A stretch of 64,000 nt of DNA from Vicugna vicugna (GCA_013265495.1 MU059903.1:496001-560000); one strand, 5' to 3'; positions 1 to 64,000 are shown, counted from the stretch's first letter. Program-made: numbers and translations. Notes: generated by a model not told the origin, from the letters alone.

Positions 1-14
1 CGCCGGCCACTTAC

Positions 15-216
15 CGCTGGACTTGACCTCGCGCACGTAGTTGCTGGGGAACCAGCCGGTCCTGCCGTTGTGCGTGCCCTCCCACCAGCCCCCCTCCTCC
101 ACTCGCGTGACGTGGATGACATCTCCTTTCGAGAAGGAGAGCTCGTCTTCATTCGTCTGCTGGAAGTTAAACTTGGCTCGTACTACCAGCTGACTGCTGC
201 TGTTATCCGTCATGTC
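15..216 (-). CDS. ARHGEF7: ARHGEF7 coding exon 5; 202 nt, [67 protein letters not shown] (SH3 domain). Contains the MTD start (ATG 213-211) of the short beta-PIX isoform
   Basis: Acceptor CCCCTCTCAG| at 217 and donor GCG|GTAAGT at 14. Canonical SH3 motifs ([15 protein letters not shown]). The gene continues beyond the window start. Confidence 0.97.
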
Positions 217-1539
217 CTGAGAGGGGGGAAGGGAGAACAGTCCGTGAAGGATGTACAGCCTAGTCGGTATGATCAGATTAGACTTTACTACTTCAAATGC
301 AGCATAGCTGCCCTGGTCACACAGCAGAGGAACAACTAGAGACATTCAGGTCCCCGCCTCCCGCCGGGCACCCTGACCACCCCCACCCCAACTCCAGTCC
401 CGGAAGAAACCCTCTTAATGGCTTGAGAGGTCTCATTCCTGCCACTGTTATGCCTACATAAATGCAGACACTTTCACGGACATTTACACAGAATTACATG
501 GTACACACTTCTCTGTAATTTGCAACAAGTTAAAATACTGTGATCTTTTTTTTTCAGCAGGACTTAATTACCTGAGTCTCAACTAACTGCATAGCGTTAC
601 ACTGTACGGCAGTGCAGAGTTAACCAATGAGGCTGGTCCTAATATTTTCTATTGCAAAACAAGGCTGCATTAGAACTGTCTGCACATCTGTCTTCGAACA
701 CAGCAGTAAATAAATCAAACTGTTAAATTCAGATCAGAGAACAAAGGTAACTCACATGAAGTTCACACTTATTCCTAAACTGCTCTCCAAAAAGGTCCTA
801 CAGGCCCACACCAAGCCTCATTCCCGCGAGCGGCATCTAAGAGTTCTCACTGCCTCAAATACTCACCAACACTGGATACGGCCAAACATTCAAATTTTTC
901 CTGAACTGACAGGTAAAAATGGTACTTCATTTTAATTTGCATCTTTCTCAGAGATTAAGCATAATTACAGAAAAGTAGGAAGAGAAAGGTAGACCGGCTA
1001 GAATTTTTTTTAACCTCCCTCCACCCCCGACTGGAACTGCCAACAAGAATCAACGAAAATCCCCAAGAAAAGCCTGCTCCCCTGGTCAGCGGGCAGGGAA
1101 GGGGCAGCAGGCAGGCTCACTCAACCGGTGACAACGGGTAAGCCGCTCATCCGGCACAGGGTGTCCAAGGGAACTGGGTCGGACGTGCTGTGCCCCATCA
1201 GGTGCCGGCGCTGCACCAGCACCAGGGACGTGGCAGGAATCCAGCGCCCACTCCCCAGGGGCAGCAGGCAGCACCCCCTGCCCATGCAGGGGAGAAGCAG
1301 GCCTGACATCGCCCCAATTCCCATCCAGAGGCGCTGTCAGGGCTCCAGCAGGAGCCCCAGTGACACCAGGTAAATGCGTCTGACCAGACAGCACTACAAG
1401 GAAACTAACCTGTCACTAGAACCACAGCCGCCCAACCCAGGCCAGCGCCGCTGCACAGAACAGTCAGGGCCACGGCTGCAGAGACATAGACTGAAGCAGG
1501 GCCCGGCTCCTCCTAACACCCTCTCCAAAGGGTTTAGGG

Positions 1540-2780
1540 CACAACCGAAAACATTCCTCGTCCCAGAACAAGGAAGACAAGAGCCTGACCGAGAAAGGAC
1601 CAGGGCACTGAGACCAAGACGAAGCTCTCTCAAAACAGACAACCCCAGAAATGAAACAGAACCTACAAAATGTACTCAAACTGACAGAGAGGAAAAACAT
1701 GATGAGAGCCCCCTGGGCTCATGGAAGTGACAAAGATCTAAGGCTGGGGCCATCGAAGTCCTGGAGGAGGAAGAGGCCAGAGCTGAAAAGGAGTGTAGAA
1801 ACAAGGCTGAAAAGTCCTCGATGCGACAAGAGACGCAAACATACAGTTAGGAAGCTGACTGGACCCCAAACAGGATAAGCCTAAAGAAGTCTGGACTAAG
1901 CCACATCACAATTAAACTGCAGAAGGGCCAGAAACTCTTAGTATTTGGATTTAAAAAGACATCTGAGGATATGCAGGGTCTGAAAAACCTCACCTCCCCT
2001 GCACCCTTCCTCAAGAAGTTAGTAAAAGACGTACTCCTCCAAAACAGATGAATTAACCAAGAAAAAATGAAGACATAAGGCGGCAGAGGAAGTCACTCAA
2101 GTCACAGGGAGCCTGCGGGGCTGATGAAGGCACAGGTGCAGCTGGCGCAGCCTGGTGGCGACCAGCCCGCCCTCAAGCGGGCCGGGAGACTCGAGGGGGG
2201 CTCCCTAGGAGGAGGCAACTGTGAAGTCCTAACACGTCTCAACGGCCAAGAAGAGACTCTTTCAAAAAAGGCAAAAGACTGGGCCTGCAATCTGCAAACA
2301 GTGCACAGAAAACTCGACAGGCAACAGAATGTCATCAGAAAAGAACAGTCCCAGACACACGGTGGCTCCGTGGTGAGTCTGGGTCATAACAATGTTGTAC
2401 CAACATCCACTCAACGAAGCCGGGCGGGGCTCAGCCACGGGGGCGGGGGGGCCCAGCTGCACTCAGCAGGTGAAGGCTGGGGCGTGGAAGAGCCCAGAGC
2501 CCCCTCTTTCCTGGGGGAAGTCCACAGTCATAACACGTCAAGTTAAATTTAAAAAGGAAAAAAAATCCAGCTTTACATAAGGTAGAGACACAAAGACGAT
2601 TACCTACAGAACCAACAGAAAAAAACGGGAAGTAGCCGACTCTGCTGACTCTTCCTGACAGCAGGTCTGGGAGGATCACCTGACTCTCAACCAGGTGCAC
2701 GTGTCACTGAACAGGGACAGAAACAGACAAGGCACACAGCGCCGAGCAGAACTTCTGCGAGAGAAGCTGACGGAGCTCTG
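1540..2780 (+). mobile_element. HAL1 / L1-ORF1-like remnant
   Basis: A-rich plus strand. ACCTCCCCTGCACCCTTCCTCAAGAAGTTAGTAAAAGACGTACTCCTCCAAAAC (about 1993-2045) resembles the recalled HAL1 consensus. Confidence 0.45.
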
Positions 2781-4323
2781 AGCACCTCATACACATCCAT
2801 CTGCTTAAACCTGAGTTTGCACATGCTCTGCTGTGAGTCATGAATGTTTAACAATTCACATCAATACATTACAGACTTATGTGAAGAACTGTACATGTAA
2901 CGCATACTTAATATTTAATACTGAGAATAGTCAGTAAAGAATCTCTCTGCAACACTTGGCCTGGATGCCGGGCTGACCGCCGTCCCCTCCCCCTCGGGTG
3001 GGACACACTCTCCCCCGTCTGGTCCGGAGGACGCGACTGGCTTAGAGGCCGCAAACTGCTGTCCCCATCTCCACCACACCATCCTCTCTGTGATGTATCC
3101 AGCTTTCGGTAAAACATGCGGCCACGAGCTGGTGCCAAAGTCCAGCAACAGAACACGACATACAACAACCAAACAGATGCGCAGCGCAGGCCTCTAGGGG
3201 TCAGGCCGGGCCACACGAGGGGATGCCACACAGGAGGTGCCCCACGTCCACCCCACTGTCATGGGTTAGGCCCACAGTGACACCTTCCTCCTTCAGAAAG
3301 GGACACTCCACAAAGGACAGGACAGGGAGGTGTCAGGGGTGGGGGCACAGAAGACAGGTGGCCAGTCCAGACCCTTCACTTCTGAATCCACAAACTCCCC
3401 ACTCGGGAGGCGTGCTCTGGAGGCGCTGTCGGAAGGCGGGTGAGAGGACACCCCACTGGGCTCCCGCTTCCTCACCCGGCCCCCTCCGCCCTGCCGTCTC
3501 GGGCAGCTGGAAAGGCTGTATCTCATCACTGGCTTACCTTCATGGGGTCCTCCTCCCCTTTTTAAAGCCTCCGGGAAACTCTAGCTGGTCACCATCTGGG
3601 CTCAACATGACCCTTCCCAACCGTCTAAACCACAGCAGGCCGATCAAGAGCGGCCGCCGTCCTCGCTGCGAGGAAAGGACAGGGACGCGGCTGGAGCAGC
3701 AGCCGCCACACAGGCAGCGCCCGCCAGCCCCGGCTCCACCTGGGAGTGTCCCCTGTCAACTCAGGCAGGCCAGGCTCGGCCTGCGCAGACGCTGCTCCTC
3801 ACTAAAGCTGAGACGGGAGGAAAGTGAAGGCAGAGAGGTGGCCCCGGGCAGGGAGCATAGCCCACGTCCTCTGGGAACAGGGACCCTAACGGCCTCTTTC
3901 TCACCCTACAAAGTGGCACCCATTAGTGTCCTGCACCTGCAACGTACTCACACTCCTTCCTGTCCAGTGTTCTGACACTGTCTTGATAATCCCAACCCGG
4001 GGTGTCTCAGAGTGCTGCCCTCACACACTCCACCTCTCCTCTAGTCCCAAAAAGGGCTTATACTCGCATTTGCAGAACCAGGGAAACATTTTAAAGTACC
4101 CATCGCTCCAGATAAACAGACGTATATATCTTAGACTGTAACTCCCCAAATACACCAATTTCTCAGGAGCTGTCCTTAAGCGGGGCATGTGGAGAACATG
4201 AGTGAAGGCAGCAGGGCCACAGCGCCCTCTGCCGGCGACCCTCCACGGGTCCGAGTGCCCAGCACACAGGTCTGCACACGCTTGTGTCCCACACTCCGCT
4301 CTCAGCAGCAGGCTCTCGCTTAC

Positions 4324-4454
4324 CAAGCTCCGGTACTGGCCCTGGAACAATTTTGAAGTCCGGCAGTGCGAAGGCTGGGATCCCAGGGAGTCGAAGGACT
4401 TTATCCGGTGAGATGAGGGCCGGGCACACACGGAGTCACTTCCCAGGCCAATGT
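4324..4454 (-). CDS. ARHGEF7: ARHGEF7 coding exon 4; 131 nt, (D)IGLGSDSVCARPSSHRIKSFDSLGSQPSHCRTSKLFQGQYRSL
   Basis: Acceptor TTTGCAG| at 4455 and donor TTG|GTAAGC at 4323. Phase 1 in, phase 0 out. The peptide is visible inside ORF 4021..4641(-). Confidence 0.96.
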
Positions 4455-7111
4455 CTGCAAAGGCGACAGAGGGAAGAGAGCGAGCTGAGCGCCTGACCCC
4501 CGCACCCTCACCGCACAAGGGCCCCGCATCCCATCCCGGCAGGGGAGCGGGAGCAGGTGCCATCCTGCACCCACTCAGGCACCGGCCCAGAAAGTAACCA
4601 GACGTGACTACGCACCTGTTCTTCTTCAGGGTAAGTTTCAAGTTTGTAAAGTGTTTGTAACCATTTTTAATACTTTCCCTTCACCTTGAGAAAGTAAGCC
4701 TCTCACACGCAACTGCTTAGCAGAGCACCACCCGGGACTCACCCCACCGCACGCGCACCCTCCGGGATTATACCTCAGACAACAAGCGGTGAGTGTGATT
4801 GTGCAAGAAAGGAAAAGACTGTCTTACTGAGAACAAACAGAAACCCCCTAGCATCCTCTGGCCAGAGAGGCCCTTCTGAGGAGGATCTCCTCGGCTGGGA
4901 GGCAACTACGCTTTCTTCCCCTCGCAAAGTGGCTGAGGGGACCAGCCCAGGTGGTACTAGGGGCTCAGCTCTCTCAGGAGTCCCTTCAGGACTGCACTCC
5001 CCACTCAGGCCAACCAGCACGACAATGTTAGCAACCCACTTTGCAGAAGTGACGCGAGACCTCAAAAAAGTTTTCCAGGGAAACCACTGCTGTGAGATGC
5101 ACGAGGTTTAGAAAGCTCCTGCAGCTACACAGGGGCTTCCCCCTCCTCCCCCCGCTAAAACACCCTGCAACTGCTGGTCACCAGGTCCTATCTTTCCAGC
5201 AGATGCTTGGATTGGCTTAAGTGGTGTCTCATAAAACTCCAACTTAGTTACCAACAACTGCAAGTGTGAGGCCTTTACAGGGAAACCTAGGTTTCTAGCT
5301 GTCCCTCAAGCATGTAGGCTGGGGCACCACTGGGTCTGAGTCCCTGGACCGGCGGCCCAGTGCTGCGCAGGGTCACCCCCTGTTTGCCCCCCTCCTCCAG
5401 ACTGCCTGCCGGGCCCACAGGCCCTGGAGTCTGGGAGCCCTGCCCTAAAAACCACTCTGACATCTCAGTCTTGAGTCTGTACCTTCAAAGGGTCCCTATG
5501 ATTCTCAGGTCCCGCTCAGGGCTGGCAGTAATGCCACAGAGTGCTAGTGCTCCCTACAGAGGCCTGGGCAATCCCAAGCACAAACCAGCTCCCAGAGGGC
5601 ATTTTGTGAAGACGCTGCCCCAGTGGCTGCCCGCCCGCCGTACCCAGGGGACACTTAACACGGGGGAGGTCTCTCCAGGACACCTCTTACTTCCCCAGCA
5701 CCAATCTTCTTTCTGTCTCCGCACACCAGGAGAACACACATGGTTTTCTTTAAGTGCCAGAGCAGAGGGAAGGTGACGACAGGCTTTTCTCAAGAAGGCT
5801 GCCAACGACCGTGGAAGCAGCAGGCGCACCTGTCTTATACCTGAGTCAGCCACGTAAAGCTGAGGTCTAATAAAGATACAGTCATCTCCATCGCACTGAC
5901 TTCAAAAACAAAAATTAAGAGCCAGCAAACACAAAGGCAAAAACTTCTTTCCGTCTGAGAAGGCTGTCATTTTGTCTGAAGAGAAAAGTACCAAGTTTAT
6001 TTCAGAACCCCCGACAGGTCTTTGCACAGAACAGCGCTCCCCGTTCCACAGCCAGTGTGCATGCGATGCTGTCAAGAACACAGGAGAAACACCTCCATGT
6101 TAGGGGGTAAGAGCCACAGGAACAGGCACCCAGAGACGCGGCTCCCAGCCTTCACGTCCCCACTACTGACGTGTCACCTGCGGCCGCACCCTGACAGCCC
6201 TCCCAGCAGACAAATGGCGGGAGGGTCACTGCAGATGGTCCCGTGGCCCCGAGTGTCGTGGCTCTATTCCCTCCACACAGAGAGGTGAGTGCACCCATCT
6301 GAAGGGCCATGGTGTAAAACTAGGAGGGACCCCCTACAAGACAAACACAAGTTTCCTGATCAGGAGACTGTCAAGGTCCAACTCCCCCCATAAACCTGAA
6401 ACTACAATCTGTAAAGGTAAATGGGAAAGCAAAGATGACTTTGAAACAAAAGAGCCACCAAGTCCTTCTGGACTCACACACTCTCCAGACCCAGTTTCTC
6501 CAGCCCGCAGCCAGTGTGGCCTCCCTGGGAGCATGTGCACAGACCCTGCTGTCCTCACCGCGGTCTGGGAGCCCACCAGAGGGCCGGCGCCCCCTCCTCC
6601 ACTCACCCTCTCCACTGAGAGTGACGGGCCCAGAACCTGCAGACCACACAGCCCAGGTGCCCTGTCGCCCACAGGAAACCTGGCCCAGGCAGGAGTTAAC
6701 TGTAGAGGCCAAAAAACTGGCCACACCTCAAAAACAGTCACTAGATCTGCTGACCAGATATGCTTCAATCAGCATTAACTTAATAAAAATCCAGAGCAAG
6801 GAGCTTCTAGGTCCAGGGCAGCCCATGAGAACGCCCACGTGGACAAGGCCTTCCTCCTCTGCTCTACTTGCAGGCAGAAAGTCTCCGCCCACAGGAAGGA
6901 AAACAGTCGATACCTACTTGGTATCTACCAGGACCTACAGAGGAAGACTAACAAGGAATAAATAATAAGAATACCACTGCAGCAGAAGAGACAGCCTAAC
7001 ATTAATGCAGTCCTTTTCCATTCAAGGACGCTCATTCTACCTCCTAACAGGAAAGCAAGTCTTTGCCCTTCAGTGGTCCCCTCCCGTCCAATTCAGTAAA
7101 AAGAGACTTAC

Positions 7112-7196
7112 CTGCTGTTACTTTATTTAGAGTCACCAAGGAGCTGAGGACCTTGTTGAAATTCTGCCCCTGATACAAGTCGTTCGCATCAAACGT
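7112..7196 (-). CDS. ARHGEF7: ARHGEF7 coding exon 3; 85 nt, TFDANDLYQGQNFNKVLSSLVTLNKVTA (end of CH domain)
   Basis: Pyrimidine-rich acceptor (CTTTTCCCTTTCAG|) and donor CAG|GTAAGT at 7111. Phase 0 in, phase 1 out. Recognised sequence. Confidence 0.96.
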
Positions 7197-10100
7197 CTGA
7201 AAGGGAAAAGTGGACAAGCAGGATTAGCAGAGCCCCGTGAGGGGCAGGGGAGCCGGCGCCCCCGCAGCAGCAGCGAGGGGATTTGCAGGCCGAGTAGGGG
7301 AGACCCTCGGGGCGCGGCACACCTGGGAGCCCGGCCTACGTGGGACAGGACGCCAGACCAGGCTCCTTCGTGGGGCCCTTTGATCCCGGGCCTGAGCCCA
7401 GTTTCCTAGCCACCTGCTCCTCACCCTGTGCCCACCACCACCCCCAGCCACAACCTGGGCGCTGCTGGTGCCCAGCAAAGCCTCCCTCCTTAGACTGAGG
7501 CCGAGGCCACAGGGCAGGCCTGCTGAGACCTCCTCTCCTCTCACAGCCGAGGCCAGGGCCAGCAACAGGAAGGGGAAGCGCAGACATCAGGGCACACGCT
7601 CAAGCAGAAGGAGGGGAAGGGCTCTAGGAGCAGGGCGGCAGTTCTGGGGGGACACCTCCATCCTCAGGGCAGAGAACTGAAGCCAGACCAGGACTGCCTG
7701 ATCTGCATCTCCCACAATCTCAGCAACCAAGGGACAGGGGACATGACCAAGTCAGCCCCTGCCCACCGCCGGCCCTCCCCGCCCACCCCCAACCCCAGGA
7801 GCCGAACGAGATGCGCACCCAGCCTTGCAAAGCCAGTGCGGCCAGTGCACAACACATGTGCAAACACATCTCACTCCCAAACACCGACCACATACAGCTC
7901 TAAGCCCTGAACAAGCACCCCCAAACTCAGCATCAGATCACCCACAGCTCTGTGCCACACAAGTTATGGAAAATTCTTTCAAAGACGCGATTAACAGAAA
8001 GGTGTGTTTAGGTGACAAAACGTGAACTGTGTTAACATACGTCAAAGGTTCTGGCACAGGAACAAAAAGGAACTAAGTCATCCCAGGAGTGACTTCCTCT
8101 CTGGTCGCCCGCCGCCTCTCCTTCAACAGCAGCCCCTCCACCCCACATCCTGCCAGGAGCCCCACTTCTCTGCTTCCTGCCCCCCACCCTTCTCATCTGA
8201 CTGCGCCAGCCCCATGTCCCCCTAGGCTCGGCAGGGCCCAGCCAAGCCCCCAGCACACCAATCGCGACAACTTTACATCCCATGGGCACACGCCACCCTC
8301 GACTGAAATCTGTAAAAGCTGACCTCACAGCACATGACATCCAGCAAGTGGCCGGTACAAGGTAACAGTGCAAATGTTTGCTGAACAGGTAAATAACACA
8401 CCCACCCACCCACCAGCCACCCTGTGGTGCTGAACGTCCCTGAGAGGACAGTCACACAAAGAACAGCTACGAGGAGCCATCCCGGAGCTGAACAATGATT
8501 GCTGTCTTCCCAGAAGTCTCCAGGTAATAGTCTTCCGTCTTAACTTCCCAGATGAGTGAAAATCATCACCACATATGTTACTTAAACATGAACAAAAGAA
8601 AGTCCAGAAGTTGAAAAACCACCTCTAGGATGGAGGCCATGGGAGCCGAGCCGAGACAGCGTCCAGCACAGAGAAGGGAGAGAACCGGCTGGAGCCACAG
8701 CACAGACACCCGAGCGCCACAGCACATCGCGGGCGCACCTCATCTGGATGAAGCAAACCACAGCTCAGGTCACGACGCCAGACCCTGCCTGTAAGAGTAA
8801 GGAACCCTCAGGACAGTCTTTAGGATCACCCTGTAACACAGCTTGACGCATCTGCTCTGGTATCTGTTATTTTAAAAGAAATTCCAAGTCAAACGGGAGC
8901 GTTCATTGTCTAGGCTGACGTACCATCTACGTTTTTCAGTGGGTTGGCTGCAACTTTTATTAAAAGTATTACCCTGCATAGGCCTCAGCTCCCTTCTGTA
9001 AAATGCGGGAGCAGGTGATCTGTACACCTCCCAGCCCTCAAGCTCTAACTCGAGAGCTTGGAAAATTCACATCGTAGTACTGTGCAAAAAGAAACATACA
9101 GAAAGACACCGACTAACCTTCATTGTGGCGAGGCAGAGAGGCACAAAACCCAGAAAAACAGGATGCCGAGAACTGAAGTTTCCTGTTATTCCAGAACTAT
9201 ATATCTTTCTTACACGGATACCAGGAAGTGTCTGGTTGGCGGAGACGGTCCACCAATGGGCTCCAACGTGACGTCAGACCAAAGTGAGTTCACACACACG
9301 CCACCTTCCTAACAGGAAACTACACAATGAGATGAGGTGAACGCTTGTCACTGAGAGGAAAAGACACATATTCTAAGTCAATAAAGTGTTTTAACTGAAG
9401 TTCTTCTCTAGAGAAAGGTAACAGGCTATTTCTTGAAAAAGGAAGCTATTCGACACAAAGCAAAACCAGAAGAATCTTCGCATACAGAGAAAGCCTGCGC
9501 TCCGGGAGTAAGAGGAAATTCTCACCAACAGGCACATACCCGGGGGTCCCAGGGCCACAGCCTGCCCTGCGGGGGCTGCCTGCGCTGAGGGCTAGGCTGC
9601 AAGGGGGCGGAGCCAGGTGCTGCTCCTACGTCCCCCTTCAGGTGGTTCTCAGGAGGGGCTGCAGTCAGGGCCTCCCAGGACATCAGGAACCAAGACGTTC
9701 AAGACACAGAACAGACCAACTGAATGCGAATTGCTGAGGAAGGGGCCCCAGATGAGAATGGGACGCTCACCAGGTGATTCCGGGCAGCCCAGGGTGAGGT
9801 GGGGAGAGGAGGAAGGGTCACAACCCTCTCCCCGTGCAGTGAGGAGGGGACACAACACCCCACAGATCCTAGAACCGATCCAGTCAGAAGTGTACGACCG
9901 AATACTCACCGTCACTTTTGCACTTCAGTGAAATAAGGTGCAGCAGAATAACCCAAGAGTCTCAAAACAAGCCTACTGGTTTTCCACAGAAAAACAAACC
10001 TCATAATATTAGACTCAGTAGCTACAGGTTTTTAAATATTTCACTTTCGGCAGAAACAACAATACATAATGAAATACAACCAACAGGAAACCAGGATGGA

Positions 10101-11394
10101 AGAGACCCAGGGTATTCAAGGTGAGACATGAAATACTTGGAGAGTCTCTACCGTGGCCCACAAGGGGAGAGGCTGGGCTGGGAAGGAGGCAGGCGGTCCT
10201 TCTGACCTGAAGCCTCCCCCTGCCCTCCCCCAGTGGCCAGGGCCTTACGCTACTTACTGAAGCCCTGGGGGCCTCCGGGGTCCCGTCCTTAAATGGGAAC
10301 GAGGAGCAGGAAAGACTCGGAGGATGATGCAGGTGATGACATGAAGCAGCAACGGGCAAAGCCTCGCCAGTGACTGAGATCAAACTCTCAGTTCTGCACC
10401 GAGAACCCCGAGGCCTCCTGCGAAAGCTGGCCCACCCGCGACTACGTTCTGCCAAGGGAAACGCCTGTTTAACAAAATGCAAACAACCACAAAACAAAAT
10501 CAGCTTCACGCATGGCTGGGTGCTCAGGACCAGAGAACACTTGAGAGACGGTGCAGAGAACGGGCTGCACGCCCACACACGCGGGCGCCCACCTCCACGG
10601 ACAACACCGCCGCCCCAGGTCGCACTCCAGCGGGAGCCCCCTCCTCCGGCGCTGAGGCTCCCATGCTGGAAGCCGCTGCTCCTGACACAGACCCTGAGCC
10701 GCGCTCACCTTTTAGCACCCCGAGCCTGTGAGGGGGAACGCGCACACTGCCAGCCTGCACTCGGTCTGCTCCCCGCTGTACCTGCCGCCATCCCCGAACG
10801 CCACCCGGGTCAGGAGCAACTGTCACCCTGCGCTATCTGCAGACACAGAGCCATCCAAGGCCTTCTCACTGTTAAGTCTGAGAGAGGGGATCACAGCCAT
10901 TGTTGACACAGCATACAATCACAGATCCACCCGGGGCCAGCCTGCAAAAGTGGGTGGCGGGGCACCATCAAGGGCAGTGCCTGAGGAGGGCAGCGCTGCC
11001 CCGAGGACCACCTGTGCCCTTCCCACAGGACATCCTCAACGGGGGAGACGATCTCCTGGCAATGGGAGGGAAAGAAAATTAAACCTGAGGCTCTCTGTCC
11101 AGGGGTCCCACTGATCCCATTTGGAAGGGGCTTCTAGGAATCTGCCTACATAGCTGGGAACCACCCATCAGAGGTTCCCAGCCTGGCCTTCCTCCCCATC
11201 TGTTCTGCAGGGCCCAGAGAAACCAGGTCCTGAGAGCACCCAGCACCCTGACCACTGACCCCCAGGAAATAGTGCCCGTGACATCACTAGGAGGGCTAAA
11301 CCTGTCAAATACCCAGAACCTGGCCCAAACTCAACCTCCCAGCCTTAACTTTTGCTAGTCCCCTAGAGATATCCTGTTTTGACATATTCCTTAC

Positions 11395-11463
11395 CTATAT
11401 TTAATATCACATTTAGTGTCAGGTTTAGTTACTGAACTAACACCTGAAAAAAGGAGGGCTCAC
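11395..11463 (-). other. Candidate 49-nt (11395-11443) or 69-nt (11395-11463) stop-containing cassette/RS exon
   Basis: Two acceptors 20 nt apart and a shared donor TAG|GTAAGG, in an AT-rich island within a GC-rich intron. Predicted from sequence only. Confidence 0.3.
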
Positions 11464-12411
11464 CTGTACATGAGGAAGACAAGGCTGTCTGTCACATGTC
11501 AACTGTCACCAGCACCCCTCTTGGCAGGGCAATGCCATCAGGGTGACTTCATGTGCACATGGAGGAGCTCCCAAATGTGCAAGCTCTAGCCAGACAGAGG
11601 ACGACTATGTTTTAGCAGAAAGAGCCACCATGGTTTTCAGGAAAGCATTAACTGCTAATTTGGTAAAATAAGGAGGTTTCGAAGGCACAAGACAAGAACA
11701 GATGCTGATCTACCCAGAATGTTCACTCTCATTATGCTGGTTTCCAACCTCCCTTGTCTAACTCCAAGACACTGCGACCTCCACTGCGACCCTGGGAGAG
11801 GGTGTGGGCCCCCACCCACTGCCACGCCTTCCCGCAGGTTCTGGCCAGTGAGGCGTGCGCACAAGGCACCAGATGCCGGAGGATGCTGCAGGCCAGCCCC
11901 CAGCAGGAGCTTTAGGGACCCCCGAGTGTTCAGCCTGCCTCCCAGTCTTCTCCTTTAAATGAGAACAGCAAGGCCCGAACTGGAGCTGCTCCATCAGCCT
12001 GGATCCCAGAATACAGAGCACAGAGCAGAGCGACCCCACATCCGCAGCTAACACATGATGGCAGGGTAGACCTCGGTGCCATCAGCCCCGGAGACGTGGG
12101 GGGTGACCGGCCAACGGCATCTCTGGCATCTCTAGCACAAGCTGGCAGCACACCACGCCCACCCTGCCCCAGCAGAACTGGGCCTGAAGGGCAGACCACA
12201 GCTCCAGAAAAACAAAGACACTGCCAAGACAAGACACCAGCGTCTTCGTGCTCGCCCACAAAGAGCGCCTTCTCTCTCGGAAGACTCCCTCCCCTCTTGC
12301 CATCGGCCAGCGCCCTTCGCCCGGCCGGGTGCCCCAGAGCAAGGAGGGCAGGCGGGGCCGGGAGCCACTTCCGACCCCTCGGCTCCTGCACCGCCCACCA
12401 CATCCCCACAA

Positions 12412-12445
12412 CAGAGCCCAGAGGCCCAGAGGCCCAGAGGCCCAG
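12412..12445. repeat. Short tandem repeat (AGAGGCCC)x3 plus a partial unit
   Basis: Direct reading. Confidence 0.85.
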
Positions 12446-14126
12446 CCGCCAACAGTCTGCGCAGCGGGAGTTCAGAGAAGCCTGGCTGGGGGCTGTGACT
12501 CAGGTCTCCCACAGGGCGGCCATCAGGAACTCGCTGCCAGCCTGAAGGCCCCGGGCTGAGGACCTGTTGGGACAGTTTGCCCACCGGCTATGGCGGGAAG
12601 CCTGACACTTGTGTCCGCACAGCACGGCTGACCAGGACTGGTTTGCACAACCAGCAAGTTAAGAAGGGCAAGAACCACACGCACAGACTCAGAGGCTCCA
12701 GGCCATCCCCCGACCCTGCTTTCCTCAGTGTGGGCCGCAGCCTCAGGACTGCCCTTCCTCATGGGGCCACAGAACTGCCGGCAGCCCCGGAGCTCAGCCA
12801 ACAAGACCATCCCCTCAGCTGCACCTGCCAGCCCCGCTCGAGTCCCAGCCACACAGCAAGGGACAGAGCAACAAGGGACTGCACCCGCCCCAGGCGACAC
12901 AAGACCGGCGCCTTCTAGCAAACCTGTGCCCGCGTGTGACTCCCAGTGCAAAGTGGGGGGCCACGCAGCACCAGGACCAACCAGAGCAGCCCGACGGACT
13001 CCATCAGGGATGGCACAGCAGGGGGCTCTGCCACCACAGCCGCTTGCACACATCCTCTCCCCACTCACGGCAACCTGGCTGCACGGACCCCCGGACATCA
13101 CCAGCCACAGCACCTGACCCACCTCACCTCCCCGACACAGGAGCAAAAGTAGATGGCTCACACCTGAATGACATCACCAACGATGACACTCCGTGATGCA
13201 CCCAAGGACAAAATGCCCCGCAACGTGGAGAAGTCTTTCCACCGCCTCGGCACTAACAGAGAGACCCCCACAACCAAGGCCGGCAAAGCACCTTCTCAAC
13301 TTACGCAGCCTTCATACTCCAAGTGCAACCAGCCAGGTCAGCTCCTCCACTGAGTTTATGAGGAAGCTATTTTTGACACAAGAAATCATTACTTTTAGCA
13401 CAGTTCTGGAGTGTGGTTCTTGAAGTTTAAAAATACAATCTCGTCCTATCACACTGTCAAATGGAATTCGTGATTTCAGAACAAGATGAATCTTAAATAA
13501 GTTGTGCTCTTTAAGTTTAATGCAAATGGTCCATATTGTTGGAACTATGTGAAGAACAGAGCTCCAGCGGGGAATTTTTGCCTCCTTGGCTTCTGTGGAT
13601 TTTGTATTTCATTCCACCTACACCTACACCCTAGAGATAAAATTAAAGTCTGACGCTGGATTCTGTCAGGACACAGCCTTTCACCCAACGTGCTCCCAGT
13701 TTCTTTCAGTTTAAAATGACAATGAAATCATTTTGTGGATGCCCCTGTAATCAACACCCAAAACCCCAGGACAGGGACCACCTGTACAACAATATTTTAA
13801 GTGGTTCCCAAGAAGGCTGAGGGGGAGGGAGAACGAAGCTCTGAGAAGTAAGGCAAGACGGCTGACGCAGCCAAAAGGCTGCTGAGTCTCCGTCCTCCAC
13901 AAAGCAGCAGCCATCCGAACAGAGTCCGCCAGGAAGCGGAGGCCGGCCAGGCCGGGGAGAGGAGGGACGAAGCGTCCAAGAGGCACGAGGTGCCAGGCTG
14001 CAGGTCTCATGCCAATCCTATTTCACAAAGGGGAAAACGAGGCTCCAAGATGGCGTAACAGAGGTTCCAGAGGACAGCAAAGAACTGAACCCAGTGAGTC
14101 ACTGCTGCTCCCCTCCCTACCCCCAC

Positions 14127-14147
14127 CACACACACACACACACACAC
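14127..14147. repeat. (CA)10 microsatellite
   Basis: Direct reading. Confidence 0.9.
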
Positions 14148-17100
14148 GTCAAGCAGCGCAGCACCCAAGGAGAGGGCTGGGCTCAGCCATGCCCCGCACA
14201 GGCGCAGCAGCCCACCTGCCCACAACGGGCTCCCAGTCCGTCTCCCAGGGACAGTGAGGTGAGCCCGGGAAAGCAGCCACTCCGTGGCCACAAGAGGAAG
14301 GTCTGGGCAGGTGCACGACAACTTCCCAGCTGACAGTGAGTTAGGTGCTGGCATCAGAGCCAGAAGGGCAGTAAGCACAGTGCGTTCACTTTAATACTCC
14401 ATGTAAGTAGTTCTAAACTCAAACTCTGAGCAGTGCTTCACAATGGCAAACTGCAGACACACACTTCCTCCCAGTCTTCCCAAGGCTCCACCGCAATGAC
14501 AGAAGAGGCAGGCTTTGAAAAACAGCAACAAAGAAGGAATCCACTGCAGTGCTCAAGGAGGGAGCGGAGAGGCCAGGAGCCATCCAGATGAGGCTTAGGG
14601 AATTCTTGAGAACAGGAAGTAGACGGGATCTCAACATCCGAGAGGGGTTCTCCACAGCACTCGTGAGAGCCCGGGGAAAGAGCGGGTAGCCCTCCAGCAC
14701 CAGGGCAGGAGAAAAGCGCCCGGGGCCGCAGCGCAGCGGCCACTCCGTCCCCCACTCCCTCCCGTAGCTGAGCGCCCCAGACCGCACCAGGAGAGCCTGC
14801 TGCCTGCCTGCGGGGATTCCTAACATGAATGAGGTGCTGCCAGTCCCCTACACCCCACAGGCACCGAGAGAAGGAACTGGAGAGGCAACTCTACCCAAGA
14901 ATGGAATGCCCTGAGGGCTCTCACCTGTCCCCCTACCTGGAGGGGGCAAGGCAACAGGATGCAGGAAAGACCCATCCTTCCACCCTGCCCGGGGGGAACC
15001 GCCCTCAGCTCCCCACCACTACCCCATCTCCATCCCGCCATAACCTGCGGCGACACCATCCTGGGCCAGTCCCGGACCACCAGCACGGCTACACATTCAC
15101 ATCAGCCACTGGGCCTTCAGTCACAAACAGGAAGAGGAACCAAGGCCACGGTTGACAGAATAGTAAAGAGGACAAGTGACTTCGGCTCCAAACAAGATGC
15201 AGCAGACACTCTCCTGTTCCTCCAGCTGAGCGCAGCTAAAACCCCTGGATGTTACACGTGAGAGACCACATGTAAGAGGGACGAAAGACGAGCCAGTGCT
15301 GAAAAGGACAGGCTTGCGGACTACGAGCTGCAAGACCTGAGAAACAGCACAGCAGCAGGCTCTCTGGGTTCCCTGTCTGCTCCCCTGGTTGGGTGCTGAG
15401 GAGCCTGCAATCCCGGCACACCAAGGGGCGCAGACCTCAACAGCCCGGGAAAGCCTGCCTTCTCCGGCCAGAGCACCAGGGAGGCGGCAGCCCAGCACAC
15501 AGGCAACTTCTGGACAGTAAGCAACCTCCCCTCCAAACAGCACAGGAAACACGGCCCACGCTCCCAGGCCTAAACAAAGTGCCCCCGAGGCCCCACAGAG
15601 TCTCAAAGAGTTCCTCATTTTCCAGACAGGAGCAAAGTCTAAGAAGTACCCACTTCCGGTTCATTATGTATAAAACTAACTACTGAAAAGTTATGAATCA
15701 CCAAACAGCACAATGAGTAAAATCTGGGATACAGAGGGATGGTGAGGGAGCTGGGAGACCGTCAAATGTGCCAAATCCTTTTCTTTCACGTGAACCTGAA
15801 AGAAGCGTAGTAGGAGAGGAGGAACTGGATGAGGGGACGACTTTATGGGTACAAATCCAAAGGGTTTTGTAAGAATTAGCCATTACAATGATAAAATGAG
15901 AAAGCACTTTATAAACTAACCAGTGCCTCACAGATACAACTTCCCCCAGGCAGCACGGAAAGTTCAAAGGAAATCTGAGCGATCAGAAAAGACAGAAGAG
16001 CAGAAGGCGCATGACATGAAACTTGAGGGTAGATGCCATCAAAACGCCCACAGAGATGTTCAGACAATTTCACGGAGAACCAAAACCAAGAAAAATTACG
16101 CTTATGACCAGACATTTTCACTCAGATTCACAATCCCCCCTCTAACTCCCATTTAAGGTAGGTCATCAAATCCAGGACATTTCACTGGTTCCACTCTTCA
16201 AAATCACCTTACGAAGCCGGGGGCCAACCAGGAAGCAGCGGCAGGCCCTGCCCACCCAGGGGCTCGGCCAGCCTGGACAGCCAGAGCCCTTCTTTAAACC
16301 CCAACCCCGTGTTACCATCCCTGCTGCAGGACTCACAGCCACTGACTCATATCCCAGTTTCGTTTGGTTTTACCTGCCAGGCAGTGCTGCGTGGTGCCTC
16401 CAGCACAGACGTGCTACCGTGTGCTTCCTCAGGACAAGGTTCAGGAACACCCTCATGAATCTTGCACAGACTGACTGACATCACCTGGAGACCCACTTCC
16501 TTGTTCCCCATTCATGTGGAAATGAAACTTACTCTTCAGTTTTTAGAACACATTCTATCCAATAAGCACTCTGGCTGAAGGACCCCACGAGGTCATCCTA
16601 TCTGAACAGGGGAGCAGCCATCCTATGAGCACTTGCAGTCATGGAAGAAATTAACTTCTCCTCTTCCAGGGGCCGGGTTCTGAACTAAGATCCCAGCAAG
16701 ATGCTGGAAAACAAGAGGGTAAGTTTCCAGGTCTTCTGCTGGTAAAGAGATGTCAAATTTAAAGTTGGAACAACACAAAATACTTACTACACAAACATCC
16801 TGCCCTCTTAAGTGCCTTGTCCTGGTCCTTCAAACACCTCTATCTGACTGACATTCTCCAAACTCTGACCATGATCCACAACAAAAATGCATTTTACATC
16901 ATAACCAGTACACACACAAAATCCGTATAGCTGTTGTGCAATCTGAATTTTTAGTAAAGTCGCCGTCAAGTAAGAGGTAAACAATGAGCAAATGCAACAA
17001 GAACAGAATTTATTCAAGCTTTAAATAAAGTTGCTATTGATCCACTGGTTCTGATTTAATTCAGTTATAAATCCATCATTATATTGAACGGCTTTAACTG

Positions 17101-17594
17101 AGTTATGCATTACACCCAAAATGAGGGGGATGTGTAGGAAATTAACATTCTGCAATTAATTCCCTCTTCAGCTGCACAGGGCAGATAATCTATATTAACA
17201 TACTTATTAAGAAATCAAAATACATGAATCATAGACACTACGTTCAGAGCTCCCTAAAAAGGTCAAACGCCCAGGCCCACAAGCTTGCCTCCAGCCTCTC
17301 CCTCTCGGAGAGCTTCCACCAACCAGACTCTGCCATCCCCTTCTTCAGCTGATCTTTAGTTTTAAACTTAGAAATTCTGGAATCTTTACAAACCTGGATT
17401 CAAATATCGGCCCTGCACTTGGTGAACATCAGCGATCAGGCACATCACTTCAGCTCTGCATCTCACTTCCGCTCCAGGGACCGGGGCTAACTGCACCCAC
17501 CTTACAACGTCACCCTGTGGCTGGCCTGGTACTCAGGAGCCAGTCAGCCCGCAGGCACCACCAAGCTGCTGATTCGCAGTTTTAAAGGCTATTA

Positions 17595-19900
17595 GAGGCA
17601 CACCTGAGAGATATTGCAGGTTTGGTTCCAAATTACCGCAATAAAGCCAATGTCACAATAAAGCCAGTCACATGAATGTTCTGGTCCCTGAGTGCATATG
17701 AAAGTTATGTTTATGCTACACCGCAGTCTATTAAGCCTGCAATAGCATTATGTATATATCTTAATTTTAAAATAAAAATCTGGCGGACGTCACATAAAAA
17801 GCAATGGACATACCTTGATTTTAAAATACTCCATTGCTAAAAAAGGCTAACCATCATCTGAGCCTTCAGCAAGTCATAACTGTTTGGCTGGCGGAGGGTC
17901 TTGCCTCGATGTTGATGGCTGCTGACTTTTCCAGTGGTGGTTGCTGACGGCTTGGGCAACTTCTTACCATGAGAGAGACAACAATGACGTTTGCCACACC
18001 AATTGACTCGTCCTCTCGTGATTCCTCTGTAGCAAGCAGGACTAGCTGACAGCATCTTACCCACAGCAGAAGTTGTCTCTCAGTTGGAGTTGATCCTCTC
18101 AAAGCCTGCCACTGCTCCATCAACTGCGCTAGTGTGCCTCTAAGTCTAAGTCCTCTGCCGTCACCTCAACAGTCTTCACAGCATCTTCACCCAGAGCGGA
18201 TTCCATCTCAAGAAACCACCTTCTTGGCTCATCCATAAGAAGCAACTCCTCAGCCATCCAAGTTCTATCCTGAGATGGCAGCAGCCCAGCCACCCCATCA
18301 GGTCCCAGGTCGAATTCTCGTTCTCCTGCTGCTTCCACCACAACTGCAGTTACTTCCTCCACGAAGTCCTGAACCTCAAAGTTATCCACGAGGGCTGGAA
18401 TCCACTGCTTTCAAACTCCTGTGTGTGCTGATATTCTGACCTCTTCCCATGAATCATGAATGTTCTTAAGGACATCCACCATGGTAAATTCTTTCCAGAG
18501 GGTTTTCAACTGACTTTGCCCAGACCCATCAGAGGAATCACTGTCTATGGCAGCTATAGCCTCACAAAATGTACTCCCTAAATAATAAGATTTGAAAGTC
18601 GAAATTCCTCCTTGATCCCTGGGCTGCAGGAAGGATGCAGGCACGGAAACAATGTTGATCTCACAGTCTGTCTCCACCAGGGCTCCTGGGGGACCAGCGG
18701 CACTGTCAATGAGCAGTAACAGTTTGAAAGAAATCTTTCTGAGCAACAGGTCTCAAGAGTGGGTTTAAAACACTCGGTAAGCCCTGTTGTACACAGATGT
18801 GCTGCCATCAGGCATGTCTGTTCCGTTTACAGAGCACAGGCAGAGGAGTCAGCATACTTCCCAGGCTGTTCAGATGGTGAACGAGCACTGGCTTCAACCC
18901 GAAGTCAGCAGCTGCGTGAGCCTCTGGCGGAGGGTCAGCCTGTCCTGTGAAGCCCTGAAGCCAGGCACTGGCTTCTCCCCTCTCGCGAGGAAAGCCCTAG
19001 ATGCTGTCTTCTAATACAAGGCTGTTTCCCCTGCGCTGAAAATCTGCTGTGTAGTGTAACCACCTTCATGAATGATCTGAGCTAGATCTCCTGGAGAACT
19101 CGCGGCTCCACCTCACACTTTGATGTCACAGAGGCGGCTTCCTTCCGCCAACCTCATGAACCAGCCACCTCTGCGGGCTTCCAACCGTTCTTCTGCAGCT
19201 TCCTCCCCCTCTCAGCCCCCGCAGAAATCAGTGCGCCAGGGCCTGGGTCTGGATGAGGCTCTGGCGTAGGGAGTGTCGAGCCTGCTTGAGCTTTCTCCAC
19301 ATCAGCAATAAGGCTGTTTTGCTCTTTGCTTTCTCATCATTCATGTGTTCGCTAGAGGACCACCTTTCATTTCCTTCAAGACCTCCTTGGCCATCACAAC
19401 TTGGCTGTTTGGCACAAGAGGCCTCACTTTCTGCCCATCTCAGCTTTCGACAAGCCTTCTTCACTAAGCAGAATCATTTCCAGTTTTCAACTGAAGGTGA
19501 GAGATGTGTGACTTCCTTTCACTTGGGCACTCAGAAGCCATTGTAGGGTTATTAATTGGCCTAATTTCAACACTGTGTCTCAGGGAAGAGGCAGGCCCAA
19601 GGAGAGGGAGCGATGGGGGACCGGCTGGTAGGGCGAGCAGTGAGAACACACATTTGTAAGTTTCCCCATCTTATATGGGCATGATTTGGGATGCCCCAAG
19701 ACAATTACAAGGGTAACAAAGATCGCAGATCACCATCACAAATATAATAATAATGGAAAAGTATGAAATATTGCGAGAATTATAAAAAATGTGACAAGAG
19801 ACATGAAGTGAGCAAATGCTGTTAGAAAAATAGCGCTGACAGACTTGCTCCACTGACAGTCGCCACAAACCTTCAGTCTGTAAAATGCACGGTATCTGTA
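17595..19900 (-). mobile_element. Near-full-length, heavily decayed Tigger1 DNA transposon
   Basis: TA plus TIR-like GAGGCACACCTGAGAGATATTGC at 17593-17617. Transposase fragments lie in several frames (19228..19464, 18578..18808, 18411..18746 with FKLLLLID and QPRDQG, 18129..18389, 17837..18064). The right end is eroded. Confidence 0.9.
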
Positions 19901-20329
19901 AAAAGCCTGGGAAGCTAGCATAAAGGCAGTGCAGAGCTCAGGAGAGAATGACGAAGCTCACAAGTGATGCGATACAGTCTTCGGACTCTGGAAAGCAGAA
20001 GGAACGTCTTCTCCTTTTCCACATGCCAAATGCACACAACTTGCAGGCTTAGATGCCCAACACTACCCTCAAATGTCCCTTCCTGAGGCCCCAAAGGCAG
20101 CCTCATGCCAAAGGCCCCAGTACCACCTGGCTCCCACCATGACAGTAACTAACTCAGGAAGGACTGTCACGGGTTGCTAGGAGCATCAGGCAAAAAGGCT
20201 CTGGGCCCCAGCCCACAGATGATGTGCGAAGTCCTAGGAGAAAGGGCCCCTCTACAGCGGAGAGAGCTGGTGGGCGCCACCCTAGCCACGTGAGGGAACT
20301 CTGCGCCGGCAGCATGGCATACATCTGCA

Positions 20330-20800
20330 TCAAGTGCCTTCTGGTCTGACCCACGGGGACATGGAACATCACATGTGCAGCGCTCGTGCCTAAAACGCCT
20401 GACTTGAACCAGATCCTGCCCAGACTGTGGGGCCTACATGACAACAAGCCTCAATTCTTCAAAACCCTGAAGTCATAAAGGGTAACAGTGGTGGAAACTC
20501 AAGAGACGAACGAGACACAACAAACTGAATGCCATGCGTGACCCTGGTTTGGGGCCCACATTTAAAGAAAGAAAAGCCACGCAGCTGACCTGGAGACCAC
20601 CGGATGCACCTAGACGGGATCTCAGGAAGGAGGCGCCTGCGGGGGCGCGGCCGCACAGGAGGAGGCGCCCCCCAGACGGCCGCCGTGCTGAGTGCCGCGA
20701 GGTCTGCACGCGGGCTGAAGGTCTACGCAAGGGCGGCAGGGAGGCACGGGGCGTTTACACTGGCCTCCCCACCTTCCTGCCAGGTGTAGATTTTTCACAA
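20330..20800 (+). mobile_element. L1MC4/5-like 3' fragment, GC-shifted
   Basis: GGAAACTCAAGAGAC...ACAACAAACTGAATGCCATGCGTGACCCTGG motif and an L1MC-like terminus ending TTTTTCACAACAAA. Confidence 0.45.
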
Positions 20801-21638
20801 CAAAGCGGGGGAGGGGCAGATTACGAGGTGCTCTCAGGTCCCCTCAGCACCCCTGCCTCCCTCTTCAGCAGACTCGGAAGCATCTCGCCCTTCATCCAGA
20901 GCTTTCCCACAAAGCTGTCTGGGAACAAGGACTCAAACGAGCACCCCCAACAGGCCCCTGTCGCGTCAGTCGCTGCCACGCCAAGCTCCCCAGGCTCCCG
21001 CACAGCTAGGCTGGCCTGCTTTGGCAACGCGCAGGCTGGAGACGAGGGGACTTCCCTCTGCTTTCCCCAAGCTAGGCAGCCTTCTAGGCTCTTCTGCAAG
21101 CCTGGGGAACTCACGCAGCTCCCTCTCCCAGCCAGATCGCTCTTGCCTGCACCAAACCCTCATGGAAAGGACCCACTGGGTCAGCTTTAGACACCAAACA
21201 AATCAGATACTCTCCAAGGGGTGCTGGGGTCACTATGCGTAAAGCTCCACACTGCAACCCTCCCGGGTACCACCCCATCTACCGTAAGCCTTCCTGCAGA
21301 GCACGCGCACCCACTTCACCGGCCTCAGAGTGAAGCGGGAGGCCAGCAGCCGTGGGAAGTCAGACCGCACCGCTCCCCACGCCAAGGGCCAGGCAGCTTC
21401 CAGAAACCACCAGAGACAACACCCAACAGAGAACAACAGAAATTAGGTCAGAAATGCGTACTCTGGCTAGAAAGTTATTTGCTTAAACTCACTAAATGCA
21501 GACCTCACATCTAAATACGGTCTGAAAGGCCTGGGACTTGTTTTGCTTTGTAACTGCTCACTGGGAACCTATCCTCTTGCTGGTTCCCAGGACTTAAGAG
21601 AACTCCCCAGGGACACAAACTGCTTTAAGGCAAGAAGC

Positions 21639-21767
21639 AAAGGGGGCTCTGCCTTCCTGCAAGGCCAACAGGAAAGTGTCTGTCAGGAAAAGGGGATCCC
21701 CTTCCTCCAAGACCAACAGGGAAGTGTCAGGGAGAAAGGGGGTTCCTTTCCCCTAAGACCAATGGGG
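21639..21767. repeat. Degenerate ~46-50 bp tandem repeat, 2.7 copies
   Basis: AAGGGG..CCTTCCT.CAAG.CCAACAGG.AAGTGTC recurs at 21639, 21689 and 21735. Confidence 0.65.
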
Positions 21768-23339
21768 ATTTTCTTAATTTGTTTTTAAATGAAAATAGAA
21801 AAGTGAAAACTAAAAGACACTCAAAGAAATCTGTTTAACTAGACTTAAAAAAGGTGAGAAACGGGAAATAGAAGAATGAGGTCAAAAGGTGCAACCCCAA
21901 GTGACCAGAACTTCCTATGGCCAGAGAAGCAGGCAGTCACACCACCTGAGGACTCTCAAGACTGCATATGCACCTGAGTCCCAGAGTCACACTGTCCCCA
22001 CGCAGCAGTCACCACCGACACTGTCCCATTTTTCACAAGGCCTTCCTGGAGAAAAGAAACCCAGACCCCCGCTGCAGGGCTCTTCCCACCAGCGGGCCAA
22101 CACTGGAGACGCCTGTTTGGATGCAAAATGAAAAACGCGCATGTGACCTAATGGACTCAAGACAGCACATGTTTCATACATAGAAACCCACTTCTTCCCC
22201 CGACTCAGGACCGGTGACGTGTCCGAGGCTGACGAGGGGCTGTGTGGCCGGCAGAGCCACCCCAGAGCAGTGGGCATGAACGCGGGGAGCCTGGCACGTG
22301 CAGAACGCAGCCCCACAATGGCAGCTGCTCTACCTGAGCTGGTTCCAGGACACCAAGGAGCTGTGGCCATTTGCACAGGAGAAAGACTCTGTAGAGGGAC
22401 AAGGGGCAGGAAACAGAGCAGCACTGGGCTTTCTCCGACGCACAGATGCCTGCCTTCCCCAGACTCTCCCACAGCCTCCCACCACCGTGTGGCCTGAGGA
22501 GATCCCCTGTACCCAGGGCAGGAGTCGGAGAAAGCTCTGGACACGCTGCTGACATGTCACCCCATCAGAGGCCGGGGAAAGAAAGTGATGATTTCCATTC
22601 CACTCTCCGCAGGACATGCTCAGTTCCTCCTCTCACACCAGAGCTAGAGAAACTCGCTAAGTGCAGGGTCGAGCCGGGCTCAGGGTCCTCTCTGATTCTG
22701 AAATTCTCGGCGATAAAGATGCCCAAGAGCGTCCCTGGGAAAGGTGAACAGCCAGGCCCCAGGCCACCTCCCGTGGGCTTGGCCACAGGCAAGGCGGCCC
22801 CGCGAGGATCGGAGCAAGGAGCAGGGTGACCCATCCCTTGAGCTGCCCTCCTGCAGTCACTGGATGAGAACGAAAGGCTGCGTGCTCAGCTGGAGAAAGC
22901 GCTTCTAGGGCCGTCTCCCCTCCCGGCACGATGAAGTGGCAGTGGGCTTACACACCACAGGGCCACGCCGGAGCCCAACCTCACTCCCCAGGATACACAA
23001 CAGGTGTTCCAGGCTTCTTCCAAATGGTCCAGAACGACTGGAACGTCACTCCGCGTCTCCGAACTGGCCTTCGGGCTCCGTGGATTCGCTAAGTGACACA
23101 GAGCAGGAAACGGGCCGACGCGCCGCCTCCCGGCCACGTCTGTGGGGACTCTCTGACCTCCTTTTGTGAAGAAGCTCCGGGGAGAGGGAAGCACCCAGAC
23201 AAACCTAACAGCTGTGGAAAGGCGCAACAGCTAGAATTCTAAAAGTAAATGTCCTGCCAAACAACAGCCTGACAGTCACCAGCAGTGATAAACTGACAGA
23301 TGCTGTAGCGCCCTGCTGGCCGCCTCTCACATGACCACA

Positions 23340-23430
23340 GAGCGGCATGACCTGGGGATTATCCTCTTCAAAATCTGCATTTTTACAGATGAAGAAACTG
23401 AGTCCCTACAGGGCTACGGGTCCTTGTCTC
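23340..23430 (-). mobile_element. MIR SINE remnant
   Basis: TTTTACAGATGAAGAAACTGAG core motif. Confidence 0.5.
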
Positions 23431-25039
23431 CCCTGGACCTTTCCAGACATTCTCTGGGAACACACCCCCACACAAACCCTGTTCATGGACATCCAAACTG
23501 AGGTCTGTCCCAGAGTGGAGACCCCAAGAGTAAAGGAGGCGACCTTCGAAGCCCAACGGGATGCCCTGAATGTATCTGTCCCACACGCTGTCCCCTCCTC
23601 CGCGCTGGCCATGGCTGGGACCATCCTCCCTGCAGAAGGACAGTCCATCCCCAGAAAGCACGTCCAAATGACACATCAAACCACTGCAATGTGAGCTTCC
23701 AAGGAAGGAGCCACAATCATTCAAATGCGTCACGTGAACTAAACTTCAGGACCATCCCGTCCATCACAGTCTCATGTGCTCAACACGTACTTAAACTGAG
23801 CGCTCCTGCGTGCCAGCATGAGGACAAGCAGGCCCCGAGTGCTCACAGTGCCCTGGAGGTTTCTCGTCCAGGCTGAGTCCTGCCTCTAACCGGCAGCTGG
23901 GTGAGAAGGCAGAAGCTCCCCAAGCACTGCGGTCCCGGCTCTGCAGGAACCGGACGTGTACCCAGCCCAGCACCCAGCCTTGGCTAAGTCGCCTTCACGG
24001 AGGCGTGGGAGAGCCAGACAGTGCAGAGACTGCTTCCAGCTCCTCCAAGGGTCCTCCCCCAAACCCCAGCAGTTCTGCTCCGCACCCACCAGCCCGCGCT
24101 GGAGGGTGCCTTTCTTGAAACGACCCTTTGGAGAAGCAAACCCTGAGGCCGCAGTACTTGCTGTCGTGCTGGTGGGCAGGTGGGGCGGCGGCTCCCTGGA
24201 AGCCGGGCTGACGTTTGGTGCACGAGAGATGATGCTGTCTTGACTTCGCAGCAGAGGCGCTCCCTGGCAGTGGGATGGACGTGGGCTGGGACGTTGCGCC
24301 GCACCTAACTCCTCCGCCTCCTCCCAGCTGGGCCACAGTCCACCAGGCCGGCCCAGTCCACCTGGGACCACGTCTGGGACTTCAGCCTCACCAACATGAC
24401 ACAAGAGAGGAGCTTAAGTATCTGAGCCACCTACACTCCTCCCTTTTCACACTTAATCCCACCTACCTCTATTCCTGCATCCCTTCGGGAAGTCTCCTAA
24501 GGACCGACACTGTTCCGGAATCCTGACGAGGCAGGGTGGCGGGCTACTCCACCTTCACCAGCCCTGGGCCTGGGGCAAGCGCCCTGCTCCCCAGCACCTT
24601 AGTCTTCCAATCACAACACTGGAATCAGGATACAACCTAACACAACAGAGTCGCCTGGAGGTTGAGCGAGTTAGTCCACGTCTTAGGACCAGGGCCCAGG
24701 ACATGATAATCACCCAGAAAGTGCTGCTTATTCTCGTCACCTCTCGTACACCTCTAAGAACAATGCCACTAGCTGAGACCAACTACCAATTTGCACGGTC
24801 CAGCACAGACTGAAAACTCAGAGCTCCTTGTTCAAAAGTTCTTAAGGATTTTGAAGGGGAGAGCACAGCATTAAACCAAGTGCGGGGCCATGTCACACGC
24901 CCACGAGGCCAGCCCTGCCACCAGCCAAGTTCTCCTGAGACCTCCTCGCCACGAGTCGGTCCAGCGGCGCTGCCTCACAGCGTTAGTTCACCTAGTCAGT
25001 CCAGGCACAGCCTGCCTGACAGAACGCAGTCTGCAGGGC

Positions 25040-25230
25040 TGCAGGACCTGAGTTCAAATCCTCACACCCTCACTTGCTGGGCTGTGCACAACTCAGGACC
25101 CCTAAACACCTCATGTCTCAGTCTGCTCACCTGCAAAATGGGGAGAGCGCCACCCTCTCTGCAGGCCGTCTGGGAGGACTGAACCAAACAGTCCACGTGA
25201 GGCGCCCAGGCACATACTCTGTGCAGAACC
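25040..25230 (+). mobile_element. MIR SINE remnant
   Basis: CCTGAGTTCAAATCC...TCTCAGTCTGCTCACCTGCAAAATGGG core. Confidence 0.55.
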
Positions 25231-25290
25231 AATGTTAGTCACCTTCAGTGTCAAAAGCACTGCATTCCCCATCCTCTCCATGACCCGGAG

Positions 25291-25587
25291 TGGCACTGTC
25301 CAATGTGAGGGCCAGCTGCCTGTGAGCGCTTGAGCACTTGAAATGAAGGCCAATTCAGACAGACACTATGAGTCTGAGAAATACATACCAGATTTTAAAG
25401 ACTTAATGTGAAAAACCAAAGAAACAATTTCATAAATATTTTTAACTACATGTTGTAATAACGACATTATGGGTATACTGGCTTAAAGATAACATCTTAT
25501 TAAATTCATGTTTCTTATTTTTTTAATGTAGTTACTAAGAAAGTTAAAGTAACAAACATGCTCACAGCATTTTCCTGTTGGACAGAA
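25291..25587 (-). mobile_element. MER33-like hAT-Charlie non-autonomous DNA transposon
   Basis: Termini GCACTGTCCAAT and TTGGACAG, with internal TTGAGCACTTGAAATG and an AT-rich core. Confidence 0.7.
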
Positions 25588-25856
25588 ATGTCTGGTCTAG
25601 ACATTGAGACACCCAAAGACCTGCGGTGAAGGGAAGGTCTGGCAACGAGGGAAACGCAGCCTGTATACGGAGGAGACTGACCACGCACCCCACAGGACAG
25701 CAGGCCAGGCTCTGCAGTGCAAGATGGGGGCGAGGTGCACACTCTGCCAGGAAAAGTTAGAATTACAATCTCAATTTCTCTGCTTGTAAGTACCAACACG
25801 ATGTTTGGAGAACAGTTACTCATTCCATCTCCCAAATGACTTATTACTTAACTTAC

Positions 25857-25880
25857 CTCAACTTTCTTAAAAGGTAAGTT
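25857..25880 (-). other. Candidate 24-nt in-frame ARHGEF7 microexon (NLPFKKVE)
   Basis: TTTAATTCATGTCTTTGCCAG|AACTTACCTTTTAAGAAAGTTGAG|GTAAGT. Phase 0/0, no stop. Predicted from sequence only. Confidence 0.35.
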
Positions 25881-28800
25881 CTGGCAAAGACATGAATTAA
25901 ACTGTCCTCAAAAGCTTATTCAGTTGTCAGTCAATAAGCACTACGTCATTACCTACCTGCCATTCCCAGCTCACCGCAGAGTCAGGAGGACAGAAGGTGG
26001 CTAGCTAAGAAGACAGACCGCTGTGTGGCCTCAAGCACACCCTCAACACAGAGCTGTGCAAACAGCTTAACTGTCCCTCTGCCTGAACCTAGGTGGAAGG
26101 CGGTACCTGGGTGGGGCTGCTCATCCCCCGGGAAAGGACTGTGTATTTTGCCTTGTTTCAATTAGTTCTTAGACCTGCATCAGGAAGTTTTAAGTTTACA
26201 CATGAACACATTCTAGTTACTTTAACAGTATTCTTAAATATTCTTTTGTATGAAATCTCAATCACAACCTTAGCTAAAAATCTAGAAGAGAACTGAGAAG
26301 ACAAAGAAGTTTAATAAAAGAATTTGTCCTTCAGAAACACACAGGACAGACGAGCATTTCAGAAATACATAAGGCAATTTCCTTTTCAAAGCCTCACCCT
26401 GACTCCTCAGCCCACAGGCCAGCTGATGGCAACACCGGAGAGCCCGCCAGGCACCCCTCTGCACTCTCTCTCAACATTAAAGAGAAAATGAAAACTTCAT
26501 CACTCCCACAAAGGGAAACTGGCACCTTTGCAAACAGCCTCGAGACGCTTCCAGCCCAAGTTCCCTCTGGTACCGGCGGCCCCAGGCTGCCCCTGGCCAG
26601 AGCAAGCTGGAAGGCAGCACTGCGAGTGTCTGAGGTTTTCAACTTGTGTTTCCTATTCTGGCAGCTTTTCTTTCACATCCTCCTTCAAAAGTCCAATGCA
26701 GGAAATCCTGAGCGGGTCACACTTGCTTTGGTTTACTGTGTACCCAGAAATGTGGGCACTGCCGACGATACAAGAGGGAAAAAAGAAAACATGTATCTGG
26801 AAGGTTTCCATTTTCCTGAGGGAAGAGACAAACACGACAGGCACAGGCAGTCATAGGGCGGACTGCAAAGGGCGCCCATGTCCCCTGCTCCTAGCAAGGG
26901 GGGACGCCGTCGCGGAGACCATGGGCGGCAGTGCTCAAACCCTCGCACGCCCCACCTCTGACCTAACGCACCGCCTTGCAGGGACTCTCTCCTCGAGAGA
27001 TAATCAAGGATGAAAGATGTTGTACAGAAATGTCCATCACACTGTTCACTGTTCACAGCACTAAAAACTTAGAAACAACGATGGGGATCAGTACCACAAA
27101 CCACGAGGAAGCTGTTAAAAATAAGTAGACAGTTATTTAACGTGAGAAAACAGTCTGCATCTAGTTAAAGCAGGTCATAAAACAGTATGTACCCTATGAT
27201 GTCATGGATATTCTAAAAACATATTTACCTATGTGCAAAGGGGGAAAGACAGACAAATATATACTATTTTAACACTGCTTATCTCTAGACGGCATTATTA
27301 TACAATTATTTTCTTCTCACATTTCTCTATTTCCTGAATCGTATATAATGAATGTGGGGACAGATTTTTTTGGAAATACGTAACAATGTATTCAAACTAC
27401 CAAACAGAATGATACTTATGATGGTAATAGCTACTACATACTCAGCACCTAAAACTGTCCTAAGCGCCACATGCACGCCGCCCCCTTTGCAGGCGGGGTT
27501 CAGGCCGCTGTGATGCACGCCTGCCAAAGCAGCAATGGGATTTCATTGGCAACCACCAGGCAGTAAGAAAGACCCTGAAAGTCCAAGACAAGAGACCTTC
27601 ACGACAGGTCCAGACCGCGGTGGGAGAGCGCGCCCAGCTGACCACTCAGCGCCCACCAAGGATGACCTGCTCGACACCACGATTCCTGGGAAGTGATAAA
27701 ACTCAGTTTTCTGTGAAAAATTACTCTAAGATGCCAAGTGCCACTAATGGTGACACAGGGAGAGAGGTCTCAGAAAGTAATGATTGTTAGCTAACAGACA
27801 CAAATGTTAAAAACAAGTGGAAAATAAGACATCAAAGGCAGCCAAGACACATCTGTGACGTGAACAAGTCCACCCCTCACCCTGCAAAACAAGCCCCCAA
27901 GACAAAGCCCTACTGAAAGCCCTGGGAGAGAAGTCAGAACGCTCCCTCCCAAGCCGTCCTGCAGACGAGGGGACGGCCTTCCGCGGGCTCAAGCACAACT
28001 AAACAACCGGGGAAGCACCCCCGACCCGAAGCCGCCTTCTCTGGCTCACCCGTGGCCACTGAAGACACACGTTAGTTCGCAGGTGTTGACAGCTTACCTA
28101 ACGACAGACGCAAGTGCAAAGCGAGCAGCTGCAACCCCGAAGCAGAGGGCACCTCCCCTCCAGGCAGGCCAGGCAGCAAGGCCGCCCGCAGCGGCAGGAG
28201 GAGCACCTGACTCGGGTCCAGAGACAGGCCCGCAGCCCAGCCTGGCCCCTACCAGCCAAGCAGCCTGGCCACACGGCCAGGTCGGCCTTTCTGTTTACCC
28301 CAGCCCCGAGGCTCTCACGTCCACGCCCGCTCCCCAGGGCCTGCTGAGCCTACAACCTCTGGAGATGGGTTCACACATCAGTATTTCTTAAAAAGCCGAA
28401 CAGCAGATCCGTGGCCGGCGTTCATGTGTTTAACGGTGAGAACTAGTGAGCTAGGCTGCGTTTCGTTCCTGTAAAACGAGGGTTGTGATACCTTAAGAAA
28501 CTAAGGAGCCAACTACAGCACAGGAAAGTCCTCCAGAAAGCGTTACAAGTAACCAAAGCCCGGCAGGACACTAAGGACTGAAGTCAGGGGCCAGGCGGAG
28601 ACTCTGAGAAACTAAAAAGGCAGAACTCGGTCAGCATGAACAACATTCTCTCACAGTGTTGCCTGTGCATCTAGGACAAGCTCTGCCCTTGCCACGTACA
28701 CCAGGCAAACACGGGTTTCTAAATGTAACATCCACAAGCTGGATGGAATCACAGCGCCTGGCTCCTTTACCAGTAAACTTAACTTTTCAGAAGTTCCTAC

Positions 28801-29458
28801 TTTAATTACCTAGACATAGTTCTAAACGGGGTCATCTTTACGTAAGATCTTACCTTATACACCTTTAAGAACATGGGGAAAAAACCTAAATTCTAATCAA
28901 ATTCCATACTATTTAAGGAGATTTTAAAAAACCAAGTAAGATGCTTACTGGGTAGCCAAAAAAAAAAAAAAAACCACAAGAAAAATGAACAGGTCATTGA
29001 AGTTACATGTGCTGTTTTCCTAAATGCAGTTTTCCAATTTTTAGTTTTTTTTAATTTTCCAAATTTGAAAATGTTTTCAACTTAACACCTAAATTGCTTT
29101 TCAAAGTTTAACAATAAATGCAAAGTATACAACATCCTTTTAAAATTAACACTCCTTTCATAATCAGAACAACTTGTTGGAGGATAATACCTGATTTTCA
29201 ACAATTAAGATGTGTACGCATTAATATAACTGATAAAGTAATAATGATGTTCAGTTCCTCTTTTCCTATAAGAAACCTTAGGATAGTTTATAATGGTGGG
29301 AAACAAGAAAATACATATACCAAAAACAGGTACTCTGTTACAAACCAATTCAGTCTAAAATAACCCTGGAAAAAAGCATCCTGACACTTCCTAGAACAAA
29401 AGCTAATTCAGAACTCAAACTATCAGTTTTCAGAGTCGTGTCCTTAATTTCCAAAGCA

Positions 29459-29488
29459 TTTTATGAAAATGAATTTTATGAAAATGAA
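29459..29488. repeat. 15-bp perfect tandem duplication TTTTATGAAAATGAA x2
   Basis: Direct reading. Confidence 0.85.
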
Positions 29489-29949
29489 GTGTGTAGAGCT
29501 AGAATGTGTTTCAAAAGAGCAAGGTCTTCCTCTCTTTACTCCCTTTCCACGAATTTTTCATTAAAAACATTGGGAAACCACCACTCTATGGTCCATGTGT
29601 GAGGCTATCGTTCGGTGAACAGGCCTATCCCTTCACATCACGGGTTAGTACAAGCCTGGAAGCCCAAGTTGGGTCCATACCATACAGACCTCCTTTGTCA
29701 GCGTAACTAAACAATGTATGAGTTTTTTGATGTGCTTTTTTTTTTCACTTGTTTGAATTTTTTATTACTCTTAGGTAATTAAAAGTTTTAAGTGTGACTT
29801 ACAACCGAACTTGAATGTTAACTAAACTTGTCTCGATTTTAAATTTACTGGAAGAGATTTATTCTTTAAAAATAACACAAAATAAGTCACAATGTTTTTT
29901 TTTAATTTAAAAGGAAATATTTGCTACCAACTACAACTTCAAGGTCATC

Positions 29950-30030
29950 AGTTAATCACAAATATCTACTAAAGGCCTACTGTGTACCAACCACTGTTCT
30001 AGATGCTTGGGATATGTTAGTGAACAAACT
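29950..30030 (-). mobile_element. L2 3' end remnant
   Basis: AAATATCTACTAAAGGCCTACTGTGTACCAACCACTGTTCTAGATGCTTGGGAT. Confidence 0.55.
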
Positions 30031-31339
30031 CTCTTCTAGAACATCTTTAAATAAGCTCTTAATTTTAAAAAATAGTTGCTTATACAGTTTCAGCAGCAGT
30101 CTTTGGAAAACTACGAATGAGGGTTATTTTTACACGCAACTGTCTTTAGAACAATACTTTCTTAAAAAGTCTTAACACTAAAGTTGTCAGACTATAATCA
30201 AAGTGCAAACTGAGTTTCAAATTTACTCTAATGAAAAATAAACAAAACTCCGTAATTTGAAGGGGATAATAAAATTCCATAACAAAGGATGGATTTTTCA
30301 TGAAAAAAGAAAAATCAACAACTGCTACACGCGAAGTATTTACTTTCACAGCCCAACAGGGAAGTTCAACGATAAAGTGACAAAGCCCATCCAGCAGAGG
30401 AAAAGCCCTTTCTGAAATAGTGTCTCCCCAGTTCCTACACAGCTGCATCTCCACTTTGGAATCTCCCTCAAGCATTTGCACTGAGCTGTACACAATATCC
30501 TCGCAGGCATCAAACGCTACCAACTTAATGTTTACAATTATTCAGAAAAACAGTATTTTAATCTCTACCAAACTTCAACCAACTCATAAGCTTTCCATAC
30601 AATCTCCCTCATAGATCTGATGACTTCTAGACTTATTTCCTGAGAAACCTAAGAGACTACCCTTCTAGAATGGGAAACCTTAATGGTTCTGTGGGAGATG
30701 CTTTCATGCACAGTCATCCAGGAGCTAGGTATAATTCATCTCAGTGCTCAGATAAGGAGATAAAGACAGAGAGTGGTAAAGTTGCAGGAGAAAAGGCAAG
30801 ATTTCAACCCCCAACTGATTACAACCTCACTGGCCTGCAATTCCCAAATTAAAAAAAAAAAAAAAGCAGCTAGACTGCTGCTGATCAAAAGCACTACCTC
30901 CGGATTAAGAAAAATCACACATAAAATAAGATGAAAAAGCAAAGAAAGCAGCAGCCACTGAAAGACTGTATTTAACGTAGAGACGAAACTCTAAGCGACA
31001 TGGAAATGACACCACGCCCAGTCCGCTCCCCGAGACATAGATTATTATGTCTGTAACCTAAACACCGATTATCAGAATAAAAACCACCCAATTTCTGGCC
31101 TAAGGAAGGAAAATGAGACTGGGAGGACTGGGGGCCCATTTTCTCTCTCCCAGCTTTGTCTGATCACCGGCTTAGGGTTCTGACGGCTGACCCAGGCCTG
31201 GATGCGGGTCCTCCTAGAATCCTTAGAGCACCGTTAAAGCTGAGGCGGGTACCAAAGAACCAGAGCGCACCGCTGACAAACAACGGTTGCCGAAAACGTG
31301 TTGTCATCCGCACCGTAAGCTACTGGAACCACTTTTCCT

Positions 31340-32190
31340 CTTTGCAGCGGGCAAGATTTGAGGCTCCTCCCTGCCCTGAGGCCGCCTCCCGGCGCCGCCG
31401 CTGCGGGCCGTTACCCCGCGGCCTGCCGCCTCGCGTCCCCGCGCCCCGCCGGCCGCCCGCGCCCCCGCCCCCGCCCGGCCCGCTCACCTCCAGGCGCAGG
31501 GACGCCCCGCAGCCTCGCAGGAACTCGCGGATGTTGCTCAGGCACTCGCCCTCGCTCCGGGGCTCCGGGTAGACCTGCAACACAGAGCACAGACGCTGAG
31601 CGCCGCGGGGAGGCCGCGGACGCGCCCCGAGGCGCCCCCGAGACGGCCCCAGCGGGCGTGCCGGCCCCGCCGGCGACCAGGGCGCGCGGCCCCGGCGGCC
31701 CGGAGCGACCCTGGCCGTCCCCGCGCCCGCCCGCTGGGCCGCCGCCTCTCCTCACCCTTTTTCCTTCCTCCGGGCTGCACCAATCTCAGGCCCCTTCCTT
31801 CACCAGGAAGTGGAGCGGCGCCGGAAGTGACGTCTTCAGACCGCGCCCCGGCCGGCCGACACGCGACCTCTTCCGGTCCCCCGCCTCCCGAACGCGGCCC
31901 ACCCGGCCCGGCGCGCGGCCTCCTCTTCTCCGCACCTGGGGCTCGGCCTCCCTCCTGCGGCACCTGGCGCTTGCCCTCGGGCGCGGCCTCTTGACCTACC
32001 CACGCGCGGACTTTTCCGCCGGCACCTGGCGCTCGCCCTCGGACACGACCCGCCGGGCCCGGCCCACGCGCGGACTCTCGGCAGCTCGCCCTCCGACGCG
32101 GCCCCGGCGGACACAGCCGGCCCCGCCCAAGAGGGGCCCGGAGAGCTCGGCCTCGGCTGCTCGGTGTTCCTCAAGTTCCTCCTCGCCCCT
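31340..32190. promoter_or_regulatory. Internal CpG island around exon 2; probable alternative or bidirectional promoter
   Basis: Dense CpG. Tandem ETS sites CAGGAAGTG (31804-31812) and CCGGAAGTGACGTC (31821-31834, ETS-CRE composite), plus an opposite-orientation CTTCCGG near 31870. Confidence 0.8.
31488..31574 (-). CDS. ARHGEF7: ARHGEF7 coding exon 2; 87 nt, VYPEPRSEGECLSNIREFLRGCGASLRLE (CH domain)
   Basis: Acceptor TTGCAG| (AG at 31576-31575), donor GAG|GTGAGC (31487). In frame with exon 1 and matches the known beta-PIX CH domain. Confidence 0.96.
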
Positions 32191-33246
32191 CTAGAGTGGA
32201 GCTAGAGTTCTAATACTACGATTTTAAATAATTAGCAACGTAAATTATGCATGCTGGGATTAAAGTGCAGTGTTTTCTTTTCCAAGTATAGACCATGTGC
32301 TTCATGAATGATTAACCAAAATAGCCGGTTACTCGTCCGCGAATAGCTGCAGAGAAATCGCGGCAAATGCAGCCTCCACCACAGGAGAAGAGCAGCGAGG
32401 GCTCCTGCAGACCGTCCGGTGCTTGGTCGAAGGCAGAACTGTGAGGGCCACCGGCCACACGTATAAGGAGTTACTGACAGCCTCCCAAGGCAAGAGACTA
32501 AGGAAACCAGGAACAGTACCAATGACAGAACATTCAAGCGAGAAGCTGAGCTCTCAGAAGACCTTTTGTTGTTCCGAAGTACATATGAAGCCTCTATGTT
32601 TGGCAGTTATTACACTAAAGTATCATCCAGAATTAAAGCATTTGAGGACTCTAGACATTTTTGTCCTTCTGACCTCTAGGGGGAAATCACGGTATTCCAT
32701 CAGGGCTCTCAGGAATACTGGTTTCATTTCAAAGTACTCAGGCCTTTTAAAATTACAAAACTAAGCCAGAGCGTTCAGCAGTGCAAAGAGGGAAGAAATG
32801 AGACTTCTTTTTCCTACAGTTTAAAAATTCTTAGAAATGCCAACATTTTTCCCTCCAAATATTGAACAGATCTTTTTCCCCAGTGGAACTTGAGTGGACC
32901 TGCAATACCAAAGCTGCCTTCTAGTCCATTTTACTCCTCCCCCTCAGTTCCTGCATCAGTCAATCTTCATGATTCACAGATTCTGTATTTGCAAACTCAC
33001 CTATTTGATAAAATGTATGTGCAATCCCCAAATCAGTATTTTCCACACCTTCTCAGTCATTTATAGACATGGGGAGAACAAGGAATTTGAATTGCCTTAT
33101 GCATACATTTCCAGCTCAGTCTGAACAAGGCCATGCTCTGCCGTCTTGCTTAACCTCGTGATACAAGCAGGTGTCCTTTTTGCTGTCTACTGATGCCACA
33201 TTTTTCACTTTTTTTTTTCTTTTTCCTGGGGATTTCACTGTTCTAA

Positions 33247-35019
33247 ATGGCCCCCAAGCGCAGTGCTAACGCACTGTCTAGTGTTCCTAAGCGTAAGAAG
33301 GTTGTAATGTGCCTTACGGAGAAAATCCGTGTGCTGGATAAGCTTCATTCAGGCCTGAGTTACAGTGCTGTTGGCCATGAATTCAATGTTAATGAGTCAA
33401 CAGTACGGTACGTCCAGAAAAAGGAAAAGGAGATTCGCAGATCTGTACGTGAAGCTGCTCCAGAAAGTGCCAAAGTAACCTCCATCGTATGTGATGCAGC
33501 TATGGGAAAGATGGAAAAGCAGCTAAATTTGTGGATTCAGGAGATGACAACCAATAGAAAGGGCATAGTGGACAGCGCTGTTGTGAGGCTGAAAGCCAAA
33601 GAAATTTACAGTCATGTTACCCAGGGTCAAGAAAACATTAAACCCTTCTCAGCTAGTGCAGGCTGGCTCACACGATATAAAAGGCGATACCCCATGAAAA
33701 ATGTTAAACTTGCAGGCAAGACAAGTTCCACAGATCAAGAGGCTGCAGAAGAATTTTAAAAATACCTGTTAAGCATTATACATGAAAAGGGTTATACAGA
33801 AGAGCAGGTTTTTAATGCTGATGAAACTGGCTTATTTTACAAGAACGTTGGCAAACGAACCTATGTAATGCAAATGGCCTCAAAAGCTCCTGGCTTTAAA
33901 TCATTCAAAGACTCCGCAACCTTGCTGTTATGTGCAAATGCCAAGGGTGACTTTAAGTGCAAACCCCTCCTGGTACACAGAGCACAAAACCCACGAGCAC
34001 TTAGAGGGAAAAACTTGAACCGTATGCCAGTCCACTGGAGATGGAACAAAAAGGCATGGATGGCGTCTGATATATTCTGGGATTGGTTCCACCACTGCTT
34101 CATCCCAGAAGCTGAACGCTATCTCCATGGCAAAAACCTTGCCTTCAGGGTTTTAATTTTGGATAGTTCCCCAGTTCATTGCCGTGAAGAACTCAAAAAT
34201 GCCCACCCTGACATAGAAGTTCTCTTAATGCCCCCAAACACAGCATCTCTCATGCAACCGCTCAGTCAGGGTGTGATCAAAGCTTTCAAGGCACTCTACA
34301 CCAGGGAGCTTTATAGCAAGGCTTCTGAGGCTCTCAGTGCCAACAAGGGGACCACCATGATGGACTACTGGAAGGCAGTCATTATACGCAATGTTATTGA
34401 CTATGACAGCACAGCCTGGGACAGTATCAAGCAGGCTACCATCAATAATTGTTGGGGAAATGTTTGGCCAGACTGTGTGAAAAACTTTGAAGGTTTTGAG
34501 GGTGTTACGGAAAATATAAAGAACAGTATCAAAAACATAATGCACATTGCACAACAGATAAGTGGAGAAGGTTTCCACGACATGAAGGAAGGAGACATGG
34601 AGGAAATTTTGGCAGAAATGGCCGTAGAACCCACTATCAAAGAGCTGGACGAGATGGCAAAACAAAGCTCTGGAGTCAGCGACAAGGATGGTGGTGGCGA
34701 TCAGCCTGAAGCTCCAAGAATTGTTCCTCTCACAGCAGCCAAAATATCGGAATGGAACTCCGCCTTGGAAAAAATTTTCAATGACGTGAACAAGTGTGAC
34801 CCTGTGTCCGAATGCAGCCTTACATTTAAACGCCTTACCTCCACGGCATTCATCCCTTACGCCGTGATGCTTAAAGATTTGAGGCAACGAGCCAAGCGGA
34901 CAACGCTGAAGCCATTTTTCAAGCCAGTTTGGGAGGGAAAGTTGCTGACAGCATCCACCAGCTGTGAAAGCCAGGCTCCTGAGGGAGAACTGCCAGGTCT
35001 CACGTGCCACCCTCATTGA
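33247..35019 (+). CDS. Near-intact Tigger/pogo (TIGD/CENP-B-like) transposase frame, 590 codons with one in-frame TAA (33757-33759). Status as gene or recent pseudogene unresolved
   Basis: ORFs 33247..33759 and 33868..35019 are in the same frame and the intervening codons are open (KYLLSIIHEKGYTEEQVFNADETGLFYKNVGKRTYV). NLS PKRKKV, CENP-B-type HTH domains, and DDE_1 motifs FNADETG, LILD and QPL(S)QG. Confidence 0.7.
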
Positions 35020-35239
35020 CCTCGTCCTCTCTGCCCAGTAAGTTTCACCACTCTCCCTTGGATTTCATGGGGCAAGCCAGGGTCCAGAGGTTTAACCACA
35101 CCATGTTCACTGCCCCACCACGCATCCCATGGCTCCACCAACAGTAAGGTTTCCATACATTTTAAAATGTTTAATCTTTTCTTAATGCCTTTTTCAGGGC
35201 ATTCTTACATTCCTGTGCGTATTATACAGTATACAGCAG

Positions 35240-35255
35240 GTGTGTGTGTGTGTGT
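35240..35255. repeat. (GT)8 microsatellite inside the Tigger4 3' region
   Basis: Direct reading. Confidence 0.85.
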
Positions 35256-36869
35256 CCTGTGTATATGACGGAAAGCAAGAGTTAAATTAGAACAGTAATG
35301 CTATGGTAGATCACATGATGCTGTAACGGAAATACTGTTTTATTATAAAGAAATATTGCATGTAGTTATTTGTAAAAATATATGTTAAATAGGCCATCTC
35401 TGGACAGAAATGGGCCAAAAACAAGATTATGTAGTCATTCGTTGACCAAATGTTGTGACCTGAGTCCCAGAGCAAACTAACCCTGTGCTTCCCTGGGAAC
35501 AGTGTTTCATTCAGTGGTCACAGTGACTTTGCAGAAGGCAACTACCAATAATAAGAATTGATTCTACATTTGGAATTATTAGTCCACAAAGATCTGATTG
35601 TTATGGTTTCTCTTCTGAATTCACACAACTGTTATGAGTTCACCAATAATGGAAACATATGTTACAGTTTTTGATGAAAAGCATTAAATATAACATGCAG
35701 ATTTTTTTGTGGAAATATATATCTTAATGAGATGTGTAGGGTTTTTTTAATGAGTTCCCTTTCTCCCGAATGACCATGAGTTACTGCGGGAAGGACATGG
35801 CATATACGTTATCTAGTCCTATCCTGAGGTTCTTTATGCAAACACTGAGAAAACTTGTTCATAAAAATTAGTGCATGGAAATGGAAGGAGTTTTGTTTGA
35901 ATGTAACTTGATCCTTTGAAGCCTTCTGAGTTACATAGCCGAAGTCCAGATATAATCTGTCATAAGTAAAAATTTTAGATCAGCTAACATCCTGATTAGA
36001 GTCTCCTTGAATTTCCATGAAAGCTAAGAAGTGGAACCCTGAGCTGCAATGTGCAGTCATCAGAGTCATTCCCCTCCCAGCACCGCAGGCAGTTCCCGCT
36101 GCGCTCTGTGACACGGCCAGGACACCCTCCACCCTGCAGCCCACCCCTCAGGAAGACAAGGGGTGAAGCAAGAGAAGGCCGGCCTGAGCGGGGTGGGTGG
36201 GACAGCTGGGCCAGCCTGACGCTTTCCTCGGTCACAGGCAGCTCCTCGGGCTGGTCACTGTTAGTTGAGCACACACGCAAGCTGAGGACCTGGCAGTGGA
36301 TTCCCTTAAAACTGTCCTGAACTCTCTACCTAAAGCAACACAGCTGTTTGGAGAACTGTAACCTGAAAGAGTCAAGTCTTTGTAGTAAGTAGTTCCTAAC
36401 TGTAACATGCATACTGACCTTGGACAAGCCTCCGGGCCTCTCTGTGTCTACACCCCTGTCCCCAGTTTAAGGTTCACACATTCAGCCTGTGTCACAGGGC
36501 TGCTGGGAGGATCGAATGCATAATAAATGACTTCAATAGTACAGGGCCAGATGACGTGAAGGGCACCATGCCTGCGGAGAAGAGAGCCAGACCCTGCCCT
36601 CACGCAGGAGAACGCACACACGTGACAGGTGCACTCAGGACCATGGAGGCCAGACGGACAGAGGTGTCGCAGCCCAAACGGTGACACCTGAGCTGGGGGG
36701 AAAGGGCCAAGAGGCAGATGGAGCTGCATCTTCAAAGGTGTGATGTTTAAAAAAGCCATCATGTTTTCAAGGGTGGTGAGTACGGAGGGTACCTGAGGCT
36801 GTGGGTGAACCTGCAGTGGAAAAAAAATGCATCTGAGATAGAATGATACCAGAGGAGAGTTTAAAAGCC

Positions 36870-37260
36870 CCCTTCATGTTTGGCTAGAGAGGCGGTAGGA
36901 ATGGTAAGGGAGCACATGGGAAGGTGTTGCGCATCCTTAGTCGTGAGGGAAGTGCAAATTAAAACCACAGCGGACACTCCCCACCCACCAGAGCAGGGGG
37001 ACCGCTAAGGCTGATAGTATCCCCTGCTGGCGGGACAGGAGGCGGCGGGAGGCCCACCCCGAGCAGTGGAGGGGGGTGGTACTGGGGAAACGGCAGTTTC
37101 TGGCAGAGTTAAGCATTCCTGAGCCCCAGCAATTCCTCGCCTTGGTATCTACCCAAGAAAGATGGAAACACATGTCCACAAAAAGCCACCTACAGGAACA
37201 TTCCCAGCAGCCTTACTGATAGTCACCATGGCCTGCAGAACCCAGGGGCGAGCTCTCCTC
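36870..37260 (+). mobile_element. Decayed L1M ORF2 3' fragment
   Basis: Motifs GAAGTGCAAATTAAAACCAC and CAATTCCTCGCCTTGGTATCTACCCAAGAAAGATGGAAAC. Confidence 0.6.
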
Positions 37261-37814
37261 GACACCCTCCCCAGGTGTGTTCAGAGAGCAGCTCTGGCCT
37301 CAGAAGACCGACAGCTGCCCCTTCACTTCCCAGAAATCCTCTCCCAAATCTCCCACAGCAATAAACTCCAGGCTTTTTTACCCAGAACTCTAATCAGGCA
37401 GAGGCATAGATCGTCCCAGAACCATTGTGATTTTCCCTTGAAATGCGGTTTTTGTACTCAGTATTTGACGAGGGCTGGGTCTGATGTTCTGAGGATTGGC
37501 TGCAGACAAAATCACAAGGCAGCGCTCAGGTCAGACCTCCAGGGCTTCCACAGCTGTCCAGCCCCCGCCCCAACTCCTCTCCACCCACCACCCACTCCGT
37601 GCCGGGAGCAGCCAGCTCCACCCTCGGTCCAAATAAAGTACCAACTAAAGCAGCTGCCTTCTCCCGACTCTAAAAGTGTTTCAAGTCTTAGTTTCCAAAG
37701 CCACATGAGAAAGAATAGGCAGCTATAGTAACGAAAATAATTGAACAGGTTTAGCATCCCTGCAACAGTTAAGATAAAGAGCAGAGAAACCACCATAGCT
37801 GGTAGCATCTGGGC

Positions 37815-38105
37815 AACGCCAGCTCCTCGGGATCCCAGTTCCCGGAGGTTCTGATCCGGGAGGCCTGGGGTCTAGCTCAGGAGTCTGCGTGTGCGCGCAC
37901 GAGCTCGAAATCCCCCGTCGGCCTGATTCTCATCCAGATCCAGGAATTTCTTGAATGAACACACTCATCACAGTCACCGGAGTAAGAGCTTCCTAGGGCC
38001 TGCCACAGAGGTTAATCAAGAGGTCCGGGGCGGAGACCGAGACACTGCATGTGATGAGGCCCTAGGTGATGCTGATGGTACCAGGACCACACCTGGAGGG
38101 CTAGC
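37815..38105. mobile_element. MER5A-like hAT remnants (two pieces)
   Basis: GGTTCTGATCCGGGAGGCCTGGGG and CCCTAGGTGATGCTGATGGTACCAGGACCACAC motifs. Confidence 0.4.
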
Positions 38106-38449
38106 AGCCTAAGTAGACTGAACCGGAGAAACGTTCTCCCCGCACTGGGAAAATGAGCTGCTGACCGCAGAAGAAAAGGCCTCCCCAGGTCTCTGCCATC
38201 GACAGCCTCACCGCCCCAGCTTCAGAGTCACTTCCTCCCAACGCTGCTGGTTCCAGCCGCTCCCCCCTCGTGTGGCCGGACCTGCTGGAGCACGTGTCTT
38301 CTCCCTCATTGGACAGAAGCTCCCTGAGAGCAGGGGCCCACAGGCACCTCCTGTTAAGTAGCCAGCATGACTAGATGGCCTTCCTGCTCAGGTCACTGAA
38401 CTCGCTGACCACGGAGGAGCATGGGACCCTTAGTGTAGAAGGGGTCAGA

Positions 38450-38520
38450 GAACATTTACAGATGAGGAAATGGGCTCAGCAGAAAGGTCCTACCCCACAG
38501 AGTCACACAGCCTGCGAGGG
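38450..38520 (-). mobile_element. MIR SINE remnant
   Basis: CATTTACAGATGAGGAAATGGGCTCAG core motif. Confidence 0.5.
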
Positions 38521-41020
38521 CCACCTGCCTGCCCCGTGCTCCAGGGGGCTGACCCCTGGGGGCTGCATCAGCCCGGCTGCCCTGCTCTCCGGCTTCCGGG
38601 AGCAGGAGGCCAGCAGGCAGGTGACTGCCCCGCTGGGCAGGGGACGCAGCGCGGAGATGTCCCAGGGCTGCTCACAAGAGCCAACCATGTGCTCCCCTTG
38701 CCCCAACTCTGCCTTCAGTGATGTCACGTTGGAGCTTGGAACCAGCCACAGTGGAAGCAGTCACCCCACAGAAGTCACCAGACACCACAGATCCAGGCTT
38801 CTCGCCACAGAGACTTGTTGTCAAGCCTTTACCAATGCCCGCCAGCCTCAGCACCTGCTCCCCCATGCTTCCCTGGGGTGTCCTTACCCCGCCCTCACTT
38901 TGTGATTAGTGTCGCCATCTCTGTGCTGTGTTTTCTGGGGGGACCCTAACCCGGTGAGCTTCCTGGGGTACAGTTAGAAAGAGAACAGCATTACAGCAGA
39001 AAATGAGAAACAACTGAGAGAAAGGGTTAAATCCATCACAGTTCTGCCGTAGAACAGATCACCACCGCAAAGGGCGGCCTTTTAAAAAGAGGCGGCTCTA
39101 TACACTAACAGGTCGTGACTTCCTGGCTGTGGTAGGTGGGGGAAGAGGAACACAGGGAACAGGGTGCACGACTTACTACCTTCTATATTTAAAGAAAAAA
39201 GCAAGAAAACATGCCTGGGTGTTCAGAAATGCAGGGACCACCTCTGGAAGCACACCAGACCCCAGAGGGGAGAGGCCATGGCCGGGGGGCAGGAGAAGAA
39301 GGGAAACTCACTGTTCACTCTGTCCTCTGATGCCCTTTGAATTTTGCACCACATACAAGTACTAGAAAACAGTTTTTTAAGACAGGCACTCCCACTGTCA
39401 GGGCGTGCGGTCCCTGTAGGGCAGGCCTCCACGCTCCGTGCTTAGATGAAGCACTATTTCAAATCCTACGTTCACCTCCTGAAAGTCTGCCTACCACCTG
39501 ATGGCTCATCTAACTTCTAATTACCTGGTAGCCATCGCTTCACTCTGACTAGGTCGCAGCCGTCTCCTGACCAGGGACCACGTCTTCCCCGGGAGCCCTC
39601 ATCCTGAAGCCGGAGAGGCTCAGTGGAGGGAAGATAGGTCGGCAACTCACATGGAAGGCTGCCGAATCCACCAGAAAACAATGGAGCGCCCGGCAGAGAG
39701 CTCAGGGGCTTGGTTGCTAAATACCAGATAGGTAAATTAGCTCCCCAAAAGCGTGTAGCCTGGGATTGCAGGTCGTTTACTGGAAGAAACGTAGGCCTTT
39801 AAGAAAGTACGTTTCTCTTTTGCTTTCCTCCTTCTTCAATGTATCCTGAAGCCCAGCTCCTACTTGGATGCTATGGTCATCTCAGGAAAGATAAAAATAT
39901 CTTCTATCAGCATGCGACTTGCCAAGTTACTAAGGGCACTCAGAAATATGGACACACTAAGTTCGGCCATCCCAGACATGTGGGAGGTCGAGGCGGGACA
40001 AGCAAGCCTGCATGGCTTAAATTAGCTCGTGTGTCCCTCGAGGCCTGATTCCCACAAACTCCAAAAGCACATTTTAAGTCCTTCCAAGATGGTGGCAACC
40101 GTTCCAAATTCATACCAATGCCCAAAATGGACTTTTAAAATGTAAGCATAAACATTCTCCAGATAACCTAGTTAAATTTCTCCACTGAAGTTGTATTTTG
40201 CGCCCTCAATAATCTAGATCAGAACAGGCAGGTGTGTATTAATTGTCAAGTGAGAACAATCTGGAAAGCAGCACATGTCCGTCTGGCTGTGCCCGGGACG
40301 GGCCCTTGTTAATGTGCCACTCGGTCCTTCAGCAGACGCCGTTTCTTACACCTGTGAAGGCTCTTGATCCGGGAAGAGTACAGACTCGTCAGACGACGCA
40401 AACTGGGCCTTGTGGTCAGAGACTTCTTAACTGCAGTTTCACCTGTTCATGTGAATAATCACCTTTTCCCTCTCATTCTCACACTTTCCACCTGGGAACC
40501 GGCATTTGTCAGGCTGGCCCTGCTTGCTCTCTTCCCCAGCTCACTGTCTGCTTGTTCCCGGTCCTCTGACATCCATTTCCTCTCCCAGTGGACACGTTTC
40601 AGAGTGACTGGCGAGATCTTTCCCTGCTGTCCATTGGTGGGAAAGCCCACGGAGAAGGCCTGTGGTCCCCAGTGGGAAGGTGGGAAGTAAATCCAGTGGG
40701 AACTTGCCGGGTCCCTTTGTAGTCTCAGTGCAGCAGGCAGGCCGGGACCCTCCAGGATGGAGCCCCCACCCCCGCAGCATGTGCGATCGCTCTCAGAATG
40801 GACACTGGTGGCAGTGGTCTCACAGGTCTGCTCTTTGCCTCTTGAACAGCCCAGCCTCCTGCCTTTGACTGGGACATCTCAGGTTAGAAGGTCTAGTCCT
40901 GTCCCCGCAGCCACTGCTGGAGCTGCACTGCTCAGACCTGCGCTCTCCGATGTCTCCGAGGGCTCCGAGCCTGCCCTGCTGCCCCCCTCACCTACCTCGC
41001 TGCCCGTGCTCCATCCCCTT

Positions 41021-41032
41021 CGCACGCACACG

Positions 41033-41069
<37 letters not shown>
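41021..41069. repeat. Compound CG/CA alternating purine-pyrimidine tract with (CA)14
   Basis: CGCACGCACACGCACGCGCG followed by (CA)14C. Confidence 0.95.
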
Positions 41070-41071
<2 letters not shown>

Positions 41072-41719
41072 TGAAACTGAAGGGCAGCAGTGGGCCTGAG
41101 AGCAGCCCACCACCTGGTGCCTGTCCACCCTTCCCTCCCAACTAAAGAACTTGTCTTTCATTTGTAAACTGCCTGAGAAGCTGCACTTAAGGCATGTTAA
41201 AGCCTCTGGGCCAGAAGACTGGACGCTGCCCACCTTAGAGAAAGGTCTGTTTTCACCCACATGTTCACATGTCGGAGGTTTGAAGGCCCGCAGGGAGGGC
41301 TGGCTGATTCTGGAGAGACTACGAAGCAGAAGGGCACCTTCTTCAGAGAGGGAGCCCCGAACAAGGGGACAGAAGACAGCTGAGGACGAGCGCTGGCCAG
41401 TGGGCCTCTCCCTACATAGCAGCTGGGCCTCCCTGGGGGCAGGCCAGGGAGGGGCGGCCGCAGCTTGGACTGCTCCTGCCCTCAAAGAAGCCAGTTGAGA
41501 CTTCATATTAAAAAGGTGATTAAAAAGATCGTTATCTCCCGAAACTTAAGTATCTGCAGGGTCCAGGCTGACACAGATGGGGCCGGGGCTGTGAGTGAGA
41601 TGTGTGGCAGTGTGTGGTTGGGAAATACTTTTTCCAAGTTTTCAAAAAATCACTTGGAAAAATTCACCTTCATTAAGTTAAAGATAAGGCTACCAAAGCA
41701 CTCTCAGGAGTCGTTTCTT

Positions 41720-44570
41720 CCGTACTGCTGTGCCTGGACTATCTCGCTGCACGTTGACAGTCTACCTGTCACATCACCCCTCTGCTCAAAACCCTCAAAG
41801 CTCCCCATGCCACTCAGAGTAAAAGCCAAAGTCCTTCAAGAGAATGAAAAGATAAGACACAGACTGGAGGAAAGTAGTGCATTTGCAAAACACACATCCA
41901 ATCAAGGACCTGTATCCAGAATATATGGAGAACTCCTGAAACTCAACAGCAAGAAAACAGACAACCCAATTTAAAAATGGGTTTAAAAAGGAACAGACGC
42001 CTTACCAAAGAAGGCACACAGACGGCAAGACAGAAGAGCACATGAAAAGATGCTCCACATCGTACGTCATCAGGGAAATGGAAATTAAAACACAGAGAGA
42101 TGCGACTGCCCACCCACCAGAATGACACAGACCCAACCCTGGTGACGCCGGGTGCCGGCCGGGGCGTGAGCAGCGGGGACTCTCACCCGCTGCCGGCAGG
42201 AATAAACTGCTGCAGACACAGCGGGAGATGGTTCTTACAGAACTAAACACCCTCTTACCCTGAGGTCCAGCCATCTTGCTTCCTGGGTAAATATGCTTTC
42301 CCCAGATGAGTTGAAAACACATGTCCATACAAAAACCTGAATACAAATGTTTGTAGCAGCTTTATTCGTAGTGGCCAAAAGCTGGAAGTAATCAAGTGCC
42401 CGTCAGTAGGTGAATGAATAAATAGACTGTGGTCCACTCAGACAAGGGAAGATCACTCAGCACTGAAAAGGAAGGAGCTATCAGGCCACAGAAGGACATG
42501 GAGGGAACTTAAATGCATATCACTAAGGGAAAGATGCCAATCTGGAAAGGCCACACACAGCGTGATTCCAGCTCTGTGACATCCAGGAAAAGGTAAAACT
42601 ATGGCAACAATGAAAAGATCAGGAGTTGCTGGAGACTAGGAGACGGGGCAGGATGAGCGGGCGGAGCACAGGGAGGTTTCAGGGCAGTGAAACCATCCTG
42701 TGTGACACCGCGGTGATGGACACATGTCACGTCCAGACCCACAGACCGCACGCACAGAGGGACCCTGATGCACGCTGTGGGCTCCAGCTAGTAATGTAAC
42801 ACCCAAACCACACAAATACAGGATGTTACGAATGGAGGAAAGTGGAGAGCGGTGTATGGAAACTCCCTGTACTTTCTGCTCAGTGTTTCTGGGAACGTAA
42901 AACTGCCCACAAAGTCCACTGATTTTTACGTCAACTCCTTATGATGGCCAAGCAGGCCCTGCGCGGTCTGTGCCATGTTCCCTTGACCTCATCAGCCAGC
43001 TGCACCCTTCCCCAGCTCACACTGGCCTCTGCTGTTCCCAGAATTTGCCAGGCAGGCTCCCACCTCCGGACCTTTGCACAGACTCCCCCCACCCCCACCT
43101 GAAATTCCCTTCTCCCTGATATTCACATCACACCTTTGCTCATATCCCTCAAGTCGTTTTTCAAATGTCACTTTTGGTATGCCTGCCTTCCTGCTGGATG
43201 TGAGATTGCAACGTCACTCTAACTGCTGGCACGCCCCGCCCCCGCCTCCCCCCCCCCCGGTTTCTTGGTCACACTTGTCCTATCTGACATACCATGTAAC
43301 CTACAACGTCCAGTGGGCTCTCCGTGGGCGCCCAGCAGTCTGAACTCACACTCGCCCTCTTTGCCTGAGCACAGGCGCCCTTCTAAGGTCACAATGACCA
43401 GGCTGACCATTCAGCCAGGCCTGCCCAGGACACTGCAGGCGTGCTTGTTGGCCCAGGACACTTAGTCATGGAGCCCTCTCTTCTCCAGGCACACTGCCAA
43501 CACTCTCTGGTTTGGGGGGGTTGAAGCACACTCTCTGGACGTCTTGCAGCATACTGTCTTTCCACTTCCACCGACTGCTGGTCACCACACCCTCTCCAGC
43601 CTCAACTGCCACCTCTCTTAGCCCCCAGGCTCATCAGCATTGCCTGGCCAGCTACTTCCAAGTCCCCAGGCCTTCTTAAGTTCTCACTCTATGATTTCCC
43701 CCTAAGAAATCCCGCACCTCTGTGGTATGACTCCCCAATTTACATCCCAACCCAGGTGTCCTCTCAGAGCCCCGATCCAGCACACTTGGCACTGAAGCCA
43801 CTCATGATCCGCTGGTACCAAGCCCAGGCCCCAGGCCACGGTCCCTCTCCCAGGTGGGGCCGCCATCTGTCCTAGTGTATGGCCAGGGCCCAGGAGTTAC
43901 TTGGGACACCTTCCGCCAGCTCAGCCCACTGTCAGGCCCTGCTACCTGCCTTCCCCTGGTCTCTCCCTGCTCCGTCCTCATGTTTTTGGGAGCACTGGGT
44001 CCATTCCGGTCTCAGCTCCCAGCGCTCTCAGTGGATGACTCCAAGAACTGAACAATGATCTTGTCCATTCTGGATCCATCCAATCTGTTTCCCACACTGG
44101 AAACTCTGGAGGTTTGTTTTAAAAATTCACAATTGATCATATCATTCTTCCCTTCAAAACTCTGAAAAAATATTGAGACCAAATGTCACCCAAGACCCAG
44201 TGCTGCTGGCCTGTGTCTCTCCAGGTGCCCTCGTAGCTCTGCCTTAGTCTCAGGGCCGTGGCCACCCGGGCCGCCTCCCCCTCACTTCCTCTCACCACAC
44301 ACTCCCTCCTCTAATCTCAGCCTGCCCACATCGGAGCCCCTTGGACGCCACTCGTCAAGGAGACCTTCCTGTCCCCACCGCCAGGTGTAAATCAGGTCCC
44401 TCTGCGACACACCTGCAGAAATCTGCTTCTTGCCTTCAGAGCACGTATCTCAACTTGTAGAGCAACAAATTCAGGTGGCACCTTTCAGGTACTTCTCCCT
44501 AACCAGACGGTATGCAAGCCTCTTTGCTAATCATCATGTCTCCCGGCACAATTCTTGAACCACAGCAGAG
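41720..44570 (-). mobile_element. L2 LINE remnants, split by the L1MC insertion at 41845-42920
   Basis: L2-like CCCCTCTGCTCAAAACCCTC...AGAGTAAAAGCCAAAGTCC before the L1 resumes as CTCCTTATGATGGCC...GGCCCTGC after it. Pyrimidine-rich L2-like sequence continues to about 44570. Confidence 0.5.
41845..42920 (+). mobile_element. L1MC-like LINE-1 3' fragment
   Basis: Decayed ORF2 3' end (SRIYGELLKLNSKKTDNPI in ORF 41465..41974) followed by a typical L1MC 3'UTR. Confidence 0.75.
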
Positions 44571-44769
44571 ACCCAATAAAGATTCGATAAGAAAATACAC
44601 AGATAAATAAATGAGCTCTGGGCAATGAATCTAAGTATACTTGCCCTTTAAAATTCTATACATGTTTTCTGAACAACTAGGTTCAAAAGTAGAGGACTGG
44701 CAGTGACATGAACTCAAGCGCCACTGCACACAATACACAGGGTGAGTACTGTCTGGTACCACACACTGA

Positions 44770-46850
44770 GATGTCGTCAACATTCAGTAAACTGCTCGTA
44801 CTTGGAGTGTTCGATCTGAGAAGTTTTCATCACACATTCACTTGTGAAACCATTACTAGAATCAAGATCACGAACATAGCCACCACCCCCAAGGGACTCC
44901 TCGTACCCTCCAAAGTGTCCCTAAGCAAGCACAGGCCCACCTTCTGTCCCCGTAGATGCTGCTGCATTCTGTAGAACTTTACATCAGTGGAATCATACAG
45001 TGTACATTTCTGACTAGCTTCTTTACTCAGCAGAATTTTCATCCATGCTATAGTGTGCTCCCTTTAATGCTGAGTAGTAGTCTGTGCAAATACCACACTT
45101 CGTTTATCCATGTACCAGTTGAAAACATCTGAGTTGGGTCTAGTTTGTAGCTATTAAAAATAAAGTGCAATGAAGACTTGTGCACAGGACTTGGTCTGGA
45201 CATAATCGTTCCCATTTTCTTGGGTAAGTACCTAAATGTGGAATTGCTAAATCATTTGGTTGATGTATGTTTAATACTTTAAGAAAGTGACCATTTTCTA
45301 AAGGGAACCCTCCTACACTGCTGGTGGGAATGCAGTTTGGTGCAGCCACTATGGAAAATAGTATGGAGGTTCCTCAAAAGACTAGGAATAGACTTACCAT
45401 ATGACCCAGGAATCCTGCTCCTGGGCACATATACAGAAGGAACTCTACTTCAAAAAGATACCTGCACCCCAATGTTCATAGCAGCACTATTTACAATAGC
45501 CAACACATGGAAACAGCCTAAATGTCTGCCAACGGATGACTGGATAAAGAAGATGTGGTATATTTATATAATGGAATACTACACAGCCATAAAAATGACA
45601 ACAACTTTTGCAGCAACATGGATGTCCCTGGAGAACGTCATTCTAAGTGAAGTAAGCCAGAAAGAGAAAGAAAAATACCGTATGAGATTGCTCATATGTG
45701 GAATCTAAAAAAAAAGAACATAAATACAAAACAGAAACAGACTCATAGACATAGAATAGAAACTTGTGGTTGCCAAGGGGGTTGGGGGTGGGAAGGGGCA
45801 GACTGGATTTCAAAATTTGTAGATACTGACAGGTATATGTAGAATAGATAAATAAGATTATACTGAGATTATACTGCACAGAGGAATATATACAAGATCT
45901 TGCAGCTCACAGAGAAAAAAAGTGACAATGAATATATGTATGTTCCTGTATAACTGAAAAATTGTGCTCTACACTGGAAGTTGACACCACATTGTAAAAT
46001 GACCACAACTGAAAAAAAAAGAAAGTGGCCATTTTCTAAAGAACTTGCACAGTTTTACACCCACCATCTTACATCCAGCTTTACACCAGCAGCGGGTGGG
46101 AGTTCCAGTTCCTCCACACCCTTGGCAACGCTTGGTGCTGTCAGTCTGTTAAATTTCAGCTGTTCCAGTAGGCGTGTAGTGGTGTCTCACGTGGTTCCAG
46201 TTTACATGTCCCTAACGACTAATAATGTCAAACGCCTTGTCATGTGCTTGTCACCTGTGTATCTTGTTTAGCAAAGCCTCAGACCATCTGTCCATTTTTA
46301 AATTGGGTTGTTTGTCTCCCTGTTACTGAGTCTTGAGAGCTAGTCACATATTCTGGATACAAGTCCCCACTTGCTCGGTGGAATTCAGCAGGGAGGCCGT
46401 CTGGCTTGGAATTGTCTTTATGAGACACTTTTAAACTACAAGTTTAAGTTCCTTAATAGACACAGGGCTCTTAAAGCCACCCATTTCTTCTTGGGCGTCT
46501 GTGTCTTCCATGGGAGTTGAACCTTTCATCTAAGATACAGAATTTATTGGTATAAAAATGATCCTAATACCCCATTATTGTCCTTTAAATACCTGTCGAG
46601 TCTATGTGATTGTTCATATCGGGCATCTGTGTCTTCCCTCCATTTTTCCTGATCAGTCTAAGAGGTTCATCCACTTACTTGATTTTCTCCAAGAACCAGC
46701 TTTGGTTTTGTCAGTTTTCCCTGGTAATTTTCTAGTTTGCCTTTCACAGATTCCCATTCTATTCTTTATTTTCTTTTGTCTGTTACTTATTCTGGGTTTC
46801 ATTTGCCCTTATCTTTCTAGCTTCTTAAGGTGGAGGCTCTCTTACAGACA
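44770..46850 (-). mobile_element. Old L1M (L1MB/L1MC-like) fragment interrupted by the young L1 at 45304-46020
   Basis: Antisense L1 3'-end and ORF2 motifs on both sides of the insertion, continuous across the TSD. Boundaries approximate. Confidence 0.7.
45304..46020 (+). mobile_element. Young 5'-truncated LINE-1 (ORF2 C-terminus, 3'UTR and polyA) with a 23-bp TSD
   Basis: ORF 45337..45708 is the L1 ORF2p C-terminus (DLPYDP..., TPMFIAALFTIA). PolyA at 46012-46020. TSD AAGAAAGTG[A/G]CCATTTTCTAAAG at 45281-45303 and 46019-46041, with a TTT|AA endonuclease site. Confidence 0.92.
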
Positions 46851-49639
46851 ACAGAAGACTTAAATCACGTGCAGGGTGAGTACTCCCCTTTCCAGAATAT
46901 TGTTTTAACAATTCATAAACAGCGTACCTAAGACTCACCCCAACAAAATATAGTTACTATTAGTTATTTGAAGAACGACCTTGGACTGCCGACAGCAGTT
47001 ACTCGAAGTCAGTCCAAGAAGATGTGCTTGGTCAGAGGTCAGAAGCATGGAAACGGACTCTCCATCTCCGTTTCTCGTCCGCTGGTTGCCTCTGGAAGAC
47101 ACTCAGTTCCAGTCCCTTGTCACTTAAAAGCATGGCTTAAAAGTGTGGTACTTTCTGGAAGCTTAACCTTTGCCACAAGTCTGTCAGGAATTTAACCCCA
47201 TTCTATTTATGGAGCTTGTTTTCAAAAGAAACAAAAATACATTAACAAATGCGAGAACTATGACCGGAAAATTTCATGTTTCCGTGAGAAGAACTCTGTG
47301 ACCAGCACCAATGTCTTCTGAGCGTCTCTGAAGGCAGCGATTCCCCAGCCCGTAGACACGGTCACACGGAGCCTGGAGTATGGTCCCACGTGCTCTGACA
47401 GCCTCCTGCCTCTCCTGGAGAGCCAGCAACACAGGCTATTGGTACCAGGACAAGTCCTCTGAAACGCCAGATTTTCTGTCAGAATCCCTGTAACGTTCTT
47501 CCTTAAAGCAAATGACGGAGCCATCATCTTTCGGCAAGCATTCACAAAGCAGTGGGGGTTTTTCCCCCCAAAATTTGTATTCCTGACAGAAGACTTCTGA
47601 ACAAATATACCAACTAGAGATGGAACTTACAGTCTCTTAGGAACTTACACCATCCCAAGGGCAGGCGGGAGGTGGCAGGGCGCCTTCTCGGCCCCAGAAG
47701 CAGCAGTGAGACCCTCAGACCTGAGGAAGAAAGGCACTCACGGGCCGGGACGCTGACAGATGATCCAAAACCAGGCTGCTCTACGGATCTCTGTTAGACT
47801 GCTGACGGAAGTCACACGGCCAGGACAAGACTTCACCGCCAGGAGCTGCACCTTCAAAGTAAACTTGGAAACGAGGATTCCTGTTTTAAACTCAGACACT
47901 TCGGAAGGGACTGGAAAAGGCTGGAAGTATTGTGCTTTTCTTGGTTCTGAATTACATGCACCTTCTTTAGGAAAAAGATAGGAACGTGCTTGGCCCCTTT
48001 AAAAAAAAAAGCTGCTCTAAGTGTAACAATAATCAAAGTTATGCACAAAATACTGTCCTGCAGGGCACCTGCGGCCGCAGTGGGGCTGCAGGGGCGGCAG
48101 CCGCCGGACCTCAGGGGCAGCTGAAACCGGCAGGTGCTCCTGCCCGTAGGGCTGCGGGCCAGCCCGCTCATGTGGCGGGGGAGAACTCCGGTTTGGGTGG
48201 CAGCTCCCCTGATCTCAGCTGGGCTCTCTCCAGTGACGGGAGCTGGTGGGCTGCAGGCGGGTCCAAGAGGCCGCTGGGGGACAGCTGAGCTCTCCGCCCT
48301 GGAGTCTTGCCTCCCTCTGCATCCAGGGCGGGGCTGAGAGTGTGGAAACACACGGGGCCTCCCAAGGCCTGGCTGGGAACGAGCACCTGTCACTTCTGCC
48401 ACATCTCATTGACCAAAACAAGCTGAGGCCAGCTCAGATTCAAGAAGTGAGAGAAGTCTCCACCTCTCAATGGTAAGAGCTACGGGTCACTCTGCAAGGT
48501 GGGGCCACCTCCACAATCTACCCAACACTCCTCTGACTTGCTGGGTACCCTCAGAGGTTGGTCTCTACAGAAGCTCACCACTACGCACCACTGCCCCCAG
48601 CACAATTCAGGAGCTACCATTCATTTAGACTACAGTGTGAATGACTCCCTAGACTGTGCAGTGCACAACTTATACAACCATATGCCACTGCTCTCAGATA
48701 ACCCATCTGTAAAATGATGAGTTTGGGTTGGGAATTCATTCCCCTCAGAATTCACAAATGCTTTACACTTCAGCCCCTATGGTTTCTCTTGTGACTTGTC
48801 TGAAAAGATGGTACAGAACACATGTGTTTCCGTGTTTATGATGTGTACACTAGCATGCATATAGTAGGAACGTGATAAATATATTGGTTAGATTTAAATA
48901 TTTTGAACAAATGTGTTGGAAATGTATGAACATCCCCGCCCCTTCTCCGTGACTTTAGACTGCAGCAGACACTGTCCCACAAAAGCCAGGTGAAGAGCCA
49001 CAGCCTGGCTCATAGGACTTTCAAAATTCACAGCTAAGTTCAAATATATCAACATTAAAGTCAAAAATATAAAAACAACAGGAAATAGGAAATAAGTTCT
49101 CCTAACCTAACTTGGCAGAATTGAAGAGGAAGGGAAAAGTCAGAAGTGGTACCCTGGGCACACAGGGCCCTGGGGCTGCCCCAGAGCCTTCCTGCTGCAG
49201 GCCTAGGGTGGCTGTCCCGGCCCTCACTGCCCATCTGTGACTCAGGGCCTTTCCCATGCATGAAACTCTATATACATGAAACCCGAGCCCCCCGCTCAGT
49301 CCCCCCGGCTCCTGTGAGCCAGCAGCTGTGTGGGGACCCGACGCTAGCCAGAGGGCCCAGGAAGCCAATTCTGTGGTCCCACCGCCCCAGATGATGGTAG
49401 TCTGTCACTGTGGGAAGGGAGGGGCCCCCTACGGTTGCAAGAATCTGCCCAGTTGTGAGAATAAGGAAATATTCCTGGATGTGGGAGGAGTTAAGGTTCA
49501 AATCCTGGCTTAGAGTTTCCTAGACATAGCAGGCAGAGTTTTCAGCACTAACCCATCAAATAATAGTAACTCCCGTCCACGAGGACCTGCTGTGCGCCTG
49601 GCGCTGCGCAAGCCCCTGCACTTACTCAGCTACCCCGAT

Positions 49640-49770
49640 AATGACCCCATTGCCCCAGCAGGCCATTCCCTCCAAGCAGGAGTCATTCATCTTGCTTGTA
49701 GGAGGAGGAAATGGGGGTTCAGAGAAGTTAGGCAGGTTGCCCAACGTCACACAGCAAATGGATGACTGGA
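49640..49770 (-). mobile_element. MIR SINE remnant
   Basis: GAGGAAATGGGGGTTCAGAGAAGTTAGGCAGGTTGCCCAACGTCACACAGC core. Confidence 0.6.
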
Positions 49771-51862
49771 GCACATACTGGGACCACCTCATTTTACAGT
49801 GGCCTTGGAGAGACCAGGAGGTCTTAGGGACCACTAAGCCTCAGCCCCTGGTGTTGCCCCGGCAGAGCTGAGTGCCCAGAGGGATGATGTGCCTTGGCCA
49901 CCTTCTACCGACAGTGACAGACTCATATGCGACTCCAGCCCCGGTGTGATTCCTGTCCAAAAGTCTAGAGACAGCCCTACCAAAAAAGTTTATTATATAC
50001 AACATGTATACATATAGTATTGCTTCTACAATGTGTGTATATGTAGTATTGTTTTAAGCCCTGGCATAGATGGATACTCAGTAAACAGTCAGGAAGGCCT
50101 GGGGGCCAGTCACGTTATCCGATCTCTGAGGGAGAGCCTACAGTGGCCCTTGGGAGCACCCTCCACAGGAGATGAGAAGAGGGGCAGCGAGCCCCCCCGA
50201 GGGTAGGGCCCCCACAACTCCCTGTCCCCTCTCCAGTGGTCGCTGAGCTCCCACCTGGCCAGGAGAGCGCTGCTCACACCCGCAGCTGCCTGCCCGCACT
50301 CCCCCTGTCCCTGCCCTCTTGGGACCCCGCTGAGCAGTCTATGCCTCAGGACCTAACCCTGGACTCCACTGCGTCCACCACTGGCATCCACCGTGGCCAC
50401 GCACACTGTCTGATTTCCTGCACTGAAGGCAGAAACCATCCCTCTGCCCCAACCAAGTGCAGGCCAGGGCCCAGCCGGCTCACTAAGGCTGGGGCAGCAG
50501 GCAGACCCAGGATGGAAGCTTCCCCCTCGCGCCAGCTAGGTGACTGGGTGCAGCAAACCGCCGGGCCTCAGTGTGCTCCTCTGTGAAACGGGGCGACACC
50601 AGACAACAGCAGGGCCTGTGTCTAGAGGCACACACAGCTCCTTCCTTCAAAGAGATGGGTATAAAGGCTGGCAGTACTTAAAGAAATGAGGGAAGGAGGC
50701 CACTCTGGGTGTGGCTTCTATTAATAGAGCGAGGTCCTGGGAGAGCACCAAGGCCGTGCCTCCTGAGAGTTGCCAGCGGCAGCTGCCCTGGTGACAGGCC
50801 GTCCCAAAACCCTTCCCCCAGCACCCTCCAAACCCAAGTCCAGTGTGCACACACATGTGCCGTCCGTGTAAACACAGCTTCTCTCACGTGGCTCTCAGGA
50901 GCTCACCTTAGGCGATCCCGATTTAAATTGAACTTAGGTGAGCTTGCTTTATTTTGAATGATCCAGCAAATGCAGTTACAGCTACCCTCTTCCAAGGGCC
51001 TGAAACCCAAACAAGACAGCCTGGTGTGGAGCTGAGCTAGGCCTTGAATGTCACATGCTTCAAAAGCAGATGTTTATCATTACAAAATTAACTGTTCCGA
51101 AACCTGAAGCCGGTTCATCAGCAGCAACCTAATATAGCCAACAATTCAGTTTGCAAACCTGAAAGAGTTCTCTTTAGCAACACGGGAGATAATGTGTTCT
51201 GTAACTTTTCTCTGTGAGGGCTTCTCCGGCGACAGGCAGACATTTACGGCAGCTTCAGGGCACTGGCCTTCAGAACCCCCTCACCCTGAGGGAGACCCTC
51301 ACCCCAGCGTCACCCTGCCATTGCTGACCGCATCCTTCTTGGGGCAAAAGGGCCGAGAGACAGGTGGACACTCAGCACTGCTGCAGGAGGACCCCGTTTC
51401 TCTCGGGCCCCGCCCCTGCCAGCCCCAGCGCCCTAGGCCTGAGCCGAGAGCAAGTCAGAAATCAATTAGGAAGAAGCAGATTCTTCTTCCTATGCTGCAT
51501 CAGAACTCACTGATCCTCTGCAGGCCTGCAGAGGATCAGTGAGGGCTGCCAGTTGTGGTTTGGGGAAATATACGCGATGTTCTAATCCACGTGTCGGAAA
51601 AATCATCCGAGGCTGGGCAGCTCAGACGTGGGTCTCTGACTCCTTCGTTCTTCAGTTGCTGCTTTTCTTCCATGCCTGACATCTTGATTTCTGATCTCCC
51701 TCTACCCCGCACTGCTCCTGTTTCTGTAGTTATGTTTTGCTTTCTCCTGCACCGAAACCCTGAAGAACCTGGTATTTAGTCTTTTATCTCCCATAGCACC
51801 TTGTACCCTGCAGGCAGGTAACTACTTAATAAGTTCATCTGGTTCAGACTTACTGTGCAACC

Positions 51863-52279
51863 TGTTATGGGTTGGATTGTGACCCCAGAGATTCGTATGT
51901 TCAAGCCCTCAGCCCCAGCACCACAAACGTGACCTTATTTGGACACAAGGTCGTCGCCAATGTAATCAGTTAAGTTGAGGTCACACTGGGGGAGGGAGGC
52001 CCTAATCCAGTGACTGGCGTCCTTGTAAAAGGGAAGTCTGGACACAGAAGAGACCCCGGGAGACGCCGTGGGGAGACTGGAGTCGTGCTGCCGGGAACCA
52101 CCGGACGCCCCGGAGAGGCCAGGACAGACCTTCCCCTGAACCTGCAGAGGGAGCGGCCCTGCCCACACCTCCCTCCCCGACTGCTGCCTCCAGGATGTGA
52201 GAGAGTGAAGTTGTGGTGTTTCAGCCCCTGGCCTGCAGTCCTCTGGTACTGATAATAGCTGCCCCGGGAAGAGAACACA
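51863..52279 (+). mobile_element. MLT1 (ERVL-MaLR) solo LTR
   Basis: TG...CA termini, MLT1 hallmarks (GTGACCTTATTTGGA...AATGTAATCAGTTAAG...CCTAATCCAGTGACTGG), and a 5-bp TSD CAACC/CAGCC. Confidence 0.85.
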
Positions 52280-53083
52280 CAGCCAAGAGCTTAAACCAGT
52301 TTAACGGCACACACGCACGCCCGGGGCAGCCAGCGAGGCCAGAGGGCAGCCTCTGATTTTCAGCCGCATTCCACACATCCTGGCAGATGGAGTGTCTTCT
52401 GTGCCGCACTTTGTGTGCTACGATGTGTTCCATTATCCTGGGCATAGAGAGAGAGCCAGGTTCCTTGGGTGTTTCCTGGTGAATCAAGCAACTTCCTCTG
52501 CTGCATTTGCAAGTAAAACTAAAGCAGCACGTCATGACTTCCACTATGTGAACATGCCTTTGTGATCTCCCAGAAGTTTCAGAGGCTGGAACGTTACTAT
52601 ATCTCGATTTTACCCCCTTGGCGAAATAGTCTAAGGATGTTTGGAGTGTTTGCTGGTGAGCCAGTGCTAACAGGCCCACTGGACTCTGTGGCCTTTGTGC
52701 GTTTCTCATCACAGGAGGAATGACAGAAGCAGACAGCGTGGGCAGGTCAGCAAAACATCCTGGCCATTACTAGACCAAACCAAAGCAGCAGAGCATTGAA
52801 CGCGAAGATTTAGGGAGCCCTGTGACGCCCACTTGTCTCTCCCCTGTGGCAGAGGACGTATCGCTGGCAATACTGAAATGTGTCTCTTTTCTGTGAGCTG
52901 CTCGTGTGAAGTCTACCAGCCCCTCCCCTGCCTGACCTCCCACCCAAAGGAACACAGGCTGCGGGAAAGGAAGGCGAGCAGAGCAGCCTGAACCGGTCAG
53001 CTGCCCTTAGTTCTGCACCTCTTACTGGCCCTAAAGCAGAACAAAGCAGCAGAGCACACAAAACACACCAGGACGTGTTCTCT

Positions 53084-53206
53084 TTGTCTTGTTTTTGTTT
53101 TGGGGGGAGGTAATTAGGTTTATTTATTTTAATGGAGGTACTGAGGATCGAACCCAGGACCTCATGCGTGCTAAGTGAACACTCTACCACTGAGCTGTCT
53201 CCTCCC
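53084..53206 (-). mobile_element. tRNA-Ala-derived camelid SINE (Vic-1-like)
   Basis: Minus strand GGGAGGAGACAGCTCAGTGGTAGAG...GGTTCGATCCTCAG...AAATAAACCTAATTACCTCCCCCC plus an A-rich tail. Degenerate TSD AGGACGTGTTCTCTT / AGGATGTATTTTCTT. Confidence 0.85.
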
Positions 53207-54949
53207 TCAAGGATGTATTTTCTTAATAAAAGGCATGTGGGACACGAGTCACCCCAACCCAGTTCTCGATTCTGCACTACACTGTCCCCAGCCTGATGGT
53301 TCATTTTACATTGTGACTTTGCAAAAGTTATGTTGCAGGCTGCTTACGCCCCGTTAACCAGTCTTCCATGGGTTCACGTGGCAAACTGGGGAAAGTTAGG
53401 ACCCTTTCCATTCCATATGAATACTCGGTGAAGTTTCCAAATGTTCCTTTTCAAGGAAAAACGTCCTCAGACTAACATTTCCACATCCACGTGAACGCTG
53501 TTCCGCTTGCGTGCTTCCTGGCAGACGTGATTTGGTGTGCATGCAAACATCAGAAAGTTCAAATAAATAACTCTTCTTAGGAAATGTAAAATGCTCACGA
53601 AACTTCCAAAACCCAGGGTTTTTAGAGGTGGAGAATGGCTAATATTTTACTCCGAAAACCTACCTTTGTACCACATCGAATCAGTGCTTGTGTCTATAAT
53701 TTGCTACTTTGCAGCTGAGCTTCCGTGATGATTGTGTTCCTCTAAAACAAACCAGGTGGGGCCTGGGGGGAATGAAAGGGTAGCTGGACTATAAGAAGTT
53801 TCCGAGTGACCACAGGTTTGGAAGATGCTGGGTTGTTTCAGTTTGGCTTCTGCAAGTTAAACATGATGTTCATTCCTCTCTTTGTTTCCAAGATGAAAGG
53901 AATGCTATGGTTTTCTAAGAAAGTCTTTCTACAGTTTAAAAGAAAGTGATTATTGAAGTCGGCTGGTCAATGTGAATGCAGTTAACATGTCAGATGATAT
54001 ATGTATTGATAATGGCATGTTTTTATCATACAGCCTCTGAAGTTTCCTAAAGCCTCACTCTCAGAAATGTAACAGTCTTTTATATAACCTGTTTTTGTAA
54101 ACTTAGCATGCATTTTCAATGTCTTTCAACATCTGTCTTTTATTAGCAGAGGTCCTGATACCCAGATGACAACAAAGGATTTTGAGTGCCCTGAAAGTTA
54201 GAGCCTGCTTCTTATTTCTGTCTTAAATCATAATTTTACTGTGACATCAGGTTCATGTAGAAGCGACATTTTTATTTCCTGGGCAGACAGGCAGCTGTTC
54301 GGTCTAAAACACTGATTCTGTTTTCATAAATATGTTCCAAGTAATACCTAAAAGTAGCATGCATACACAATTCATATTAAATAAAATCTTTTCTGACTTT
54401 TAACATGTATTGCCAGAACATGCACAAACTTAAAAGATTAAACATTTTACTTTTTAAAGTCACCAAATTAACCTTTTATTATTAGCAAATTGATACTGTG
54501 CATTGGGGCCAATAAACCTCATTTAAGAAATTAAATAGTTTTTCCTAATTATGGTGCACTTTAATTTCTACACTTAACACCATTTAAATAATTGTTGATC
54601 TTAAGATTATGTACTAGCAAAAAAAATTGGGACAAGACTGCAGTGTTTTTGAAATACAGGGCCCACCGTTTTAAAAGGCGCTCTCTCCGCTCGCCCCTGC
54701 TTTGTCGGCTGAGCCAGAGGAAAGCAAACTTTAATCACTCACAGAGTTGCGGTCAAGGTTCATGCTGCAGCCCCGGGAAACCGCAAGTCATGACGAAGAG
54801 AACCAAGGTCTGCAGAACCAGACTCTGCTCAAAATCAGGTATGAACCTGAAAATCAAATCTCGCTTTCAAGCCAACCTTGAAGAATGCCAGGGCTTCCCA
54901 GCCCTGTGTATGCCATCCGCTGGGCTTGGGAGACACGAGGAATTCCTTC

Positions 54950-56400
54950 GTGGGGAGGGCAGTAAATCATTTCACAACCCAGCCCTCGGCTATTGATAAA
55001 TGCACCTTTTAAAAATGCACAGCAATTGGTCAGCTAAACAGAGGGTGAAACTCATACGACACCACCCACAAAAGCTATTCAAACAAAGCCTGGGAGGAAG
55101 CATTGCACGGCGCAGGAGCCGGGTTCTCCGGTCAGGTCGCGGAGGGGGCGACTCCTCCTTCAGGCGGGGCAGAGCAGAGAGCTCCCCTTCCCTCCCGGCC
55201 TCCCCCCGGGCCGTTCCCCTTGAACGCGGCCCGGCCCCCTCCCCAGCCGGCACCGCACACAATGGCGCCCCGAGCGGGATCCCGCCACCGGGTCCTCGCG
55301 CCGCCAGCGCGCCCCCCGCGCGGTCCGCGTTCCCGGGTCCGCGCACAAAGGAGGCGCGTGGGCTCCTTCGCGCCCCGCGCGGCCACCAGGTGCCGGCGCC
55401 AGCGACCCCGCGCCCGAGCGCCTCCGCGCATTCTGGGCCGCGGTGAGGGCAAGGTGGGGCGCGGGGCCTCCCACCGCCCAGGGCTCCCACCGCCCAGGCG
55501 CCCACCGCCGGGCTTCCTTCCCACCGCCCCGGGCCTGTCCGCCGGGGGGGCGCGGGCCGGGGGGCACTCACTTTCTCGATGGTCCCGGGCAGCAGGCGCT
55601 CCAGCAGCCTGCAGAGGACCACCCCATCCTTCAGAGACGCCTGCAGGAAGCCCTCCGGGTCCGAGATGGTTTTCTTGGGCGACTCCAGCACCCCCAAGGT
55701 AATGAGCCACGTAACGGTCTGCTCGGCGGAATTCATAGCGGCGGCGCGCCGGGCCTCCCCGCGCCGCGAGCCCGTCTCGGCGCCGTTCACCTCGGAGCGG
55801 CGGCGGCCCGGCCGGCTGCGCCCACCGCCCCCTCCTCCTGCTCGCCCATGGAGAGGCCGGCGACGGCGATTGGCTCGGGCGGCGCCGCGGTCCGGCCGGC
55901 TCGCGCTCCCTCGCGTGCGTCCTGGCCGACTGTCAAGTGCCTTTTCATTAGATGCACATGAACCTGCGGCGGCCGCCCGGCGCCGCCCCCGCCGCCGCCT
56001 CCCGGCTCCCAGCCGCTGCCGCCGATGACATCACTGCGAGGAGAAGAAAGACGCCGCGCTGGAGCGGCCCCGCGCCCCGGGCCCCTGCCTCCCGGCCCCG
56101 CGACCCCCGGGCCCGCCGGCACCCGGCCGCCGCACACGCGCCCGCCGCCGGGCGCCCCCGCCGTGCGCCCTCCACACCCTGGCCGGCTGTGAGCGCGCGT
56201 CCCCACCTGCGCCGCCGGGTGGTGGCCCCCCCCCCGCCCCAAGGGCCCGATGACCTCCAGGAGGCGACAGCCTGGCGGCCAGGGAGGACTCGCCGGGCCT
56301 CCCAACCCGCGGGTTGCGCGCGCCCTTAACCGTTTGCGCCCGGCGGGGCCCAAGCGCAGCCCCCGCTCCGATGCGAGACCCGGGCCAGGCACCTCTCGCT
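54950..56400. promoter_or_regulatory. CpG island / main ARHGEF7 promoter
   Basis: Very GC- and CpG-rich and spans exon 1. NF-Y box AGCCAATCG on the minus strand (ATTGG at 55869-55873), CRE-like TGACATCA at 56026-56033, many GC boxes. Boundaries approximate. Confidence 0.85.
55572..55736 (-). CDS. ARHGEF7: ARHGEF7 (beta-PIX) coding exon 1, long CH-domain isoform; 165 nt, [55 protein letters not shown]
   Basis: Translation matches the recognised ARHGEF7 N-terminus. ATG at 55736-55734; donor AAA|GTGAGT with the intron starting at 55571; phase 0; lies inside a CpG island. Confidence 0.97.
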
Positions 56401-57459
56401 GTCCTGTGCCTTCTGCCGCCTTCTTCCCTCCTCGGAAGACTCGGAATCCTTTGTTTATATTCTTAATTCATGAATGTTTAAATTATTAAGTGTTTCCCAG
56501 AATGCTCTTTTTATTTTTGTCAGTTTTACTTCAAGAGGTCGGGAGTGGGGGGAAGCTGAAAACGAGATGTTTTCTTCTCTCCGCTACCTTGCAAAGCCAA
56601 CAATTACAGAACACAGTGATAATTAAATCTGTAACCAGATGGGTCTAATTTGGGGAGGAATTGATTTTCCTGATGCTGCTGCGATCCATGGGACGTGGAG
56701 GCCCCAGAGTGCGGGGCAGCCAGTGTTACGCGTGCCCCCTGCTGGTAGGCCAGTCCGTGCGCGTGACCTCCCCGGTGCAGCGGGCCCACGCTCCAGGGCC
56801 GAAACCTTGGAGTGATTCCACTTTAAGTTGATGGTGATGTTTCAGACACTGTGGGAGGAAAGTCAAGAAAACAGCAGAGCCAGAGCTGGGTCTGTGCAGA
56901 TGATCTGGAAGGAAGGACTGAGAACAGCTCAGTCCAGCAGGCCACTTGGCCAGAGCACACCTGGGCAAAAATGCTTGGTGGAGATCTGGCTGTGATTGCC
57001 CCAGTCAGACCTAAAGAACTCAAACATCCAACTGTCAGGCAGTGAACAAGCTTCTTCCACAGAGGAATGGCACTGACACGTATATGCTCAGGAAGGGAGA
57101 CAGACTTCTTAGAAGGACGTGTGGACATGGACATTTTGTCCGTTTACTCCATCCGGTTCCTGCCTGCTTTTCCAGTTTGCCTGCTGGGATTGCCCACGGC
57201 TATTTCAGCCAGCACAGCAGTCACCTGCAGAGAGCTTACCATGTGCCCGGCACATGTATTAATCCAATTAGTGACAAGGCTAGAAAACATGAAGATTAAA
57301 AAAAAACAAAAACAGAGGCTTCACTCTCCCCTTCCTCTGCCTTCTCCCACAGTGCTTCATGCATGAATTGCATTTACTCCCAGCTGTAAGTGGCTAAGTT
57401 TTCTTTCCAAATGCAAACACAAGGTGATTCAAAGAGCAGGAGGAATTCTGGACCACGAG

Positions 57460-57637
57460 GGCCAGGTTTCCGGTGGTCACAGCTCCCGCTTCCCGAACTC
57501 CCAGTGTCTGCCGTGTGCTCGCCCCGCGTGATCCTGCAGGACACGACCGGCCAGGTTTCCGGTGGTCACAGCTCCCGCTTCCCGAACTCCCAGTGTCTGC
57601 CGTGTGCTCGCCCCGCGTGATCCTGCAGGACGCGACC
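57460..57637. repeat. 89-bp direct tandem duplication (2 copies, 88/89 identical)
   Basis: Units 57460-57548 and 57549-57637; single difference at 57543 (A) versus 57632 (G). Confidence 0.95.
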
Positions 57638-57864
57638 ACTGCCTTGGGAAGTTTCTCTCCTCCTCCGCATTTTCCGGTTGCACATCCGTCAAGTGGTGGA
57701 GATGGACTCACGCCTGGGCTCTGCAACGCCGGGACTGACCCTCCCCAGCCACGGTCCAGACCGCTTCCCTGTATGCTTCCCAGGGAGCAGGGCAGTCAGC
57801 GGCTCGAAAGACACGTTCTCAGCAGAAAGGTGCTGTCCCGTGAGTCGTTTGTTCACTGAGATTC

Positions 57865-58312
57865 CTGTTTCCTCTCACTACTGCTGCACTGGACACGGTT
57901 TAGAATACAGTCATTCCAATTCCGTCAGATTAGGCTTGGTGCTCAAAATCTGGTGAACGCAAGTAAGGCCGAGCTTGACTCCGTCAGGTGCTCCCCCAGG
58001 AAGGCGGCTCTAGGAGCGGACGTAGGTGACCAGTGCACCTCTCCCGCTGGTGGCCAGCCGTCTCTGGTGTTCCTTCTGGGCTTGTGGGTGCCTCCCTCCG
58101 ATCTCTGCCTCTGTCTTCACACGGCCTTCTCTCTCTTCCTCTGGGTTAATGTCCAAAATTCCTACATTTTTTTAAGGACTCCAGTCCCTGGATTAGGGCC
58201 CATCGTAACTTGATTACATCTGCAAAGATCCTATTTCCAAATAAGCTCACATCCAGAGGCACTGGGAGTTAGGGCTTGAACATATCTTTGGGGGAGAAAA
58301 CTCAACCCCCAG
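57865..58312 (-). mobile_element. MLT1-family solo LTR (antisense)
   Basis: CTTGATTACATCTGCAAAGATCCTATTTCCAAATAAG...GGGAGTTAGGGCTTGAACATATCTTTGGGGG is the reverse MLT1 5' motif. Confidence 0.75.
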
Positions 58313-59399
58313 TCGCACCCTCTGAGAAACTGCCCGCCAGAGGAGCGTGAGGCTGAAGTTCCTATCACAGCACACCAAGGCAGACATGAACCTAGGGATC
58401 TCTCGGTAGTGATGCTCGGATCCGCGGGAGGTTCTGATGCCGTCTCCCCGCCCATCCACGACGAGCCTGTGCGTCCTCATCATTCGTTTCCACCGCTGTC
58501 AACAGTTCCCTCCCCGACGCAACAGCTCGCTGGGAGTTGCCGTAGCTTGGCCGTCTCAGTCACTTACCAGCTGGAATTCCGCAGAGGCTCTGCTCTTATC
58601 AACTATATGGATAGCTGCTGCAGGACAGGCAAGATAAATGCTTATTTTCTGCCTTGACCAGTTCTCAGCATCATGAGCTGGTGCTCTAGCATCCTGAAAA
58701 GGAGACCAGGGATTTAAGCATCACCATGAACGCGTGGGTTTTGGAAAACGTATTTGATGCGTTTCAGTTTACTTCCCTCTTCCTAGCTTCTCTTTTTTGT
58801 CCTTGTTGGGAGCTGTTTCCTTATGAGTCTCATGTTTCTGAATATCTGAGCAGAAGTAACAGCAGCTTTTGTTCTATCTTTTCAAGAGTGTTTTGGATCA
58901 AACAGCCTTTTGAAGATAGAGATGTGGTCCCCTCTTGGGCAGAAGACAAATTTGCTTGCAGGCCAGCTGATGAAAAATGTCTCCTCCAGGACAACGTTTG
59001 GGCAGGCTTATTTGAGGTCCCTTTAAAGATCACAGTTTGCTAGGCAGGGGTTCCTCAGCTGTGACACAAGCCCACTGTTTGTGGGGCACCCCACCCCCAC
59101 TGAGTCCACCATGCTTTGCCTTGGACTTGGGAGCAGTGGGCACAGAGAATCTGGGGCCTGTGGTGACAGCTCGGCTGAGTCACACGGTCCTTTGTCTCTG
59201 ACCCGGGAGTCTCGTGCCTCCTGCCAGCAGCCGTGGAACCCTGGCTTACCTGTGTCTGTCTCTGAGTAGCTGAGGTCCCAGGCCCGCGCCTTGGCCCGCG
59301 TCCCGGGACGAGGGATCCGCTGCCCTTTTCATCTTCCTGAATACGGCTTTCGCCTTGTCTCGTGAGCTTTATTACTGAGTACTTCCTTCTTCATTGCTT

Positions 59400-61330
59400 C
59401 CAAGGAGGTGTGCAGCTTCCCTTTTGATTTCCTCTTTGGTCAGATCTTTTCCAGGAGTCTGCTTCTTTATTACCCACAAATTGAGAGCTTGTTGGCCATT
59501 GACCGTAGCTAGTCAACTAGGCCTATAAATCTCTGCTTCTCCAAATTTGCTAAGGTTTTAAATGTCCCATGAACATAAAAGGATGTACATACTCTGTTCA
59601 AGAGATTATATACTTATATTTATTATGTAAGGTTTTTGTGCTTTTTTAAAAAAGAATGTTTTATTCCAGAATAGTTTCAGATCCACCATAGGTTGCAAAA
59701 ATAGTACAGAGAGCGCCCATGTAACCTTCACCCAGCTGCCTTCGAGGGTAACGTCTCACATAACCAGAGAGCGTTTCGGAGCAAGGGAGGCAACGTCGGT
59801 GTGAGACGATCAGCTGAACCACAGACAATGTTTGGATTTCACCTGTTTCTACATGTGCTTTTTATGCATGCTTCTGTCCACTCCACCACGGGTGTAGACG
59901 GCGTCCTCACCGTCAGGTGCAGAGCTGCTCCTGCACCACAGCAAAAGTCCCCGCCACTGTCCCTTAGGGGGTCGCACCCTGCTCCACTGAACTTTTGAGT
60001 CTTGTCTCCACCTTTTCTGTTAAATGTCTAATTCTCAGAGACATAAATGTCAAAATCAAGTTTTCCCTAAATTTCAAATCATTGTAAAAACTTTAGATAA
60101 AATGTTCAAAGCACAGGTTAATTGAAAAGTTACCTTTTTCACAAATTATGCCTTAAATCAATTCATAATGTTCATCTTTCTCTTCGTTATTTTATCCTAA
60201 TTTTCAATATATCTAGTAATATTTTTCCATTCCTGCTTTTTTTCACTTGTACTTCCCTGGTAACTCTTTACCTACATCTCCGTTTTCAGCCTTTCTTCAT
60301 CACTTCGCTGTAAGTTAGATTGTGTAAAGAGCACAAATGGGTTTTTTAATGCCTCATTGGCAGTGTTTGTTTTTTTAATAAGAAAATAAGTCCATTCATG
60401 GTTAGTGTACAACTAACAGACTCTATTTTGTTCCTTTTATTTTAAACAAGCTGTTTTTTATTCTACATGGCTGTTTTCTATTTTCCTTTCCCATGTGTTT
60501 GTTGGTGCAGCAAATAGCTCTTTATTCCACTTTTTGTCCTTTTTAAAAATTTTTTAAATTGCATCATAGTTTTCCATTTACTAATTTACTAAATTGTTAT
60601 CTTTTACTAAGTGGTTATCTTTCCTTGGTTGGCTTGCAGTCACACACACATGTCTCTACTTTTCCAAGTGAGACTCTATGACACATTACTTCCCCACCAA
60701 CATGCTCTGTTCACTTCCTGCTCGCCACTAGCCCCGAAAGATGAGGCTCCAAGAATGCTTGTGCCTCCCCCTCCTCAGCCCTCAACCGCACGCTTCCAGA
60801 GAGACCCCTGGAGTCCTTTCCATCCTCCCCTTTCTTTACCCCAAACTCTCATATTTTGCACTCAGTGTAGCTATTTTAGTTTTGAACCATCATTAGAATT
60901 TCATTTGTAGAATATACCTTTTCTAGGAGTCTTTATTGAGCACATGTATGACACACATGGGCCTGTGCATGTGCGTGTGTGTGCACGTGTGTGTCTATAT
61001 GCTATTGCTCACCACCATTTTTTTCTTTGTCCCTTCATGCATCCTAAGGTGTGTGTGGTGCTGGTGTCGTGCCTCAGACATTTACCTCTAGTGGACTCTA
61101 AACTATTTTATTTAATCTATGTTTGTGAAAGTGTTTTTATCCCCTCAACAGTGAATGGCATCTTGGCTGGGTAGAGAATTGCTAGGATGAATCCTCTTTT
61201 TATCCCAGCAGTTAGCTGGATGTTCTTCCGCTGTCTTGTGGCTGCTGGTGTTGTGGAGCAGGCGTCTGTGCTGGGGTCAGTGGAGGCTATGACCACAAAG
61301 ACGTCATACCCACCGCTCTCCACTTGAAAA
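59400..61330 (-). mobile_element. Patchwork of ancient antisense L1M fragments (clear 3' end at about 59660-59990)
   Basis: T-rich antisense L1 composition and an L1MB/MC-like 3'-end motif TTTTATTCCAGAATAGTTTCAGATCCAC...GCAAAAATAGTACAGAG. Confidence 0.5.
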
Positions 61331-62329
61331 CTCATTGAAAGGTTCTTTGTTAAATGGATAACTTTACATTTTACTTTTTTCCCTTAAAACTGTGTATTTG
61401 ATATACGTTCCCCGTAGGGTTTATCTTAATGTAATATACGTTTATACTGAGAGACTTTTATCACTCAAGCATACTTTTCTGCATAGAAAATACACATAAA
61501 TAGAAATACGTATTTTTAATGTGATCAAAAAGCTGTAGGTATCAAAAACATTGATTCTAGATTATCCTTATAATTTTTTAGGTTCACAATTGATAAAAAC
61601 AATGCAGGTACCAATTTTTAATAACAGAGTGTTAAATTTAAAAATACAATTCTGGAAATGGCGGAGACAGACAGGGCTGTTTTGCTTCCCAACTAGTTCC
61701 TGTATCTGTGTATAAATGTTTCCTATTACCAGCATGAGACAGAGGTCACCATCTGGGTTAAGGATTTCTCTCTTACTATGGGAATGTGACCTTGGGCTAA
61801 CTTCCAAGCTCTGCTCCCCTGAAAGCTTTATCAAAGTGTCACCCGTGTCACCACGTAGCATTGCTTATGATGGAAATGACCTCCCTGTGTCTGGACTGGG
61901 AGGGCTGTGAACGGTGGGAGGCCCCAGCACGGTGACCCCTCTAACTAGCACGTCGGTGCCCTGCATATTGTAAGACCTAAAACTCCACATACTGCCTTGA
62001 TGTCTCTGAGCCTCACGGGGTCCCGAAGGCCTAATCAGGAGCCCCCTGTCCTCCCCGGCTGTGCCCCCACCTTGTGGGATACGCCTCCCCCGGCTAGTTC
62101 CCACCAGCTAGGGCTGCTGCAGCCCCCACCCCCTCCCTAGTCCTCAGTCTCCCTGCCAGACCCTGGGGTTATTCAAACAAGTCATCACGTCCGCGTGGGG
62201 AACCAGGGGGCACCGCACCCTCTTGTTACTGCAGCGTCTGCCTCTCTCAGCCCCCGGGTCCCCTCTGCTCCCTTGTGCAGCCCCCCGTGGCCCTGCGCGC
62301 TGTGCCGTCTCCCCCCAGCTGTGAGCACA

Positions 62330-63250
62330 GCCGCCGTCCGCGCGCCCGGTGTTCAGGGCGGGGGGCCTCTCCTCACCAACTAGGTGACCAGGCAGGCGGT
62401 CAGAGCACCCCGGAAAGCACCCCTAGGAGCTGTCACAGGACAGCAGCTCCGATTCAGGGTCCGCGTTGCTCCGCATCCCACCTGGGTGAGTCTAGTTTCC
62501 TCTCACCTGCCTGGGCTCGGGGCGCTGGACCGCTGCTGCGGGGACGCCTCCCGGCGGGGCGGGCCTGCCCCGTCCTTCTGCGCGAAGCCCCGTGCGCACT
62601 CTCGTGAGTCTGAATACAGCGGAGCCCAAGGTGCGCCCCGAGTGGGTGTGCCCCGCACCAGCGCTCTCCGTGCGAGTGACGGGGAGCCTCGCTCCCACAG
62701 AAGCAGCGGCAGCGGAGTGTGCGCAGAGCGTGTGTGTTAAACGCGAGCTCCGCGGAAGGCTGAAGCTAGCAAAGCCCGCTCAGGAAGCAGTCAGCCGAAC
62801 AGCCCTGTTAAGTAAACTAAATTCGTTTGATTTAAAACCTTCAACCAGAGAAAAGAAAGGCCCTGGCAACACAATCAGAGGTCTCGACGCGGAATGTGAA
62901 GTGGCGCAGCGACTGTGGAAAGCAGGACGGCGCTGCCGCGAAAAACTAAACGTAGAATGACCACGGGGGCCAGCAGTTCTGCTTCGGGGAATGCAGCCGG
63001 GAGAACTGAAGGCAGGGCCGGTGGCACGTATTCGTGCCCCTGTGTTCGCAGCGGCGACGGTCACAGCAGCCAAGATACGGAGACAACCCACGCGTCCATC
63101 CAGACGACGGACAGACACGGTGTGGTCCGTCTACGCAGCGGGACCTTGTTCAGCCGCCAAAAGGAAGGGAATCCTGACGCCCGCTGCGTCATGGGTGAGC
63201 CGGGAAGACATCATGCTGAGTGAGATGAGCTGGACAGAAAAGGCCAAACA
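62330..63250. promoter_or_regulatory. Distal CpG-rich island about 6.6 kb upstream of ARHGEF7 exon 1
   Basis: High CpG density, GC boxes at 62356-62364 and 62556-62563. The right half is a GC-shifted L1 remnant. Confidence 0.55.
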
Positions 63251-63465
63251 CTGAGTCCACTCCCATGAGGTATGGAGAGCGGTCGGTCATGGAGGAGAGG
63301 GTAGCCGGCGGGGCGGGAAAGTTGGAGTTTAATGGGGACAGAGCTTCAGCTTGGGAAGATGGAACTGTTCTGAGCTGGGTGGTGGGGATGGTTCCACAAT
63401 GTGAATGTGCTTAATGCCACTGAACCCAACACTTAAAATGGTACATTTAATTACAATAAAAAAGA
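62860..63465 (+). mobile_element. Old L1M 3' end, strongly GC/CpG-shifted
   Basis: Colinear with the L1 ORF2 end and 3'UTR (compare 45460-45700). Ends GTGAATGTGCTTAATGCCACTGAAC...AATAAAAAAG. Confidence 0.7.
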
Positions 63466-63513
63466 CTTCATTACAACTAACTTCTTTTTCAGAAATGTTT
63501 GATTCATTTTAGG

Positions 63514-63653
63514 TTTTTTTTTTAAATTTTTATTTTTGGGGGGATGTGGTGATTAGGTTTACTTATTTATTTACATTAATGAGGGTGCTGGGGATTGAAC
63601 CCAGGACCTTGTGCATGCTAACCACGTACTTTACCACTGAGCTATACCCTCCC
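63514..63653 (-). mobile_element. tRNA-Ala-derived camelid SINE (Vic-1-like)
   Basis: A box TAGCTCAGTGG and B box GGTTCAATCCC on the minus strand, with the same 3' tail structure as the 53.1 kb copy. Confidence 0.85.
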
Positions 63654-64000
63654 GCCAGCTAACTTTTTAAACATAGAAAAAGCCCTTATTTTCATTCCAA
63701 AAAGCATGTTCTATGTCTCATCAGCCCCCTTAGGTAGAATCTGGTACAACCTGGTCCTAATAGGTTGGGTTTCTGTGGGACCAGCAGCTCTGTCACATGA
63801 CCACAGATCGCCTACCGACATCTGAGCTGGGAATTCTGCAAACTTAGCTAAAGCCGTAAGACGGAAAAAGAGCAGCATCTAAGGAACGCCTCAGCCTGGA
63901 AAATCAGCCTTGAGCCCCTGATGAGTCCAGTGCCATTGGCCCCCATCCCCAGGCCAGAAGGGCAGGGCGGGAGGTGGTGGGGGGGAGGAACCTGTTCAGA

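Follow-up and report, generated by a model that had tools for sequence, protein, structure and literature searches.

A probable camelid unitary pseudogene of an ancient domesticated pogo/Tigger transposase gene in ARHGEF7 intron 1

The window analysed here is a stretch of 64,000 nucleotides from Vicugna vicugna (GCA_013265495.1 MU059903.1:496001-560000). It contains a whole pogo/Tigger-family transposon which is most probably a unitary pseudogene, the camelid copy of an ancient and unnamed domesticated transposase gene. As judged from sequence, the element combines apparently functional orthologues in other mammals, a lesion in this copy and seemingly neutral evolution since. Selection on the gene was lost around the split between Camelus and the non-Camelus lineage; both lineages have evolved near-neutrally since then and their lesions are independent. 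The frame at the ARHGEF7 locus is a domesticated gene of at least Boreoeutherian age and is not restricted to one lineage. The features of the locus are listed in Table 1.

Table 1. Features of the element and its surroundings, in window coordinates.
Feature	Position	Strand	Detail
CpG island	31200-32200	.	GC 0.74, CpG o/e 1.01, 134 CpG
ARHGEF7 CH-domain exon 2 (VYPEPRSE...ASLRLE)	31489-31575	-	AG acceptor and GT donor
Conserved promoter-like block	31770-31870	+	CCAAT, two GGAAGTG (ETS-type), TGACGT (CRE-type)
Whole pogo/Tigger-family element, TIR to TIR	32957-35564	+	antisense in ARHGEF7 intron 1
5' TIR, degenerate	32957-32974	+	12/18 positions match reverse complement of 35547-35564; CAGT start common to paralogues
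Transposase-derived frame	33247-35019	+	590 sense codons and terminal TGA, one internal stop, 0 frameshifts
CENP-B_N helix-turn-helix, residues 15-66	33289-33444	+	Pfam PF04218, E 7.3e-9
HTH_Tnp_Tc5, second DNA-binding domain, residues 88-153	33508-33705	+	Pfam PF03221, E 6.8e-12
Premature TAA, codon 171	33757-33759	+	between DNA-binding and catalytic domains; private to window lineage
Catalytic Asp D192	33820-33822	+	kept
DDE_1 RNase H-like catalytic-core fold	33907-34455	+	Pfam PF03184, E 7.6e-42, profile 1-177 of 177
Window-specific 3-nt deletion site, after 34152	34150-34155	+	one Leu of LLILD gone, just before second Asp
Catalytic Asp D306	34162-34164	+	kept
Third catalytic Asp position, codon 340	34264-34266	+	Ser (AGT), Asp replaced
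Splice donor GTAAGT, 18 nt after TGA stop	35038-35043	+	used in Camelus
3' TIR, degenerate	35547-35564	+	TA directly after, 35565-35566
Downstream exon start used in Camelus	38705-38735	+	29-mer match from 38707, 1 mismatch
ARHGEF7 coding exon 1 (ends ...GTIEK)	55572-55736	-	minus-strand translation

The ends of the element were defined as the limits of its similarity to paralogous copies at other loci (L003 and L004). These limits and the 3' TA show that the ends are real, and the match between the two terminal inverted repeats (TIRs) is as low as originally predicted. The TA on the 5' side is kept in camel, cat and zebra; the window has lost it through a deletion of 10 nt at the junction. 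The TIRs and TA target-site duplication of a pogo/Tigger transposon are thus both found at this locus. The position of ARHGEF7 coding exon 1 places the element in intron 1, between coding exons 1 and 2, in the antisense nesting proposed before. In cat, zebra and camel, the three species covered by the host-gene calls, a minus-strand gene spanning the ORF carries CH, SH3, RhoGEF and PH domains; the colugo locus yielded no call of a host gene.

The two mechanical ORFs of the element (33247-33759 and 33868-35019) lie in one common frame, and its predicted lack of frameshifts and single stop were found as described. The stop is the TAA at codon 171, as read in the genome assembly. The same codon is AAA in Camelus ferus genomic DNA and in three camel RNA contigs, and it encodes Lys in all the remaining orthologues. 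The window protein shows 83-85% amino acid identity with the intact orthologues P0002, P0003 and P0004. All three Pfam domains exceed their curated cut-offs, and the order of CENP-B_N, HTH_Tnp_Tc5 and DDE_1 marks a pogo/Tigger transposase-derived protein. The N-terminal piece matched the structure of the CENP-B DNA-binding domain (1HLV, E 2e-4), and the catalytic piece found no match among PDB sequences. Both CENP-B-type helix-turn-helix (HTH) domains are kept and the KR...PKRKKV nuclear localisation motif is present at residues 4-19, in line with the original prediction. Its claim that the DDE motifs were kept held only in part: the full DDE_1 fold, D192 and D306 are there, but the third Asp is Ser340 and one Leu before the second Asp is deleted. 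All 22 ARHGEF7-locus orthologues have S or N in the column of the third Asp, whereas 115 of 129 other homologues have D there. The window copy lacks the intact D-D-D triad of a competent pogo transposase. The missing Leu codon is present in camel and in every other orthologue.

The comparison with camel drew on the contigs that encode Camelus ferus P0121 and the Logan protein P0122. Between the window and C. ferus, pS was 0.048, pN 0.030 and omega 0.61. The ORF diverges by 3.4%, the adjacent non-coding sequence by 2.1-2.2% and the locus as a whole by 4.1%. The window branch has 29 polarised changes, 22 of them non-synonymous and 7 synonymous, and the camel branch 27, of which 19 are non-synonymous and 8 synonymous. 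Since the Camelus split, the window lineage has evolved with an omega of 0.85 and camel with 0.64; with these small counts neither differs from 1. For the two branches jointly, an omega of 0.15 was rejected (p=1e-8). On the camelid stem, in contrast, omega was 0.19, and the terminal branches differ from the stem (Fisher p=0.0015). With the TAA and the rise of terminal omega, the window copy shows neither an open frame nor ongoing constraint, and the suggestion of a recent inactivation proved right, where recent means on the order of the age of crown camelids. Camelus has three private frameshifts (+1, -2, -2), and no lesion is common to Camelus and the window. When neutral evolution was simulated only since the Camelus split, a mean of 1.27 stops and about 2 indels were expected, the probability of at most one stop was 0.64 and that of no frameshift 0.18. 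A single stop and no frameshifts, as in the window, are to be expected from this amount of neutral decay (about 2% divergence). The almost intact look of the frame would then result from some 90 My under constraint, after which only about 2% of neutral divergence has built up. The terminal omega of 0.64-0.85 would also fit a weak constraint that persisted over part of the branch. Instead of a single relaxation in their common ancestor, Camelus and the window lineage may have lost the gene in two separate events.

It is improbable that the gene is still functional in the species of the window. The TAA would then be a mistake of sequencing or assembly, an infrequent allele, or a codon that is read through to give a full-length protein of 589 aa. 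There is only one lesion and no frameshift, the TAA sits at a homopolymer boundary (a T4A5 run, T3A6 in camel), and the splice donor and promoter block are intact. Against this, even without the stop the terminal branch of the window has 21 amino acid changes to 7 synonymous ones; omega is 0.85 with the stop counted and a value of 0.15 is rejected (p=1e-5). The copy has also lost the Leu codon beside the second catalytic Asp and the camel-type splice acceptor, its sister lineage has three frameshifts, and the locus of the window genome has no protein in a collection of 15 billion proteins. An exact look-up of both ORF pieces of the window in the protein collection found neither of them, and when the 170-aa piece was used as a homology query, no truncated protein nearly identical to it turned up from any other individual.

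A truncated product could matter instead, if the 170-aa N-terminal fragment with both HTH domains and the nuclear localisation signal, free of the catalytic core, was kept as a DNA-binding protein like some transposase-derived repressors. The DNA-binding module ends before the stop and DDE_1 begins after it, which leaves both HTH domains whole. However, codons 1-170 show 8 non-synonymous and 2 synonymous changes on the window branch, an omega of about 1.1 on small numbers, and R44H, R82C, E87G and F144Y hit residues which are invariant in the other orthologues. Moreover, the stop lies 1.3 kb upstream of the exon junction and would make the transcript a target of nonsense-mediated decay if spliced as in camel. 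This makes a retained fragment a very unlikely explanation, and the unitary pseudogene is the preferred one. In the annotation of the window genome the feature should stand as a pseudogene, neither as a gene nor as a plain repeat.

The window from 24 to 43 kb is collinear with loci of cat (L001), zebra (L002), colugo (L006) and Camelus ferus (L008), the last showing 95.9% identity over 20.9 kb. Intact frames of 586-612 aa were found in felids, seals, bears, equids, raccoon dog and a whale-like transcript contig, which represent at least five orders; the cat, horse, bear and whale frames translate directly from genomic DNA. The gene tree of the ARHGEF7-locus orthologues agrees with the species tree and, together with the synteny of the flanks, shows a single orthologous locus shared across distant species. 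The insertion predates the split of Laurasiatheria and Euarchontoglires. The gene had been proposed as an unrecognised, lineage-restricted domesticated transposase; its domestication stands and databases label its orthologues only as 'TIGD1-like', but the lineage restriction falls since Laurasiatheria and colugo share the insertion. The gene was lost repeatedly, in camelids, probably in dog/canids and otter, and apparently in primates. Literature on ARHGEF7 with Tigger or transposase, and on TIGD1-like/TIGD1L, gave no account of the ARHGEF7-locus gene, nor is it covered by Mateo & Gonzalez 2014. It seems to be undescribed beyond the automatic labels.

Purifying selection is evident among the orthologues. 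The dN/dS ratio (NG86) was 0.148 for cat and zebra (CI 0.10-0.20), 0.127 for colugo and L007, and 0.20 for the window and cat; all bootstrap CIs over this range of 0.13-0.20 stay below 0.37, and a maximum likelihood codon model gave an omega of 0.285. Selection had been put forward as the reason why the frame was kept, and these ratios bear this out. Every domain is constrained (pN/pS 0.08-0.35; 0.13 in DDE_1). The JC distance was 0.10-0.15 in the ORF against 0.22-0.38 in the non-coding ends of the element and the flanks, so that divergence in the ORF is about half that of the ends. The ORF has 1-3 indels, whose lengths in window, cat and zebra are all divisible by three, whereas each non-coding end (about 270 and 530 nt) has 4-13. 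The orthologues outside camelids have no frameshifts, and in those that are intact the rare ORF indels are multiples of three. Across mammals the coding sequence is thus under purifying selection while the ends decay neutrally, as is typical of domestication. When evolution was simulated as neutral since the insertion, the probability of at most one stop was 0.0016, that of no frameshift about 1e-6 and the joint probability below 1e-8. An ordinary decaying transposon fossil, its frame open by chance with no history of selection, would agree with the degenerate TIRs, the incomplete triad and the intronic position, but this reading has practically no chance and is already refuted by the dN/dS, by the divergence of the ORF relative to the ends and by the simulation; the in-frame indels and the breadth of orders with an intact frame also stand against it, as does the Tigger1-like remnant at 18228-19169 on the minus strand, whose predicted breakage was seen as 9 stops in 314 codons over at least two frames.

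After the insertion, the transposase frame came under full-length purifying selection, and neutral decay affected the TIRs and the untranslated parts. Early on, the third catalytic Asp gave way to N or S, one of which stands there in every orthologue. The retained product is predicted to bind specific DNA sequences in the nucleus, as a protein of the CENP-B/TIGD type, and not to act as a transposase; it would have two HTH domains at its N-terminus, followed by an RNase H-like core that is no longer catalytic and by an acidic tail.

The CpG island, about 0.8-1.7 kb upstream of the element, is likely the promoter of a sense transcript. The promoter-like block in it is 84-87% identical to those of cat, zebra and colugo, compared with 65-73% for the intron around it, and its CCAAT, ETS-type and CRE-type motifs are identical in all five species. 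Three camel contigs (L009, L010 and L011) start at window-equivalent positions 31545, 31869 and 31960 and run colinearly into the ORF. Their RNA nature was deduced from the splice junction and the run list, not from the record itself. L011 joins ...CTGCCCG to genomic sequence 3.7 kb downstream and L010 ends exactly at this junction. These putative RNAs of Camelus thus run from the CpG island through the ORF with a plus-strand GT-AG splice, and this junction in L011 led us to reject the possibility that the contigs are mere ARHGEF7 pre-mRNA. The acceptor reads ...ccccag/ctctgcc in camel and ...ccccaa/ctctgcc in the window (AG to AA at 38705-38706). The camel contigs and the CCAAT/ETS/CRE block together suggest that sense-strand transcription starts from the upstream CpG island and uses a donor just past the stop.

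Other long open copies of the family are few. Apart from an armadillo locus, they come from just one further conserved orthologous gene, located beside CFDP1, and do not form the swarm of random copies which could have explained an open frame. The CFDP1-side paralogue (group B; horse L004, tiger L012) sits between CFDP1 (BCNT) and TMEM170A, beside the 5' end of the host gene. It is a protein of 593 aa from the same Tigger family as the ARHGEF7-locus gene (about 76-80% amino acid identity) with the same architecture, and its dN/dS is 0.157. It differs in its locus and in having all three catalytic Asp residues kept in most species. The armadillo copy (L003) was rejected as an orthologue of the ARHGEF7 locus, its flanks having no synteny to the window, and also of the CFDP1 locus, its one called neighbour being an Fcf2-domain gene and not CFDP1 or TMEM170A.

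Domesticated pogo transposases such as CENP-B, JRK, TIGD1-7, POGK and POGZ form a well-known gene set which is functionally obscure. We see an even chance that Boreoeutherians have two further, undescribed domesticated Tigger genes of at least about 90 My with an omega of about 0.15, one antisense in ARHGEF7 intron 1 with a conserved CpG-island promoter of its own, catalytically dead everywhere and repeatedly lost, and one head-to-head with CFDP1 with the DDD kept. If true, the CENP-B/JRK/TIGD set is extended and a natural knockout series becomes available for the function of such proteins, in which lineages with and without the gene can be compared. Among the 'TIGD1-like' sequences, at least the ARHGEF7-locus gene and its CFDP1-side paralogue are real and ancient genes, selected in many mammalian orders. 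The camelid copy shows how such a gene is lost, with a datable end of constraint and independent lesions in two sister lineages. The site beside a conserved CpG-island promoter agrees with a proposed role of such promoters in protecting transposon ORFs until they can be domesticated.

TIGD1 resembles the ARHGEF7-locus gene in being a single-exon Tigger-transposase ORF with CENP-B_N, HTH_Tnp_Tc5 and DDE_1, placed near a CpG-island promoter in the orientation opposite to the host gene. TIGD1 is reported from primates only, derives from Tigger1 and lies head-to-head with EIF4E2 (Kalitsis & Saffery 2009, PMC2777200). The gene studied here was rejected as TIGD1 on its locus, ARHGEF7 intron 1 and not EIF4E2, and its insertion is common to Laurasiatheria and colugo. 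TIGD1 is reported with a DDD core while all ARHGEF7-locus orthologues lack the third Asp, and the Tigger1 remnant of the window is only 25-34% identical to the ARHGEF7-locus protein family, which marks a different family. CENP-B, JRK, JRKL and TIGD2-7 are established domesticated pogo transposases (Gao et al. 2020, PMC7386202). Like the ARHGEF7-locus gene, they belong to this superfamily and have its domain order, occupy orthologous loci in single copy, show a Ka/Ks below 1 and are presumed to bind DNA. The ARHGEF7-locus gene is less deeply conserved and repeatedly lost; its identity with any of them was rejected, as none of the top database matches is so named. The same study put 'TIGD1L' sequences aside as 'akin to pseudogenes' (Gao et al. 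2020, PMC7386202). This bin of multi-copy Tigger-like ORFs annotated as TIGD1-like probably took in both the ARHGEF7-locus gene and its CFDP1-side paralogue. The ARHGEF7 and CFDP1 groups each represent one orthologous locus which tracks the species tree with a dN/dS of about 0.15. They are genes under selection and not pseudogenes, save in lineages such as camelids.

The window carries what is, judged by sequence comparison, a pseudogenised copy of a domesticated pogo transposase gene (feature coordinates are listed in the table). The original prediction described a nearly open frame with one stop and without frameshift, nested antisense in ARHGEF7 intron 1. Translation of the plus strand confirmed the frame, and the element is placed antisense in intron 1 because exons 1 and 2 lie on either side of it on the minus strand. 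Both element ends are real, and comparison of the two 18-nt ends again gave 12 of 18 matching positions. Camel, cat and zebra still have the TA target-site duplicate on the 5' side; the window has lost it through a 10-nt deletion at the element boundary (32950-32957, in comparison with Camelus ferus, cat and zebra). A short (GT)n microsatellite lies in the 3' non-coding part of the element (35241-35256). CENP-B_N (residues 15-66), HTH_Tnp_Tc5 (residues 88-153) and the full DDE_1 domain were all found by Pfam above the curated cut-off, and an N-terminal piece of the frame aligns to 1HLV, the structure of the CENP-B DNA-binding domain. Both predicted HTH domains and the DDE_1 fold were therefore recovered; the third catalytic Asp was not, being Ser at codon 340, and one Leu codon is missing beside the second catalytic Asp. 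The broken Tigger1 copy proposed as internal control holds as such: its 314 codons include 9 stops and are spread over two or more frames. Its identity to the ARHGEF7-locus protein family is only 25-34%, and hence it represents another Tigger family within the same intron.

Features of the window and of paralogous loci
Feature	Coordinates	Strand	Remarks
Element 5' end	32957	+	CAGT...; similarity to paralogous copies elsewhere starts here
Element 3' end	35564	+	TA directly after
Transposase-derived frame	33247-35019	+	590 sense codons, one internal TAA, 0 frameshifts
Internal TAA, codon 171	33757-33759	+	
ARHGEF7 coding exon 1 (MNSAEQ...)	~55572-55736	-	
ARHGEF7 exon 2	31489-31575	-	
Tigger1-like transposase remnant	18228-19169	-	
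CpG island	31200-32200		GC 0.74, CpG o/e 1.01; 0.8-1.7 kb upstream of element, around ARHGEF7 exon 2
Conserved block in CpG island	~31770-31870		CCAAT, two GGAAGTG (ETS), TGACGT (CRE)
CFDP1-side paralogue, horse	L004:10001-11782	opposite CFDP1	593 aa
CFDP1-side paralogue, tiger	L012:10001-11782	opposite CFDP1	593 aa
Armadillo copy, same Tigger family	L003:10001-11923		640 aa, intact; beside Fcf2-domain gene

Protein search returned full-length relatives of the frame at 82-85% identity. Flanks of about 20 kb are collinear with the window in all four loci compared (fishing cat, plains zebra, colugo and wild Bactrian camel), so the insertion is older than the Laurasiatheria/Euarchontoglires split. 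In cat, zebra and camel the ORF is nested antisense in a CH-SH3-RhoGEF-PH gene; gene calling gave no host gene around the colugo copy. Cluster members with intact products of 586-612 aa come from Felis, Prionailurus, Phoca, Leptonychotes, three Ursus species, three Equus species and raccoon dog, and a contig clustering with blue whale has an intact 591-aa frame. The cat, zebra and whale-like frames were translated straight from DNA with no repair. The protein tree of the ARHGEF7-locus group matches the species tree. Lineage restriction, as originally proposed, fails, since the insertion is common to Laurasiatheria and colugo and the frame is intact in many of them.

The proposal that purifying selection preserved the frame is upheld. 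Pairwise Nei-Gojobori dN/dS, an approximation like the parsimony polarisation used here, was 0.148 for cat-zebra (bootstrap 95% CI 0.10-0.20), 0.127 for colugo and a further ARHGEF7-locus sequence, L007 (0.085-0.18), and 0.20 for window-cat (0.15-0.27); a codon model on eight sequences gave omega 0.285. Among window, cat and zebra, the JC distance of the ORF was 0.10-0.15 (first and second codon positions 0.06-0.10, third 0.21-0.27) against 0.22-0.38 in the 5' and 3' non-coding parts of the element and 0.24-0.36 in the flanking intron. Each pair differs by 1-3 indels in the ORF, every one a multiple of three, and by 4-13 per end in the non-coding ends (~270 and ~530 nt). In the intact orthologues pN/pS was 0.08-0.35 across all domains, DDE_1 being among the tightest (0.13). 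Simulated neutral evolution since insertion gave a mean of 7.8 stops, with P(<=1 stop)=0.0016 and P(no frameshift) ~1e-6. The third catalytic Asp column is S or N in 22 of 22 orthologues and D in 115 of 129 other homologues, which makes transposition very unlikely as the conserved function. The putative function of the intact protein is drawn from its domain content only.

The refuting condition that other copies commonly retain long frames did not come true in a search of 5.8 billion proteins: the long open copies recovered came only from one armadillo locus and from the ARHGEF7-locus and CFDP1-side sequences, which on the present comparisons are two conserved genes. The CFDP1-side paralogue lies between CFDP1 (BCNT) and TMEM170A, syntenic in horse and tiger, with its ORF starting about 620 bp from the CFDP1 end. 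Intact products of this group are found in horse and other equids, rhino, many cetaceans, hippo, felids, bears, pinnipeds, colugo and marmot; horse-tiger dN/dS is 0.157, the DDD triad is kept in most species and the tree agrees with the species tree. NCBI names this gene 'TIGD1' or 'TIGD1-like', yet it is away from the primate TIGD1 locus. The armadillo copy shows dN/dS 0.20 against the horse paralogue; its flanks have no synteny with the window, its called neighbour is unlike those at the CFDP1 locus, and the copy could be either a rearranged orthologue or the product of a third domestication.

The camelid copies of the ARHGEF7-locus gene appear to be dead. Identity between the window and Camelus ferus is 95.9% along 20.9 kb, which points to a camelid outside Camelus as the source. 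With the frame of all other species as reference, the two share none of their lesions. In Camelus, the genome and three RNA contigs show an in-frame 3-nt deletion at codon 61, +1 at codon 373, -2 at codon 410 and -2 at codon 431; the window has the TAA at codon 171, which is AAA (Lys) in camel and all others, and its own 3-nt deletion after 34152. Between the two ORFs pS is 0.048, pN 0.030 and omega 0.61. Polarised with the whale-like, cat, zebra and colugo sequences, the differences divide into small counts: 7 synonymous against 22 non-synonymous for the window branch (omega 0.85), and 8 against 19 for the camel branch (omega 0.64). Neither terminal branch differs from neutrality and omega=0.15 is rejected for both jointly (p=1e-8), while the camelid stem has omega 0.19 (Fisher p=0.0015, terminal versus stem). 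Of the window-branch changes, 8 non-synonymous and 2 synonymous ones fall in the N-terminal 170 codons. Neutral evolution along this terminal branch (~2% divergence) is expected to leave 1.27 stops, with probabilities of 0.64 for one stop or none and 0.18 for no frameshift; the near-intact look is what should be expected of a gene losing constraint around the crown-camelid split. Of the alternatives originally offered, recent inactivation is the one that applies to the window's lineage, with an age on the order of that split.

Losses outside camelids are also suggested. Predicted products are shortened (317-442 aa) in dog (P0020/P0123, 340-425 aa), Lutra lutra (P0083, 317 aa), blue whale (P0128) and Steller sea lion (P0028), dog and otter have long branches, and the frame is full-length in their near relatives (raccoon dog, bears, seals, another whale-like contig), a pattern that suggests repeated independent losses. 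Blue whale and Steller sea lion are unplaced or not long in the tree, and the partial dog, otter and blue whale products could be artefacts of annotation.

Transcription of the Camelus pseudogene appears to continue, judging by spliced plus-strand contigs and by RNA-seq runs that hold 25-28% of the sampled words, about the share that ~4% divergence should leave. Three camel RNA contigs from Logan (L009-L011; 2025 runs) are 96% identical to the window and colinear with it from 31545, 31869 and 31960, respectively, through the ORF. L011 departs from the genome at ...CTGCCCG/GTAAGT, 18 nt beyond the stop codon, and picks up again 3.7 kb farther downstream, directly behind ...CCCCAG of the camel genome; L010 stops at the same junction. 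This GT-AG intron on the plus strand identifies the contigs as sense-strand RNA and rules out ARHGEF7 pre-mRNA. The window has AA at 38705-38706 where the camel acceptor is AG, a lineage-specific change in the transcription unit. Identity of the conserved upstream block to cat, zebra and colugo is 84-87%, compared with 65-73% nearby, and its motifs are unaltered. The CpG island containing it probably drives the sense Tigger-derived transcript and may also serve ARHGEF7 as a bidirectional or alternative promoter.

TIGD1 is described as primate-specific and head-to-head with EIF4E2 (PMC2777200), which rules it out as the identity of this locus in ARHGEF7. The check for an already named gene returned no TIGD2-7, JRK, JRKL or CENP-B names among the protein-search hits, one automatic 'jerky-like' label excepted, and no paper connecting ARHGEF7 with a Tigger gene was found in the literature searched. 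Gao et al. 2020 noted many 'TIGD1L' sequences and left them out as 'akin to pseudogenes' (PMC7386202). The locus is a domesticated pogo transposase gene so far annotated only as LOC/'TIGD1-like'. Adjoining a CpG-island promoter, the ARHGEF7-locus gene would, by resemblance, fit the proposal of Kalitsis & Saffery.
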